Positions 1-64,000 of a stretch of DNA of 64,000 nt are shown piece after piece. This stretch comes from Lama guanicoe. Its lineage: Eukaryota. A program made the position numbers and the translations under genes. The first letter of the stretch is position 1, and every line of letters starts with the position of its first letter. The DNA lies in NCBI GenBank assembly GCA_013239625.1, contig MU053810.1:4992071-5056070 (forward strand), written 5' to 3'. Under the pieces are notes generated by a model. That model was given only the letters and a program-made list of their open reading frames with translations. It was not told the DNA's origin and made no database searches.

Positions 1-1283
1 CATTCCATTTTTTCTTCAAAATACGACACTTGTTTTTTAAATGTTTCCACCCACCCAACAGGCTGTCACATCCTGTGAAAATACTGTGCAATCTGGGCAG
101 AAACTCAGATTCAAACTGGAGAACTGAAATACCTCTTCATCGTCTTAGAATAGAACGCTAAATTCCAACTAGGAAACTGGGCTAGCAATTGATTTTGATA
201 TTATAGGCCTAATCCAGAACAACCAAAATTTTTTTTGTCAGAATGAAAATATATATATATTGTAGCCTCCCCTTTTATCTTCATAGGGCAGAAGTAGGAG
301 AGATGTGGAAAGACCTCTCCATTCCTTGATTCAATGAAATTTGCCATCTTTCAATCCTCCCTTGTCCTGTAGATCCCATTCCTCTATTCCTAGAATTGCC
401 TGCATTCCTATCCAATCCCAAAGTCAACTAATCAAGGGTTCTATCTCTAGAGAGGAAAGGTTTGCAGGATGACTTGTAGAATTCACATCTGGGCTTCAGT
501 AGGATAGATGCAGGCTTGCATAACTTTTCTCCTTAAAGATTTTTTCAATTACATTTTAATTTTTCAAAATTGTAACATGGAAAGAAAACAAATAGATATG
601 GCAACTTTGAGAGAGCAGTCTTATGCTACATTCTGTGAACCTACCCTCTTGCCTTCTTCCAGACTCCTACTGTGGCTCTTCGTTGGCTAGATCCACTCAA
701 AGATAATTCAGCCACTGTGTCTTTATATAAATAGAAAGTCTAGAGAGCTAATCTGATCAAAGATGAATGGGAAGAAAATAAAAAGACTGATGTAAACATT
801 TTAAATTGGGGAGGAAAGGGGGAAGATGAAATAAAGAAGCATATTATTTTAAAGAGAAAGAAAAGTTGTATTATAGAAGACAGCTTACCTCAGTAAATAG
901 AAGAAAACTAGAGACAAATGTTTTTATATCCTGAAGGAAATAAAATATACCCAAAATGAAATGACAAGAGAATGAATGAGATCTAAAAGGAGATAGAAAA
1001 GCTCAGAGAAGATATTGAGAGGAAAAAAACCATAGCATTGCAGAAGTAATAAATGAATTGTAAGTAATAAAGAATAAGAAACAGCTGACAGAAAATAGTG
1101 GATGGATGACAGGGTTTTTAAAAGCATTTCAAATGTAAAGGAAAAGGACAAAGAGGTTAAAGTGACTTGACAAGAGATGAAAAATATGGAGGACAAGTAA
1201 CCAAAACGCAAACTTAGAGAAACTGACACATCAAACAAAGAGTTTGGAACTAATGGACCTAAACAGTTGTTAAAAGATATAAT

Positions 1284-1930
1284 GTAGCAGACTACTAAAT
1301 GTTCTCCAATATCTGCTCTCTCCTTCCATAAGAATAGTATTTTAGCTAACCATGGGCTCAATCAGCTAGACTTGATTTCCCAGCCTTCCTTCTAACTAGG
1401 TGTGGCCCTAACACTCCATTCTAGGCAATGAAATGTGGGCAGGAATGAGTGTCTGCCACTCTGGAGGTCTTCCCTAAAAGCATTGAACCTGTACCTTCCT
1501 AGGCTCTTCCTCCTCATGATGGCTGGGAAAAAGGGCTTCCCAGATTTAGCAAATAAAAATAAAGAATGCCCAGTTCAACCTCAATTTCGGATAAACAATG
1601 AACACGTTTTTAGTATATCTCAATTATTGTGTGAGACATACTTGTACTAAAAAATTATTCCTTGTTTATCTACAATTTCAATTGAATTGGGTCTCCTATA
1701 TTTTCTCTGGGAACCCTCTGTAGATACCAAGAACAGGAGTGTCTCCTTTGCCCCAGAGATGGAAGTCACCTGTGGAAGAAGGCAGAGCCATTGCAGCAGG
1801 TCTGAATTGCCTACATCTGGGTTGTTACCAGACAGACATAACCTTCGAGGTCACCACTTCTATACATAAGGACCACCCTATTTTTAAGATCTTTTTGGTA
1901 CAGGAGCTTAGCTTTTGTCTTAACTATATG
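1284..1930 (+). mobile_element. MaLR solo LTR (MLT1 I/J-type), split by MER53
   Basis: Starts tgtagcagac; contains the MLT1 core tttcccagccttcc..ctaggtgtggcc..ggcaatgaaatgtg; MLT1-like 3' end near 1930. Confidence 0.7.
1532..1717. mobile_element. MER53 palindromic MITE
   Basis: Ends agggcttcccagatttagcaaataaaaat ... tattttctctgggaaccct match the MER53 inverted-repeat structure. The internal arms (gataaacaatgaa / ttccttgtttatc) are self-complementary. Confidence 0.9.
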
Positions 1931-2073
1931 TGAATACTTTTTTGCAATGCCAAAGATTAAAAGGACTTACCATCTTACAGGAATTATTAAAAGAGAATAA
2001 TTACTTGGGGGGAAGTTGTGAAACTTTAAACAAAAAGGAATCCTAAAAGTAAACCAAAGTGAATCACAGAAGG

Positions 2074-2272
2074 CAGGGTTTGACAAAGTATGGCCCACAG
2101 CCTGAATCCAGTCTGCTGCTTGTTTCTGTAAATAAAGTTTTAGGGAGTAGACCCACGGTTATTCGTTTCCGTGTCTGAGGCTGCTTCAGCACTGTAATAG
2201 CAGAGGCAGGTAATTGGAACAAAGGTGAAGTATTTTCTATCTGGCTCTTTACAGACAGTTTGCTGACCTCTG
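2074..2272 (+). mobile_element. MER58A (hAT-Charlie MITE)
   Basis: cagggtttgacaaagtatggccc...tgtaaataaagtttt...atctggctctttacaga..agtttgctgacctctg, with terminal inverted repeats. Confidence 0.88.
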
Positions 2273-3179
2273 GCCCAAAGGAAAAAATTACTGACCTCGG
2301 AACTCTTTTCAGTATTAATTGATAGGAAAAGAGTTTTGAAGAAAAAAAGAATGTGACAACCATGTAGTCATCCACATTTAAAAGCAGTGGAAAAACACTT
2401 GCAACTCTGTAAAGATTTGGGAAATATATCACTTTTCCCCCCAGAATTATATAATATGATACTGTTATCCACTAAGAGGGGATTTAAAGTGAATATAAAA
2501 GGGACTGAAACTGAAACTGAAACTGATTGCTATTGTGATTATACAGAATGGACATGTTGGAAATCTGGAAAAAGTACTACAATGAGAAGTAATAATATTG
2601 TATTGTACCTACAATGTACGAGAATAAAATGAGGATACAAAAAAAAAGAGAGGTAGAAGGAGAAAGGTAAAAAAAGTGTTAATTGCTATAATTTCTTCAA
2701 AGTTATAGGGAGTTATGGAAATAGTATTCTTATGGTATTTAAGGCAGGGGTGTTGAGTGACTAAATAATTGGAAATAATGTGAAAAGACAAGCCACAGAC
2801 TAGCAGAAGATCTATGTCACTGATATAACCCACCAAGGATTTCTATCGACAGTTTATGAAGAGCCCCTCTAAACCAATAAATAAAACAGAAAAGCTAAGT
2901 AGGCAATTCACAAAAGAGGAAACACATGTGGCCACTCACCATAATAAAAGATGCTCAATATCACTGGAATCAGAATAATGCAAATTAAAATGATAATGAG
3001 ACCATTTCAAACCCATCAGACTGGCAAAAATAAGTCTGATGACAGCGGGTGTTGAAGTGTTGATGAAGACAGAAGCTCCTGCACACTGAAGGTGGGAAAC
3101 AGAAATCCACAAAACCTGGAAATGCTAACTCCGGTTGCTCAGGCTCCAGTCCCCGCATTGTCTGCAACAGCCGTGTTGA

Positions 3180-4415
3180 CCATTATCTCCACCTTGATAT
3201 TCAAAAAGGGCCTCAAATTGAAGATGCCCTCGTGTGCTTTTCCCATATTCAGTGGCAACTCTATTCATCCTTTTGCTTGAGACCAAAACCTTTGTCAGGC
3301 GGCCTTGACTTTCCTTTCTCTTAGCCCCCACATCCTGTCATCAGTAAATTCTGGCAGCTCTGACATCAAATTGTACCCGGAATCTGGTCGCCATCACAGC
3401 GGACACTCAAATCCAAGCCGGGTCATCAGTCATCGGGATTATGATGATGGTCTTTAACTGGTCTTGAGCTTCTGCTCACAACTTTGCTCGTGTCTGCTCT
3501 CAACCTTGGAGCCAGGGGACCCTTTGAGGACCCAAATTAGATTGGGTCACGTCTTTGCTTAAAACCTTCTATGGCCTTCCTATTTCACCCAGATAAAAAG
3601 CCCAAATTCTTAGGATGCCTTATCTTGGTTCTGTTGGATCCACCTCCTGGTTACTGGTTCCAGTGCAGCCATGCCGATACCCTTGCTGTTTTTCAAACGC
3701 ACGTGCACACGCGCTCACAGGGATGCACGCACCCTCCTTCAGCTCACCTGCTGTTTCCCAAGCCTAGACTGTGCTTCCCCAGATATCCACTCGGGTCTCT
3801 CCCTCAATTTGTTCAGTCTTTCACTCAAACATCACTTTATCAGACAGATTTTTTTTTTGTTATAATCATTTTACAATGTTGTGTCAAATTCCAGTGAAGA
3901 GCACAATTTTTCAGTTATTCTTGAACATACATATATTCATTGTTACATTTTTTTCGCTGTGAGCTACCACAAGATCTTGTATATATGTCCCTGTGCTATA
4001 CAGTATAATCTCGTTTATCTATTCTTCATTTGCCTGTCAGTATCTACAAATTTTGAACTCCCAGTCTGTCCCTTCCCACCCCCCACCCCGTTGGCAACCA
4101 CAAGTTTGTATTCTGTGTATTAGACAGACTATTTATTAGACGATTAGGTTTTCCCTGACTCCTCCACCACTTAAAATAGCATCATATCCACCCTTCCCAC
4201 CCCAACCCAACTGCTTTCTCTCCATCCCTTATACTTTAATTTTTCAAAGCACTAATTGCCACCCGGTGTTTTATATTTTTATTTATTGCCTCTCTCCCCA
4301 GCTTAGAATGTAAACCTCAGAAGAACAGGAAATAAATCTCTTGTTTATTGCTAAATCCCTGTTCCTGGAACAGACCCGGTATATACTAGACACCCAATAA
4401 AATACGTGTTGAAGG
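3180..4415 (+). mobile_element. L2a 3' fragment, interrupted by a young L1 tail
   Basis: L2 motifs accaaaaccttt..ccttgact, and the 3' end tagaatgtaaacctc..aataaaatacgtgttgaa. Confidence 0.75.
3849..4117 (-). mobile_element. Camelid L1 3' end, 5'-truncated
   Basis: Poly-T, then ttataatcattttacaatgttgtgtcaaattccagtg. TSD tatcagacaga (3838-3848) / tattagacaga (4118-4128). Confidence 0.85.
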
Positions 4416-4944
4416 GTAAAATAAAAACCACTTTGGAAAACACATTTTAAAATACAGTAACTAGGAAAGTTGGAGATGCACATACTCTATTCTAAAAGAA
4501 AAATCTACTTCTGGATCTCCACCCAGAGAAACTGTCCCCTTTGTCCCCTTTGTACATAAGCAGAAAGTATAAAGTAACCCTTTCTAGAAAAGCAGAAATT
4601 ACATGCTCTTCAGTCAGTAAATGATAAAATCAGCTTAATTTAGGCAATGCAAGTCTATTTAGCAGGTAAAATAAATATATCAACATCTATCAATTTATAT
4701 CAAAAGAATTACGTTGAATGAAAAGGCAAATTGTGGATGGATGAGCAGTTTGGTGATGTGTATATATGTGTCTACATATCCATATATGTAACATATATTG
4801 TTTATAATATACATATCAGAATTAAAGTGTAAAATCGTGGAATGATAAACATCCACTTCAGGAGGGAAGGAGGAAGGAAAGAAAAGAGGGAGGGGGCAAG
4901 TGTTTAGAGGCAACAGTTTTAGTTCTTTAAAATAAAAAGCTCTA

Positions 4945-5032
4945 GGGGGAGGTGGGTATGGCTCAGTGGGAGAGCACATGCTTAGCAGTCATGAGGTCTT
5001 ATGTTCAATCACCAGTACCTCCACTAAAAATT
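4945..5032 (+). mobile_element. tRNA-derived camelid SINE (Vic-1 type)
   Basis: ggggaggtgggtatggctcagtgg (A box) ... gttcaatcacc (B box), A-rich tail. TSD aaaagctct at 4935-4943 and 5033-5041. Confidence 0.9.
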
Positions 5033-5157
5033 AAAAGCTCTGAATACATATAATATATGTATTCTTCAAGATATATAATATACTTTAGACATAATTTAGT
5101 ATACCATACACTCTATTTATCTACTTCCACAACACATACTAAAACCAAGAACTCTTT

Positions 5158-5243
5158 GTTTAAATTGAAGTAGTCAATTACAATGTGTCAATCTCTGGTG
5201 TACAGCACAATGTCCCAGTTATGCATATACATACATATATTTG
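5158..5243 (-). mobile_element. Very short camelid L1 3' tail
   Basis: ttgaagtagtcaattacaatgtgtcaatctctggtgtacagcac. Imperfect TSD taaaacc(a)agaac(c)tctt at 5140-5156 and 5244-5260. Confidence 0.8.
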
Positions 5244-6138
5244 TAAAACCAGAACCTCTTAACAGCATTTGTCTTTGAGGGGTGGAACTGAGAATGGGGG
5301 AGGGAGAAGAAGAAACACTTTGATCACCATTTGGAGTTTTTTTTTTTTTTCTAAAATTATTTATGAGAAAGCATTACTTCCATTTTTTAAATGACATACT
5401 TTAAATGCCTTTCTTCAGTCCTTGTCAAGGCAAACAGAAAAATTAAAACACTGAGGACCAGAATAACAATTAACAAGCTTGAAATAATAAGTTTCTATTA
5501 AACTCCCCCTCTGAAAATAAAAGTCTACTTTCTGTCAAGGGTCCCATGAAACAGTTGTAAGAATTGACCATATATGTATTACACAGGTGATCAAAACCAA
5601 AATATCAGAGCATCAACAAAGGAAGGAAAATGTTTCACAATTGAATGTTTCTGGTATCTATCTCCATACCCAAAGTGAACTGCTGCAAAATGGAACTGAG
5701 AGGTACATGCTCCTGTAGCGCATCTTGTTCCAATCTGTGCTAGAGCCAAACTACGAACTGCTACATCTCAGAGACCTCCAGTTTGTTCATGAACAGCCAA
5801 ACTGCAAAATCTAATTTACTGATTTTTTTTTACTAGTAAAATTTAGATGCATTATTTTAAATGTTATTGAGGAATAATGGACACAGAGTTGTCTGTATTT
5901 AAAAAGTACAACGTGATGATGTGACATACACAGATGTTGTAAAATGATTACCAAGATGAAGATAACTAATTTACTAATTTAAAATTGAGCTACTTACTAA
6001 AGAGGGAACTTAGAACTTGATGTAAAGTCTGATTTCGAATTCCAATGATATTTTTTGAAAAATGCAGCTTCATCAAATTGAGTTGATAAAAACAGCAAAT
6101 TAAATAGCACCTGGCTTTAATCAAACACAGGCAAGATT

Positions 6139-6313
6139 TGTGCTTCTTAATCCAGACTGCTCATTTGAAACTTCTGGAAGCTTTAAAAACTCCTGAGACT
6201 CAGGCTACACTGGAAACCTATCAATTCAGCTCTCTGGGGGTGGGGCCCAGGCATCAGTGTTTTTGAAAGTGTCTCAGATGATCCCATCCTGCAGCCAAGA
6301 CTGAGACCCACCG
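6139..6313. mobile_element. MER5B (hAT-Charlie MITE)
   Basis: ctctgggggtggggcccaggcatcagtgttttt..gatgatcc..tgcagccaagactgagacccac matches MER5B. Confidence 0.8.
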
Positions 6314-7309
6314 CTGCAGATGCAAATCGAGGAAAAGGGAACTTACATTACAAAAGCCTGCAGAAGCCTGACCCCTTAAAAAGCTTTGTATCTCTGCTTT
6401 CTTTTATTCCAGAGCAGAAGGCATTTTAGGAGTTCTGATTTAGCCCAGAAATGTGAACTGTTCTGTTTAGACTTCATGAAAGCACATGTGGGCGATTTTG
6501 CCGCCATGAAATCACTTGAACCATCTGGCAACGCAACAGGAAGTTATTCTGGTTTCGAATGAAGTGAACCAAGTCCGGTGAGGCAGCAATTAAAACCTAT
6601 CAAAATAGCTTTGACTTTCTGAGTGGTACAGAAGAGTATTCATCCTTTCCAAAGGGATTTTAAAATTTTCCTTCTCCCTTATTTCCATAGAAAAGATTTC
6701 TATAGCTAAGATTTCATTTGAGTCTATTATTTCAAGAAATAAAATAAATCCGAATACTTCAAAGGCTTTAATAAAAACATAAAGCTCAACTTCTTATTCT
6801 CATGAAGGAGAAAGTATAAATCCAATTAATGGGTATTTGAAGTAAATTTTGAAGCCCTACTAAAACTGAAACAGCTTAAAAATGTATGAAGTACTTGAGT
6901 TCAGGATCAAGATGAAAACATGAAGCATTAGTGTAGACAGGTGAGGCGAGGGGGGAAATGGTCTCTATAACATGCTTTTACCATCACTTAGTGGGTGAGG
7001 TGTTTGGAGGTAATCCCCATAATATCAGCTGTTTAGTCTCAACACTGTTCTATTTCTTTTATTGGTTATGCTGTGTCTTTTAATAGGTTTTTCATATGCT
7101 TTCATGAGTTCTATTTTCTTAACCTCTCCATTTGAAGAATTTCTTCCAGCCTTGCTATCACCCCACCCTGCTCCACCCATGCCACCCCATAAGGACACCA
7201 TAAGGGACATTTCATAAGGGACACTGGAGTGGTAAATCTGAGTGTGTCTTTCTGTTGCCCTTGAACATATAAATGTGGTTTTCCAGATTTAGGCCCATTA
7301 TCAATTTCT

Positions 7310-8170
7310 ATATATATTTTGGGGAAACTGTAGATTCACATGCAATTGTGAGAAATAATGCAGAGAGACCCTGAGTTCCCGTTTCCCCCAGTGGTAACAT
7401 CTTACAAAACAATAGGAGAACCAGGATATTGACATTGGTACAGCCAAGACTGAGAACACTTCCATCACTGCAACCAGCAATCCCTGGGGTTGTCCTTTTT
7501 TGAGACACCCCCATGTCTCTCCCACTCCACACCCTTCTTAACTCTTGGCAACCATCATGTCCTCCATTTCTATAATGTTGTCATTTCAAGAATGTTACTA
7601 CATAAATGGAATCATACATTCTGTGAACTATTGGAATCATCTCTTTTTTCACTCAATAAAATTCTCTGGAGATTCATCCAGGTTGTGTGTATCAATAGTT
7701 TCCTCCTTTTTCTTAACAGAGTAGTCTTCCACGCTGTGCCTTATCTCAGTTTGTTTTACCAGGCACCCAAAGAAGACCACTGGGGTTCTTTCCAATTTGG
7801 GGCAGCTTTCCAATTTGCAAATCAAGCTGCAATAAAACTGTTTGTGTACAGGTTTTTGCATGAACATAAGTTTTCATTTCTCTGGGATAAATACCCAGGA
7901 GTACAATTGCTGGGTCATATGCTAACTACAGGTTTTTAAAGAAACTGCCAACATGTTTTCCAGAGTGACTCTACCACTCTACATTCCCTCCAGGCATGTG
8001 TGAGTGATCAAGTTTCTTCACATCCTTGCCAGCATTTGGTGTTATCATTATTTTTTATGGCATTGTTATTTTTATTGTACCATTCTGATAAGTGCGTAGT
8101 AATGGCTTATTGTGGTTTTAATTTGCATTTCCCTGATGGCTATTGATATAAAATGTCTTTTCATGTACTC
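7310..8170 (-). mobile_element. L1MC-type 3' end
   Basis: gattcacatgcaattgtgagaaataatgcagagaga..ccagtggtaacatcttacaaaac..ccaggatattgacattg, followed by typical antisense ORF2-end sequence. Confidence 0.85.
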
Positions 8171-8264
8171 TTCTTATGTTTTTCTTATATATACTGTCCA
8201 GGTTTTCAGTGGTATTTAGCAGCAGCAAGAAGGAAAATACCACATTATCTTTTATGGTGAGTCA

Positions 8265-8478
8265 AAGTAGAATAGCAGTTAAGGGGTCAAGTTCTGCTCT
8301 CACATGGCCAAGGTCCAAATCCTAGCTCAATTACATCCTGGCTGTGCAAACTTGGTCTATTACTCTTTCCTCAGTTTTCCTATCTGCAAAATAGGAATAA
8401 CACTTATCTTGTTTTGAGGATCTAATGAACTAATGCAAATCACTTCAAGGAATATGTTCAATTATTTCTAGTTATTGT
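8265..8478 (+). mobile_element. MIR
   Basis: Core cctcagttttcctatctgcaaaataggaataa. Confidence 0.75.
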
Positions 8479-9174
8479 AGAGGATTCATATGTAATTCAT
8501 AAGATGAGATTGTATGATTTCACAGAATTTAAATACGTGCTTCCCACTGGTCTGGTTTTTAATATTACAAAGAACTATTTTGATGCCAATCTATTTTTCC
8601 TGTTTTCCAGGTGTGTCAATACTGCTTGGAGGATTTTAATTTTTCCTTGCAATTCTCACCTGTGATCAGTTATGTATGGGGGGTATCTCTTCATAAACTC
8701 TTCCAGCCGGGAACTGCAAATGTTTCTGCAGCTCAGAGTCATGGGTAAATTTGGTGCAAATTCTCTTAATTTCTAAGCATATGTAAGACACACCTTCTTT
8801 ACCTAATATTAAATTCCTTTGGTCTTTCCAGGAATTGAGAACAGAGGGCTATGCAGAGAGGGAGATGATTTTGAAACCTGGTTATTCTATTCAAAACCCA
8901 AGATATAAACAAGGTTTATTCATATTTACTCTCCATCTAAGGTTCAGTGTAATATAATATTTTGAGTATTTTAAAATTTGCATATCTTTAAAAGTGTAAA
9001 ATATACCCTTAAAGTGCAGAGATGGGAAAAGTTCTTTTTGAGTGACAAAAAAGGGGCAATCAAATCATTGGCACCATAATAATAATTTCACAGCACTTCC
9101 CCATCATTATCTAATCCTTAAAGTATAGCTACAAATCATGTAAGAAGTGTCCTCATATTTTACAACAAATAGTA

Positions 9175-9500
9175 CACAGACAATAATGAACTCATCTACA
9201 AAACAGAAACAGACCTGTAGACCTAGTAAACAATCTTATAGTTACTGGGAGAAAGGAGGTAGGAAGGGATAATTCTGGGAGTTTGAGGTTTGCAAATGTT
9301 AACCACCACATATAAAAATAGTTAAAAACAAATTTCTTCTGTATAGCACAGGGAACCATATTCAGTATCTTGTAATAACCTTTAATGAAAAAGAATATGA
9401 AAATTAATGTACGTATGTATATGCATGACTGCGACATTGTGCGTCCACCAGAAATTGACACATTGTAACTGACTATACTGAATTGCAGGAAAAAGAAAAC
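9175..9500 (+). mobile_element. Camelid L1 3' UTR
   Basis: aatgaactcatctacaaaacagaaacagac..tgtatagcacagggaac..ccagaaattgacacattgtaactgactatact, then an A-rich tail. Confidence 0.88.
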
Positions 9501-10179
9501 CCCACAGGATTCTAAAACAAGTTTGATTAACTGCACCAAGCTATCCCCATAGAGAATAGGCATTTGGCTATAAATAAATATATGTGCACTAAATGTGCAA
9601 GGTAGTAGTAGGTATAGAATTATCTCAGATGAGTTAAAATAGATTATATATAATGTGTGTACAATTTATAGATCCAAAAACATTTATGGAAAGACATTTT
9701 TGGCAGAAAACTTAAAACAAACTCTGCAGAGTGGGACTAGATAGTAGCAGTATGGTTGGCGGAGGGACTGCTGGATGGAACTCACATATAGAGGAGAGAA
9801 TAGTCAGAAATCTGAGCAAGGACCATGGCATTAGCTTAGGGATAGGGAAGTTAAGAGCAGGATTAGAAATGGAAGAGTAGTAATGGAAATGGAAGAGAAT
9901 TATTGGACAGGTTGAATCTCTTTGATGTGGGATTTAATTGATTATAGGAGAGCTATTTGGGGAGGAGGAGCTTTGGATGTGTTGATTTCAAAGTTCTGGC
10001 TGAACTTCAGGTCTGCCAGTAGTTGCAAAGCTGAGTCTGGCTGTCAGAACAAGATTGGAGCTGAAAGTGCATTTTTTATCTTGTATCTGCCATTAGTGAT
10101 ATCTGGTAAGGTAAACCTCCTTTAACAATATGTTTCTAATTTGTCTTTTGGCTCTTCTTGTTTGACTGGTCGTCTCAAA

Positions 10180-10640
10180 AAATCCCATTAAGATTTTAAT
10201 CAAAATGGTATTAAATGGATAAATTAATTTGGAAAGAATTCACTTTTAGTATATAAGAATAGAGTATCACACTCTCTTATTAATGAACACAGATTTTTCT
10301 CTTCAGTGATTTGTCTTCTTTTATCATCCTCAGTGAAGTTTTATCATTTTTTTCCTGTCCTTCCAACTTATTTCTTATTACGCTTCTTCTTCGGTATTTT
10401 ATACTTTATAATGGTTTGTGATTATATATATATATATACACAAACCATTTACTGGTATCCAGAAAAATAATCAATTTTGCATATTTATTTTATAACTGGC
10501 CAACTTATCAAACTCTCTCCTTAGCTCTAAGAGCTTCTGTTTCCTCTTCTTTCTAATACTTGTGTCAATCTCTTTTTCTTATTATGCTTGATGACTAGAA
10601 TGACCAGGGCAATTCTGAATAACAGCAATTACTGAGGGAA
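10180..10640 (-). mobile_element. Old L1M ORF2 fragment
   Basis: Degenerate antisense ORF2 (gattttaatcaaaatggtattaaat..taatttggaaagaatt). Confidence 0.55.
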
Positions 10641-11263
10641 CAAATACTAGATACTTACTTAGCCCTTGCATAGATAGAAAAGTCATCATCTTGTCTTCAT
10701 GAATGAAAAACAATTTTATTTTCCCTCTGCTGTTTGTTTTTACTGTTTTGACGTTCTTCTTATTTTACCCGCTCTGCTTTTTAAGTCTTGCTTTCCCTTT
10801 TTAATCCCATCCTATCATCTTTTTGGTCTTTTTCTTTCCTCTTTTGTCTTTCTGCTTTAATTCAGAGACAGCATCTTCCTGCACTCTGTTGAGGAAGTCG
10901 AAGAGATTCCTGAAATTCTTCAAGACGTTGTGAAGATTATGCTTTCCCTCTGGTGTTTTACTACATTTTGTAGACACTTCTTTTTCTTCTTTTTCTCAGT
11001 CTTCAATAAGTTGAGATCTAGTCAGACTTTTTTGGTTGCCAGATAGGAGCGTGGACTGTCCTGGCCCTGCTCTGCACCTTTGTGGGAAGATGGAGTTCCC
11101 TTCTTGAATCGACTGTTTGAGAGCAGGTTAAAATGCTATTTGTACACCTGCCAGTTTTTAGTGTATTTTCAATTGTTGTGATTCTACTCATGGCATCTTA
11201 TCTTCACTCCTTGCTCTTTGTAATTAGGGAATGGTTGAAAAATTAATATTCTCACTAGGTATC

Positions 11264-11890
11264 TGTAATGGTTAACTTAAAAAATTTTTTTAAATTTTTT
11301 GCAGGGGGAGGTAATTAGGTTTACTTATTTATTTTTTTCATGGCAATACTAGGGATTGAACCCATGACCTCATGCATGCTAGGCATGCACTCTACCACTT
11401 GAGCTATACCCTCCCCCTATAATGGTTCATTTTTGTGTCAACTTGACTGGGCCATGGGGTGCCTGGATATTTGATCAAACATTATTCTGGGTGTGTCTGT
11501 AGGGGTGTTTCTGGATGAATGCGATCTCTGAATGGGTAGACTGAATAAAGCAGGTTGCCTTCCCCGATGTGGGTGGGCCTTATCCAATCAGTGGAAGGCC
11601 TGAATAGAACAACAACGCTGAGGGAGCAGGAACTCCTTTTGCCTGACTGCCTTCGAGCTAGGGCATTGTTTGTTCTTCCCTGCCTTAGAACTCAGTCTGA
11701 AACACTGGCTCTTCAAGCTGGCCAGCTTTTAGACTTCAGCTACATGATCATTCTCCCAAGTCCTCAGCTTGCCAAACTGCAGCTCTCAGGAGTTCTCAGC
11801 CTCCAAAATTGGGTGCATCTATTCCATACAATAAATCTCTCTATATATACATCCTGTTGGTTCTGTTTCTCTGGAGAACCCTGACTCATA
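11264..11890 (+). mobile_element. MLT2 (ERVL) solo LTR with a SINE inserted near its 5' end
   Basis: tgtaatggttaa..tgtcaacttgactgggcc..gtgggtgggccttatccaatcagtggaaggcctgaatagaac..ggttctgtttctctggagaaccctgact. Confidence 0.9.
11279..11416 (-). mobile_element. tRNA-derived camelid SINE (Vic-1 type)
   Basis: gggattgaacccatgacctcatgcatgctaggcatgcactctaccacttgagctataccctcccc. Imperfect TSD at 11263-11278 and 11417-11432. Confidence 0.92.
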
Positions 11891-12682
11891 GAGCACTCCT
11901 ACTGGAGTTCTCCAGTCTTGGCCCTCTGCCTTTGGAACATTATGCATGGAGTCTACACCCGCAAGATACGACCACCAGTCTTCCTGAGTCCTACTTCTGT
12001 GTAGTTACTCTCTGGAATCACAATCACCTCTGAGTTATAAAAATAAAAGTGAGCATGAAAATGCCTAATGTGAATGGGAACTTACTCAGACTCAAGGACT
12101 AGGCTAAGGACTTTATACCTACTGTCCCAGCTATTGCAAAAATATAGAAATGTGGGGGTGGGTATGGGAATGGAGAGTGAGATGAGGAGCAAGAAGAAAG
12201 AGTCAGTGCTCTGGTTGCCAGACAGGTCGGCAGCTGTAGACCAAGAACCATCCGCCCAATATTCCAGTTGGCACAGATACAGGGTCTCTGAGTGCAGGAA
12301 TAATTGGGATGGTAAAAATCGTGTTCCTCCCTCTTTTCCGGCAGTTTAGGTAGATGATGATACCACTGTCTGGGAGATTCTAGTCAGCTGAGCTAGACTG
12401 TATGCTCTGTAAGGGCTGATTGCAATTGCATGTATTGACAATATATTCCCAGTGCCTTGCACAGTGCCTGGCATGAGACAAGTGTTTGGTGTTTCCCATT
12501 AACATCTGTCAAGTATATTCCTGCATTAGTCAAGGTTTACCCCAGATTCTAAGTTGTACAACTATCTTAATTTTCCTTGTGACAATTTTTCTTCTTTATT
12601 CTGTAGTTTCATACCTATTTTAGCGGGCTATTGGGAGGAATTTTGTATTTTTTTAAACCAGAAGTTACCTTAATGAATTTTT

Positions 12683-12935
12683 TTCCTGTTTGTTATCTTT
12701 TTTTTTTTTAAATTGAAGCACACTGATTTACATACAGTGTTTCAGGTGTACAGTGAAATGATTCAGTTATATATATGTATTCTTTTTCAGATTCTTTTCC
12801 ATTATGGGTTACTGTAAGATATTGAATATAGTTCTCTGAGCTATACAGTTGGTCCTTATTGTTTATCCATCTTGTATATAGTAGTTTGTATCTGTTAATC
12901 CCAAATTCCTAATTGATCCCTTCCCCCCTTTTCCC
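12683..12935 (-). mobile_element. Cetartiodactyl L1 3' end
   Basis: tttcaggtgtacag..tgattcagttata. 17-bp TSD tacctt(a/c)atgaattttt at 12666-12682 and 12936-12952, followed by AA (the L1 endonuclease TTTT/AA site). Confidence 0.9.
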
Positions 12936-14675
12936 TACCTTCATGAATTTTTAAATGATATTGTGTCAAAGCTGAGGAATAGCTTTACTACAGATCAATG
13001 ATACTACATACTTCATAAATTGAATTAGATGATTAATATTTAGAAGTCAGAAATATTAAGGTGAAACATAATTTTATATGAGTAAATGCCTCCATTTCTC
13101 ATCTGCATGGTGAACAAAATTACAGCCACCCTCCTGGTTTGTTGTCTGTGTGTGAATATGAGTGTTTTGGAGGAGGAGGGGCTATAACGTGTGTAAAACT
13201 GCTTTGCAAACTGTACACCCTGCATATATTTTAGATGCTGTGGCTGCATGGCTCTGATCATTTTCCATCTCATATGCTAATCTATGTACAACATCTTTTT
13301 GTGACCATGATTCCAACCATGTATTTTATTCTGTCATTCCCAGAGGCAACAGTAAAGTATTATATTCAATTTCTCTACCAGATTCAAGGGTCATGATCTC
13401 TTTGGCAGGGAGAGAGTTACTGTCAGGAAAATCTTACTGTTGGATCCAGGACAAACCATTAAAAAGTTGTGTAAGTCTTTGTCAGCTTAGAGTTGTTGTC
13501 CTACAGGTGTTTTGCTATGTTGACACAGCTCATGTTTGCCCTGCTTTATTTATTGCTCTTTCTTTTGGAGGAAATCATAGAGAAAAATAGGACTTTTCCC
13601 ACAGACGGAAACTGTGTACCTATTTAGCTGCTGAACTCTTTGGGAAAGAGGGAAGAAATCAGTTAAGAGCTGCATGAATGAATAAAAAATATTCACCTTC
13701 AAAACACACTACAAAGAGTAATGAAGGATCCAGACTAGAGGAACTTATGACAGAGAGACACTGGAAATGCAGAGGAAAGAGTGACGCCAATTTGATTAAT
13801 TTTAATTGAATAAATAATAGTTCATCTCCAGTCACGTTCAAGGCTTTGAAGGAGATACACAGAGGAGCAAAATGCAATTTCTTCCCTTACATTGTTTATA
13901 GCTGAACAGAGACAATAGAGTGAATAAATAATTCTAACATAAAACAAATTGGGAGAAAGAGGCTATAGCCAGCATGACTATTTCTTAGCAGATCTTTATT
14001 AATTGTATGAATGCATCTTATTTCTCAAATTAAACGTTTTCCTGAAAACTCATGTTAAAACTGTGTCCTCAAATACAGTACTTAATAAGTCCAAGAAGTA
14101 AACTTTCAGAGAATAAGATACAGTTGTCTGGGAAGAAATAAGGGTTTCAGAAAACATAAGTAGCTTCTGTCCAGTGTCTGTCTCTGTGCTGACGGCCACT
14201 GGAAAGGCCAAGCATATAGGAAATAGTCTTCTTTCTAATATGAAAGGCATATTTGTGTCCCGTGGAATGAGAGGTATGCCTGGTATGAGAACAGGACCCA
14301 AGGTCACGGCGGGGCTCCCAGTTCTAACGCATATTTCCTGACTTAGGGATGGATCACTGCTTGGTGGTTATTCCCACCCATGACTTCGATTGCACGGGTC
14401 CTAGGGTGCTTAATTATTCTTATAATTTTTAGCTGGTTTTCCCTTTCTTCGTTGTTCTTGCTCTTCCCTATTGCAGAGTTTCAGTTCAGTCTTGAAGCCC
14501 GTCCCATCTTATCTGAACTATCTCGGTAGCATGTTTGATAGTTTTTCTGAGTCTTTTACATGCGGGTCAGCAGTTTTTTAGTTCTGAAAGGCTTTAACCC
14601 TTTGATGAAGTAAAGTGTCAGAAATACCTACCATTTTTAGAAACAGATACATTTTAAGTCTGAATAGATGTCATA

Positions 14676-14795
14676 TAGAAACGTGAAGCCTACTTCAAAA
14701 AAGTAAATATTCAGAAACATAAGCTTTATGAACAGAGTAGAAATGTGAAGCCTACTTCAAAAAAGTAAATATTCAGAAACATAAGCTTTATAAAC
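14676..14795. repeat. Local tandem duplication, 62-bp period, about 2 copies
   Basis: tagaaa(c/t)gtgaagcctacttcaaaaaagtaaatattcagaaacataagctttat(g/a)aac starts at 14676 and again at 14738. Confidence 0.95.
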
Positions 14796-14879
14796 TGTCA
14801 CTCATCATCCATCTATTAATATTTGTCTAATTCTCTTTTAAATTTACATATAGGTACTGTTCAATATTTGTCTAATTTT

Positions 14880-15835
14880 TAAAGCAAGATGTATGTAGAA
14901 TAAAATGCAGAAATCTGAAGCATACACTTTGATAAGTTTTGGTAAATGTATCAACCAATGGAACCACCACCCCAGTCAAGACAGCGTTTCCATCACTCCA
15001 GAAAGTTCTCTTATGTATCTTTCAATTAATCCTCATCACCCAGGGGGCAACTACTGTCCTGATTCCTATCACCATGGATTAGCTTTGCCTGTTCTTTAAC
15101 TTCCTGTGTGGAAAGATACAGTTTTTACACCTTTCATTCCACATCCTATTTTTGGGATCAGTCAATATTGTTGAGTGTGAATATACCGCATTATAGGGAT
15201 ATACCACAATCTGTCCATTCAACTGTTGATGGATATTTGGGTTATTTCCAGTTTTTGACTATTATTAATATACATTTTTGACTATTAATATACATACTAA
15301 TCTGAGTCCACTTTCAAGTAGTTGCCTCACACACATCCACTAATTGACACTCTGCTGCATACTTGAGGAGGTACCTGGATTTTTCTTTTTGTGCAAAAAT
15401 TCCCTATTACTCTGTCCTGAATACTCTAACAGTCTCTGTGGACTCTCAGTGCCATCTCCTCAATTCAAGGAATCAACTGGGTTTTGCCTGGTTTTCTCTC
15501 TCAATGCTGAAGCCTAGAAGCTCCCAAATTCTCTCAAGCTTAGGCAACCACTGCTATTGACTTCTGTTTCTTAAGAGATCACTGTCCTTCCCTGCCTCAT
15601 GCTTGGTGTTTTTAAAGTCATTGTCTCATATAGTCTGTCTGAATTTATTTATTGACTTTATTTATTGATTTTTGGTTGTTTCAGATGGTAGAGTAAAACT
15701 GGGCTGGAAGCAGAAGTTTGTATTTTATAATTTTTGATCTGTTCCAAATGGATGGTCAAGCATTCATTTCCCATTTGCTGTTTCTAGTACCTAGAAATAC
15801 AACTGATGTTTGCATCTTGACCTTGTATGCTCTAA
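14880..15835 (-). mobile_element. Old L1M fragments (3' end, 5'-region and ORF2 pieces)
   Basis: accaccaccccagtcaagacag..tttccatcactccagaaagttc; ctgttgatggatatttgggttatttccagtt; ctggaagcagaagt. Confidence 0.6.
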
Positions 15836-16199
15836 ACAGGCATGGTTTTAACAAGATCATTGGATCATTGGATTAATGGAGCAAGAACTCATAGCTAATT
15901 GGAGAAATTTCTAAAAAGGCTATGTGGAGGAGGTGGGACTTGAAAGATAAAGAGAACACATTATAAATAAAAGCTTCAGTGTAAACAAAGGGCAGAAGAA
16001 GAAGGCATAATCAAGGATTCCAAGAAGTTCAGTTTGACAGATCGATGATGAGTCGAGTATTTGGGAAAACTGAAGTCTCTACATATATGATATATAAACA
16101 TGAAACTTCTGTGGGAGAGCCTTCTCTGATCCTCTGGACCAGAGAAAGTTGTTTGAAATAACCTTAATTTCTCTTCCATCAAGTGCTGACATTCCTAAT

Positions 16200-17240
16200 C
16201 AACTTTTTGTTTGCCTGTTAATGCAATGTTTGTCTTCCATACTAGGCTGAAAATTCAGTGAGGGCAGGAATCATGTCTGTCTTCCTCATTGTTGTAGTTC
16301 CGGCATTTAACAATGAATATTCATTGAATGAACAAATAAATGGAGCCAGGATAAGAAGTCTGAATTTGATTTCATACTCAATCAGAGTCTTTAAAAGTTT
16401 TAGGAGAATGATTTGTCCAGAGTTGTGTTTTATGAAGATTTTTCTGGCAGTGTATGGTGAATGAATTAGAGGAGGTGAGCTGGGTGCGAAGAGAAGCTAC
16501 TGGAATAATTTTGACAGGAGGCAAGTTAAGCCAGAGCCATGGTGGTGTCGTAGACAGTGGAAGGAAACAGGTACAGATGAGTCTGTAGAGGGCAAACCAA
16601 CAAAATATGAAAACTGGGGAGGAGACGGAATAGAGAAGTCAATTATATATCTGACATTTTGCTAGTGGGGAATTGGGAGGGAAATGGTGTCATTTATAGA
16701 AATAGCAATCTCGTAGGAAGAGCTGGTTTGGGAAGGTAGCTGTCCATCTTTCCCAATACCACTTATCAAAGAGAATGTCTTTTCTCCAGTGTATGTTCTT
16801 GCCTCTTTTGTCGAAGATTAATTGACTCTAGGTGTCAATCTTGAGCGTTAATTACTTATGAGCTTTCTAGGGGGATCTATTAATCAGGCAGTTGGAAACA
16901 GTGTGGATTTCAGAACAGAGCTGTGGATTAGGGACATAGGTGAGTCATCCACCTAAGAGGGATACTTAGCCCTAGGGAATGATGAGATTGGTGAGAGAGA
17001 GAGAAAGAGAGAGACAGAGACAGAGTGGAGAAGAAGCCCAAAGAGACGATTTTCAGGGGCATTCACTTTAGGAGGCAGGAGAAGTCAATAAAAGATACGG
17101 ATAAAGAAAGTTTTCTAAAGTTGGAAGTAGAACCCGTACAGTGTTACATTACAAAAGGAGAGGGTCTGAGGTTACTTAACTGAATATGTAGAAAGCTTGA
17201 GTAGCACAAAGACAGAAAGGGTCATTGGCTTTGATCATTA
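16200..17240. mobile_element. L2 fragments (plus 16200-16340; minus about 16340-17240)
   Basis: gagggcaggaatcatgtctgtcttcctcattg..tgaatgaacaaat, then degenerate antisense L2c sequence. Confidence 0.55.
16737..16835 (-). mobile_element. Isolated internal L1 ORF2 fragment of about 100 bp
   Basis: The reverse complement acacctagagtcaattaatcttcgacaaaagaggcaagaacatacactggagaaaagac..tgggaaagatggacagcta is L1 ORF2 (LIFDK..K...W.KD.LF.KW.WE.W). Confidence 0.85.
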
Positions 17241-17299
17241 GATAACGAACAAACCTCATGATAATAATCCATGTATTCTAAGAATCATTTGATTCTTAA

Positions 17300-17468
17300 G
17301 ATAATCCATAGGGCAAAGTGGAGAGCATTATTATCACCACTTTGTAGATGAAGAAGCTGAATCTCAGAGAGTTCAAGTGACTTTCTCAAGGCCACAGAGT
17401 CATGAAGCATCAGCTCCAGATCTTGACCCCAGTGCCATCTCTGATGTTGTCCTCGAACACCACACTGC
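17300..17468 (-). mobile_element. MIR
   Basis: attattatcaccactttgtagatgaagaagctgaatctcagagagttcaagtgact. Confidence 0.8.
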
Positions 17469-17591
17469 ATCCTTTTCCTTCTGAGAGTCTTCAGAAAAAT
17501 GTGCTTGTTCTCAGACATATAATGTTTCAATTCATCTCATTATTGTCTATTTCCTGAGGAAACCCATAAAAACACTTGTCTTAGATCCTGA

Positions 17592-18818
17592 TAACCCACA
17601 GACCTATAGTCAATTTTTAATCTTTGACACAAGGAGGCAAGAATGTAAATGGAGAAAAGACAGTATCTTCAGCAAGTAGTGTTGGGAAAGCTGGACAGCC
17701 GCATGTAAATCAATGAAGTTAGAACACTCCCTCCCACCATACACAAAAACAAACTCAAAATGGCTTAAAGACTTAAACATAAGACAAGACACCATAAACC
17801 TCCTAGAAGAGAACATAGTCAAAACATTCTCTGATATAAGTTGTAACAATGTTGTCCTAGGCCAGTCTACCAAGGCAATAGAAATAAAAGCAAAAAGGGA
17901 CCTAATTAAACTTAAAAGCTTTTACATAGCAAAGTAAACCATAAATAAAATGAAAAGATAACTTATGGAATAGGAGAAAATATTTGCCAATGCTGTGACT
18001 GACAAGGGCTTAACTTCCAGAATATAAAAACAGCTCATACAACTCAATAACAAAAAAATAAACAACCCAATCAAAAAATGAGCAGAAGACTTCAACAAAC
18101 ATTTGTCCAATTAAGACATACAAAAAGCCAACAGGCACATGAAAATATGCTTAATGTCACTGATTATTAGAGAAAAGCAAATCGAAACTACAGTGAAGTA
18201 TCCCCTCACACCAGTCAAAATGGTCATTGCTTAAAAGTCCACAAATGATAAATGCTGGAGAGGCTGCAGAGAAAAGAGAACCCTCCTACACTGTTGGTGG
18301 GAATGTAGTTTGGTGTAGCCATTATGGAAAACAGTATAGATATTCCTCAAAAAACTGAAAATAGACTTACCATAGGATCTAGCCATCCCACTTCTGGGCA
18401 CATATCTAGAAAAAAAACTATAATTTGAAAAGAGACATGCACCCCAATGTTCATAGCAGCACCATAAACAATGGCCAAGACATGGAAGCAACCTAAATGT
18501 CTATTGACAGATGACTGCATAAAGAAATTGTGATATATGTGTACAATGGAACATTACCATAAAAAAGAATAAAATAATGCTGTTTGCAGCAACATGGATA
18601 GACCTGGAGATGGTCATACTAAGTGAGGTAAGCCAGAAAGAGAAAGAAAAATACCATATGATATCACATATATGTGGAATCGAGAAAAAAAGAAAAGGAA
18701 TATATAAATACACATCTATATACACACACACATATATATGTGTATAACTGAATTACTATGCTGTACACCAGAAGTTAACAAAACATTGTAAATAGACTAT
18801 ACTTCAATTAAAAAAAAG
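17592..18818 (+). mobile_element. 5'-truncated cetartiodactyl/camelid L1 (ORF2 C-terminus + 3'UTR)
   Basis: ORF 17713-17937 gives ORF2-like [34 protein letters not shown]. Ends gctgtacaccagaagttaac..actatacttcaattaaaaaaaa. Confidence 0.95.
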
Positions 18819-21029
18819 ATTAATATTAGTAGCTATTGTCAATAACTTAGGAGTAAATGCTCAGAATCTTTGTTTGCCGTCACAGGGTGCTGTTTTTTGA
18901 AATTACTTTGGTAAATAAATATCAGGGAATTTCTTTTTCTGTTAGAGCGGGGAACTCCACCTAAGGAGAAAGCCAAGTTTTCCTCATCAATTCTACAGGT
19001 TTCCTTAGGTTTAAACATTATTAAGGACTCGTATATGTATTCACGTAATACATCTAATTAGTGACTTACTGTTGTTATCTGAAAGTCGTACAAGAATACC
19101 AATAACATTTTAAATACCAGTAACATTTTATGAGTACATTATGGAACCAGCAGGCCCAGAACAGCATGCTAATTGGCCCAATGTTATCGAATGTGCGTCC
19201 TGAAAGGCACAGGTGTGTGGTGAGGGGTGGAGAAAAGGCTCAGAGTGTTCTGATTTATGAATTTCCTCTTTTTTTTTTTAACTTAAAAAGGAAGAAAGAC
19301 ACTGGAGATAGTTAAGCTGATAGATTTGGCTGCTGTCTTAAATAATCTATATGAGACGATAATGTGAAAAATATACGCTGTTGGCATCTTCAAAAACTTC
19401 TAAAACAAATTAACAGACAAATAAGGAAGTAAGTGTCCTAGCCACGCTTCCTGTGGGTCCGAAGAGGCTGTTCCATTCAGCTCAGGGGAGAGCTGCAGTT
19501 GCATTCCTGAAAGGCTAGCTATCTAGGCTTCACAGAAGAAGGAGAGAGCCCCTTATTATGAGCTAATCAAGGTGAGAGCATGTTCTGAAATGTACGCTTA
19601 CTTGGCCAGCTAGCACCTCAGAGCATCAAAGTAACACCAGAGTTTGGGGTAGTTGGATCCTTCTTTGAGAGTCTCTGTTTGCTGGGTGTGCTGACCCCTT
19701 TGACGAGGACTAAGATTTCTTTATGACTTGGTATGATTTTTCAGAAGAAAATAAGGACAATTTTAAGAGCATTTCCATGGATATTCACTTCTCTTTTTCC
19801 AAAAAGCAACGAGACAAGCCTACAGGCTTGGTTCCATTTTGGTCAAATTACAAATATGTGACATTTTAGGAATCTTGGGCTGTTTTACTCCTTCACACCC
19901 ATTTAATCACAGCTCGGTGACTGGGGCTTTGATGGAATAAAGCATTTCTGTCAATTCAGGGCAGCTCTGTTTCTGGGATTTTGTAGCAACTATGGTTTCA
20001 GGAGAGAATGGAAGAAATAAACACTCTTAGCAACTCAAAGGCCAGCTGCTTTAAAACTGGCTTGAACATTCTGGACTCATCACCATGACTTTTTCTTTTT
20101 CTTTCTTTCTTTTTTTTTTTTCTGGGTGGTTGTTCTAAATTGTAAACAGACTTGTGTGGATTCTTCTTTTGTATATTTATATTTGGGGAAGGAGCAGGCT
20201 GGGGCATTCCCTCTTTTCAACATTTATATAAACTTTAGAAATTTAACAATATAAGGTCCAGATTTCATAGTTATCAAAAATCGAGAGCAAAGACTTGAAA
20301 GAATTGTAACTGATGACTATGGGTACCATTTCCTTCCATGTTAAGTGAAACTGGATAACAATATCGTTCACCTAAATAACACCCTCTGGTCTAGAGTGTC
20401 AAAGAGCTTTAGAAAACATCAGTTTAGACTCAGAGACCTCAGTGATACTGACTTGCATTATAGAGAATACAAGAGAAATGTTTTACAAAAGCTTAACTAG
20501 TAGCACTAGTAGTGGTTAACTAAATTACCCAAGTTTATGTAGTAGCATTCCTGGAGGTTAGCCATACACTGAGTCCCCCCTCCTTAGGTCTGGGCAAAGC
20601 TCTTGAAATTGAATTCCCATTACTGTGGTGCATCCAATAATTTTATAGCTTCTGTGATATCCACCCAAGTATATATACACACACACGCACATATATATCT
20701 ATATTTATCTATATCTATCTATTTCCTTTTTAGGTATACATCTGCTACGCTGTCACAGCATAGTAGAAAGTCTGGTGCCCAGGAATACAGAACCTGATCT
20801 AGGCTACCTATTGCCTGAGCTCTGTGACTGCCAGTGCAGCATTTTAACACAATCTAGACATCATTTTGGAGAAACAGTAAAGATGATGGCTATAGTGCAT
20901 ATCTGAGTGGTAACTCACCAAAATCTATTCTTTTCATCTGCTTAAAGTACTCTGAGTTTTTTTGAGGGGAGAGGTCTCTTTGTGAATCCATTGTATATTA
21001 GTCATGAAATTATAGTCATTACAATGGGA

Positions 21030-21500
21030 TTGATCCAGGCATGGGCCTTGATTGGCTTAAACCAATCAGAACATTCTCTCTGGCCATAAGGATTACTCAA
21101 AGACAAACATCATCGAATTTGGGTCAATGAGGCACATCTATATACAGGGTAAAGCTTCTGAGACGTTAGTTCCCTTATTCTTCTAACTACCCCTGCCCCT
21201 CGCCAAAAGCTTTCCTTCTGATGAGAAGGTCTGGAACTCTTAGAGCTTTTGTCACCATGAATGGATCTGGCATTAAGACAAAGCTGAGGCTTTGGGGGGA
21301 GGGGAGGAAGTGAGGGGAGGGTAGACATGACAGATAAATAGATAACAGGAGTAGGAACCCATACAGCTGTAAGAACCCGAGTCAAGTCCTGGATTATCCA
21401 ATTATGTGAACCAATAAATTCCCCACTTTTTCACTCTTTGGTTAAGTCAGTTTTGGCCAGGTTTTCTTCTACTTGCAACCCAAAGCATCCTATTAGCTAT
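21030..21500 (+). mobile_element. MaLR LTR (MLT1K-like)
   Basis: tgattggcttaaaccaatcaga; gtgaaccaataaattcccc..ttaagtcagttttgg..ttctacttgcaacccaaagcatcct. Confidence 0.7.
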
Positions 21501-21533
21501 AGAGGGGTTCAATTAGAACGTAGTCCCTAGAGT

Positions 21534-21718
21534 CACGCTGTCCAATAGCAATTTCTGTGATGATGGAAATGTTCTATAAATGCACTGACCAACATGGCAG
21601 CCACATGTGTCTGCTGAGTTGTGGCTGGTGACTGAGGAAGTAAGTTTTTAATCTAATTAGTTAAAATTGAAATTTAAATAGTCACACACAGCTAGTGCCT
21701 ACTATTTTGGATAGCACA
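21534..21718 (+). mobile_element. MER3 (hAT-Charlie MITE)
   Basis: gctgtccaatagcaatttctgtgatgatggaaatgttctat..ttggatagcaca, flanked by ctaga-containing hAT-type targets. Confidence 0.88.
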
Positions 21719-23354
21719 TCACTAGATGGCCTTTGAGATCTCTAACAGTTCTAACATTGTATGACTTTATGAGTGTACTTAGTGCATATAAATAACACCC
21801 ATGGATGGATCCAAATATTACCTAAACTAAAATCTGTTGCCAATACACACAAGACATCTAATTTCCAGTATGAATGGATATATCAGGTTTATGTTTTTAT
21901 TGAAAGCTACTACGGTGGTTAATTTAGAAGCAGATGATAAAAAGATCAATATCCACTACTTCTTTCCACATTAGGCATTTTATAGCTGGGAGGGCTAGGA
22001 AAAAATACATCAAGTCTCTAACGATGTTTTGAGGATCACGTGAGTTAATGCGTGTAAAGGATTCAGCAGAGAATCTTGCTTAGTGAATTTCAGTGAATGG
22101 CAATGTATCTGCTGTCACTATGGTTACTTAAGACCAACATTGATGACTGGATGCTACCACCCCTTAGTACATAGAGACGCCTCTATCTGACTGAGTAGAC
22201 CAGTGATAGGTGAGATATGGACATATTGGAAAAGACTTAGAGAGCAAGTAAGCCAATGAGATATATTTGCAGAGGATTAAACTCTCACTCATCAAAGTGA
22301 CCAGGAAGTTAGTACAGGAGAGAAATTAAAGCCAAGACCTCCTGGCTTGAAATCCAGGGTCTGGTGTACTTTCTTGTACCATACTTTATTTTGCTTCACC
22401 TTTTTTCCAGATTTTTCAAACTTCCTGGCATTCTCTATTCAGTTTAGCAAACAAGTTCATACTGGTGACCTACCAAAAATTCCATTTGCCTTCTAGGCAG
22501 TTTTACGATAAGATAATCTTCTCAAGACCATTTAACCTCATGGCTGACTCTAGTTTTACTCTTAAAGAAGTGATGGGAAGGCTTTAGTTGTCAATGTTAT
22601 TGACTGTCTGAGGCATAGCTGTTTAAAAGATTTCAAACATTCAGTACTGTTTGGATCTCTTTCTTGATTTCCTTTTTTTTTTTTTAGCAGAGAAAAAATA
22701 TTTTTCTTGAGTTTCTAGTACTATATTATGGTCAAAGGCAGCATCATGGTGTAAATTCCTTATTGGATCATAGATTTTCCTCTTTACTTCCCTCTCTTGT
22801 TCATGGGCTACCATCTTGTTGCTTTCAAAGTGGAGCAAACAAGTCCTAAAAACAAAATCCCTGCTGATTCAATACTGAGTTAGCTCATCTTTAGGTCAAG
22901 GGGGCAAGACACGGCCCACCCACAATTTATCACTAAATAAGCAGATGCTGACTGTCCCACATCTCCAAATTTAGGATTTCAAAGTTATCCCAATTCTCCT
23001 CCCCAGGGTGTATGGATGGACTGGTTAGAGTGTGAATTTTGCAGCTACATTACCTCATTAAAAATTATTATTAGATTGATATTAGATTGTGATCAATACT
23101 TTATGGCTGTAAAATCAGAACGAGGTGAGACCCCCATATGGGTTCATTTTGCATTATATTGCTTCCACATGAATCTATATCTGTTAAGCTACTCTGTGAA
23201 ATTAAGTGTAAGTATTTTGAAGGAGATATCTGATTTACAAAGACTTTTTTGTTTTACCATCCACCTCAGTCCCTACCAGATGTTCTTGAGGCTCACCTCA
23301 ACTACCTGAAGAGGCAGAAGAGTCCTATACTTCCATATGCTTTAAAAAAAAGAA

Positions 23355-23399
<45 letters not shown>

Positions 23400-23400
23400 C
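23355..23400. repeat. (TA)n(TG)n(TA)n microsatellite
   Basis: Read directly from the sequence. Confidence 0.95.
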
Positions 23401-24549
23401 ATGTGTTTCTCAGTACACTATTATTTCCATGGCTGTAAGAAAGAAAAAAGGTGTTTCTAGGGCTGCCACATTTCTTCCCTTCTCTTAAGAAAGTTTAGGG
23501 GGACAAACGTTTTCTCCAATTAAATGTGTGCCTTTTTTGATGCCAAAGAATTGGTCTTCTCAAACATTGTTATGTATGGTGATTAGATGTCTAAGATGAC
23601 ACACACACACCATATATTTCAACTACTTTTTAAGAGCGAGATTGGCCTTGGTTGGCTAGGGTGGGACCTAATCGTGGATTTCAGAATTATTTCTGGGAAA
23701 TGTCACCCAAGCTCCAAAAAGGAGACTGTAAATTCTTAAAACATAATCCACGTGGCAGTTGGGGACGTTCTATATTTCAATCAGGTTTAAAGTCTGAATG
23801 ATATTAGCTCAAACATTTTTTTTAACCAATATAATTAAAGTTATGGGCAACAGTACAAAATAAAATAACAGATTCTAAGGATATAATAAAGAATATGTTA
23901 TATGAAAACCTTTAAAATGTAAAGCTTTAATGCACACAAAAGGCTACCAGGCATATTCAGGAAGGCATTCAAATACTGGGAGCCAAGAAAATGTACTATT
24001 GGAAAAAGAAATGTTATACTTGATATATACATACAAAAGTTACAATAGGTCAATGTTCATCATATCATCCATCGAATTTTTTCACTTTGAAAGCACTGGG
24101 AGATCCAGTAGTGAGTCATAATTGTTACTTCCAAACTAGATCAATTTTGAAGGAGACCTATTCCTGAGAATAGCTGATAAATGTCATTTGTAATGGGAAA
24201 CATTTGCTTTCTGGCTAGTTAAGCGCATTTAGGTAGACAGTAATGAGTTGCAGCTGAAGGGTGGGGAGCCTCTAAAAAGAAGTATATTTTTTCTTTGCCA
24301 AATATAATGAAAAAAGTATGACTTCCAACTGCCCCACTATTGATATTCATTCAAGAAAGATTCTTTCAATGTGACTTTCACAGGAAAAAAAAAACACCAC
24401 TGGAAAATCAGAAGAGCAGATTATTACAGCTCAATAAACAGTATAGAAATAGAAGAAAAATGAAGATTTATCACTATAGAAACAAAGACACAAATTAAAA
24501 CAGAGAATAGATATGGCTTAAAATACAGGAAAATAAGTGTATAATAGAC

Positions 24550-24908
24550 CACATATTGGGATGGGCTAGTTTATGGTTTAGTTACAAATACATTCCAAAT
24601 CTCAGACAATAACAGTTTATTTTTCACTCTGCTCTGTGTCTGGCATGGATCTGCAAAAAGGGAGTTGCTCATTCTTGTCACCAGTATTTCCTTAGTCAAC
24701 ATGGGAAGGGGGTTACAGCACTGAAGTACCCAGCACTGGCAATGAAACACCTCTACCTGGAAGTGACACATATCACTTTCAGTTTCATTTCATTGGTCAA
24801 AGTAAGTCACATGGCCATGACTAACTTCAATCGAGTGACATGCAAATCTACATATGCCAGGAGCAAGGAGGATCAGAATATTTGTGAACAGCTCTAATGG
24901 CTATCACA
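24550..24908 (-). mobile_element. MaLR LTR (MLT1I-like)
   Basis: ggaagtgacacatatcactt..cattggtcaaagtaagtcacatggcca..aatatttgtgaacagctctaatggctatcaca. Confidence 0.8.
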
Positions 24909-25699
24909 TCACAGCTGAAGAAAGAAAAATGGTGATAGATCAAGGACTATTACATGCGAGGAGAATCTACGGGAACTCTTAATACCAACAACCAGAAAGT
25001 ATTTGCTGTCTTCAAAAGAATAACTTTCACATTTACTGCTAATCAATACATGAATATTAGAACCTTGAAAATGTATCACATAAGTTGAACACAAGGATAA
25101 AAGCAGTTGCGATAAATGGTCCAAACATAAACTTCAGGCAAAACTAGACTGATTTGCTAATATATTCTCTGTATGCTTACTTAGCAAGCCAAAGGCATTT
25201 TCTGATCAGTTGTGTTAGGAAACATGGTCTTTGATAGTAGACTTTAATCTTTTTGTTCATTCAGAGGAAACTTTCACCCTCAGTGGACACCCAAATAAAA
25301 TCTTACGTTGCACCTTGGCATACAAAACCAAAGTGGATCTGAGCCACTTGAACTGGGCTTGGAGGCCCAGAGTTCCCACAGTGGGCCTGAGACACTTCAG
25401 AAACCCTGGAAAACCCTAGATTGCAGCTTCAAGAACATATCTCAAAGGAAAGGAGTTACCTGATTGTCAAACAATGTTTTCATTTAAAAAAGTCAAGAAT
25501 TGGAAATGTGACAGTGAAGCTTTCAGTCCATTTCTATGTAAATCCATTTACATTGTTTCTAAGAGGTAGCGCAATATTTGTGCTCCAGTTTAATTATGTG
25601 ATTCATGTGACAAGATTATTTGTATCTGTGTGTGATTGGGCTACACAGACCTTACTATGCCTATGTACGTGTGTAACTGAGACAAAGCTTCACAAAATC

Positions 25700-25827
25700 T
25701 AACTTGTCTTTACTACATGCAATAAACTCTGACATGTTCTATCCTATGCTTTTTTTTAATGCTGATTTCAACCCATTAAACTGTTTCATGACCCCTAAAG
25801 GATTACCACCTCAGCTTGAAAACAGTG
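25700..25827. mobile_element. hAT-Charlie DNA transposon end (MER113/Charlie4-like)
   Basis: aatgctgatttcaacccattaaactgtttcatgacccctaaagg..cagcttgaaaacagtg resembles a Charlie terminus. Confidence 0.5.
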
Positions 25828-25899
25828 ACCTGAGGGAAGTTTCTAGTTGGTGTGCCACAAGATCTAGCCTCTTAAACATTTCTCCTAGTGTTTGATTTA

Positions 25900-26900
25900 G
25901 GACATTGAACACAGATCACATTTGTAGACGGATGATATCAGACTGGAAAATGTAGCTAATATGTCCTTAATAGGCTGCAACAATGGGTCAAGAAGATAAA
26001 TTGAGGTTTCAAAGAGTTGAATGTGTAACCCCACACTTGAGTCTAAAGATGTAAGCTGGTCTTGAGATGAGTTAAGGCCATGGGACCCAAGGCTACGATC
26101 AGAGCATGTTTATAGTATGCAGTAAATAATTGCTCCACACATGTGTCAGTTATATAAGATTTAGAACAAAGAAAATAGAAGTACGCATGTGATAGAGATA
26201 TTCTGTAAGCCTAATGAGCAAAGAAACTCAGACTGTGCATGTGTTGACAGAAAACAGATAAAAGCAGGACAGGTGCATCATAGGCGCACCTCCCTGTGGC
26301 ATTAGTGTTGTTAACCCCATGGTGTCTCCGGCTGAAGTCTGCCTGGTGGTATGGCACCTCCTCGTGCATTTTTTTGTTTGGGCTGCTCACCTCCTAGAAC
26401 CCCACATCAGCCTCCCTCGGCTGACAGATGTAAACCAAATATCCCAAATAGGAGACATATTTTAAAATTTATTTTACTGTAGAAGGGGGTAAGGCTTAAA
26501 AATAGAATGCATGGGAAATATTTCAGGATTTTAATTTACTTGTAAGCATGATCCGAGTCATCAGGATTCAGTGATTGCCAAAATAACCAGGTGAAACCAA
26601 GTTAAGTGCAATCAGAGGAAGGGTCCCTGAGAGACTTTCTTGAGGCCAGAGCTTACCTGGGGATTTGCGCTTATATCTCAGGACCACACTGTGATCAGAG
26701 GGACCATGGCAAATGCGAACAAGGTCAACAAGGATGATGGGGAATGAATCACATCACGTGGAAAATAGTTGAAGGATCTCAGGGTGTGGAACAGAAAGCA
26801 TGACTAAAGGAATAGCGGTCTTCAAGTATCAGAAAATCTCATGTAAAATCCCATAGAAGGAAGATTACACTTGCTCCCTCTTCTCCCAGAGGGCAGAATC
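25900..26900 (+). mobile_element. L3/CR1 fragments, split by a solo LTR
   Basis: atttgtagacggatgatatcagactgg (FADD-like reverse transcriptase region); gtcttcaagtatc..ccagagggcagaat. Confidence 0.55.
26050..26426 (+). mobile_element. Putative ERV solo LTR, family not recognised
   Basis: TG (tgtaagctgg) ... CA (ggctgaca) ends, about 377 bp, TATA-like gataaaagcagg at about 26257. It interrupts the L3. Confidence 0.55.
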
Positions 26901-27694
26901 ATTCATTCATTCATCATTCAACAAACATCTTTTGAATGCCTATTACTTTTTACTAAGCCACATTTTAGAGGTGCCAGAATAAAAACTGCCCTCAAAAAGC
27001 ACAGTGTCTAGTGCAGATGAAAGACGGGTTCCAGCTTTCTGAACCTTGTGTTTGTGACTCCCATGGCAGCACTGCTCCTTGGGCTTGGCGTCGCCCACTG
27101 GCAATGTGCTGCCTTCTGTGTGGGACCGGTTTATCCATGGTCCAGACTCACGGTCTGCACGGCGGACCCGACCATGTCACCATCCTACAAAATCCTCCCA
27201 AATCTCCCAGTTACCTTTAGAATAGCCACCTGAAATCTGAAGGGCGCCCACGGTTTGTTTTCAAAATCACTATTTTCCTCCATATCTCAGGCCCTCCCTC
27301 TAGCTATTTTAAATCAATTTCAGCATCCTGTGTGCTGTGCTTTCCCACTGCCTACCTGATGCTGTATGCCCATCCTTGTCACTGGCGCCCGGCTGACTTC
27401 TGTTTTTCCAACCCAGTCACCACCTACATCGTGCTATGGGCGCTATGACTCCCACTGGCCATGTTCCATGACCCTGCTTCTGGGACCCGTGGCACATGCT
27501 GCCTCTTTGTTACTTATCCTGGTGAACTGTCATTTATTTATAATGCTCCCTGAAGACAGGAGCGTTTCCTCTTGGTACCTTGGCACCAGGCTCAGTGGGT
27601 GGCACAGAGCTTGGTCCTCAAAAACGCCTGTTAAACGTATCAGTGAATGAAGGCACAGACAGAAGGGTTCAGATTACATCAGCAGATAAGCATT

Positions 27695-27798
27695 CCCTAT
27701 AACAACTTTAAACGGAGTACAATCTCTAAAAATATTGAATCACTGTGTTGTACACCTGAAACTAATATTGTAAATCAACAAGAATTCAATTTAAAAAA
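27695..27798 (+). mobile_element. Short cetartiodactyl L1 3' tail
   Basis: tgaatcactgtgttgtacacctgaaactaatattgtaaatcaac, then an A tail. Confidence 0.85.
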
Positions 27799-29516
27799 CC
27801 AGATAGTGTTCATAAAGGTTGAGCTGTCCCTTGAATTTTCACTTCTGAAAATGAATCTAAATAAAGGAAATGGGAGAGAGATCTTTAGAAACTCATTTCC
27901 ACGTTCAAGACCACTGTTGACAGACGGCTAGGCGCCATGGGTCAGTCAGGTAATAGGAAGCAACTGCCCAAGACTTGCTTCGCGGGGACGTAAGAAGAGA
28001 TGATGGATTATTGACAGCATCATCAGAAGGTGATCTCCGTCTGCTGCTGTGTGAGTCGTCCTGGCATTGCAGGGGGCATCCAGCATTTCTCTCCTGCAGG
28101 AAGGCTGGCACCGGGCAGTCCGTGTGTTGGGGCAGTGAAACAATCTCGCATGAAGGGCTGTGCCAGCCGGAGGGAACAGTGCTGCCTTTGAGAGGCACAA
28201 AGAGCCACTGTCCTGGCCTCTTTTTTTCTTCTCCAAAAACTGTTAGGGCCCAAAACTCGCTGCGGAGATAACAAAGGCTCCTCGCTGACTGAGCAGAAGG
28301 CTGTAGTCATTTCACCTGTAGAATCTCAGCCAAAACCAGCCCACAGGCCACAGCCCGCAAGATTAAGGCATTCAAGCATCCTTTTCACCTGGATGGCAAT
28401 CTGAAAGACAAACAAGCTTTGCTGAAGAAAACAGAATATCCCTTTTTTTCTCAGCCTCTGTCGGTTCTGGATGCTCTGTCCTCACCAACAGAGTGAAGCA
28501 GCTCCTGTGTGCAGGGTGTCTTCTTGGAAATGTTTACCCCACGTGCTGGTGACTTCATGATGCTTCCATTCTATGCACATAAGAGGAAAGCCTTATGAGT
28601 TATTTCAGCCAAGACTGAGCAACCATCCATAAGGCAGGTCTTGCGCTAAACAGGAGGTTGGACTGGCTGAGCACTGAGCTCCCTTCCAGGCTCTGTAATT
28701 AGACGGCTGGGAGAGGGAACATGTAACTCATTCAAATCTGTAGTCACCAGGTCATCACATTAATACCCAAGTGGCTCAGATGTGGACAGCGTTGCCAAGG
28801 ACTCAAGTGCAGAGGGCAAGGCTGGTTGGGAGAGGACAGAGGGAAGAGGAAGGCTACGAGACAGGGCTGCAGTTAAGAAGAAAACTGGTTGAAGTCTACA
28901 CTGAGCATTTGCTGTGTTTCAGGCAGGAGCTGCACTTAGAGATGAAACTCAGTTTACTTGGAGGTGAGTAGTGAAGAGACCAGTCCCCAGGCTGTTCCAG
29001 GGCAACAGAATCAGTGCCGTGGAGCGTCTGTGCTAGGCAGACAGCCCAGAGCGTCTGGGGCAGCAGAAAGAAGACTTCTTGAATGTGGTGGTGAGTGAGC
29101 TTAAAAGAACAAATAACAGCTGATCTAAGCTGGGAGCAGGGTCTGCGAAGATACTCGATGTAGAAAGGATACACAGGCCAGGCAGGAAAGCAGGAGGGAA
29201 CGTGGCCGACGTGCTGAGCTGCAGGCAGCTCCTTGGCGTGGCTGGCACGGAGGACACCTGTGAAAGATGGCAGGACGAGGAGTGGGAAAGCGGTGGCTTC
29301 CGGACCGGGAAGATCTTTCCTGCTGTGCGCAGCAGTAGGGAATTTACTGATGGTGTTGAGAAGATATGGGTCCCAGGTCCACGGGGAGGAAGAGGTGCTT
29401 CCTGGCAGTGACCTGGGGAGTGGGCAAGACTTCAGGGAGGGAACGAGCCACAGGGACTGGACTTCCCAGCCTAATCACAGATTCTCTTATCTCAAGTGTG
29501 GAGGAAGGATGCCGCC

Positions 29517-29946
29517 TGCCAGTACCGGTCAACAAAGGATGTTTCAGCCGTCAAGCCATCAGCCACCCCAGTGGTGCACCTGAGGGGTTCAGGATGGAAA
29601 AAAAAACAAAAAACAAAAAACAAGAGAGTGGCGCTAGACAGTTAAGGTGCATATCAAAGGGATAATTGCCATGAGCCCAGACTCCTGCCTCTTCCCACAT
29701 AGAGAAAAGTGCTAAATTCATTAGCTTGCAATGTCTGGTTTTTCTTTAATTAACAGTAATTTTTGATGTTTGGACAACCTGGTTTTTGTGGAGAAAACGC
29801 CTGTGTATCCTGGCTCCTATACCTGTTAGGAACAGTCCCTCAGAGCTTCGGAGAGGCTGTCTCCTGGGCTTAAGTCCTCAGTAAGTCTGCCAAATAAAAC
29901 AAAATTCTCAAATTTTCGGTTGTATATTTTTCTGTTTCATTTGATA
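29517..29946 (+). mobile_element. Cetartiodactyl ERV1-class solo LTR
   Basis: tgccagtacc..aacaaaggatg..caagccatcagcc..tagacagttaaggtgcatatcaaagg..gtccctcagagct..gggcttaagtcctcagtaagtctgccaAATAAAac..ttcatttgata. Confidence 0.8.
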
Positions 29947-30164
29947 CAAGCATGGCAGGAGAGTGACCAAAAGGCCCATGGTGGCAAGGGCAGCAGACAT
30001 CGCAAAGATGGACTAGAATCCCTCACCTCTCACCCCAACTACATCCTGGTACCGTATCAGGCCCTGGAACTCTGTCTGGGGATGTGGGGACAAAGCTCCA
30101 AGAAGATCCGAAGCAAAATTTCTAGTAACCCAGAGGCTTTGGGCTTGGAGAATATGTGATTTAA

Positions 30165-30167
30165 AAA

Positions 30168-30208
<41 letters not shown>
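30165..30208. repeat. (TA)n(CA)n microsatellite
   Basis: Read directly from the sequence. Confidence 0.95.
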
Positions 30209-30924
30209 TATTTCTTTTATATCAGAATTTGTGGATTGACGTGTATATCAGAATTACGATGTGGATTATATCATTCAAGCCTCACAATAACTTACGTGTG
30301 AGGTATGATTATCCCGTGTTTATAACACTTAGACACAGAAGCTACATAAAGAATGAGAACCGAAGAAGAACTGTTCTCATTCATGCACCTCATTTTACCA
30401 CAGAGCTAACAGGTTTTGGAAAAGCTAAATGGGTCTTCAAGTTCAAAGACTAAGCCTGGAGGAAATGCTGGTTATACCAATGAGTATTTTTTTTTTTTTA
30501 ACTTGAGCACTGAGTTTGTTGCATCTCCATTTGTAAGGCAGGCACGTTTGAAAGGCAAATTTCCCGGAGATTTTCTACTATGGAAATGTTCATTGCAGCG
30601 TAGGATGATAGGTACGCGCAGTAGGAAGGTGCTGGGTCTCACTGGGTTAACTGCTTCCTGAAATTCCTCCTCTCTCAAGTTTCCATGGGAGAGGCAGCAG
30701 ATACAGTGAAGGACACGGTGAGTAGGAAACTTCTGGAAAGGATGCTGCTGCTGCTGGAGCAAGGAGGGAGCCCCGCGGCGTCCAGCCTACGGAGCAAAGC
30801 CAGCAAGGCCAGTCAACTGCAAGGTCAACTGAGACGGCCCAGGGCCGGGGCATCCAGCTTAGGTGGGAGCTTGCGATCTGTGGTCATCTGGCTGTTGACT
30901 TAAGGAAGAAACTGCCATCTCTGT

Positions 30925-31100
30925 CACGTGCCAGGAACTCTTACTAATGTTACTTGATTTAATTGTAGTGAGAAGACAGTGAGAAAGGAATTATTTCCAT
31001 TTAACAGGAGAGGAAACTGAAGTTCAAAGGGTTTAGGGATCTTGCCAAAGTCAGAGCGCTAGAAATCAGAGGGTGAGATTCAAAACTAGGTCTCTCCCAT
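30925..31100 (-). mobile_element. MIR
   Basis: ccatttaacaggagaggaaactgaagttcaaagggttta..cttgccaaagtca. Confidence 0.75.
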
Positions 31101-31390
31101 CCTCAAATTATTTGCTTCTGTTTTTTGTTTCTCCACCGTGAACCTTCATTTATTTCTGTTCTACCCTCTCTTACTGGTTTTTTTTTTCCCATTTGTAAAA
31201 AGAGCCTAGAAAAGGGCTAGTAGAATATCCTTCACCTTCATTAAAATTGAGTGAACAAATGTGAAAGTATTTTGAATGAATAACATGCAAAATATATTTA
31301 AAGGATATTTGCAGTAAAAAGAAACATGGCTCCCATTACCAACGAGCCTCAGCTTTAGTCCAGACACAGTGTCAACATACAAAACCATTT

Positions 31391-31475
31391 GTTTGTTTTT
31401 TAATTGAAGTACAATCAGTTACAATGTGTCAATTCCTGGTGTACAGCGCAATGTCCCAGTCACGCAAATACATAC
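31391..31475 (-). mobile_element. Very short camelid L1 3' tail
   Basis: ttgaagtacaatcagttacaatgtgtcaattcctggtgtacagc. TSD acaaaacc(a/g)ttt at 31379-31390 and 31476-31487. Confidence 0.88.
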
Positions 31476-32164
31476 ACAAAACCGTTTTGATTCCAATACT
31501 GGTACAGGAGACGCAGAGAGAAGGGAAACACACTGGACTTCCCCGTGACTGTTTCTGAAGGGGGGAAAAAAAAGCTTTGGTGAGCTAATCTTGAACTTGA
31601 GGCACTGTTCCTTTGTTGTCCAGCTGCTGCCTTCAAATCCTGTGTTTGTGTCACCGACAATTGCCACGGAAGCGTTTCATTTCGTTTATTTATTATTCAT
31701 ATCCCTCCAACTTCCAAAGATAAATGCAAAGCAGGGAAGTGAAGCCTTTTCATTTTCATACACTAGATTCATATCTCGGCCGCTTTGTTTTGCTGATACG
31801 TCAGTGTAAAAATTACGGAGCTAAGACAGCCACCAGTCCAGAGGGCTAGGCGACCGTGGTTACTCTTAAATTCAAATATTTGGATTCGATGCAGAGGTCC
31901 AGTGCCAAGGACATGCTGATCTGTGATTGAAAGGCTAAAACACGAAAGTCCCAATCTCACTCTCCCCTGACTATGTTGAAGGGATGCACTGCAGATTTAA
32001 TCTCTTTAATCTGCCTTGCTGCTTCCAAAGCCACAATTATTCTGAAACCACACAAGGGCCAGCAGCAAGCGCAGGGCGAGGCTGGGACACAGATCCCCAC
32101 GGACTCTTTGTTCCATCGCAGAGGATTCTCTCGGTGGCCAGCTGAAGGCCTTTTCTTTGTGTCG

Positions 32165-32213
32165 TGATTGACAGACATGAATTAAATATCACCCCACTGG
32201 GCTTTCTGATTGG
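32165..32213 (+). promoter_or_regulatory. PBX-PREP/MEIS decamer plus inverted CCAAT box
   Basis: TGATTGACAG at 32165-32174 and CTGATTGG at 32206-32213, in repeat-free sequence. Confidence 0.35.
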
Positions 32214-34258
32214 TGAACAGCGATGGATTACAAGAATGTCTTGGGAAAATGGCATTTCACCATAGTGAGACACGACTAGAAAGGCAGGGCTTTTCCAGCT
32301 AATCCTGAACTTGACAACAGCAGAGACCTTGATTCTGAGCTCTGTTGTTTTTTTGTTTTTTTGTTTTTTTTTTAAGCTTGATATGTCTTGTTCAATTCTG
32401 GGAAGGATCCATCCTAGAATGGTCTCAGAGAACAGGATGAAGCCAAAGGAAGTTAAAAAAAAAATGGGGAGTAGAGGGAGAGAAAAAGATTGTTTTCTTT
32501 TAAAGATTGATGTTTCTGGAGATGTGCTTTAAGGATTCTGTTCTTAAAAGGGTCTGACATTGTCCCCAAGGCATTTTTTCTTTCTCAGTTTATCAGTGTG
32601 GCAATTAGTGTTCCCCCAGGAAACGCTGTAGTGGCTGCAGCTTCATCCTATTGCCAGCATACAATGCCCAGCCTTGGGCATAAACACTCTGCACCCACAG
32701 CCTCTGGTTTTGAACAAGCAGAAATGGTGCAATAAGAAAGTCTTAACGTGCAGAGAAATGGAAGAGCAAAGAAAGGTGTCCCAGAATTCTAGGAGACACA
32801 GCGTGTATGTGGCCAACTAGAAGAGGAAGGAGAAAATGGGGACAAAGTGGCAAAATGACAGAAGCAAACCTGTTACCTAGTCTAACAGCTGGTGAGGGTT
32901 TAGGTGAGTGTTGATTTCAAAGAAAGGTGGTGAAGCTGCTCCAAGTGATGAACCTCGGAAACAGAAAGGGGTGATTCCCAATGGAGGCTGCGAGCGGCAT
33001 GCTTAGTCTTGGTTTATATTTTGTGAATGATGTTTTCTGATGCCTCTAACATACATTCCAATGTGAGAATAGGCTGGGTTCTTAGCTATGCTATCAGTAA
33101 AACTGTGGGAAGAAGGCATTAGGAAGAAATCTTTTGCCTGGCTTTCAACAAATATCAAAGTTGCTTTGCCATGGAGTTGGAGCACAAAGATTCCTTCTAC
33201 AAGATGAGAAGGGGGAAGTATTTAAATGTTAGCCAGATTTGGGGCAGTTAAATAGGTAAGCAAAAAAAAAAAAAAAGTGCAATGGTGTATTTGGCGTGGG
33301 AGTTCTTACCAGTTCTAGGAAGGTATTACCAGTATTAACCAGGCCACCAGTGACCGGCTTACAACCCTCAACTAGGAAAACTGGTGGGCACCATCCAAGT
33401 GAGCAGATGAGAGTTGGAAGCTAGTATCCAAGTGTCAGGAGAGCAGCCATGGACAAACCTGGAGCAGAGGGGTGGTGATAGGTGAAGAAGCACACAGCAC
33501 AAGGCTCAAGAATTGAGGGAAAAGCTGAGAAAACAGTTCTGCATCCTGGCAAGAAATTGTAGGCAGCAGGGAGAGCCCACAGCACCAGAATCATGCTTGA
33601 GCCAAAGAACCACGCTCCAGGCATCTCAGGCTGGAGGCTGTAATGTTCCCGAAGAAGCAAAAGTGCATCTTGGCCTGGCCAGGCTTGTGGGCGGTGTGAC
33701 CATATGGCTCCTCCAGGGGGGAATGTGTGTCGGAGGTGGTGGTGGTGAAAGCAGCCGGCAGACGTTCCAGGAGCGCAAAACTCAGGAGCTGCCCACCTGC
33801 GTTCTCTGCCTGCTGGAAATGGCATGCTTCTTTGGGGATGACACTCTGGGGGTTTTCACGTTCATGGAAAGTCCAATCAAAGCGCAGGCCTTATTTACTG
33901 ACTACACGGTCTCCACGGTGGACAGATGCCTGGCTGGGCAGCTATTCGGGGCAATGCCAGCTCCAGGAAGCCTTTCGAAGCTGGAAGAGTCCCACTCCGG
34001 GAGGAAATGTGAGTGATAACAAATCTGCTTTTTCAGGAGATCCCCAGCTTGCTGAGCTGTGACATGGCGCATCCCCGTCCCCTCCCGCTCTGTGTTTTCC
34101 TTCCTCAGCACCCTGTGTTGCTGGGAGGATTTATGAGCTGTGTGTTTCTTCAGCTCCTTCATGAATCCAAACAGTTGGGTCCTCATGTCCTGGATCTGAT
34201 GTCACTGAAGGTAATGGATTATTAAGGCGCCAGAGAGGCGGACCGGGCAATGGTGGGA

Positions 34259-34630
34259 TGTATTGCTACTGGCGCCGCCATGACAACGCACCCCAGACTG
34301 GGAGGCTCAAGCAGCAGAAATTTAATATTTCACGATTCTGGAAGCTGGAAGTGTCAGATCAAGGTGTTGGCAGGGTTGGTTTCTCCGGAGGGCTGTTTCC
34401 TTGGCTGGTGGATGGCCTAACTCTCCCTGTGCTGCAACATGGTCTTTCCTCTGTGAGTGTCTGTGTCCTAATCTCCTCCTAGGACACTAGCCGCATTGGG
34501 TTAAGTCCACCTTAATGACCTCATTTGACCTTAATTAGCTCCTTATAGACCTTTTCTCTAAATATATTCTGATGTTCTGGGGGTAAGGATTTCAAAATAT
34601 GAATTTGAGGGGAGGGGACAGAATGTAAGA
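34259..34630 (-). mobile_element. MaLR LTR (MLT1A/B-like)
   Basis: ttctggaagctggaagtgtcagatcaaggtgttggcagggttggtttct..tgtcctaatctcctc..tatgaatttgagggg. Confidence 0.85.
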
Positions 34631-35559
34631 TGTCACTAGTGGCCTCCTTGAACGCCCAGAAGATACAATGGCTTTGGGGCCTTTAAGATTCATCTAAGAG
34701 CAGAATGCTTATGGACCTGCCACCAATACATTTTCACTTAATCACAGACTCATTTATTATCATAACCCTATTATTATCACACACCATGTAATTGTCAGAT
34801 CAACGTCAATACATATTTATTGAATTAATGAAGAAATCTTTTCTTTCTTGAAAAGACTCACCCTTCCTCGTAAGAAGGACCTGACAGTTGAAAGGTAAGC
34901 CAAGGTGTCAGGTTACTCGGCCACTCGCCTCCTATTGAATGGATTCTGGGCAGTCTCTAGTGGACGATAAAGCATTATAAATAATTCAATTAAACAACCC
35001 TTGTCAAAATGAATTAATAGACTGCTCTTTCTAACCCCGTTACTTCAGTTTCTTCAAGTCTGTCAGCTTGTGTGCGGACTTGAAAACTCCGAGGGTGAGG
35101 CCCTCTCCTGAGAACGGAGGAACACAATGCTGGGCAAACAGCCTCCTTCAAAATGAGTTTCAATGAAAAATGCCAGATTGGCAGGGACAGGGTGAGGGGC
35201 CCTTCATTTCGGGCTCATTCCAGACCAGAGCCAAACAGGCTCTTGGTTAATCAATGGGCTAGTTCCCTGCAGGTTTATGGGCATATGAGACCCTGAGTGG
35301 CACATGAGTCTCACCCCCAGTAGATTCTAGCATTAGTTAGTTGTCTGTGGCCCTTGAAGACAAGTCTCTGCTCTGGGAACACAGTTTTCCTTTGGCTAAC
35401 ATTTGTCACAGTCACAGCAGCCTTGAGACAGTGCCACATCAGGAGTATCTCTAAATCAACACAGGCTTTAGAAGGAAGGGCAAAGTTGTAGATCAGAGCC
35501 AGGAAAAGAGGTAAAGAATTGAACGCTATACTATCTAAGGCCCAAGGATAGGCTGATTC

Positions 35560-36105
35560 TTTTTTTGTTGCAGTAAAATACACATAACATAAAACTTGCC
35601 ATGTGAGTCATTTTTAAGTGTCCAGTTCAATAGCATCAAATATACTCACTTTGTTGTACAACCATCACCACTATCCATCTCCAGGACCCTCTTCATCTTG
35701 CAAAACTGAACTCTGTCCCCATCAAACACCAACCCCCCCCCATCCCCTCTTGCTCCATCACCTGGCAACCACCATTCTGCTTTCTGTTTCAGTGAACTGA
35801 CTACTGTAGGTACCTCATGTCATCATACATGTATTTGTTCTTTTCTAACTGGCCCATTTCCCTCAGAATAATGTCTTCAGGGTTCACCCACATTGTAGGA
35901 TGTGTCAGAATTGCCTTCCCTTTTTAAGGCTGAAAAAGATTCCATTGTATGTATAGACCACACTTTTTTTCATTCTTTCATTCTCAATGCACCCTTGGGT
36001 TGTCTCTACATTTTGGCCATTGTGAATGATGCTACTATGAACATGTTGGTACAAATATCTATTTGAGTTCCTGCATTTAATATTTTTGGACATTACCCAG
36101 CAGTG
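35560..36105 (-). mobile_element. L1MB-type 3' end
   Basis: gtaaaatacacataacataaaacttgccat..accatcaccactatccatctccag..ctggcaaccaccattctgctttctg. Confidence 0.88.
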
Positions 36106-36133
36106 AGTTCAGCAGTGACTGATTCTCTCTCTC

Positions 36134-36282
36134 TTTTTAAAATAAAATATTTTATTTAGTTTTTTTAGAGGGTGATCAGGTTTGTTTGTTTGTTTATTTA
36201 TTTAAATGGAGGTACTGGGGATTGAACCCAGGACCTTGTGCAGGCTAAGCATGCACTCTACCACTGAGCTACACCCTCCCTC
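36134..36282 (-). mobile_element. tRNA-derived camelid SINE (Vic-1 type)
   Basis: tggaggtactggggattgaacccaggacc..gctaagcatgcactctaccactgagctacaccctccc. TSD ga(c/t)tgattct. Confidence 0.92.
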
Positions 36283-36539
36283 TAGGATTGATTCTTAAAA
36301 CCAGGCCTCTCAGGCTATTTTCAAGCCTAGACAAAATAATAAGAAAAAACAGGGATGCATGCTGAGCACTGGAACTGAGGAGGAATCTGGAAGAGACTGC
36401 GGGGTAAAGTCTAGTGAGGGAACCTGAGCAGTAAGGACTCCACGGTCGGCCTCTTGAGATATTGTTTATCAGGAAGGACTTCTACTTTTAGGTTATGCAT
36501 CTCCTTTGGGTCCCCTAACTCTACATCTGAACTATTCCA

Positions 36540-36710
36540 CCATCCCTTACACTTTCTCTGTTGGAGGTTATTTATACGTGTGTCTTAAATTTCCTACTTA
36601 AACTGTAAGCTTCCTGAGGGCAGCAACGACATGGCATTCATCCTCGAAGCCCCAGGAGCACCTTGGACAATCCCTGGAGCCCAACCTGTGGTTAATAAGT
36701 ATTTACTAGA
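36540..36710 (+). mobile_element. L2 3' fragment
   Basis: aactgtaagcttcctgagggcag..aataagtattt. Confidence 0.65.
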
Positions 36711-36879
36711 GAGATGAACCTAATACTAAACATTAGAGAAACAGACCTACTTACTCATTTCCTGGAATTCTTCAAGGAAAGCACCACACTCATGTCAGCG
36801 CAGATGTTAAAAATAGTAGTTGAGTAAGCAGAGGAAGTAATAATACGGCTGTGGGAAAATGAGGCCACATCTGAAATAC

Positions 36880-37325
36880 CGTGTGCAATTCCAGGCCTGA
36901 TTTAAGTAGCCTCTACCCTAGGTATTGAGGATAATCTAGAAAGAGCAGAAGAATAAAGAGAGTGGAAGCTGCCAGATAAAAACAGCTGAATGAACTGACT
37001 AGCTTGGAGACAAGAAGACTAAAGAGAGAGAGATAATAAATGCTTGCAAATATTTGAAAGGCTTTCTTGTGGAAGAGGAAGCCGGCTTAGTTTTGTTCCA
37101 GAGAAAGACCTAGTACCAGGGACCCAGATTTAAGAGCAAAGAAACAAGATTCAGTTTAAAAGAGAACTGTTCAACTTTTAAATTTGAGTTCTTCTAGAGT
37201 AGAATAGACTGCTTGATTAAGATAGTCCCCTGTTGACACAGAGATGATCAGGAATGCAGTAGAAAGGGAAATACAGACTCGATCCTATTTGACCATCATA
37301 GCTTTTCTTTCTAAGCCTCTGATAC
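36880..37325 (+). mobile_element. L3/CR1 3' fragment
   Basis: tagcttggagacaagaagact..caaatatttgaaaggct..gtggaagagga..ttccagagaaagacctag. Confidence 0.6.
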
Positions 37326-38749
37326 TTTCCTTAAAAAAAAAAAAAAAAGTCCTGCTCAGTTTCAGGGAAACTATATTCCCTGTTATGTCTCATAGGATTA
37401 CCCTGTGTCCTCGGAAGAGATACTTCCACTTACTGAGTTTGGTACCACTATTCAGGATACTGTTTTGTCTCAAATGATGACCAGTCTTAGCTATGAGCTC
37501 ATCACTGTAGCTGGAATCTCCTTGGAGACGGTCTGTGAATGCTTTCTCTGCTTCCTAGTATTCTTAAGCAGAAATGGGTCATGCTGTCAGGTGGGGTGTG
37601 CTGGTAGTCTGTCTTCTGGGTGTAGGGATTCCCCATTCTTTCTGGATGTTTCCAGAGCCGCCTTCCAAAGCTCACATTCATTGCTCCTGCCTGAAGGCAG
37701 AAATCTCTCCTCTGCAAGGAGGGTCACAGCTTGCCCCATCCGACTGCTCCCACTGTATTTCTGTAACCAGTCGCCCCTACCTTAGCCTCTGGGCTCCTCT
37801 CTTGCTTCTCATAGCTTGGGGTTGGAGGCTTGGAGCATTCCAGAATGATTTCTTCCTTCCACGACAGCCTTTTGCTTTTTGAAGAACATCTTCCTCTATT
37901 ATCCCAATCCTGCTTGCTTTCTCTTATTTAGGAATTCCTTCTTATTTCTGGTCTGCCAAGAATATCTCTTCCAGTTTTCCAGTTATATGGCAGGTTTGTT
38001 ATTTTAAACATGTCTTTTCTGTCATTTTTAGGCATCTGTGCTCAGTTCGCTCTCTTAATTCAACCTCCTGTCTCTTCGAATTCTACACAGCATAATTTTA
38101 CAAATGCAAAAGGGAAAGTAAACAGAAAACACAGTTTTTATAAAAAGAACTCATTTTAAAACTGTTTTTTTCTAACTATAGCAATAATAGCACATAGATG
38201 AAATCCAAAATCATTCACAATATTAACACCAAAATACCCATCATTGCTAGCATTTTGGAATATATATAAAACAAACACACACACACACACATATAACTTA
38301 CTATAAATATATATGCTTGTATATATACATATACAATATGATACTTTAATATAGATATATTTCTATGGAATGAGAAGAAACTCCAAATCACCTTTACTAT
38401 CTCTTGAAATCCCTCATGAACTATTAGTGATTATTTCAGTAATTAAGCCAAGTATAAACTGCTGGCTACCTTTCCTCTTCTTCAAACGCTTTTTGGTTTT
38501 TCTCAGTTTTGTGCATTTTGCCTTAAAATTGTTACTCTTTCACTTTATTTCACTCTGTGCCGCAATCTCTGCGAGGCTTAAACAAACACAAAGACATGGC
38601 ATCTGTCATCGTAGGTGCCTGGTAGGCACATTCTGGCGTGCTTTTTCAGGTTAATTAATTTCAATTTTTATTAAAGGAACTTATGGACACAGTTTTAGAA
38701 ATCCAGTGGTGATTCCCATTTTTTCCCCTAATTTATATAACAATTTATA

Positions 38750-39590
38750 TCAGAGTTCTACCTTCCTATTTATATCTTTAAGAAAATTGACATTTGGAGT
38801 TGTCATTATGATGATTGTGAAAATGTGGTTCTTTTTCGGTTGAGTAGAATAGCATGATTATGTTCCCTTATTCAATTTTTTTTCATGTTCCTGGAGTTGT
38901 TAATTGATGCTTTAATTTTTTTCTCAATTCATACATTCATAAATTATAAATGCTCCAGTAGCTCTGTCATACGCCCCTCAATTCTATTTTCTGCACAATC
39001 AAGTGCATTCGTCTTGGTTTTTTATCCAGGTCTTTTCCCCAAAGCGCTTCCTTCTCAGGTTCCAGCCTGGATCAGTTGCTTTCTTGGCCTCCGAGCCAGC
39101 TGCCATCCTCTGTTGCATCCTCTGGTCCTCTGATTTGTTTCTTGGTTTTTCTCCATTTTTTTGCTGGAAAACATCATTCAGTATTTTTCTGAGAAAGAGC
39201 ATATGAAAGGTAAGGCATTTGAGGATTCTAGTATCTAAAAAGATCTTTTATTCTATCTTTATACTTGGTTAAGAATTTGGCTGGATATAGAACTAAGAAT
39301 TTGGCTGGTTATAGACTAAGGGCAGGGAAAAAATATCCCTCACATTTTTTTGAAGGTAACGATTCATTGACCTATAGCTTCCACTGTCCTTATGAGGAAG
39401 TTCAGTGTTATTTTGGTTCCTAATACTTTTAATGTGAACACTTTTAATTTTTCTTTTCTAGAGAGATCCTCTTAGGATCTTCTCTTAATTCTTGATGTTC
39501 AGTAATTTCCCAGCGATGTTTCTGGTTTGGGTCCTTTGTGGGAGGTGCTGAACATGCCCTTTTAAATCAAGAGACTCAGGTTGAAAATAA
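38750..39590 (-). mobile_element. HAL1/L1 ORF1-like fragment
   Basis: Antisense ORF1 C-terminal motifs (tttggctggatatagaa; cttccactgt..tgaggaagttc). Confidence 0.6.
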
Positions 39591-40581
39591 TGTCTTGTTT
39601 CCTGTGTGTGTGTGTTGTGTGTCTGTGTGTAGTGGGGCAGGCAGTTTGGCTACACAGAGAAAGGGAGAGCAGTTGCCCTGTGTACGCAGTCTTTCATCCA
39701 TGGTTTTGGTTCCATGCCTCAGCAAGCTTCGTATTACATGGTGACTTCAAGACCAGGCTTTCTAGAGCTCCTGAGGTAGAGGATGGGGAGCAGAGGGGAC
39801 TGTTCTCTGTTCTTCGTTGTTTACTCTTGCAGGCATTTAGGTGGCTGGCCTCCATTCTGCATCATATTGCATCCATTCTCTTGTTCTTAATCTAAAGAGA
39901 TGTTAACATATCATTCATTTAGTCTTCTGGACTTCTGGACTTACCTATTTATTCCTGACATTTTATACCTGACATCTTATTAGACATATTAGGCTTGCGT
40001 GAAACCCGCCATATCTTCACCAGAAATCCAAAGAGCTTCTCGAGTGAAACTCTGAAGCAAAAATGTCCATAGTTTGCAGTGGAAGGAGTTACTGGGAAAA
40101 TGTTTCTGACCAGAACAAAGAATGAGGAATATATGACTTCCCTTTTCTTTAGTAAACATTAACTCCTTGCCTCTTGGCAGCAAATGATATAAAAGACAAC
40201 AATCAGTTTCAGCCTTTCCCTCCTGCCTAAAGTCTTATCTATTTCTGTCTTCACCAGTCCCTCCTCAGTTGCTAACAATGAAAAGATCTATGGTTTACCT
40301 ACTTGGACCGATTGGTGCATACATGGCCAGGAGTCATTCTGAGTGCCAGTCTACAAATCTGACCTAAATACAGAAATTATTAAAATAGTTAACCCTAGGG
40401 ACCAGATGTTACTTCATCTTAAGGACACTACACTGAATTCCTTTTTTTTTCTTTATAACAATTTCAGCAAAGGCAAGAAGAAAGTAAGGTGCTGACACCA
40501 CGATGCCACCACAGCTGTGCTGGATTTCTGATGATGCATTTGATGTGATCTCTATAATGACTATCCTTCTAATTCAGAGAA

Positions 40582-40936
40582 CAATTGACCCTTCAAATCT
40601 ACAAGTTTTGCATCTGTGGATTCAACCAACCACGGATCAAAAATATTCAGGGGGAAAAACATTCCAGGAAATAAATATTTGCCGCATGCTGGCAACTACT
40701 TACATAGCATTTGCATTGTATTTTCAATGATTGACATTGTATTGGGAATTACAAGTAACCCCGAGATGATTTAAAGGATACGGGAGGATGCCTGTAGGTT
40801 ATATGCAAATACTAAGCCATTTTATACAAGGGACTTGAGCATTCATGAGTTTTGGTACCTGAGGGGGAGGGGTTGAGGAGGGTGGAGGGATAGATGCATC
40901 CTGGAACCACTCCCTGTGGACGCGGAGGGACAGCTG
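40582..40936 (-). mobile_element. MER2B (TcMar-Tigger MITE)
   Basis: gtggattcaaccaaccacggatcaaaaatattc..taggttatatgcaaatact..ccattttatacaagggacttgagcat..tcctggaaccactccctgtgga. Confidence 0.92.
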
Positions 40937-40949
40937 TGGGCTGTTTCTC

Positions 40950-41190
40950 CTAGACTTGTTAGGTGCCCACATTGGGGACAAATTGCCTGGGTTTGAATCC
41001 TGGTTCCACCACTGATTAGCTCTGTGACCTCGGGAAAGTTACTTAATCTCTTGTGCCTCAGTTTCCTTATCTGTGAAATGGGGCTACAGTAGTACCCAGC
41101 TTGTAGGGTAACTGTGAGAGTAAAATTAAAATAATGCCTCCCGCATTTTAAGTGCCATATAATTGTTGGCTATGATTACCGCTGTTGTTA
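40950..41190 (+). mobile_element. MIR
   Basis: cctgggtttgaatcctggttccaccact..tgtgacctcgggaaagttacttaatctc..tgcctcagtttccttatctgtgaaatggg. Confidence 0.9.
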
Positions 41191-42863
41191 TCTGAAATGA
41201 CGGGATGTTAAGATGGTCACTTTGGTTTTACAGAGCCTCATTAGATGTTAAAACAAAACCGAATGGTCTAGAGTCACAGCTGTTGATCAAATACAAGATG
41301 CGGAGCTAATTTCTTAGCAACCAAGCCTCAAATGACATACAAGAGACTCCTTTTTGAAGACCCACCTTGTTCTTTGTTGTCAATATTTCCAAAGGGAAAG
41401 TTTGAGTTGGCCTGATAAAGCCTGTATTCCGCATGTGAATAGAGTAGGTCCGGGGAACTCCTCCTGGGCGCACGTGACAACCCTAGATTTCCTTTTCCTC
41501 CTCTTCAGGAAATTCCCTTCCTTATCTGATTCTTTTTCTATAAATAGATGGAATGTGTTCGGAAGGCCATGACTAGCTTCAGATTTGGAAGGGAGGCTTT
41601 TGTGAGAAGTGGGAGTCTTTGCTATGCCTTCTCTGCCCCACTGAGCCCCTTGCCCAAGGCTGAGGGGAGGCGAGGGGCTGGCAGGTGGGAGGGATCTGCA
41701 CACGGGAGCCGGCAGCCAGCGCGCTGAGCAGAACTGAAGATGACCTAACCTCGACTCCTTCTCCAAGGAGGATTGTGATGTGCTGGAAAGAGCCCAGGAT
41801 TCAGAATCTGTCAGATCCAAGTTCCAATTTTACCCCGACTCAACTTCTCACAGCTTTATAAACTTTGGTTCCTTCATCTGTAAAATTCGCTTCTCAGTGT
41901 TGCGTTGCAATGTGGAGCAGATGTGAAATTATTTTGCAGATGACAGAACCCCTTTCCTCTCATTCTTCTCTCCTTTTTCTACTATGCATGATTATTAGTC
42001 CAAAAACCCATCTCCAAGACTCCCCCTGCAGGAGCGGCTCAGTCCAGACAACACCAGCATATGCAAGGCCCTCATGATTATCCTGTAGGACGTTCACTTA
42101 AAGGATGTGCAAAGGTCCGGTGTTCAGGGCTGGCCTAAATTACCTCCGATAATGGCTTGTTTCCTCCAGTGGCTGAATCCTATGTATCCAATCAATTTAA
42201 CAGTATTTATTAAGGCCTGTCCTGTGCTCTCAGAGGGTATAAAGGAAGAAGAAAAGAGCTTAGAATTTAGCAGAAGAAACCCAACAAGGGGATAAGTAAT
42301 GTAGAACAAACCCAAGTGACGGACTATGGACAAAAGTCTGACGTTCAGAGTGGGAGAGATGGAGCTTTGATGCCTGTGTGTGGCTCCTGTACCACAGAGT
42401 TAAGCACTTCTAGGCTAAGTGGGGTTCAGGGGGTTATATGCTGATGTGGGTCAGGGTCTGGGGTCTTCTGGGAACGTGTACATGGGCTGACTTGTTTTCA
42501 GGAGTCAGAATGCTTTCCCAGCCCAGAGCTGTTCCAGTTCAAGGTTTCTCACCTTTTCGGGGAAGAAAACAACAACAACAACAAAAAAACCCCACAAAGG
42601 TAGTTTGTGAGAGCATACAGCAACTTCGTCTCAGAACAAGTTCTTGGCCAGGCTCAGCTGCCTACTGATTTTGAAGTTTCGGTGATTTGCTAGAAGCAGG
42701 GCCTCTGTCTCAGAGCGTGAAGTCTCTCCCAGATCCTCTTCCTACCTGCCTCCCTCTGTTTTGCACAGAGAGGAGGGAGACTCGTGCATCAGCAAAATAC
42801 CTGGCACATCTCCATTACGTCTCAGAGACCTTCAGACTCTGAAAATGCAGCTAAACTCAGCTC

Positions 42864-44011
42864 AGCGCCCTCCGGTGAAGGTCATGGTCATTTGGCGTTC
42901 AACATTTTCTAGGCAGGAACTCTCTAGTTCTAGCTGATGGTCAGCAAATGCCCCTTTATTTCTCCTCTGGTGTAAGAACACCAACTTCTGCTTTTCTTTA
43001 CCACTTTCTACTGATTTGACCTACAGTAATAGCATTTCCCCTTAAGCAACCAGGGTCATCTCCCATACTGGGAATTTCCTAGTTTACATCTTAACAGAAT
43101 AAGATGGAGTGCACTTTGGGTTAAAGTCAGATACCATCCTGGCACCTTCCATTTTAGAATCTCCTATTTTCTGGCTGCTGCTTATCTCATAATGATGGAC
43201 TGGTCTGTTGGAAGTTCTGGAGAGATTCTGTCAGACCTCAAGTTTGCCCAGGCCATGAAGGTTTGAAGCCAAAACAGGGTTGCGTCGAGCGAAAAGCAAA
43301 CCAAACCTTCCTTGGTTCAGGGTTCCCTTGGCTACTGCAGTTCACACCAATGTTTTTGAGAGGGGCCCAGCTGGTAGCTCACATGGGGTTGCAAATAAGT
43401 ATTTCCTGGGATCACCATTTGTTACCACGTGGGCTCCTGCAGGGGGCCATCGCCCTGGAAGTTGCAGCAAAGCTCCTCAGCCACAGAGAAGAACTGACAG
43501 TTGGTCATGGTTGCTGTTATTAGCTGCCACTGAAGCCATGGCAACCACTGAAGGCACGGATGCTGTAGGGGCGCTGAGCGTGATGTTGGGGTGTATCTGG
43601 CCAGTGGGTGCCACCAGCATGGTCCTGCCAATGGGGCTGTTGCCTACAACAGATGTCGCCCTGATGCTGGTTCTGGGGTGGGTTCTTCTACTGCCTGGGG
43701 GTCAGCTGCCACCCAAGTCGGGCTACACATGCTGATATGCATCCTGCTTCCCGGGGCCACAGTCTCACTGTGTCCATGATGCCCAGAAATGGCCTCATGG
43801 AAGTAGGGACAGAACTTTTCGTTCACTTTCAGGCCATGAGCTCATCCTTCAGGCCAAAGTAGTGCTGCTTTATGCTCCCAGAGTGTTACAGAGACTTTTG
43901 CACAATAGCAGGACTTTCCATTTGTACTTGCTTCCCCGTCTCACCCATGAAGACCCCGCAGCTTGTTCATCAGGAGATGAACCAGTGGAAACATCTATGC
44001 CCGGGCGCCAT
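42864..44011 (-). pseudogene. MKRN-like: Decayed intronless Makorin-family (C3H zinc fingers + RING E3 ligase) pseudogene, probably an ancient retrocopy
   Basis: Minus-strand motifs occur in Makorin order across frameshifts. ATG in strong Kozak context (agcATGG, 44011-44009). KQV (43933-43925). EKFCPYFHE (43820-43794, finger 2). S/T/P/A-rich linker. EELCCNFQGDG (43478-43446, finger 3). C-N-P/C-E-L (43393-43375, cf. CDMCGL). VWFAFRS (43306-43286, cf. LSFAVQRS). YE/KQQPENRRF (43191-43157, cf. YEKANPSERRF). GI..CT/H..FC/LRC..RK (about 43135-43075, cf. GILSNCNHTYCLKCIRK). CYYCR (43034-43020, cf. CPECR). VESGKEKQKLV (43011-42979, cf. VEEKEEKQKLI). There are many stops and frameshifts and no intron-sized gaps. 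Confidence 0.8.
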
Positions 44012-45161
44012 GCTGTTTGCTCCTCCCACACTGAACCAACCTGGCGAGCACTTTCCTAGGGCAGCTTCCCTTCCTGGGACCATAAATCTATCTCCAATCC
44101 TCCCTCCAAATTCCAGCCAGAAGCACAGTTTGTAAACCCATTTTGTTGAAGCATAACAGCATGATTAATTAAAGACTTTCAAGGATAAAAGTAAATTCCA
44201 TCAGGATGAAATTTTGCGCCAAATGGAAGGTTAAAAATAAAGGACACACCATTTCCATGTATTAAGAGTTTTCATGTAATTTTTAGCAGATGCAAATGAG
44301 TATCAAATTGTCTAGATGTTTAGATTCCATCAGACACATTTCAGAGGGATGTGTACTTTTCGTCTAAGATATTAACATTCACAGTCTATTGGAATCGGCA
44401 CCCTTGGCAACCATTTAAACTTATATTGAAAAAATTTGGATGTTATCTTTTAAACAGGTGAGGAAGGGCAGAGTTTTTTAAAACTTCTTTCTTTGAGGGG
44501 GAGGTGAGCTCTGAGCAAAAAAGTCTGATAACCTTCAATTTAGCTTGTTTTGCAAAGATGTCCTAAACAAGTGAATTTTATTTCACAGGTGGTTTTTTTC
44601 ATGGATATATTTCATATTGTGTTTGTTTAAATTTGCTTTTCACTGGAAACCCTGAAGAACAACAATTGTATTAGAAAATGACGTTAATTCGATGCATCCT
44701 CTATCCTTAAGGGGCTGCTCAATCTACCATATTGGATATTGGCCTAGAGGAAGCAGAGCTCAGATTATGAATCTCTAGATGAAGGAATACACCTGGTAGG
44801 GAACCACATTAACACTTCTATTTTACAGCCTGATCTGTCTTCATTCTCTGCTGCCTGTTTCTTCTTCTGCTTTTTCATGTTTAAAAAAAAGAAAGTTGGC
44901 AAAAGTCAAGATTGGCATGGAGGATGAGTGGGAAGGGAACAGAATTAGCGAGGAATCCTTAGTCTTCCCTGTGAAGTTATTTTCATTGCCACGCCAAGGA
45001 GAGAAGAGTGAAGAAGAAATGGGGAACTTGATTATCAAGAGAACCCCTTCCTGAGTGGAAACAGAATAACTGTCCCAGGAGACACTGGTTCCTAGGCGGT
45101 GCCTTTTCCTTGAACATTTTTAACACTCCTTATCTGCTGGTTACAAGAGAGAGAGCAACCC

Positions 45162-45293
45162 TTTTTTTGTTGTTGTTTTTGGAGGGGAGGTAATTAAACC
45201 TACTATTTATTTTTGGAGGAGATGCCAGGGGTTGAACCCAGAATCTCGTGGATGCTAAGCATGTGCTCTACCACTTGAGCTATACCACCCCCC
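45162..45293 (-). mobile_element. tRNA-derived camelid SINE (Vic-1 type)
   Basis: ggggttgaacccagaatctcgtggatgctaagcatgtgctctaccacttgagctataccacccc. Confidence 0.9.
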
Positions 45294-45310
45294 GCCACGA
45301 TTCTTTCTTT

Positions 45311-45402
45311 TTTTTTTAAAATTTTTTATTGATTTATAATCATTTTACAATGTTGTGTCAAATTCCAGTGTTCAGCAAAATTTTTCAGTCATTCATGGAC
45401 GT
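45311..45402 (-). mobile_element. Very short camelid L1 3' tail abutting the SINE
   Basis: ttgatttataatcattttacaatgttgtgtcaaattccagtg. TSD a(c/t)gattcttt(c/g)ttt at 45297-45310 and 45403-45416. Confidence 0.85.
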
Positions 45403-47043
45403 ATGATTCTTTGTTTTCAGTGACTGGAAAGGGGGAAGTTTGTTTTCTCCCTTGCCCTGGTAATAAACACTAGGGTCGCCTTTAATGGTGAAAACTGGAA
45501 ATGTGGCCAGTAAGGAATTGAACTGATGCCTATGTACTTGTATTTATTTAACTCATGTTCTAAGTTACATCTACTCTGAAATTTGCGGGCAAACCTTGAG
45601 AAACTGTATTTGTTAGAGAGTGATACTGACAAGCTGACACACATTTTTACACGCATACACACACACACATCCACACATGTGTTTAGTGGGAAACGTTTAT
45701 CTTCGCTCCTTGTGCTCTGAAGATCCGCACCGCAGTCTCAAGAACAGCCCAGGTGGTTGGTTCACTTTCTACAAGCAAGCCTTTGAACACCATCGTTTAG
45801 CACCAAAATTGTCGGCTCTGTGTCGGAGAGGAAATGATCAAGGTCGCTGTCAAGTCTGTTCTTGTCAAGTCCAGCCTCCAGGTGAGGACCTGCACGCTGT
45901 CATATCGAAACACACGGAGGTGGTGACTGCACGTGCTGAGCCCTGAATAAATGTGTGTCTGTGAGCTCCCTGCCTGGGCTTCCTGGATGCCCAGCCCAGG
46001 AACCAATATTTCTTGCTCGAATGACCTAAATGTGTGTCCTCTGGTAGGTGGGCCAAAGGGAACCTGAAAGAACCACGGAGTTTCCATAGAGTCACAAGGC
46101 AAGTTCATCTCACAGCTGTCGTGGAGTCAGATGACCAGGTTGGACGCCCCTCCCCTGCTGACCCGAGCTCTGTAGTGATTAGACTGTCACCTTAGGGGAA
46201 AACCTATCGGGCCACTGGGCATCACTGTTCCCGACTCTGGGTCAGAAAGTTATGAATGCAGATTCCACATGGAGGCTGGAAATCGTTACCCGCAAAGCTC
46301 CACCTCTGAATAGCCCTGAGGTCCGTACATCAAAGCTGGCCTCTATTTGCTTGTTTTTCTTGGCCAAGTGGGAGGAGGAATGTTGGAGAGGCCAGGACCT
46401 TCCCATAGAGGAGCAGGGCCCCGACTTGGTGTGTTGATCATAATTCCTTTCGGAGCGAATTCCGCTGCAGGTCAGCTGGCTCGGGCACAAGTGTTCACAG
46501 CTGCACGAAGGGTGTGCAGGGGACATAATGGCTGCTGTGTGCGCTGGAGAACAAACAGTCCCACACAGGCCTGGGCCCGAGAAACAATGGGGCGACAAAC
46601 AGCCTTCCAAACAATGCCTTTATTTCCTGCCATAACACTGGGTGAGATGAGGCCCTGCAGGCTGGTTCCACCTGACCAAGACGGGGAGTTCATTAGGAAT
46701 GAAAGACACGTGAAAAGAGAGGTGGCAAACGTTGGGTTTTTTTTTTTTAAATCCTTCTGCAGAGCAAGATATAATTAAAACTATATTTTCTTAATGCCCA
46801 GATAAAACAGTGTGGTAAAAATACTGGAGAGGTGTTAGCAGCTATTTAAGTTTTAAGTCTTTCTGACATTAAATGTTGTGATTCACTCTCTATGCTAAAA
46901 ATATTGGCGTGAGCCACCCTGGGCTTCTCTGTTTCCCAGCAAGTCAGCTGGCTTTCCCGCAAGCTCACCTCTCCGCCCTGCCTGAGGCTGCATCCTCATG
47001 CAGGTCAAAGTCCTCCTGGGAGCTGGTTTCAGACAGCTTCCAA

Positions 47044-47065
47044 CTAATGCTAATGCTAATGCTAA

Positions 47066-47143
<78 letters not shown>
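47044..47143. repeat. Compound microsatellite (CTAATG)3, (AAT)14, (AAC)12
   Basis: Read directly: AAT at 47066-47107, AAC at 47108-47143. Confidence 0.97.
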
Positions 47144-47144
<1 letters not shown>

Positions 47145-47510
47145 TCTCCCAAGCACTTACGGTGGAGCAGGCCCACTTTTTTTTTATGGTAATATAATGC
47201 ATATTTATTTATTTAACCTTTTTTATTGATTTATAATCATTTCACAATGTTGTGTCAAATTCCAGTGTACAGCACAATTTTCAGTTATACGTGAACATGT
47301 ATATATTCATTGTCACGTTGTTTTCTCTGTGAGCTACCGTAAGATCTTGTGTATATTTCCCTGTGCTACACAGTATCATCTTGTAATCTTCTAATTCCTA
47401 GAATCCTCATGAGAGCCCTCTGAGGTGGGGGGCCATTGTTCATCCCATTTTACAGATGAGGAAACTGAGGAATGGAGAGGTTAAGCACCTTGCCCAAGCT
47501 CATAACCTGT
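47144..47510 (-). mobile_element. MIR interrupted by a camelid L1 3' tail (about 47203-47383)
   Basis: MIR core cccattttacagatgaggaaactgagg; L1 tail ttgatttataatcatttcacaatgttgtgtcaaattccagtg. Confidence 0.8.
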
Positions 47511-48924
47511 AAGCCTGTTCCAATACACACCCAGAGCCGCCCCGGAACCTGCTTTGCTGGGCGGCTTTCCACCTGTGCAGGTAATCGCCTCACCCCGTGT
47601 TTGTGATGAAATGGCACCCACAGCTCTTGCAGCAGACGGGCATTGAGAGGAATTCCAGGGTAGGGAGTACTTTGAGGAGATACAAGAGATGAGTGGGAAA
47701 GACGCCTTGTTAGTCTGAGAAGGGACTGCATTTGGAGCGGCAACCCCAACAAGACTGCTTACTCACCTCCACGGCTGACAATGACTCAGACCCGAGGAGA
47801 TCCTCCGTGGAGCTGATCAGAAACATGCCCCATGCACAGTGCTCCTGGCCGTTCCGGGCTGGCTGGGCTGGCCCTGAGCATCAAATGTGCCCAAGACTGT
47901 TCATGACGTTGGGCGAGCCTCAGGGGTCAAAAGGCGGCAGGGGGAAAGGACAGGCCAGCTGGAGAACATCACCAAGACGGAAATGGATACAGGGGGCTTT
48001 GGGACTAACTGAGGGAACCTTTAGAGATGGTCCAGCCACCTCCTCATTTTATAATTGAGGGACCGAGGGGCAGGGCTGGTGGAGGGGCCCCAACTCATAT
48101 CACTCGGGTGGTTCGAGGCAGAGTCAGGAGCAAAACCGAGGTCTGCTCTCTCCACCTGCAGGAAAGAACCAACCCAGTCAGAACCATTCGTGAAATACTT
48201 ACTGAAGGCTGTGCTCATTAATGCCTTGGCAGGGACGTCACAGGGAAGAGAGAGAGTGTAGGATGCCTCCTCTCCCGAGGCTTGCGGTTTCCCCGGGCAA
48301 CACACGATACATAAAAGTCAGTGCTGGTGGGCTCACTGCCCCCCACCCCTGCTCCTCTCTCATGAATCCAGCCACATGCGAGAACAGAGGGGACGTGAGT
48401 TCAAGGGGGCATCAGGTTAGGGTGGCACAACTCAGGTTCTAGAATTGCGCCCTGGTCCACGCTGAGATGGACAAGAAGGGTGTGAATCGGCAGTGAGAAA
48501 GTAAACCACACGTACCATAGAAACAAGAACCTCTCATGCTGCAGGACAAAGGAGCAGTGAGAGTCACCAACGCAGACAGCAAACAGGCTTGTCTGGTGCT
48601 CGGAGCGTGTGTGTCCACAAGGGGTGAGAAATGACATCATGAAATGAAACCGGCATTAAAAATGTTCCTGTCACACCCTGAAGCAGCTGGCCCTGTGACG
48701 TTTGAGACATGGAGGAATCTGCCCTGGTTTGAGAGCTCAGGAAATATCTGTGCCAAGAACTGGTCAACAGAGCATCAGGCTAGAAAGATCTAGTCACCAT
48801 GTTACACAAGTTTTTCTGAATAGCTTTCAGACTAGACGCAGATGACTCCAGGCAAGTGGGGAGGACCTGCGGGGGAGTCAGAGAAAAGTCTGTGCTAAGC
48901 AGTGGATGATGGATCAGTTTGGAC

Positions 48925-49310
48925 CCTGCCATTTATCAGTTGTACAGCTTTTGCAAACTGTTTAACTTTTCTGAGCCTCAGTTTACTCATCTGGAAAATG
49001 GGGTGAAATACAGGGCTGTCTCTGGAGGCTGACAAATGAATTTTATCACTTACTAGTAGTTCAACCCCCGGAAACTGCTTTGAACCTCCCTAAGTCTCAG
49101 TTTGCTCTTGTGTAAGATGAGGGACAATAATTACTCTCTACATCAATGAGTTATGAGGATGAAATATGATCACACGTGAAAAGTGTTTAAGGCAGTGTCT
49201 GGCACGTGAAGTTCAATAAATATTGGCAACGTGTGCAATGTGTGAGGTTATGGAAATGCGTGCAAAGTCCCTACCATGTGGCCGTATGTAGTGGGTGCCT
49301 ATTAAATGTT
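48925..49310 (+). mobile_element. Cluster of MIR fragments
   Basis: ctgagcctcagtttactcatctggaaaatggg; tctcagtttgctcttgtgtaagatgagg..gtgtctggcac. Confidence 0.75.
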
Positions 49311-49423
49311 AGACATCATGTGACTTTGAGCGACCAATAACTGTTTGTGGAACAAATGCTCAAAGGAGAAATGTGTCCTTTAATCTTTGAGTCTCTGGCG
49401 CCTGGCACTGGTATGTAGTGGGC

Positions 49424-49911
49424 GTATCAGTTTCTTGTGGCTGCTGTAAGAAATTGCCACACATTTAGTGACTTAAAAACAACACAAATGTATTATTTTG
49501 CAGTTCTGGAAGGCTTTCACTGGGTTGAAATCAAGGGGTTCCTTTTAGAAGCTCTAGGGGAGAATCCATTTCTTTGCCTGTCCCAGTTTCTGGAAAGACC
49601 ACATGCGTTTCTTGACTCATGGCCTCTTCCTCCATCTTCAGAGTCAGGTATGGAGCATCTCCAAACTTCTCTATCTCTGATCCCTACTTCTGCCACCACA
49701 TTCTCTTCTGAGTCCGACTCTCCTGTCCTTCTCTTATGAAGACCCTTATGATTATAATGCACCCTCCTGGATAATCCAGGATAATCTCCCCATTTTACTA
49801 TCCTTAATTTAATCTCAGCCGCAAAGCCCCTTTTGCCATGTTGGCAACGTAGATGCAGATCTGGGCGTGAGGGCTTGGGTCTCTCTGGGGGACCATTGTG
49901 GGTTGACTGCA
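49424..49911 (-). mobile_element. MaLR LTR (MLT1D-like)
   Basis: gtggctgctgtaagaaattgccacacatttagtgacttaaaaacaacac..gctctaggggagaatcc..ggataatccaggataatctcccc. Confidence 0.88.
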
Positions 49912-50934
49912 GTAGGAGTGAACGAACAGCATGTTGGATGCACGACAGCATGTCCAACCTCTGCTCCCCAAATGACCTTGCCCAGTTCGTCTCATACTGA
50001 ACAACTTTGCCCTGAACCATGTGTAAATTCAAGGACATCTGACTTCACAAGAGGCTTTTCCAGAGGCGGGCAGTTTAGCATCCTAGCCTCAGAGAGAAGG
50101 GCATTTCCTGATGTAGGTCAGCATCCAGGCTCTCTCTTCTTCTCAAGTTAGTTATAAGCATCTTGACGGTCACTATCGCCAGTAAGTTTACTTGCCTCTT
50201 ATTAACTCACTTTTCATGCTGGGTTTATAGGTGAATAAAGCAAGGTGCGGAGAGGGCTGGCTGGGCCTGGAATTACAGCTCAGTGCTGCAGAAGTCAGAA
50301 TTCCTTGGGTTCTGAGTTTCGGCTTCAGCATTTCATGTCTTCGCCTCTAACTGGAAGAGTGGAACCTCTCAGGTCTTACTTGTGTAGGTTACAGCTTAGA
50401 GTTATGATGAAATCAAAACTCTCTTTGTTCTCCTCTGCGTCGGCACACTTTCTGTTTTCAGGGCTGGACTTGAAGGTTGCTGTAAGAAGAACGTCTATGA
50501 ACTTGTGACACTAAACAAACAGGGACATGGCACCTCTCGGGTGATTTCTCCCCAGCGTGGAAATGATTTACCAAGTCCTCTGGCTTCCTGATGAAACACT
50601 GGAACTTCTTTTAAAAGTTTTAACGATAGTCAGTTCAAAGATGGTTGCCAAAATAATTTGTACTTAAAAACAAAAATGAAAAAAAAAAAGCCATCTGTTC
50701 AAGTTAGAATAGCACCACAATTATTTTAACCAGCATTCTGATTAGGGTAAGTCCAAAAACTAAGGTTTTGTACCCTTCTAACAAAATCAAGGTTCAAACA
50801 ACTATTACGTGGCCATAGAAATGATCAGGGATTAATTAAAATATATTGTGAAGGACGAGGACTGAGACGAAGTGGAATAGGATGCTCAGAGATGAAGGAC
50901 AAGAGAAAGTCAGCAATAAGTAAGATTTCCATGT

Positions 50935-51160
50935 GAGCAAATATTTGTATATTGCACATCACTGTGCTGATTAATGCTAAGTGCTAGGAGTTGTGCATAG
51001 ATACCTTATTTTTTTAAGCCTCACAATACTAGGAGATAAGCATTGTTTCCATTGAACTGAAGCTCAGAAAGGTTAAGCCCCTTGTCCACGGTTTACACTT
51101 AGTGATGGGAAATCTGGACTCATACGCAAGCCTGCCTGTCTGCCCATAACCTCCTGTGCT
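50935..51160 (-). mobile_element. MIR
   Basis: aactgaagctcagaaaggttaag..cttgtccacggtttacac. Confidence 0.7.
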
Positions 51161-52012
51161 AGTATTCTAGGCTGAGATGAAGAACAGGGTTTGTTCCGCT
51201 CCCTCATTTTAAGTATGAGTCCCAGGGAGGTAAAATGAGGTGTTGCTAGCACAGTAAATGGCGGTTCCAACAGCAGAGTGATTTCTAGTAAACCTGATAC
51301 CATCTGTTTCTTCAAAGGAAACGTCTTTCTCTGTTAGCTTATACACTTTAGGAAGCACATGCAGTCTAAGGGGCAATTCTGATGATGCTGGGGCTGGGAA
51401 GACAATGCCCCAGTTTGAGCCAGACAGGGTCGGATGAGGTAGATGGGTTATCATCTTGGAGCTGGAGGGGTGACCTGCCCCCTTGGGAGTCACAACCATC
51501 AAATGTGAGCAGCAGTGCGTTCTGGGGGCTGGGAACAAAGCCAAGGGCAAGATGGGGATGCTCAGAACCTCGGAGCCCACAGCTGGGAGCTCAGATGCAG
51601 GAGTCAGCTGAGCAGACAGAGTCTCTGTGGGCCAAGGCGAGATGGACAGAAACCGGCCAACCAGCCAAGACCCGCCTCAGCCCCCGAGGCCCCAGCACGT
51701 GCACAGCAGGTCCAGTCTGAAGGCCCCGCAGGGAGCTCCTGTGTGTGCCAGCCCCGGGCCAGAGCTTGATCACAGGTGTCAGCGTTCAAGGCCAGGGTGG
51801 ATTCCCTGTGAGTGAGCCTGTCCCGGCCCCTCCATGTGTAATTTGGGAACTATCACACTTGAAAGATAGCTGGTTTGTTTATTCCCGGAAACAAGGCAAG
51901 AATCTGTGTGATTGTTTTGAAAACATGCCTCATTTTCTACCTAGCACTGAGTTGATGGTCAAGACCATTGTTTCATTTAAATATAGAGTTATCCTCAAGA
52001 CACTTCACTGAT

Positions 52013-52270
52013 ATGTTTTTAATTGAAGCATAGTTGATTTATAATGTGTTTGTTTCTGACGTACAGTATAGTGATTCAGTTATAATACACACACACATTC
52101 TTTTTCATGTTCTTCATTATAGGTTATTACAAGCTATTGAGTGGAGTTCCCTGGACCTTGTTGTTTATCTCTTTTGTACTTAGTAGTTTGTACCTGCTAA
52201 TCCCAAACTCCCAGTTTATCCCTCCTCCTCCCTTTCCCCTTTGGTCACCATGTGTTTTTCATGTCTGTAT
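52013..52270 (-). mobile_element. Cetartiodactyl L1 3' end
   Basis: ttgaagcatagttgatttataatg..gtgattcagt. TSD ttcactgat at 52004-52012 and 52271-52279. Confidence 0.88.
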
Positions 52271-53304
52271 TTCACTGATTTTTAAAAGGCCAGTTTCTAG
52301 GCTAATAAAGGGCCATATGAAGTAGATGTGTACGGTTAAGGGCCAATGCCTAGTATAGACTGAATATTAAATGTTTGTTAAATTAATGAATCTATTTTTG
52401 ACACAGAAAGAAGGCCTATGCTTTGGGGACTCCATGGGGACACCTATGTAAACCCAAAGAAATGAGGAACTAACATGTAGGTGAAACACTGAGTGTATTA
52501 GGTAAGGGAGGAAACCATCCCTCTCTACAAAACTGAAACAGAGGCTGGCTGAGGGCAGCCCGTGGAGTGAGGGGAGGGGCTCTTGGCTGAGGGTCACTTT
52601 CCACCTTCCTGGAAAAGATGCCTCTCATCTTTTTTCACAGACCCCAGTGCAGCAAAGGATTTATTCAGCTGCCTGGAGTCTGTGTGTCCCAGCAGCAGGT
52701 TAGGAAATGAGGTAAATGTCAGATTATTAAATGCGGCACATGGGAGCATCTGCAACTGAGATTTTAGTCATCTTGACTCTGCCTTAAACACCCACACAAC
52801 AGAAGCAGAGCACAGGGTGCTGGCTGAGCGGGAGAGAAAAGCAGAGAAACTAGAAGAATCCTAGAAGATCCTCTGGTCTTTGTACCACACCCCCCTTCCA
52901 TTTTTTCCTTCTTCCCCAAGTCCTTTTCTCTTTATCTAAAAATGAGTCTCCCATCCCACTGGATGAGAACCAACACTTCTCTAGGCATGAGAGGGGATGA
53001 GCTAACTGCAAATTTCAAAACCTTTCATAGTAATACCGAGCTCAATTCCTTTCAAATTTCAATTCTAAAATGCCTCCTGCTGAAAATCTGGGAACTGAAA
53101 CCCAATCAGATTTTCACAGGATCAATTATTTAACATCTTTGAAGCAAGTAAATAAGAAATAAGTACACCTGTGATTTTTAGGACGCTCGGAGATGACAGT
53201 AGTTTTCTGTTCCTCTCACAACAGGAAATTTTAAAGTGACATAAACTGGAAATTCAAAGTCTTTCTGAAGAAATAATAATTTTATCTATCTATCTATCTA
53301 TCTT

Positions 53305-53822
53305 TCTATTTATAATTGTGGCAAAGAACACATAACAAAATTTACCATCTGAATCATTTTAAAGTGTACAGTTCAGTGGCATTAAGTACATTCATACTGT
53401 AGTGTAATGTCACCAACGTCCATCTCCAGAGCTCTTTCCAGGTTGCAAAACTGAAACTCTGTATCCATTAAATAACTCCTCATTCTCCTCCTGTCTCTCA
53501 CCCTCAGTCCCTGAGTCCCTGGCAACCACCATTCTACTTTCTGTTTCTATGAATTTGACTATCTTAGGTCCCTTGTATAAGTGGAATCATATTAGAAAAG
53601 TACTTTCTTTTTGCAGCTGGTTTATTTCACTTAGGACAATGTCCTTAAGACTTATCTATGGTATAGCAAGTGATAGGATTTCTTTCCTTTTGAAGGGTGA
53701 ATAATATTCCACTGTATGGATATACCACATTTTGTTTATCCATGCATCCATCAATGGACAACTGGGTTGCTTCCAACCCTTAGCTATTGTGAATAGTGCT
53801 GCTATGAACATGAATGTGCAAG
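53305..53822 (-). mobile_element. L1MB-type 3' end with (TATC)n at its tail
   Basis: acataacaaaatttaccatct..aagtgtacagttcagtggcattaagtacattcatactgt..ctggcaaccaccattctactttctg. Confidence 0.9.
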
Positions 53823-54104
53823 GAAATAGTAATTGCTCAACCTAGGGCACTGTGTTGCTCAGAGAAGAAAATGTGGATTTAAAGTTTCAGTGAGGAGTGG
53901 AAATGGGGAGGGGAGATACTGGTGACCCTTTGAAAGATCCTCAGCATTTGAAACTATGCCAACATCTCAAAGAATTTTGCTGAAGCATCTTCAAGTGTAT
54001 GTACTAGTTTCTCTTAAAAACAAATTATTTCAAACCAAATTATTTTCTTCTTGGGCTTGAGGACGGTATTTAGACTTTAACAAAATATTCAAGAATGGAA
54101 GATT

Positions 54105-54470
54105 GACACATGATATTACTTACATGTGGAATCTAAAAAAAAGATATAAATTCTATTTACAAACCAAAACCAGACTCACAGACATAGAAAACAAACTATG
54201 GTTTCTAAAGGGGAAAGATCAGGGAGGAATAAATTAGGGGTTGGGGATTAACAGACACACATCACCGTACACAAAATAGATAAACAACAAGGACCTACAG
54301 TATAGCACAGGGAACTACATTCAATTTCTTCTAATACCGTAGAATGGAAAAGAGTCTGAAAAGAAAAAATATATTTGTATTTATATGTATAACTGAATCA
54401 CTTTGCTGTACACCTGAAACTAACATTGTAAATCAATTACACTTCAATAACAATTTTTTAAAAAAGAATA
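54105..54470 (+). mobile_element. Cetartiodactyl L1 3' UTR
   Basis: tgtggaatctaaaaa..cagactcacagacatagaaaacaaact..tgtataactgaatcactttgctgtacacctgaaactaac. Confidence 0.92.
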
Positions 54471-56924
54471 AATATAAAAGAGGGAGTAGAAATATATGAA
54501 TTAAAACACTCTAAACCATCAAGTATTCAAGTGAACCATCCACTTATTAGGAAGCTAAGTAATTCCATGCAAAGCTAAGTGTAAAATAAGTTTTGTCTTA
54601 TCTATAACCAATACCAACCTATACTGGATGTCAACATCTTTTTTCTAAAATTCATTTTGGTATTCTTAAGTATCTGGAGTCAATTATTACCTCATCTGCC
54701 CAATTTGATTACAGTGTATTTTTTTTTAACTCCTGGGGTATTTTTTTTCCCCAGAAAAATGAAAACACAAACAAGTAGAAAAAAGGGGCTAGAGCTAATG
54801 GTAATCTTTTCTTCTGCCTGAAGAAACAATAGTAGAAAATTTTTAAAAAATCTTATTTAAGTGAATGTAGTCCCTATTGCAGGCAACAAGTCTATTCTCC
54901 CCACGCCCTATTTGAAGATTAATAAAAGACTAGACTAAAGCATTAAACATTAAAAAATTTAGAGGCATGTTTCAAGAACCTTTAGTTGTGAGAATATCAT
55001 GCATCGTTTATCTCTGTCTGAAGGACTGTGAGTCAGAAAGGATGTGAAAAACATCTGGGTAGAAAACAATAGCGTATCTAGAGATCCATTTCACAATGTC
55101 TGATCTTTATCTTCTTTTTAGTGGTTGTCAAAGAGACTAAAAATTTGCAAAATCCAAAATCCCCTAAAATACAGATCTGCATGTGACATGTACAGGACCC
55201 ATGTTTTGCTGTCTTGTCATTCATTCACAATTATTTTCAGTTCTCTTTTTTCAAAGTTGGCCCAACCCAGAACGAATTAGTAGAAGAGATTTAGGAACTG
55301 ATCCTTATAAAAATTTATTGTGCAATATTAGACCAAATTTCTGCCCGTGTTAATCTTTAGGAAAAAAAAAATTAAGATGCCAGAGTTAGACGACATGAAC
55401 AGAGTGACTTAGAGAAAGACGGATGTCTGCCAAATGCAGAAACATGCTGTCCAGAAAAATCACTGATTGTAAAGGACATCCTCTCTCTTTATGTAAGTGA
55501 CCAGATGTTGCTGAATTGAATTCTAAAAAGAAAAAAAAAAAAGCTGGTGAGTCATAGCGTGCAGACACAGTTAAGCAAAGTTTAGCAGCTCTTTTAATTA
55601 AAGCACCTTGTGGTATGTGTAATGAACTCTGTAACAAAATGAGAAAATGCAGATTCTCTGCCTAACGGAAATTTAAATTTAAGTATTCAAAATACTATTT
55701 AAGCCACAAGGATCTTGAAAATAATGCCATTTGAATGCCATTGAAAATAGATGCCGTTTAAGTGAACAAGCGGTTAAATATACAGTGTGTGATTAAAAAA
55801 ACGATGTTAGGGCCAACCAATCTAAAAATGTCTTGGGAGACATTTGGCTTTCAATAATAATCCAAAGGATCACTTTGTTCATCAAGTGTGTACTGACACG
55901 GAGAAATTCACGTGCATGTATATTTTAAACACCAGAGAAAAATGCCTTTTATATGTGCCCATTTAGAACATCTTAATAGCTTCATATAATCTGAAAGGCT
56001 TTGGGAGGTCTGGGCTGTCATTCCTGTGACCCTCTACTTTCCTCTGCATCATTATGACTCATAGTGCAGCTTGGAGAAATTTTTTTTTTTTAATGTCACA
56101 GTTTAGTATTAGTGTCTGACTAGTCAGAGAATTGAGAAAATGTCCTTCTTACAAGGGAATAAATCCAGATGCCACTTTAAGCCATGCCTTTTCTTTCATT
56201 CCATGGAGACTGGGAACCCTTGGATTTGATTTTCAGGAGTTCAGCCCTTACCTCCTACACATTTGAATGAAACCCTAACAATCCCAAACCTTCCCCCAAG
56301 CCCGGGATTTCCCTCTAAGCTCCTTTATTCTGTCTTTAGAGACATAATATCACTTTCCCTTTTTGCAGCTTTCTGATCCCTTCTTATCCCCTATCTTGCT
56401 TTTTAAAACGTGTTATTCCCAGAACTAGTGCTGGCACACTGGCAAGAGTCAAATTAGTTCTTGGGGCCACAGGACAAAACAGCTTTATTAGCCCCACTCC
56501 ATGAGATCAGTAGACATTTATCAAATGTCTCCTGTGTATCCATCACTTCGTAGGCACTGGGGACAAAGATGAAATGATACAGTTATTGCTTCTCTATCAT
56601 TTCTGGGAGTGTCTCCACAGTTGAATGTTTATCTCTTGGGATGGATACACATGATTCATGAGGGCGGACAGAAAATACTAAAACTTCTATTTATGTTTCT
56701 TAGTTTAAGTCTAAAAATAAGAAGCTAAGCCTTGCTAGTGTGTGACATGCTCACTGCCATGGGAGCCCTCACTTGGCACCTATGTCAGATGTCATATGTC
56801 AGGTACAGTATATAAAATATCTGGAACCTATAATGTCAAAGGGTTGACAATACAATGACATACAATACTGTGTCACATGTGATGTTTCTGGTTAAATTGA
56901 TTTGGGATTGCATTACCTAGTTTT

Positions 56925-58075
56925 ATTTTCTCTAACAGCTTTATTGGGATATAATTGATATGAAATAAGCTGCTCATATTTAACATCTACAATTTGGTCA
57001 GTTTTAACGTATGTATGTAACCATGAAGCCATGCCCGAATTCAAGATAATTTGACACTGACAAAATTTCCTCCTGTCCCTTCAAAATCTTCTCTTCTCAC
57101 CCCTCCCTGCCTTTGCCTTCCCAGCACCTGTCCCCAGGCAGACACTGATCTCCTTTCTGTGACTATACATTGGTTGGCATCTCCTAGAATTTTCTGTAAA
57201 TGAATCACACAATAGTCCTTTTTTTTTTGGTCTGGTTTCCGTCACTCAGCATAATTATTTTAAGATTCATTTATGTTTTAAAATGTATACTAGTGCATTC
57301 TTTCTTATCGCTGAGTGGTATTCCATTGTATGAATATATCTAAATTCTATTCTCTATTCACCTATTGATAAACATTTGGAAGGTTTCCAGTTTTGTCTAT
57401 TAAAAATAAAGCTGCTATGAATATTTTCAGATGTGAAAGCAATCTTGCCATCTTGGGATAACCCTCACTAGATCATGATGTATTATCCTTTTTACATATT
57501 GTTGAATTCAATTTACTTAAGTTTTGTTTAGAATTTTTTGCACCTATGTTTATGAGAAGTATTCATCTGTAGTTTTTTTCCTTAATATGTTTTTGTCTGG
57601 TTTTTGTACCAAGATAATGTTGACATCATAGAATCAGTTGAGAAGTAGTCCTTCTTCAATTTTCGGGAAGAGTTTGTGTATAGTTGGTATTATTTTGTCC
57701 TTAAATGTTTGACAGCACTCACCTGGGAAGTCTTCTGGACACAGAGTTTTCTCTATGGGATGTTTTTTAAGTACAGATTAAATTTCTCCAGTGACTACAG
57801 AGCTATTCGGATTATTTATTTCCTCTTAAGAGGGAGTTCGAGTCTGTACATTTCACCTGACATCAAATTTATAGGCATATGAAGTTATTAATATTTCCTT
57901 ATTGTATATGTGGGAATCTATAGTAATGTTGGTTCAATTATTCTTGATATTGGCAATTTGTATCTTCTCTCTTTTTTTCTGGTTAGTGTAGCTATGTTTT
58001 ATCAATTTTATTGATCTTTTCAAAGAACCAGTTTTTTTTCATTGATTTTCTCTATTGATTTTTGATTTTCCGTAT
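56925..58075 (-). mobile_element. Old L1M 3' end plus ORF2 fragment
   Basis: acagctttattgggatataattgata..; tgggataaccctcactagatcatgatgtattatcc..; ttgatcttttcaaagaaccag. Confidence 0.8.
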
Positions 58076-58299
58076 CACTGGTTTCCACTCTCCACCCAGG
58101 ACCACCTCCTTCCCTCACCTTCTGCTCACCTGGTTGAGCACAGACCAGGGCTCACACATTACCAGCCCAAGTGGCTGTCCGACCCAGGGAGATACAAACT
58201 CTCAAGCCAAATAACTAGATGCCTGATCAGTACAATGATTATGACTATACATATTATAAGGGAAAAACTATGCTGAACAATGTTTACCATCTGAAGGAG

Positions 58300-59640
58300 A
58301 ATCATTGAATTACATGGACCAGAAATTTAAAATAAGCAAGATAAGTTTACTTTCAAAGATGAGGGAATATAATGCATAACGTAAGTCAATAACAAGAAAT
58401 CATTTGTAAAGACCTGTATTAGAGATTAAAAATACAATGGTTATGACAAAGAACACAGTGAATGAGAAGGACAGCAGGTGGCTGTGGCGGGACAATGCAG
58501 CAGGGAGGGGCAAGGCCGTTGTGAGCAACTTTCCCAGAACACAGCAGGAAAGGACACAGAGTCAAATTATAAAAGTCTAGGAGGGCCCAGTGCTTCCATC
58601 AGGAGAGTGGGGCTCCTGCGAGAGAGAAAAAGAAAAGGAGATTTGAAATAGTTGAAGAAATAATGAAAACCAATTTCTCAGAACTGAAAAAAGAGACAAA
58701 AAACTTTCAGACTAAAATGTCCAAGAGCACCAAACAGGAGAGAGAAAGCAAGAGGTTTCTCAAAGCTTCTGGAGATAGAAAGCAAATTCTCTCCAAAGAA
58801 ACAGAGATCAGACTGACGTCCCACTTGTCCACAGCGACCGGGATGTAAGAAGATGGACCAATCGTACGTGGTAAAATATTGAAAGGAAAGAACTTTAAAC
58901 CTAGGATTTTACACCCAGCCAATTTTTCATTCAAATCTGAGAACACAGTAGAAAATATTCACAGGCATACAAAGCCTTAGAAGGTTTATCATAGAAAGAC
59001 CACGTTGAAAACATCCTTGAAAGAAGTATTCAAACAAGAAGAGAAACAAAGCCAGGATGTACAGGGCTACATAGTAAAGGTGATCAGACACCTTGGTAGA
59101 ATTTACGGTGTGTTAAAAAAAATAAAATTACTAGGAATAAATAATAAAAAAAAAAATGATACACACAATAACTTAGAACTAAAACTCTGGACACTAAGGG
59201 GATGATCATATGCATAGTGTTTAACTTCCTTGGGGAAGATAGACATTAAGAAAATTCTAAAAATTTTGAACATGAGCATGGGTCTTAGGTTAAGGCCAGC
59301 AACCATGAGAATGAAAATAGAAGATATAACTTTCAAACCAGCATAAGAAATAAATCTAGCCAAAGAAATTCATGAAGCAGAGAAAAAAAAAGTACTACAA
59401 AATAAAAAATAAGATCTAAAAAGGCAGAATTTAAGTCCTAATTTATCAGTATTTACAAGAAATGTACTTAGACTGAAATCTGTAACTTTACAGAGATTTA
59501 TCAGGAAACAAAAAGTTTAAAAACCAAAAAAACAAATAATTCAACTCAAGTAGATTTTATTTTATTTTATTTTATTTTATTTTTCAGAGATAACAATAGA
59601 ACATGAAACAGAGCATAAAAGAATAGAAGTATCTTTCAGT
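58300..59640 (+). mobile_element. HAL1/L1 ORF1-like element
   Basis: ORF 58663-58848 reads NFSELKK..LKASGDRKQILSKETEIRLTSHLSTAT. The following aaacctaggattttacacccagccaa encodes PRILHPA, as in the ORF1p C-terminal domain. Confidence 0.8.
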
Positions 59641-59654
59641 CACAGTTCTTAGAA

Positions 59655-59896
59655 CAGAGGTTGGTCAACTTTCTCTGTAAAAGGCTACTGAGTAAATATT
59701 TTTGAGTCGGTAGGCCACATATGGCGTCTATTGTATACTTTTTCTTCCTTTCTCTCTCTGTCTCTCTCTTTCTTTCTTCTTCTTCTTTTTTTTTACAACC
59801 CTATACAAATGAAAAATCACTCTTTGCTTGCAGGCCGTATAAAAACAGGGGCTGTGGGCTGGATTTGGCCAGGGGGTTATACTTTGTCCATCCCTG
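59655..59896 (-). mobile_element. MER58 (B/C-type) hAT MITE
   Basis: cagaggttggtcaactttctctgtaaaagg ... ggatttggcc..tttgtccatccctg. 8-bp TSD tc(t/c)tagaa at 59647-59654 and 59897-59904. Confidence 0.88.
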
Positions 59897-59929
59897 TCCT
59901 AGAAGCAGACCTGGAGAGGATGATTCAGG

Positions 59930-60220
59930 TACATTCACTCTTTGGTGGTGTGTTGAGGGAGTGCTCCGAGGAGAAAAAGTGATGAAGGCAGGCCAGGACA
60001 GAAGCTAAGCAAGGATGTGAAAGCTTCAGTCCGATCCCACAGGGAGTTCTGGAGCTTGAACTGCACCACAGAGAGTCCCACTTGGCCTTCCGTGGTGCTC
60101 CCGTCTGTAAGTCATTGGCTGTGACTACCTTAGGGAGGGTGTATGCATCCATCTCCAGGAAGCAGAGAAGCTGTAGCAGCCAATACTCATGGGATCTGGA
60201 GGATGTGTAGAGCCTGGAAA
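59930..60220 (-). mobile_element. ERVL LTR16-like fragment
   Basis: gatcccacagggagttctggagcttgaactgcaccacagag..gtcattggctg. Confidence 0.55.
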
Positions 60221-60301
60221 AAATGGATCCGCTAGAAGATTAACAAAACTAATGTGGTTTCTTTGGGGCAAAACAATAAAAGGTTATTAGAAGCAAATAA
60301 A

Positions 60302-60400
60302 GTTTGTATACATGTAATTGAATCACTTCACTGTACACCTGAAACTAACTTTGTAAATCAATTACACTTCAATAAAAAATTTAAAAAGCCAATAAAAGAA
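60302..60400 (+). mobile_element. Very short cetartiodactyl L1 3' tail
   Basis: tgaatcacttcactgtacacctgaaactaac. TSD aagcaaataaa at 60291-60301 and 60401-60411. Confidence 0.88.
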
Positions 60401-60673
60401 AAGCAAATAAAATATGGAACAAAGAAAAGAAATCACTATATACTTTGAGATTTTAAAAAAGTAGTGCAAACTTCAGTATACAGAGAATCCCTATCTTATA
60501 CAAGTTGTTCTAGAAAACACAAAAAAAATGTGAAAGCTGATGTCATTTTTGAAGATAGAATAATTCTGATTCCAAAACCAAATAGGGATAATAGAAGAAA
60601 AGAAAATTATAGGACCATTTCATATTTAAACATAGGTGCACAAAAATAACTAATGAAATCCAGTTGTATAATT

Positions 60674-60903
60674 ACCCAGAGGTCAGTGCGTAGGGCTGAA
60701 AATTCCAACCCTCTAATCACTTGCTCTCTGGGGCTCTCTACTCCAGTACAAGTCACCTCATTAGCATAAACTCAGGTGTGATCAGAAGAGGTTTGCTATG
60801 AATAACAAAAGACATCCCTATCACTTCGGAAATTCCAAGGGTTTTAGGAGCTCTGAGTCAGGAAGCAGGGAAAAAGACCAAATATACTTCTTATCACACC
60901 ACA
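60674..60903 (-). mobile_element. MER21-type LTR fragment
   Basis: gggctgaaattccaaccctctaatcac..gtcacctcattagcataaactcaggtgtg..ggaaattccaagggttttaggagctctg. Confidence 0.8.
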
Positions 60904-61471
60904 CCATCTTTTCTTACCCTCACCTGCTGTCATCTGTCAGTCTGCAGACACACTTTCTAGTGCCCACGAACGTAGTCCTGTGTACTGAGTACTGACTCAG
61001 CAGTCCAATAGCACCGTTTCAATTTTGGGCTTTATACAAAGTTGTGTGATGCTGGGTAAGTGATTTAATCTCTTGGATGCTCATTCCCTTATCTCTAAAA
61101 TGGAGATATCAATTCCTACCTCTGAGTTTTGTGCTAAATATTACACCGAGTTATTGTCAGGTTTTTGTATAGTTCATGAGCCGCAGTAGTTGCAGTCACA
61201 TCTTTCATGACATGTCAGCACACCCAGTGCCTGGGCTTGAATCTTTCACAACGTGCTTTGTTATGCTCATGACAAATCTCTTTTGAATACAACTATAAGG
61301 ATTTGTGCTATCACCCAGTAGCTATGTCATATAAGTCATTTTCTCCGGCTGTTGATGAATATTTTTCATGTGGCAGAACCAAAATCCTTGTTAAAGATAA
61401 GACAAATTACATCAGTTTCTTTTTCCGGTCTACCAATTCTGTCATTCAATATTAGGAGATCACATAAATCA

Positions 61472-62252
61472 AGGCTTAAAGACTTAAACATTAAGACAAG
61501 ACACTATAAACCTCCTAGAAGAAAACATAGGCAAAACATTCTCTGACATAAATCTTAGCAATGTTCTCCTAGGGCAGTCTACCCAGGCAATAGAAATAAA
61601 AGCAAAAATTAACAAATGGGACCTAATTAAACTTATAAGCTTTTGCACAGCAAAGAAAACTATAAACAAAACAAAGAGACAATCTATAGAATGGGAGAAA
61701 ATATTGGCACGTGATGCAACTGACAAGGACTTAAATTCCAGAATATACAAACAGCTCACACAGCTCAATAACAAAAAATAAACAACCCCATCAAAAAAAA
61801 TGGGCAGAAGACCTAAACAAGCAGTTCTCCAATGAAGACATACATATGGCCAATAAGCACATGAAAAATTCTCAATATCACTAATTATCAGAGAAATGTA
61901 AATCAAAATTACAATGAGGTGTCACCTCAGACCAGTCAGAATGACCATTATTCTAAAGTCCACAAATGACAAATGCTGGAGAGAGTGTGGAGAAAGGGGA
62001 ACCCTCCTACACTGCTGGTGGGAATACAGTTTAATGCAGCCAGTATGGAAAACAGTATGGAGTCTCCTTAAAAATCTAAAAATTGACTTACCATATGATC
62101 CAGCCATCCCCTCCTGGGCATGTATCTGGAGGAAACTCTAACTCAAAAAGACACATGCACCCCAATGTTCATAGCAGCACTATTTACAACAGCTAAGACA
62201 TGGAAACAACCTGAATGTCCATTGACAGAGGACTGAATAAAGAAATGTGATA

Positions 62253-62291
<39 letters not shown>

Positions 62292-62800
62292 GGAATACTA
62301 CTCAGCCATAAAAAGAGTAAAATAATGCCATTTGCAGCAACATGGATGGACCTGGACATTGTCATACTAAGTGAAGTTAACCAGAAAGAGATAGAAAAAT
62401 ACCATATATTACTTATATGTGGAATCTAAAACAATAAGACAAGTGAACAAAACAGAAACAAGCTCACATAGAAAGCAAGCTTGTGGTTACCAGGGGTAAA
62501 GGATGGGATGGGGATGGATAAATTGGGAGTTCAAGATTTGCAGATACCACCATATAGAAAATAGATGAACAGCAAGGTCCTACTGTATAGCACAGGGGAC
62601 TATATTCAATGACTCTGAGTAACTTGTAATGAAAAATAATATGAAAAGGAATATATATATAATATATATAAGTTATATATATATATGTATATATGTTATA
62701 TATAAAATATATATATATGTAACTGAATCATTATGCTATACACCAGAAATGAACACAGTGTAGACGAACTACACTTAAATTTTAAAAATTAATAAAAATA
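61472..62800 (+). mobile_element. 5'-truncated camelid L1 (ORF2 C-terminus + 3'UTR) with internal (CA)n at about 62254-62288
   Basis: ORF 61914-62141 reads [36 protein letters not shown] (ORF2 C-terminal CCHC region). Candidate TSD ataaatca at 61464-61471 and 62802-62809. Confidence 0.95.
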
Positions 62801-63384
62801 GATAAATCAGAGCAGTTTTCATTGTAAAATCCTGTAGGTTAGTACTGAGTAATCTGTTGTTTAAAAAATGCATTAATTGATTTGGTGAGTACTATTTCTA
62901 GTATAATATATATAAATATATATATTAGTATAGTGTTTTAAGCCCCATCCTGAATCAGTATCTTGGCCAAATTATTATATAATTTTTTCATATAAAATTG
63001 GAACTACTAAAATTTCAGTATGAATTTACATCTATAGTACACTTGGCAAGCAAAAACTATTTTACTATGTTTTTTGTATTTCAAACTTAAGCATCTTAAT
63101 AGAAATAAAACTGCTCTCTCAAAGTCTTCTTAATCTAAATACTATCAGTGGGAAGATGGGTCTTTCCATCTTTGTAGTCAAGGTGTGCTACTGTCTGCTG
63201 TTCTTCTCATCATCTCGTATTTCCCATGTGGCCAGATGGTTATTTTGTAACCTTTAAAAATCTATGCAAACAGGCATGTTTCAATTATGCATTATGGCCA
63301 CTGAATCATTAATTCCTTCACTCATCTTATTAGTAGGGAAATGTTCAGGCTACATAGGCTTTTAGTGGCAGGTTTCATTTTCAG

Positions 63385-64000
63385 GTTTCTGAAGATGGCC
63401 ATAGCGACATTTACCCCATCGCAGTTGATCTTCTTACAGTAGGATGCTGCTATACTTCCACCGAGTGACGGCAGTCTCTGTTGCCATCCCTTGAACTCGG
63501 ACAAATCTCTGTATCTCTTTGACTAACAGAACACAGTGGGAGTGAGCCTGTCATGTAAGAAGCAATGTGGCTTTCACCCGCTTCTGTCTGTTTCTCTGTC
63601 TACACTTGCCTTGGGAGCCCCAGCGCCACGTTTTGAGGAAGCCCAAGCACACAGAAGAATCCCAGCCTCAGCTGAGGTTCCAACCAACAGCCAACACCAA
63701 CCACCAGACAGGCCTTCAGATCGGAGCGACGACACACAGAACTTTCTGTGAGCATGGAAATTTTCTGTTTTTGCTAAGATGAGGCTCTTGAGCAATGGTA
63801 ATATAGCTAGTGTGAATGAGGAAGTGAATTTTAAATTTGATTTGACTTTAATTTAAATATAAATAACATGTGTGCTACCACCTTGGATGGTTTAGTCCTC
63901 AACCTTTGAATCTTCCTGCTAAAGCAACAAACATCGTGGAGCAGAAACAAGCCAGCCCCACTGTGCTCTCCCTATATTCTTAAGTCTTGGGAGCATGAAT
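63385..64000 (+). mobile_element. MaLR LTR (MLT1E-G-like) with a nested MER3 (about 63730-63895)
   Basis: tgaggaagcccaagc..acagccaacaccaaccaccagaca; MER3 agaactttctgtgagcatggaaat..tagctagtgtgaatgaggaagtgaatttt; the LTR resumes at catcgtggagcagaaacaagcc. Confidence 0.75.

Follow-up and report, generated by a model that had tools for sequence, protein, structure and literature searches.

A GC-rich segment with makorin-like motifs

The window, by which we mean the whole 64,000-nt stretch of Lama guanicoe DNA analysed here, contains a GC-richer segment whose minus strand carries a series of makorin-like motifs (Table 1). The GC content is 40–61% per 100 nt across 42864..44100 and drops in an abrupt step to 31–36% above 44100, in the 5′ flank. 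TpG and CpA are in excess in this segment, with an observed/expected ratio for TG of 1.50 against a mean of 1.22, and its TG+CA level was matched by 3 of 110 segments in a comparison set that includes segments overlapping the target. Because a GC step together with a TpG/CpA excess is expected of an old CpG-rich insertion, 42864..44100 is likely to be the decayed remainder of such an insertion.

The three minus-strand frames contain 22, 12 and 16 stops in 382 codons, and the longest open one in the segment is at most 74 codons. The start codon in strong Kozak context that had been pointed out in the preliminary description is present at 44011, but such a context is common (148 of the 1171 minus-strand ATGs in the window), and after 13 codons two stops follow. 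The near-open frame on the opposite strand is not conserved, as homologues of the segment (see below) switch frame inside it; it matched no Pfam family at cut-off and its first ORF is without a match in the ESM Atlas. A conserved plus-strand gene was rejected on account of this broken frame. Moreover, a coding-potential scan gave the target 10–12 bits, under the top 20 segments. The segment is an old, broken and dead sequence that shows no sign of a living gene and today would yield no protein. Among the RNA runs compared with 42500-44400, six from two studies carry 0.26–0.36 of the sampled words and eight carry <0.2; three of the six are labelled reproductive system metagenome. These word matches are no evidence of expression and may reflect DNA carry-over from a related species.

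Table 1. Positions of the features in the window, with the p values of single makorin blocks
Feature	Position	Strand	Remarks
GC-richer segment	42864..44100	-	base composition; 3′ limit undefined
ATG, strong Kozak context	44009..44011	-	A at -3, G at +4; outside all homologue matches
Antisense near-open frame	43259..44059	+	266 codons, one internal stop; longest such run of the window
Span matched by four ORF clusters	43037..43941	-	3-8 frame switches each relative to the window, mostly at different places
Weak likeness to first C3H finger	43900..43960	-	p 0.31 window only, 0.24 with homologues
Likeness to second C3H finger (CPYF ... YQH), two frames	43729..43813	-	p 0.27 window only, 0.13 with homologues
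Likeness to third C3H finger and/or CH motif	43376..43499	-	third finger p 0.15 window only, 0.05 with homologues; CH 0.45 and 0.007
FA motif before RING region	43254..43300	-	p 0.54 window only, 0.07 with homologues
RING-like region: K...RRF, C-x-H-like site, CxxCR	43020..43186	-	block p 0.16-0.79
VE...EKQKL motif	42982..43011	-	best single block of the window alone, p 0.01; no homologue coverage

Thirteen makorin-like anchors follow each other in makorin order from 43960 down to 42982, spread over three frames, with a change of frame at 7 of the 12 successive steps. The distance between the C-x-H-like Cys (43113) and the CxxCR Cys (43034) is 79 nt, compared with 78 nt in lemur MKRN1 (P0081), confirming the value of about 79 nt given earlier, and the RRF-to-VE distance is 148 nt compared with 147 nt in MKRN1. 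Spacing had been described as partly preserved, and this is true of 3 of the 12 anchor spacings, which lie within 3 nt of MKRN1, but the remaining 9 are off by 12–86 nt. A second EKQKL is present by chance at +4587, and when 234 MKRN1 words were compared with the window, 7 exact 5-residue matches were counted.

Within the RING-like region, offsets of +28 and −28 nt compensate each other and no complete C3HC4 RING can be read. Pfam gave no RING match, and the CxxC site, CYYCR in the window, is W-C at the end of the homologous ORF P0127; decay could explain the missing RING. No CCCH match of Pfam was found in the minus frames at the N-terminal C3H fingers, and a C-terminal C3H finger was not recognizable (p 0.32, in a part that no homologue covers). 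The third-finger and CH readings use the same DNA, and it is impossible for both to hold in full. The CH motif, given as C-x2-C-x15-H-x3-C in the accessible part of bioRxiv 10.64898/2025.12.01.691648, aligns here only with two breaks, overlapping the third-finger reading and differing from the CH alignment of the preliminary description.

Outside the segment, Rfam gave three tRNA-like matches at 11341-11413, 36207-36278 and 45217-45289 (minus strand), which we take to be probably tRNA-derived SINEs; the one at 45217 lies amid A-rich runs. What appears by eye to be the same short AT-rich element occurs beside it at 45340-45375 and again at 47220-47260, and is probably the 3′ end of a repeat. 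Two similar ORF fragments at 17613-17934 and 61487-61921 have no Pfam match and presumably represent LINE-1 ORF2 3′ ends. A compound microsatellite, (AAT)14.7 followed by (AAC)12.3, is located at 47066-47144.

Makorin likeness of the window alone

Reference sequences came from a motif scan of metagenome contigs, which yielded 39 loci including one full invertebrate makorin as well as vertebrate MKRN1 and MKRN2 exons. The invertebrate makorin (L024:2368-3744, minus strand, on a 66-kb contig) has its first ∼430 residues in one open frame and apparently few introns. The makorin profile was built from 10 matches of an MKRN1-exon search, in which nearly all of the best 120 of 369 matches were MKRN1, and from 6 of the 39 loci, with three MKRN2 exons added later; it is without mkrn4, MKRN3 and full-length MKRN2, which limits every makorin test reported here.

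Standard searches returned no significant makorin match. Pfam found no family at cut-off in the three minus and three plus frames of the segment, and 274 of the 275 window ORFs of at least 62 aa gave five weak matches, all below cut-off. Neither tblastn with invertebrate and exon makorin queries (among the matches listed) nor frameshift-aware alignment with four MKRN1 proteins was significant; thus the collinear makorin alignment by which the preliminary description proposed to judge itself was not obtained from the window alone. The back-translated profile and hmmsearch against the window, and a codon model compared with 78 other segments, were likewise non-significant. In word searches with two minus frames, none of the 347 candidates for one and none of the 348 for the other had an E value up to 10, and the best hit of the three minus frames among sequences of solved structures was unrelated (E 0.052). 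The ESM Atlas held no usable feature match for the plus-strand ORF or P0127, its structure rows all having TM <0.5 (model pLDDT 0.25), and viral-contig scans for P0125 and for a putative mkrn4-type motif found no match. The window is mammalian non-coding DNA.

We scored the segment as an ordered chain of nine makorin blocks, in bits. The window-only chain score of 112.9 bits (∼113) was matched by 636 of 6000 shuffled profiles and by 5 of 102 other window segments. Hence the makorin likeness of the window alone is not above chance, although the minus-strand motifs are present and in the order that had been described. Simulated MKRN1 retrocopies scored 294–408 at 0.2 and 225–308 at 0.3 substitutions per site (15 runs each) and dropped to the level of the window only at about 0.6–0.8 substitutions per site. 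An ordinary or recent MKRN1 retrocopy (0.2–0.3 substitutions per site) is excluded by these values, 225–408 against 113 here, and the divergence of the segment greatly exceeds that of typical processed pseudogenes, as had been supposed. For residues 259-394, MKRN1 rows fit slightly better (6–7 of 100 shuffles) than MKRN2 or invertebrate rows (16–77 of 100).

Homologous ORFs and neutral decay

One minus frame was searched without word filter against 1.84 billion protein representatives. Four matches were obtained with E values from 1.9e-17 to 2.8e-4 and 51–59% identity; they include neither a makorin nor any named protein. Each is an unnamed ORF on a contig from ENA or Logan, and the members within each cluster are near-identical; the four have no Pfam family at cut-off and are not matched by the makorin HMM. 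We think it likely, by inference, that the four clusters represent dead orthologues of the segment from other mammals. With four clusters only, and no long flanking repeat in 41500-45500, a provirus or multi-copy repeat was considered unlikely.

The homologues lie at about 0.3 substitutions per site from the window, in line with the ancient age that had been proposed. Identity by frame is 214/380, 131/231 and 67/128 (0.52–0.57) with no frame preference, and the value expected from neutral drift at 0.3 substitutions per site is 0.56. None of the four clusters keeps one frame with the window. Because identity is equal in the three frames and each cluster switches frame 3–8 times, the segment has decayed neutrally, and it was likely dead before the homologue-bearing lineages split. 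An MKRN3 orthologue was rejected since the homologues are broken. The named motifs, all of which are read in the window, are not shared throughout: YE reads YV in two of two homologues, the frame-0 residues under RRF differ in two of two, and the CYYCR position differs as noted for P0127.

These results bear on the suggestion that the element could still be intact elsewhere, in which case the camelid copy would be the remnant of a retrogene that was functional after the mammalian orders had split and survives in some mammals. A retrogene under fast evolution would show just such extra distance from MKRN1, PMC3022923 provides MKRN3 as a precedent, and two of the three minus frames were covered solely by the less sensitive word search. 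Nevertheless, frame switching in all four clusters, identity at the neutral-drift value and the lack of a named or makorin protein among the matches make survival very improbable, and no intact relative was found among the sequences searched, in which marsupials and afrotherians may not be represented.

Makorin score with homologues added

The window and one ORF per cluster (P0122, P0127, P0124 and P0125) were combined into position-wise ancestral probabilities, which brought the chain score to 125.3 bits, compared with 112.9 before. Of 6000 column shuffles, 28 attained this score, as did 1 of 600 four-residue-word shuffles; the gain of 12.4 bits was attained by 74 of 6000 shuffles (p about 0.012), and the final score by 9 of the 763 shuffles whose window-only score matched. 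Each homologue singly adds 1.4–3.3 bits. The rise was present under all of several parameter sets tried, and the gain is independent of the motif choice of the preliminary description. Among simulated non-makorin ancestors, 0 of 25 reached the gain (top score 109.8), and it was reached by 4 of 20 simulated true makorins with a similar window score, giving a likelihood ratio for makorin of roughly 15. Blocks in permuted order reached the score in 3 of 60 and 6 of 60 cases, and the second RING block is lower with homologues (6.6 instead of 8.3 bits). Part of the gain, and the largest single one, is due to the CH alignment. The combined per-block p of 0.0007 is inflated, because the CH alignment with its two breaks overlaps the third-finger reading, and also because the target windows were set after the earlier chain result. 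Makorin ancestry, for which nothing was significant before, draws no more than modest support from the homologue-aided score; summed over all makorin readings we regard it as possible, at somewhat better than even odds.

The main competitor is that the likeness arose by chance, the segment being an old CpG-rich insertion with a different source: a fragment of a low-copy transposon, for instance, or a copy retroposed from some other gene, perhaps in plus-strand orientation. The window-only p of about 0.05–0.1, the chance recurrence of EKQKL and the majority of spacings being off all agree with this, and so does the position of the longest near-open frame of the window on the plus strand, given that the large-collection searches used minus frames. 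It accounts poorly for the homologue-driven gain (p about 0.012, reached by none of the 25 non-makorin controls). Furthermore, four clusters with near-identical members are unlike a multi-copy repeat, and the homologues disrupt the plus-strand frame, which has neither a Pfam nor an Atlas match. We therefore hold this explanation to be a serious one that nonetheless falls short of even odds.

Retrocopy hallmarks and possible history

Offsets across the MKRN1 exon borders near residues 105, 182, 257 and 329 are +26, −86, +12 and +1 nt, so there is no intron-sized gap at any of the four borders, an observation that is meaningful only if the makorin homology is real. The disabled frames (12–22 stops per frame) and neutral evolution are those of a processed pseudogene. 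As had been noted before, neither a poly-A tail nor a target-site duplication is visible: downstream, 42870-41000 contains no A-run of at least 7, and among 20 of the 39 repeat families none is conspicuous as a flanking direct repeat. Erosion of both is expected with age.

Our favoured reading, with a probability of roughly one half, is that the segment is the relic of an intronless makorin retrocopy of MKRN1 type that had probably died by the time camelids diverged from the homologue-bearing lineages. The LINE-1 machinery reverse-transcribes mRNA. A makorin mRNA of MKRN1 type would have been reverse-transcribed early by this machinery, and the copy, rich in CpG, would have landed in AT-rich DNA. 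An effective distance from MKRN1 of about 0.45–0.6 substitutions per site would then have gathered before the lineage split, either through great age or through a spell of fast protein evolution, followed by about 0.15 substitutions per site per lineage of neutral decay. The decay is seen in the homologues; the origin and earlier history are what we infer. That the copy was functional for a time, as had been proposed, may be one among several explanations of its extra distance from MKRN1.

The parent might instead have been a more divergent makorin, namely vertebrate mkrn4 (the MKRN2 ohnologue) or MKRN2/MKRN3. A dead retrocopy from such a source would account for the shortened N-terminus, and great age would not be needed to explain how far the segment lies from MKRN1. 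In its second finger and RING flank the segment may resemble mkrn4. As an argument for mkrn4, the consulted part of PMC3022923 describes it as fast-evolving and gonad-biased in fish and frog, where it keeps its first two C3H fingers. According to the same part, however, the third finger and the CH motif, from which much of the gain found here comes, are absent from mkrn4, and mammalian forms of mkrn4 lack the first two fingers. As to MKRN2, shuffles did as well as its exons (62 of 100). The unfiltered one-frame search found no makorin at all, and no neighbour gene of the mkrn4 region, which lies beside PPARD, was recognized, the 274 window ORFs having no Pfam family at cut-off. A divergent parent is therefore improbable.

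Two more far-reaching possibilities, which even taken jointly we consider a long shot, would give the segment a particular place in the family. It might be the trace of a fifth mammalian makorin, a fast-evolving early-therian retrogene similar to MKRN3, probably of the germ line, whose loss preceded the divergence of camelids from related lines and which is intact in marsupials or afrotherians. Alternatively, it might be the first mkrn4 retrocopy and preserve the two N-terminal fingers that have since disappeared from mkrn4 of mammals.

Comparison with known makorins and protein fossils

We found no literature report of such a camelid element, and the consulted part of PMC9024132 has nothing on the locus. 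If the segment is makorin-derived, in line with the favoured MKRN1-type retrocopy, it would be a very old addition to a retrocopy-rich family, with retroposition near the age of MKRN3, and of modest value to makorin specialists. A larger meaning would follow only if an intact orthologue exists, which would be a so far unrecognized ubiquitin ligase that binds RNA and is a relative of the puberty gene MKRN3; no result here points to one.

Host-gene protein fossils have been found in human by frameshift-aware search, 27,240 in number, of which 4,303 were new (Frith 2022, PMC9004415); in the accessible main text of that paper makorin is not named. Like those fossils, the segment is a degraded, formerly coding one (as described in that part of PMC9004415) of the sort missed by BLAST-type searches, if its makorin origin is correct, but it comes nowhere near the cut-off applied there, at which a single match is expected by chance in 10^9 bases. 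Mkrn4, or MKRNP2 (the MKRN2 ohnologue of Böhne et al. 2010), is reported in the consulted part of PMC3022923 to have variable zinc fingers besides its fast evolution and to be annotated as a pseudogene in human, and no mkrn4 retrocopy was found in that study as far as this part goes; the segment and mkrn4 are set side by side here by description, not by sequence.

MKRN3 (ZNF127) is a protein-coding, expressed and domesticated intronless MKRN1 retrogene of therians, and MKRN1 retrocopies are common in mammals, with about ten in human and six in mouse (PMC3022923, the consulted part, Table 1 for the counts). Unlike MKRN3, which is known here by description, the segment has no minus-strand open frame of more than 74 codons and is broken in its homologues too; what it would share with MKRN3, great age and a lack of introns, depends on the makorin call being correct. 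MKRN1 processed pseudogenes differ from it in that they are found by ordinary searches, whereas homology of the segment is not established. Nevertheless the segment is similar to these pseudogenes in being likely intronless and broken, in its makorin motif order, and in carrying EKQKL as MKRN1 does.
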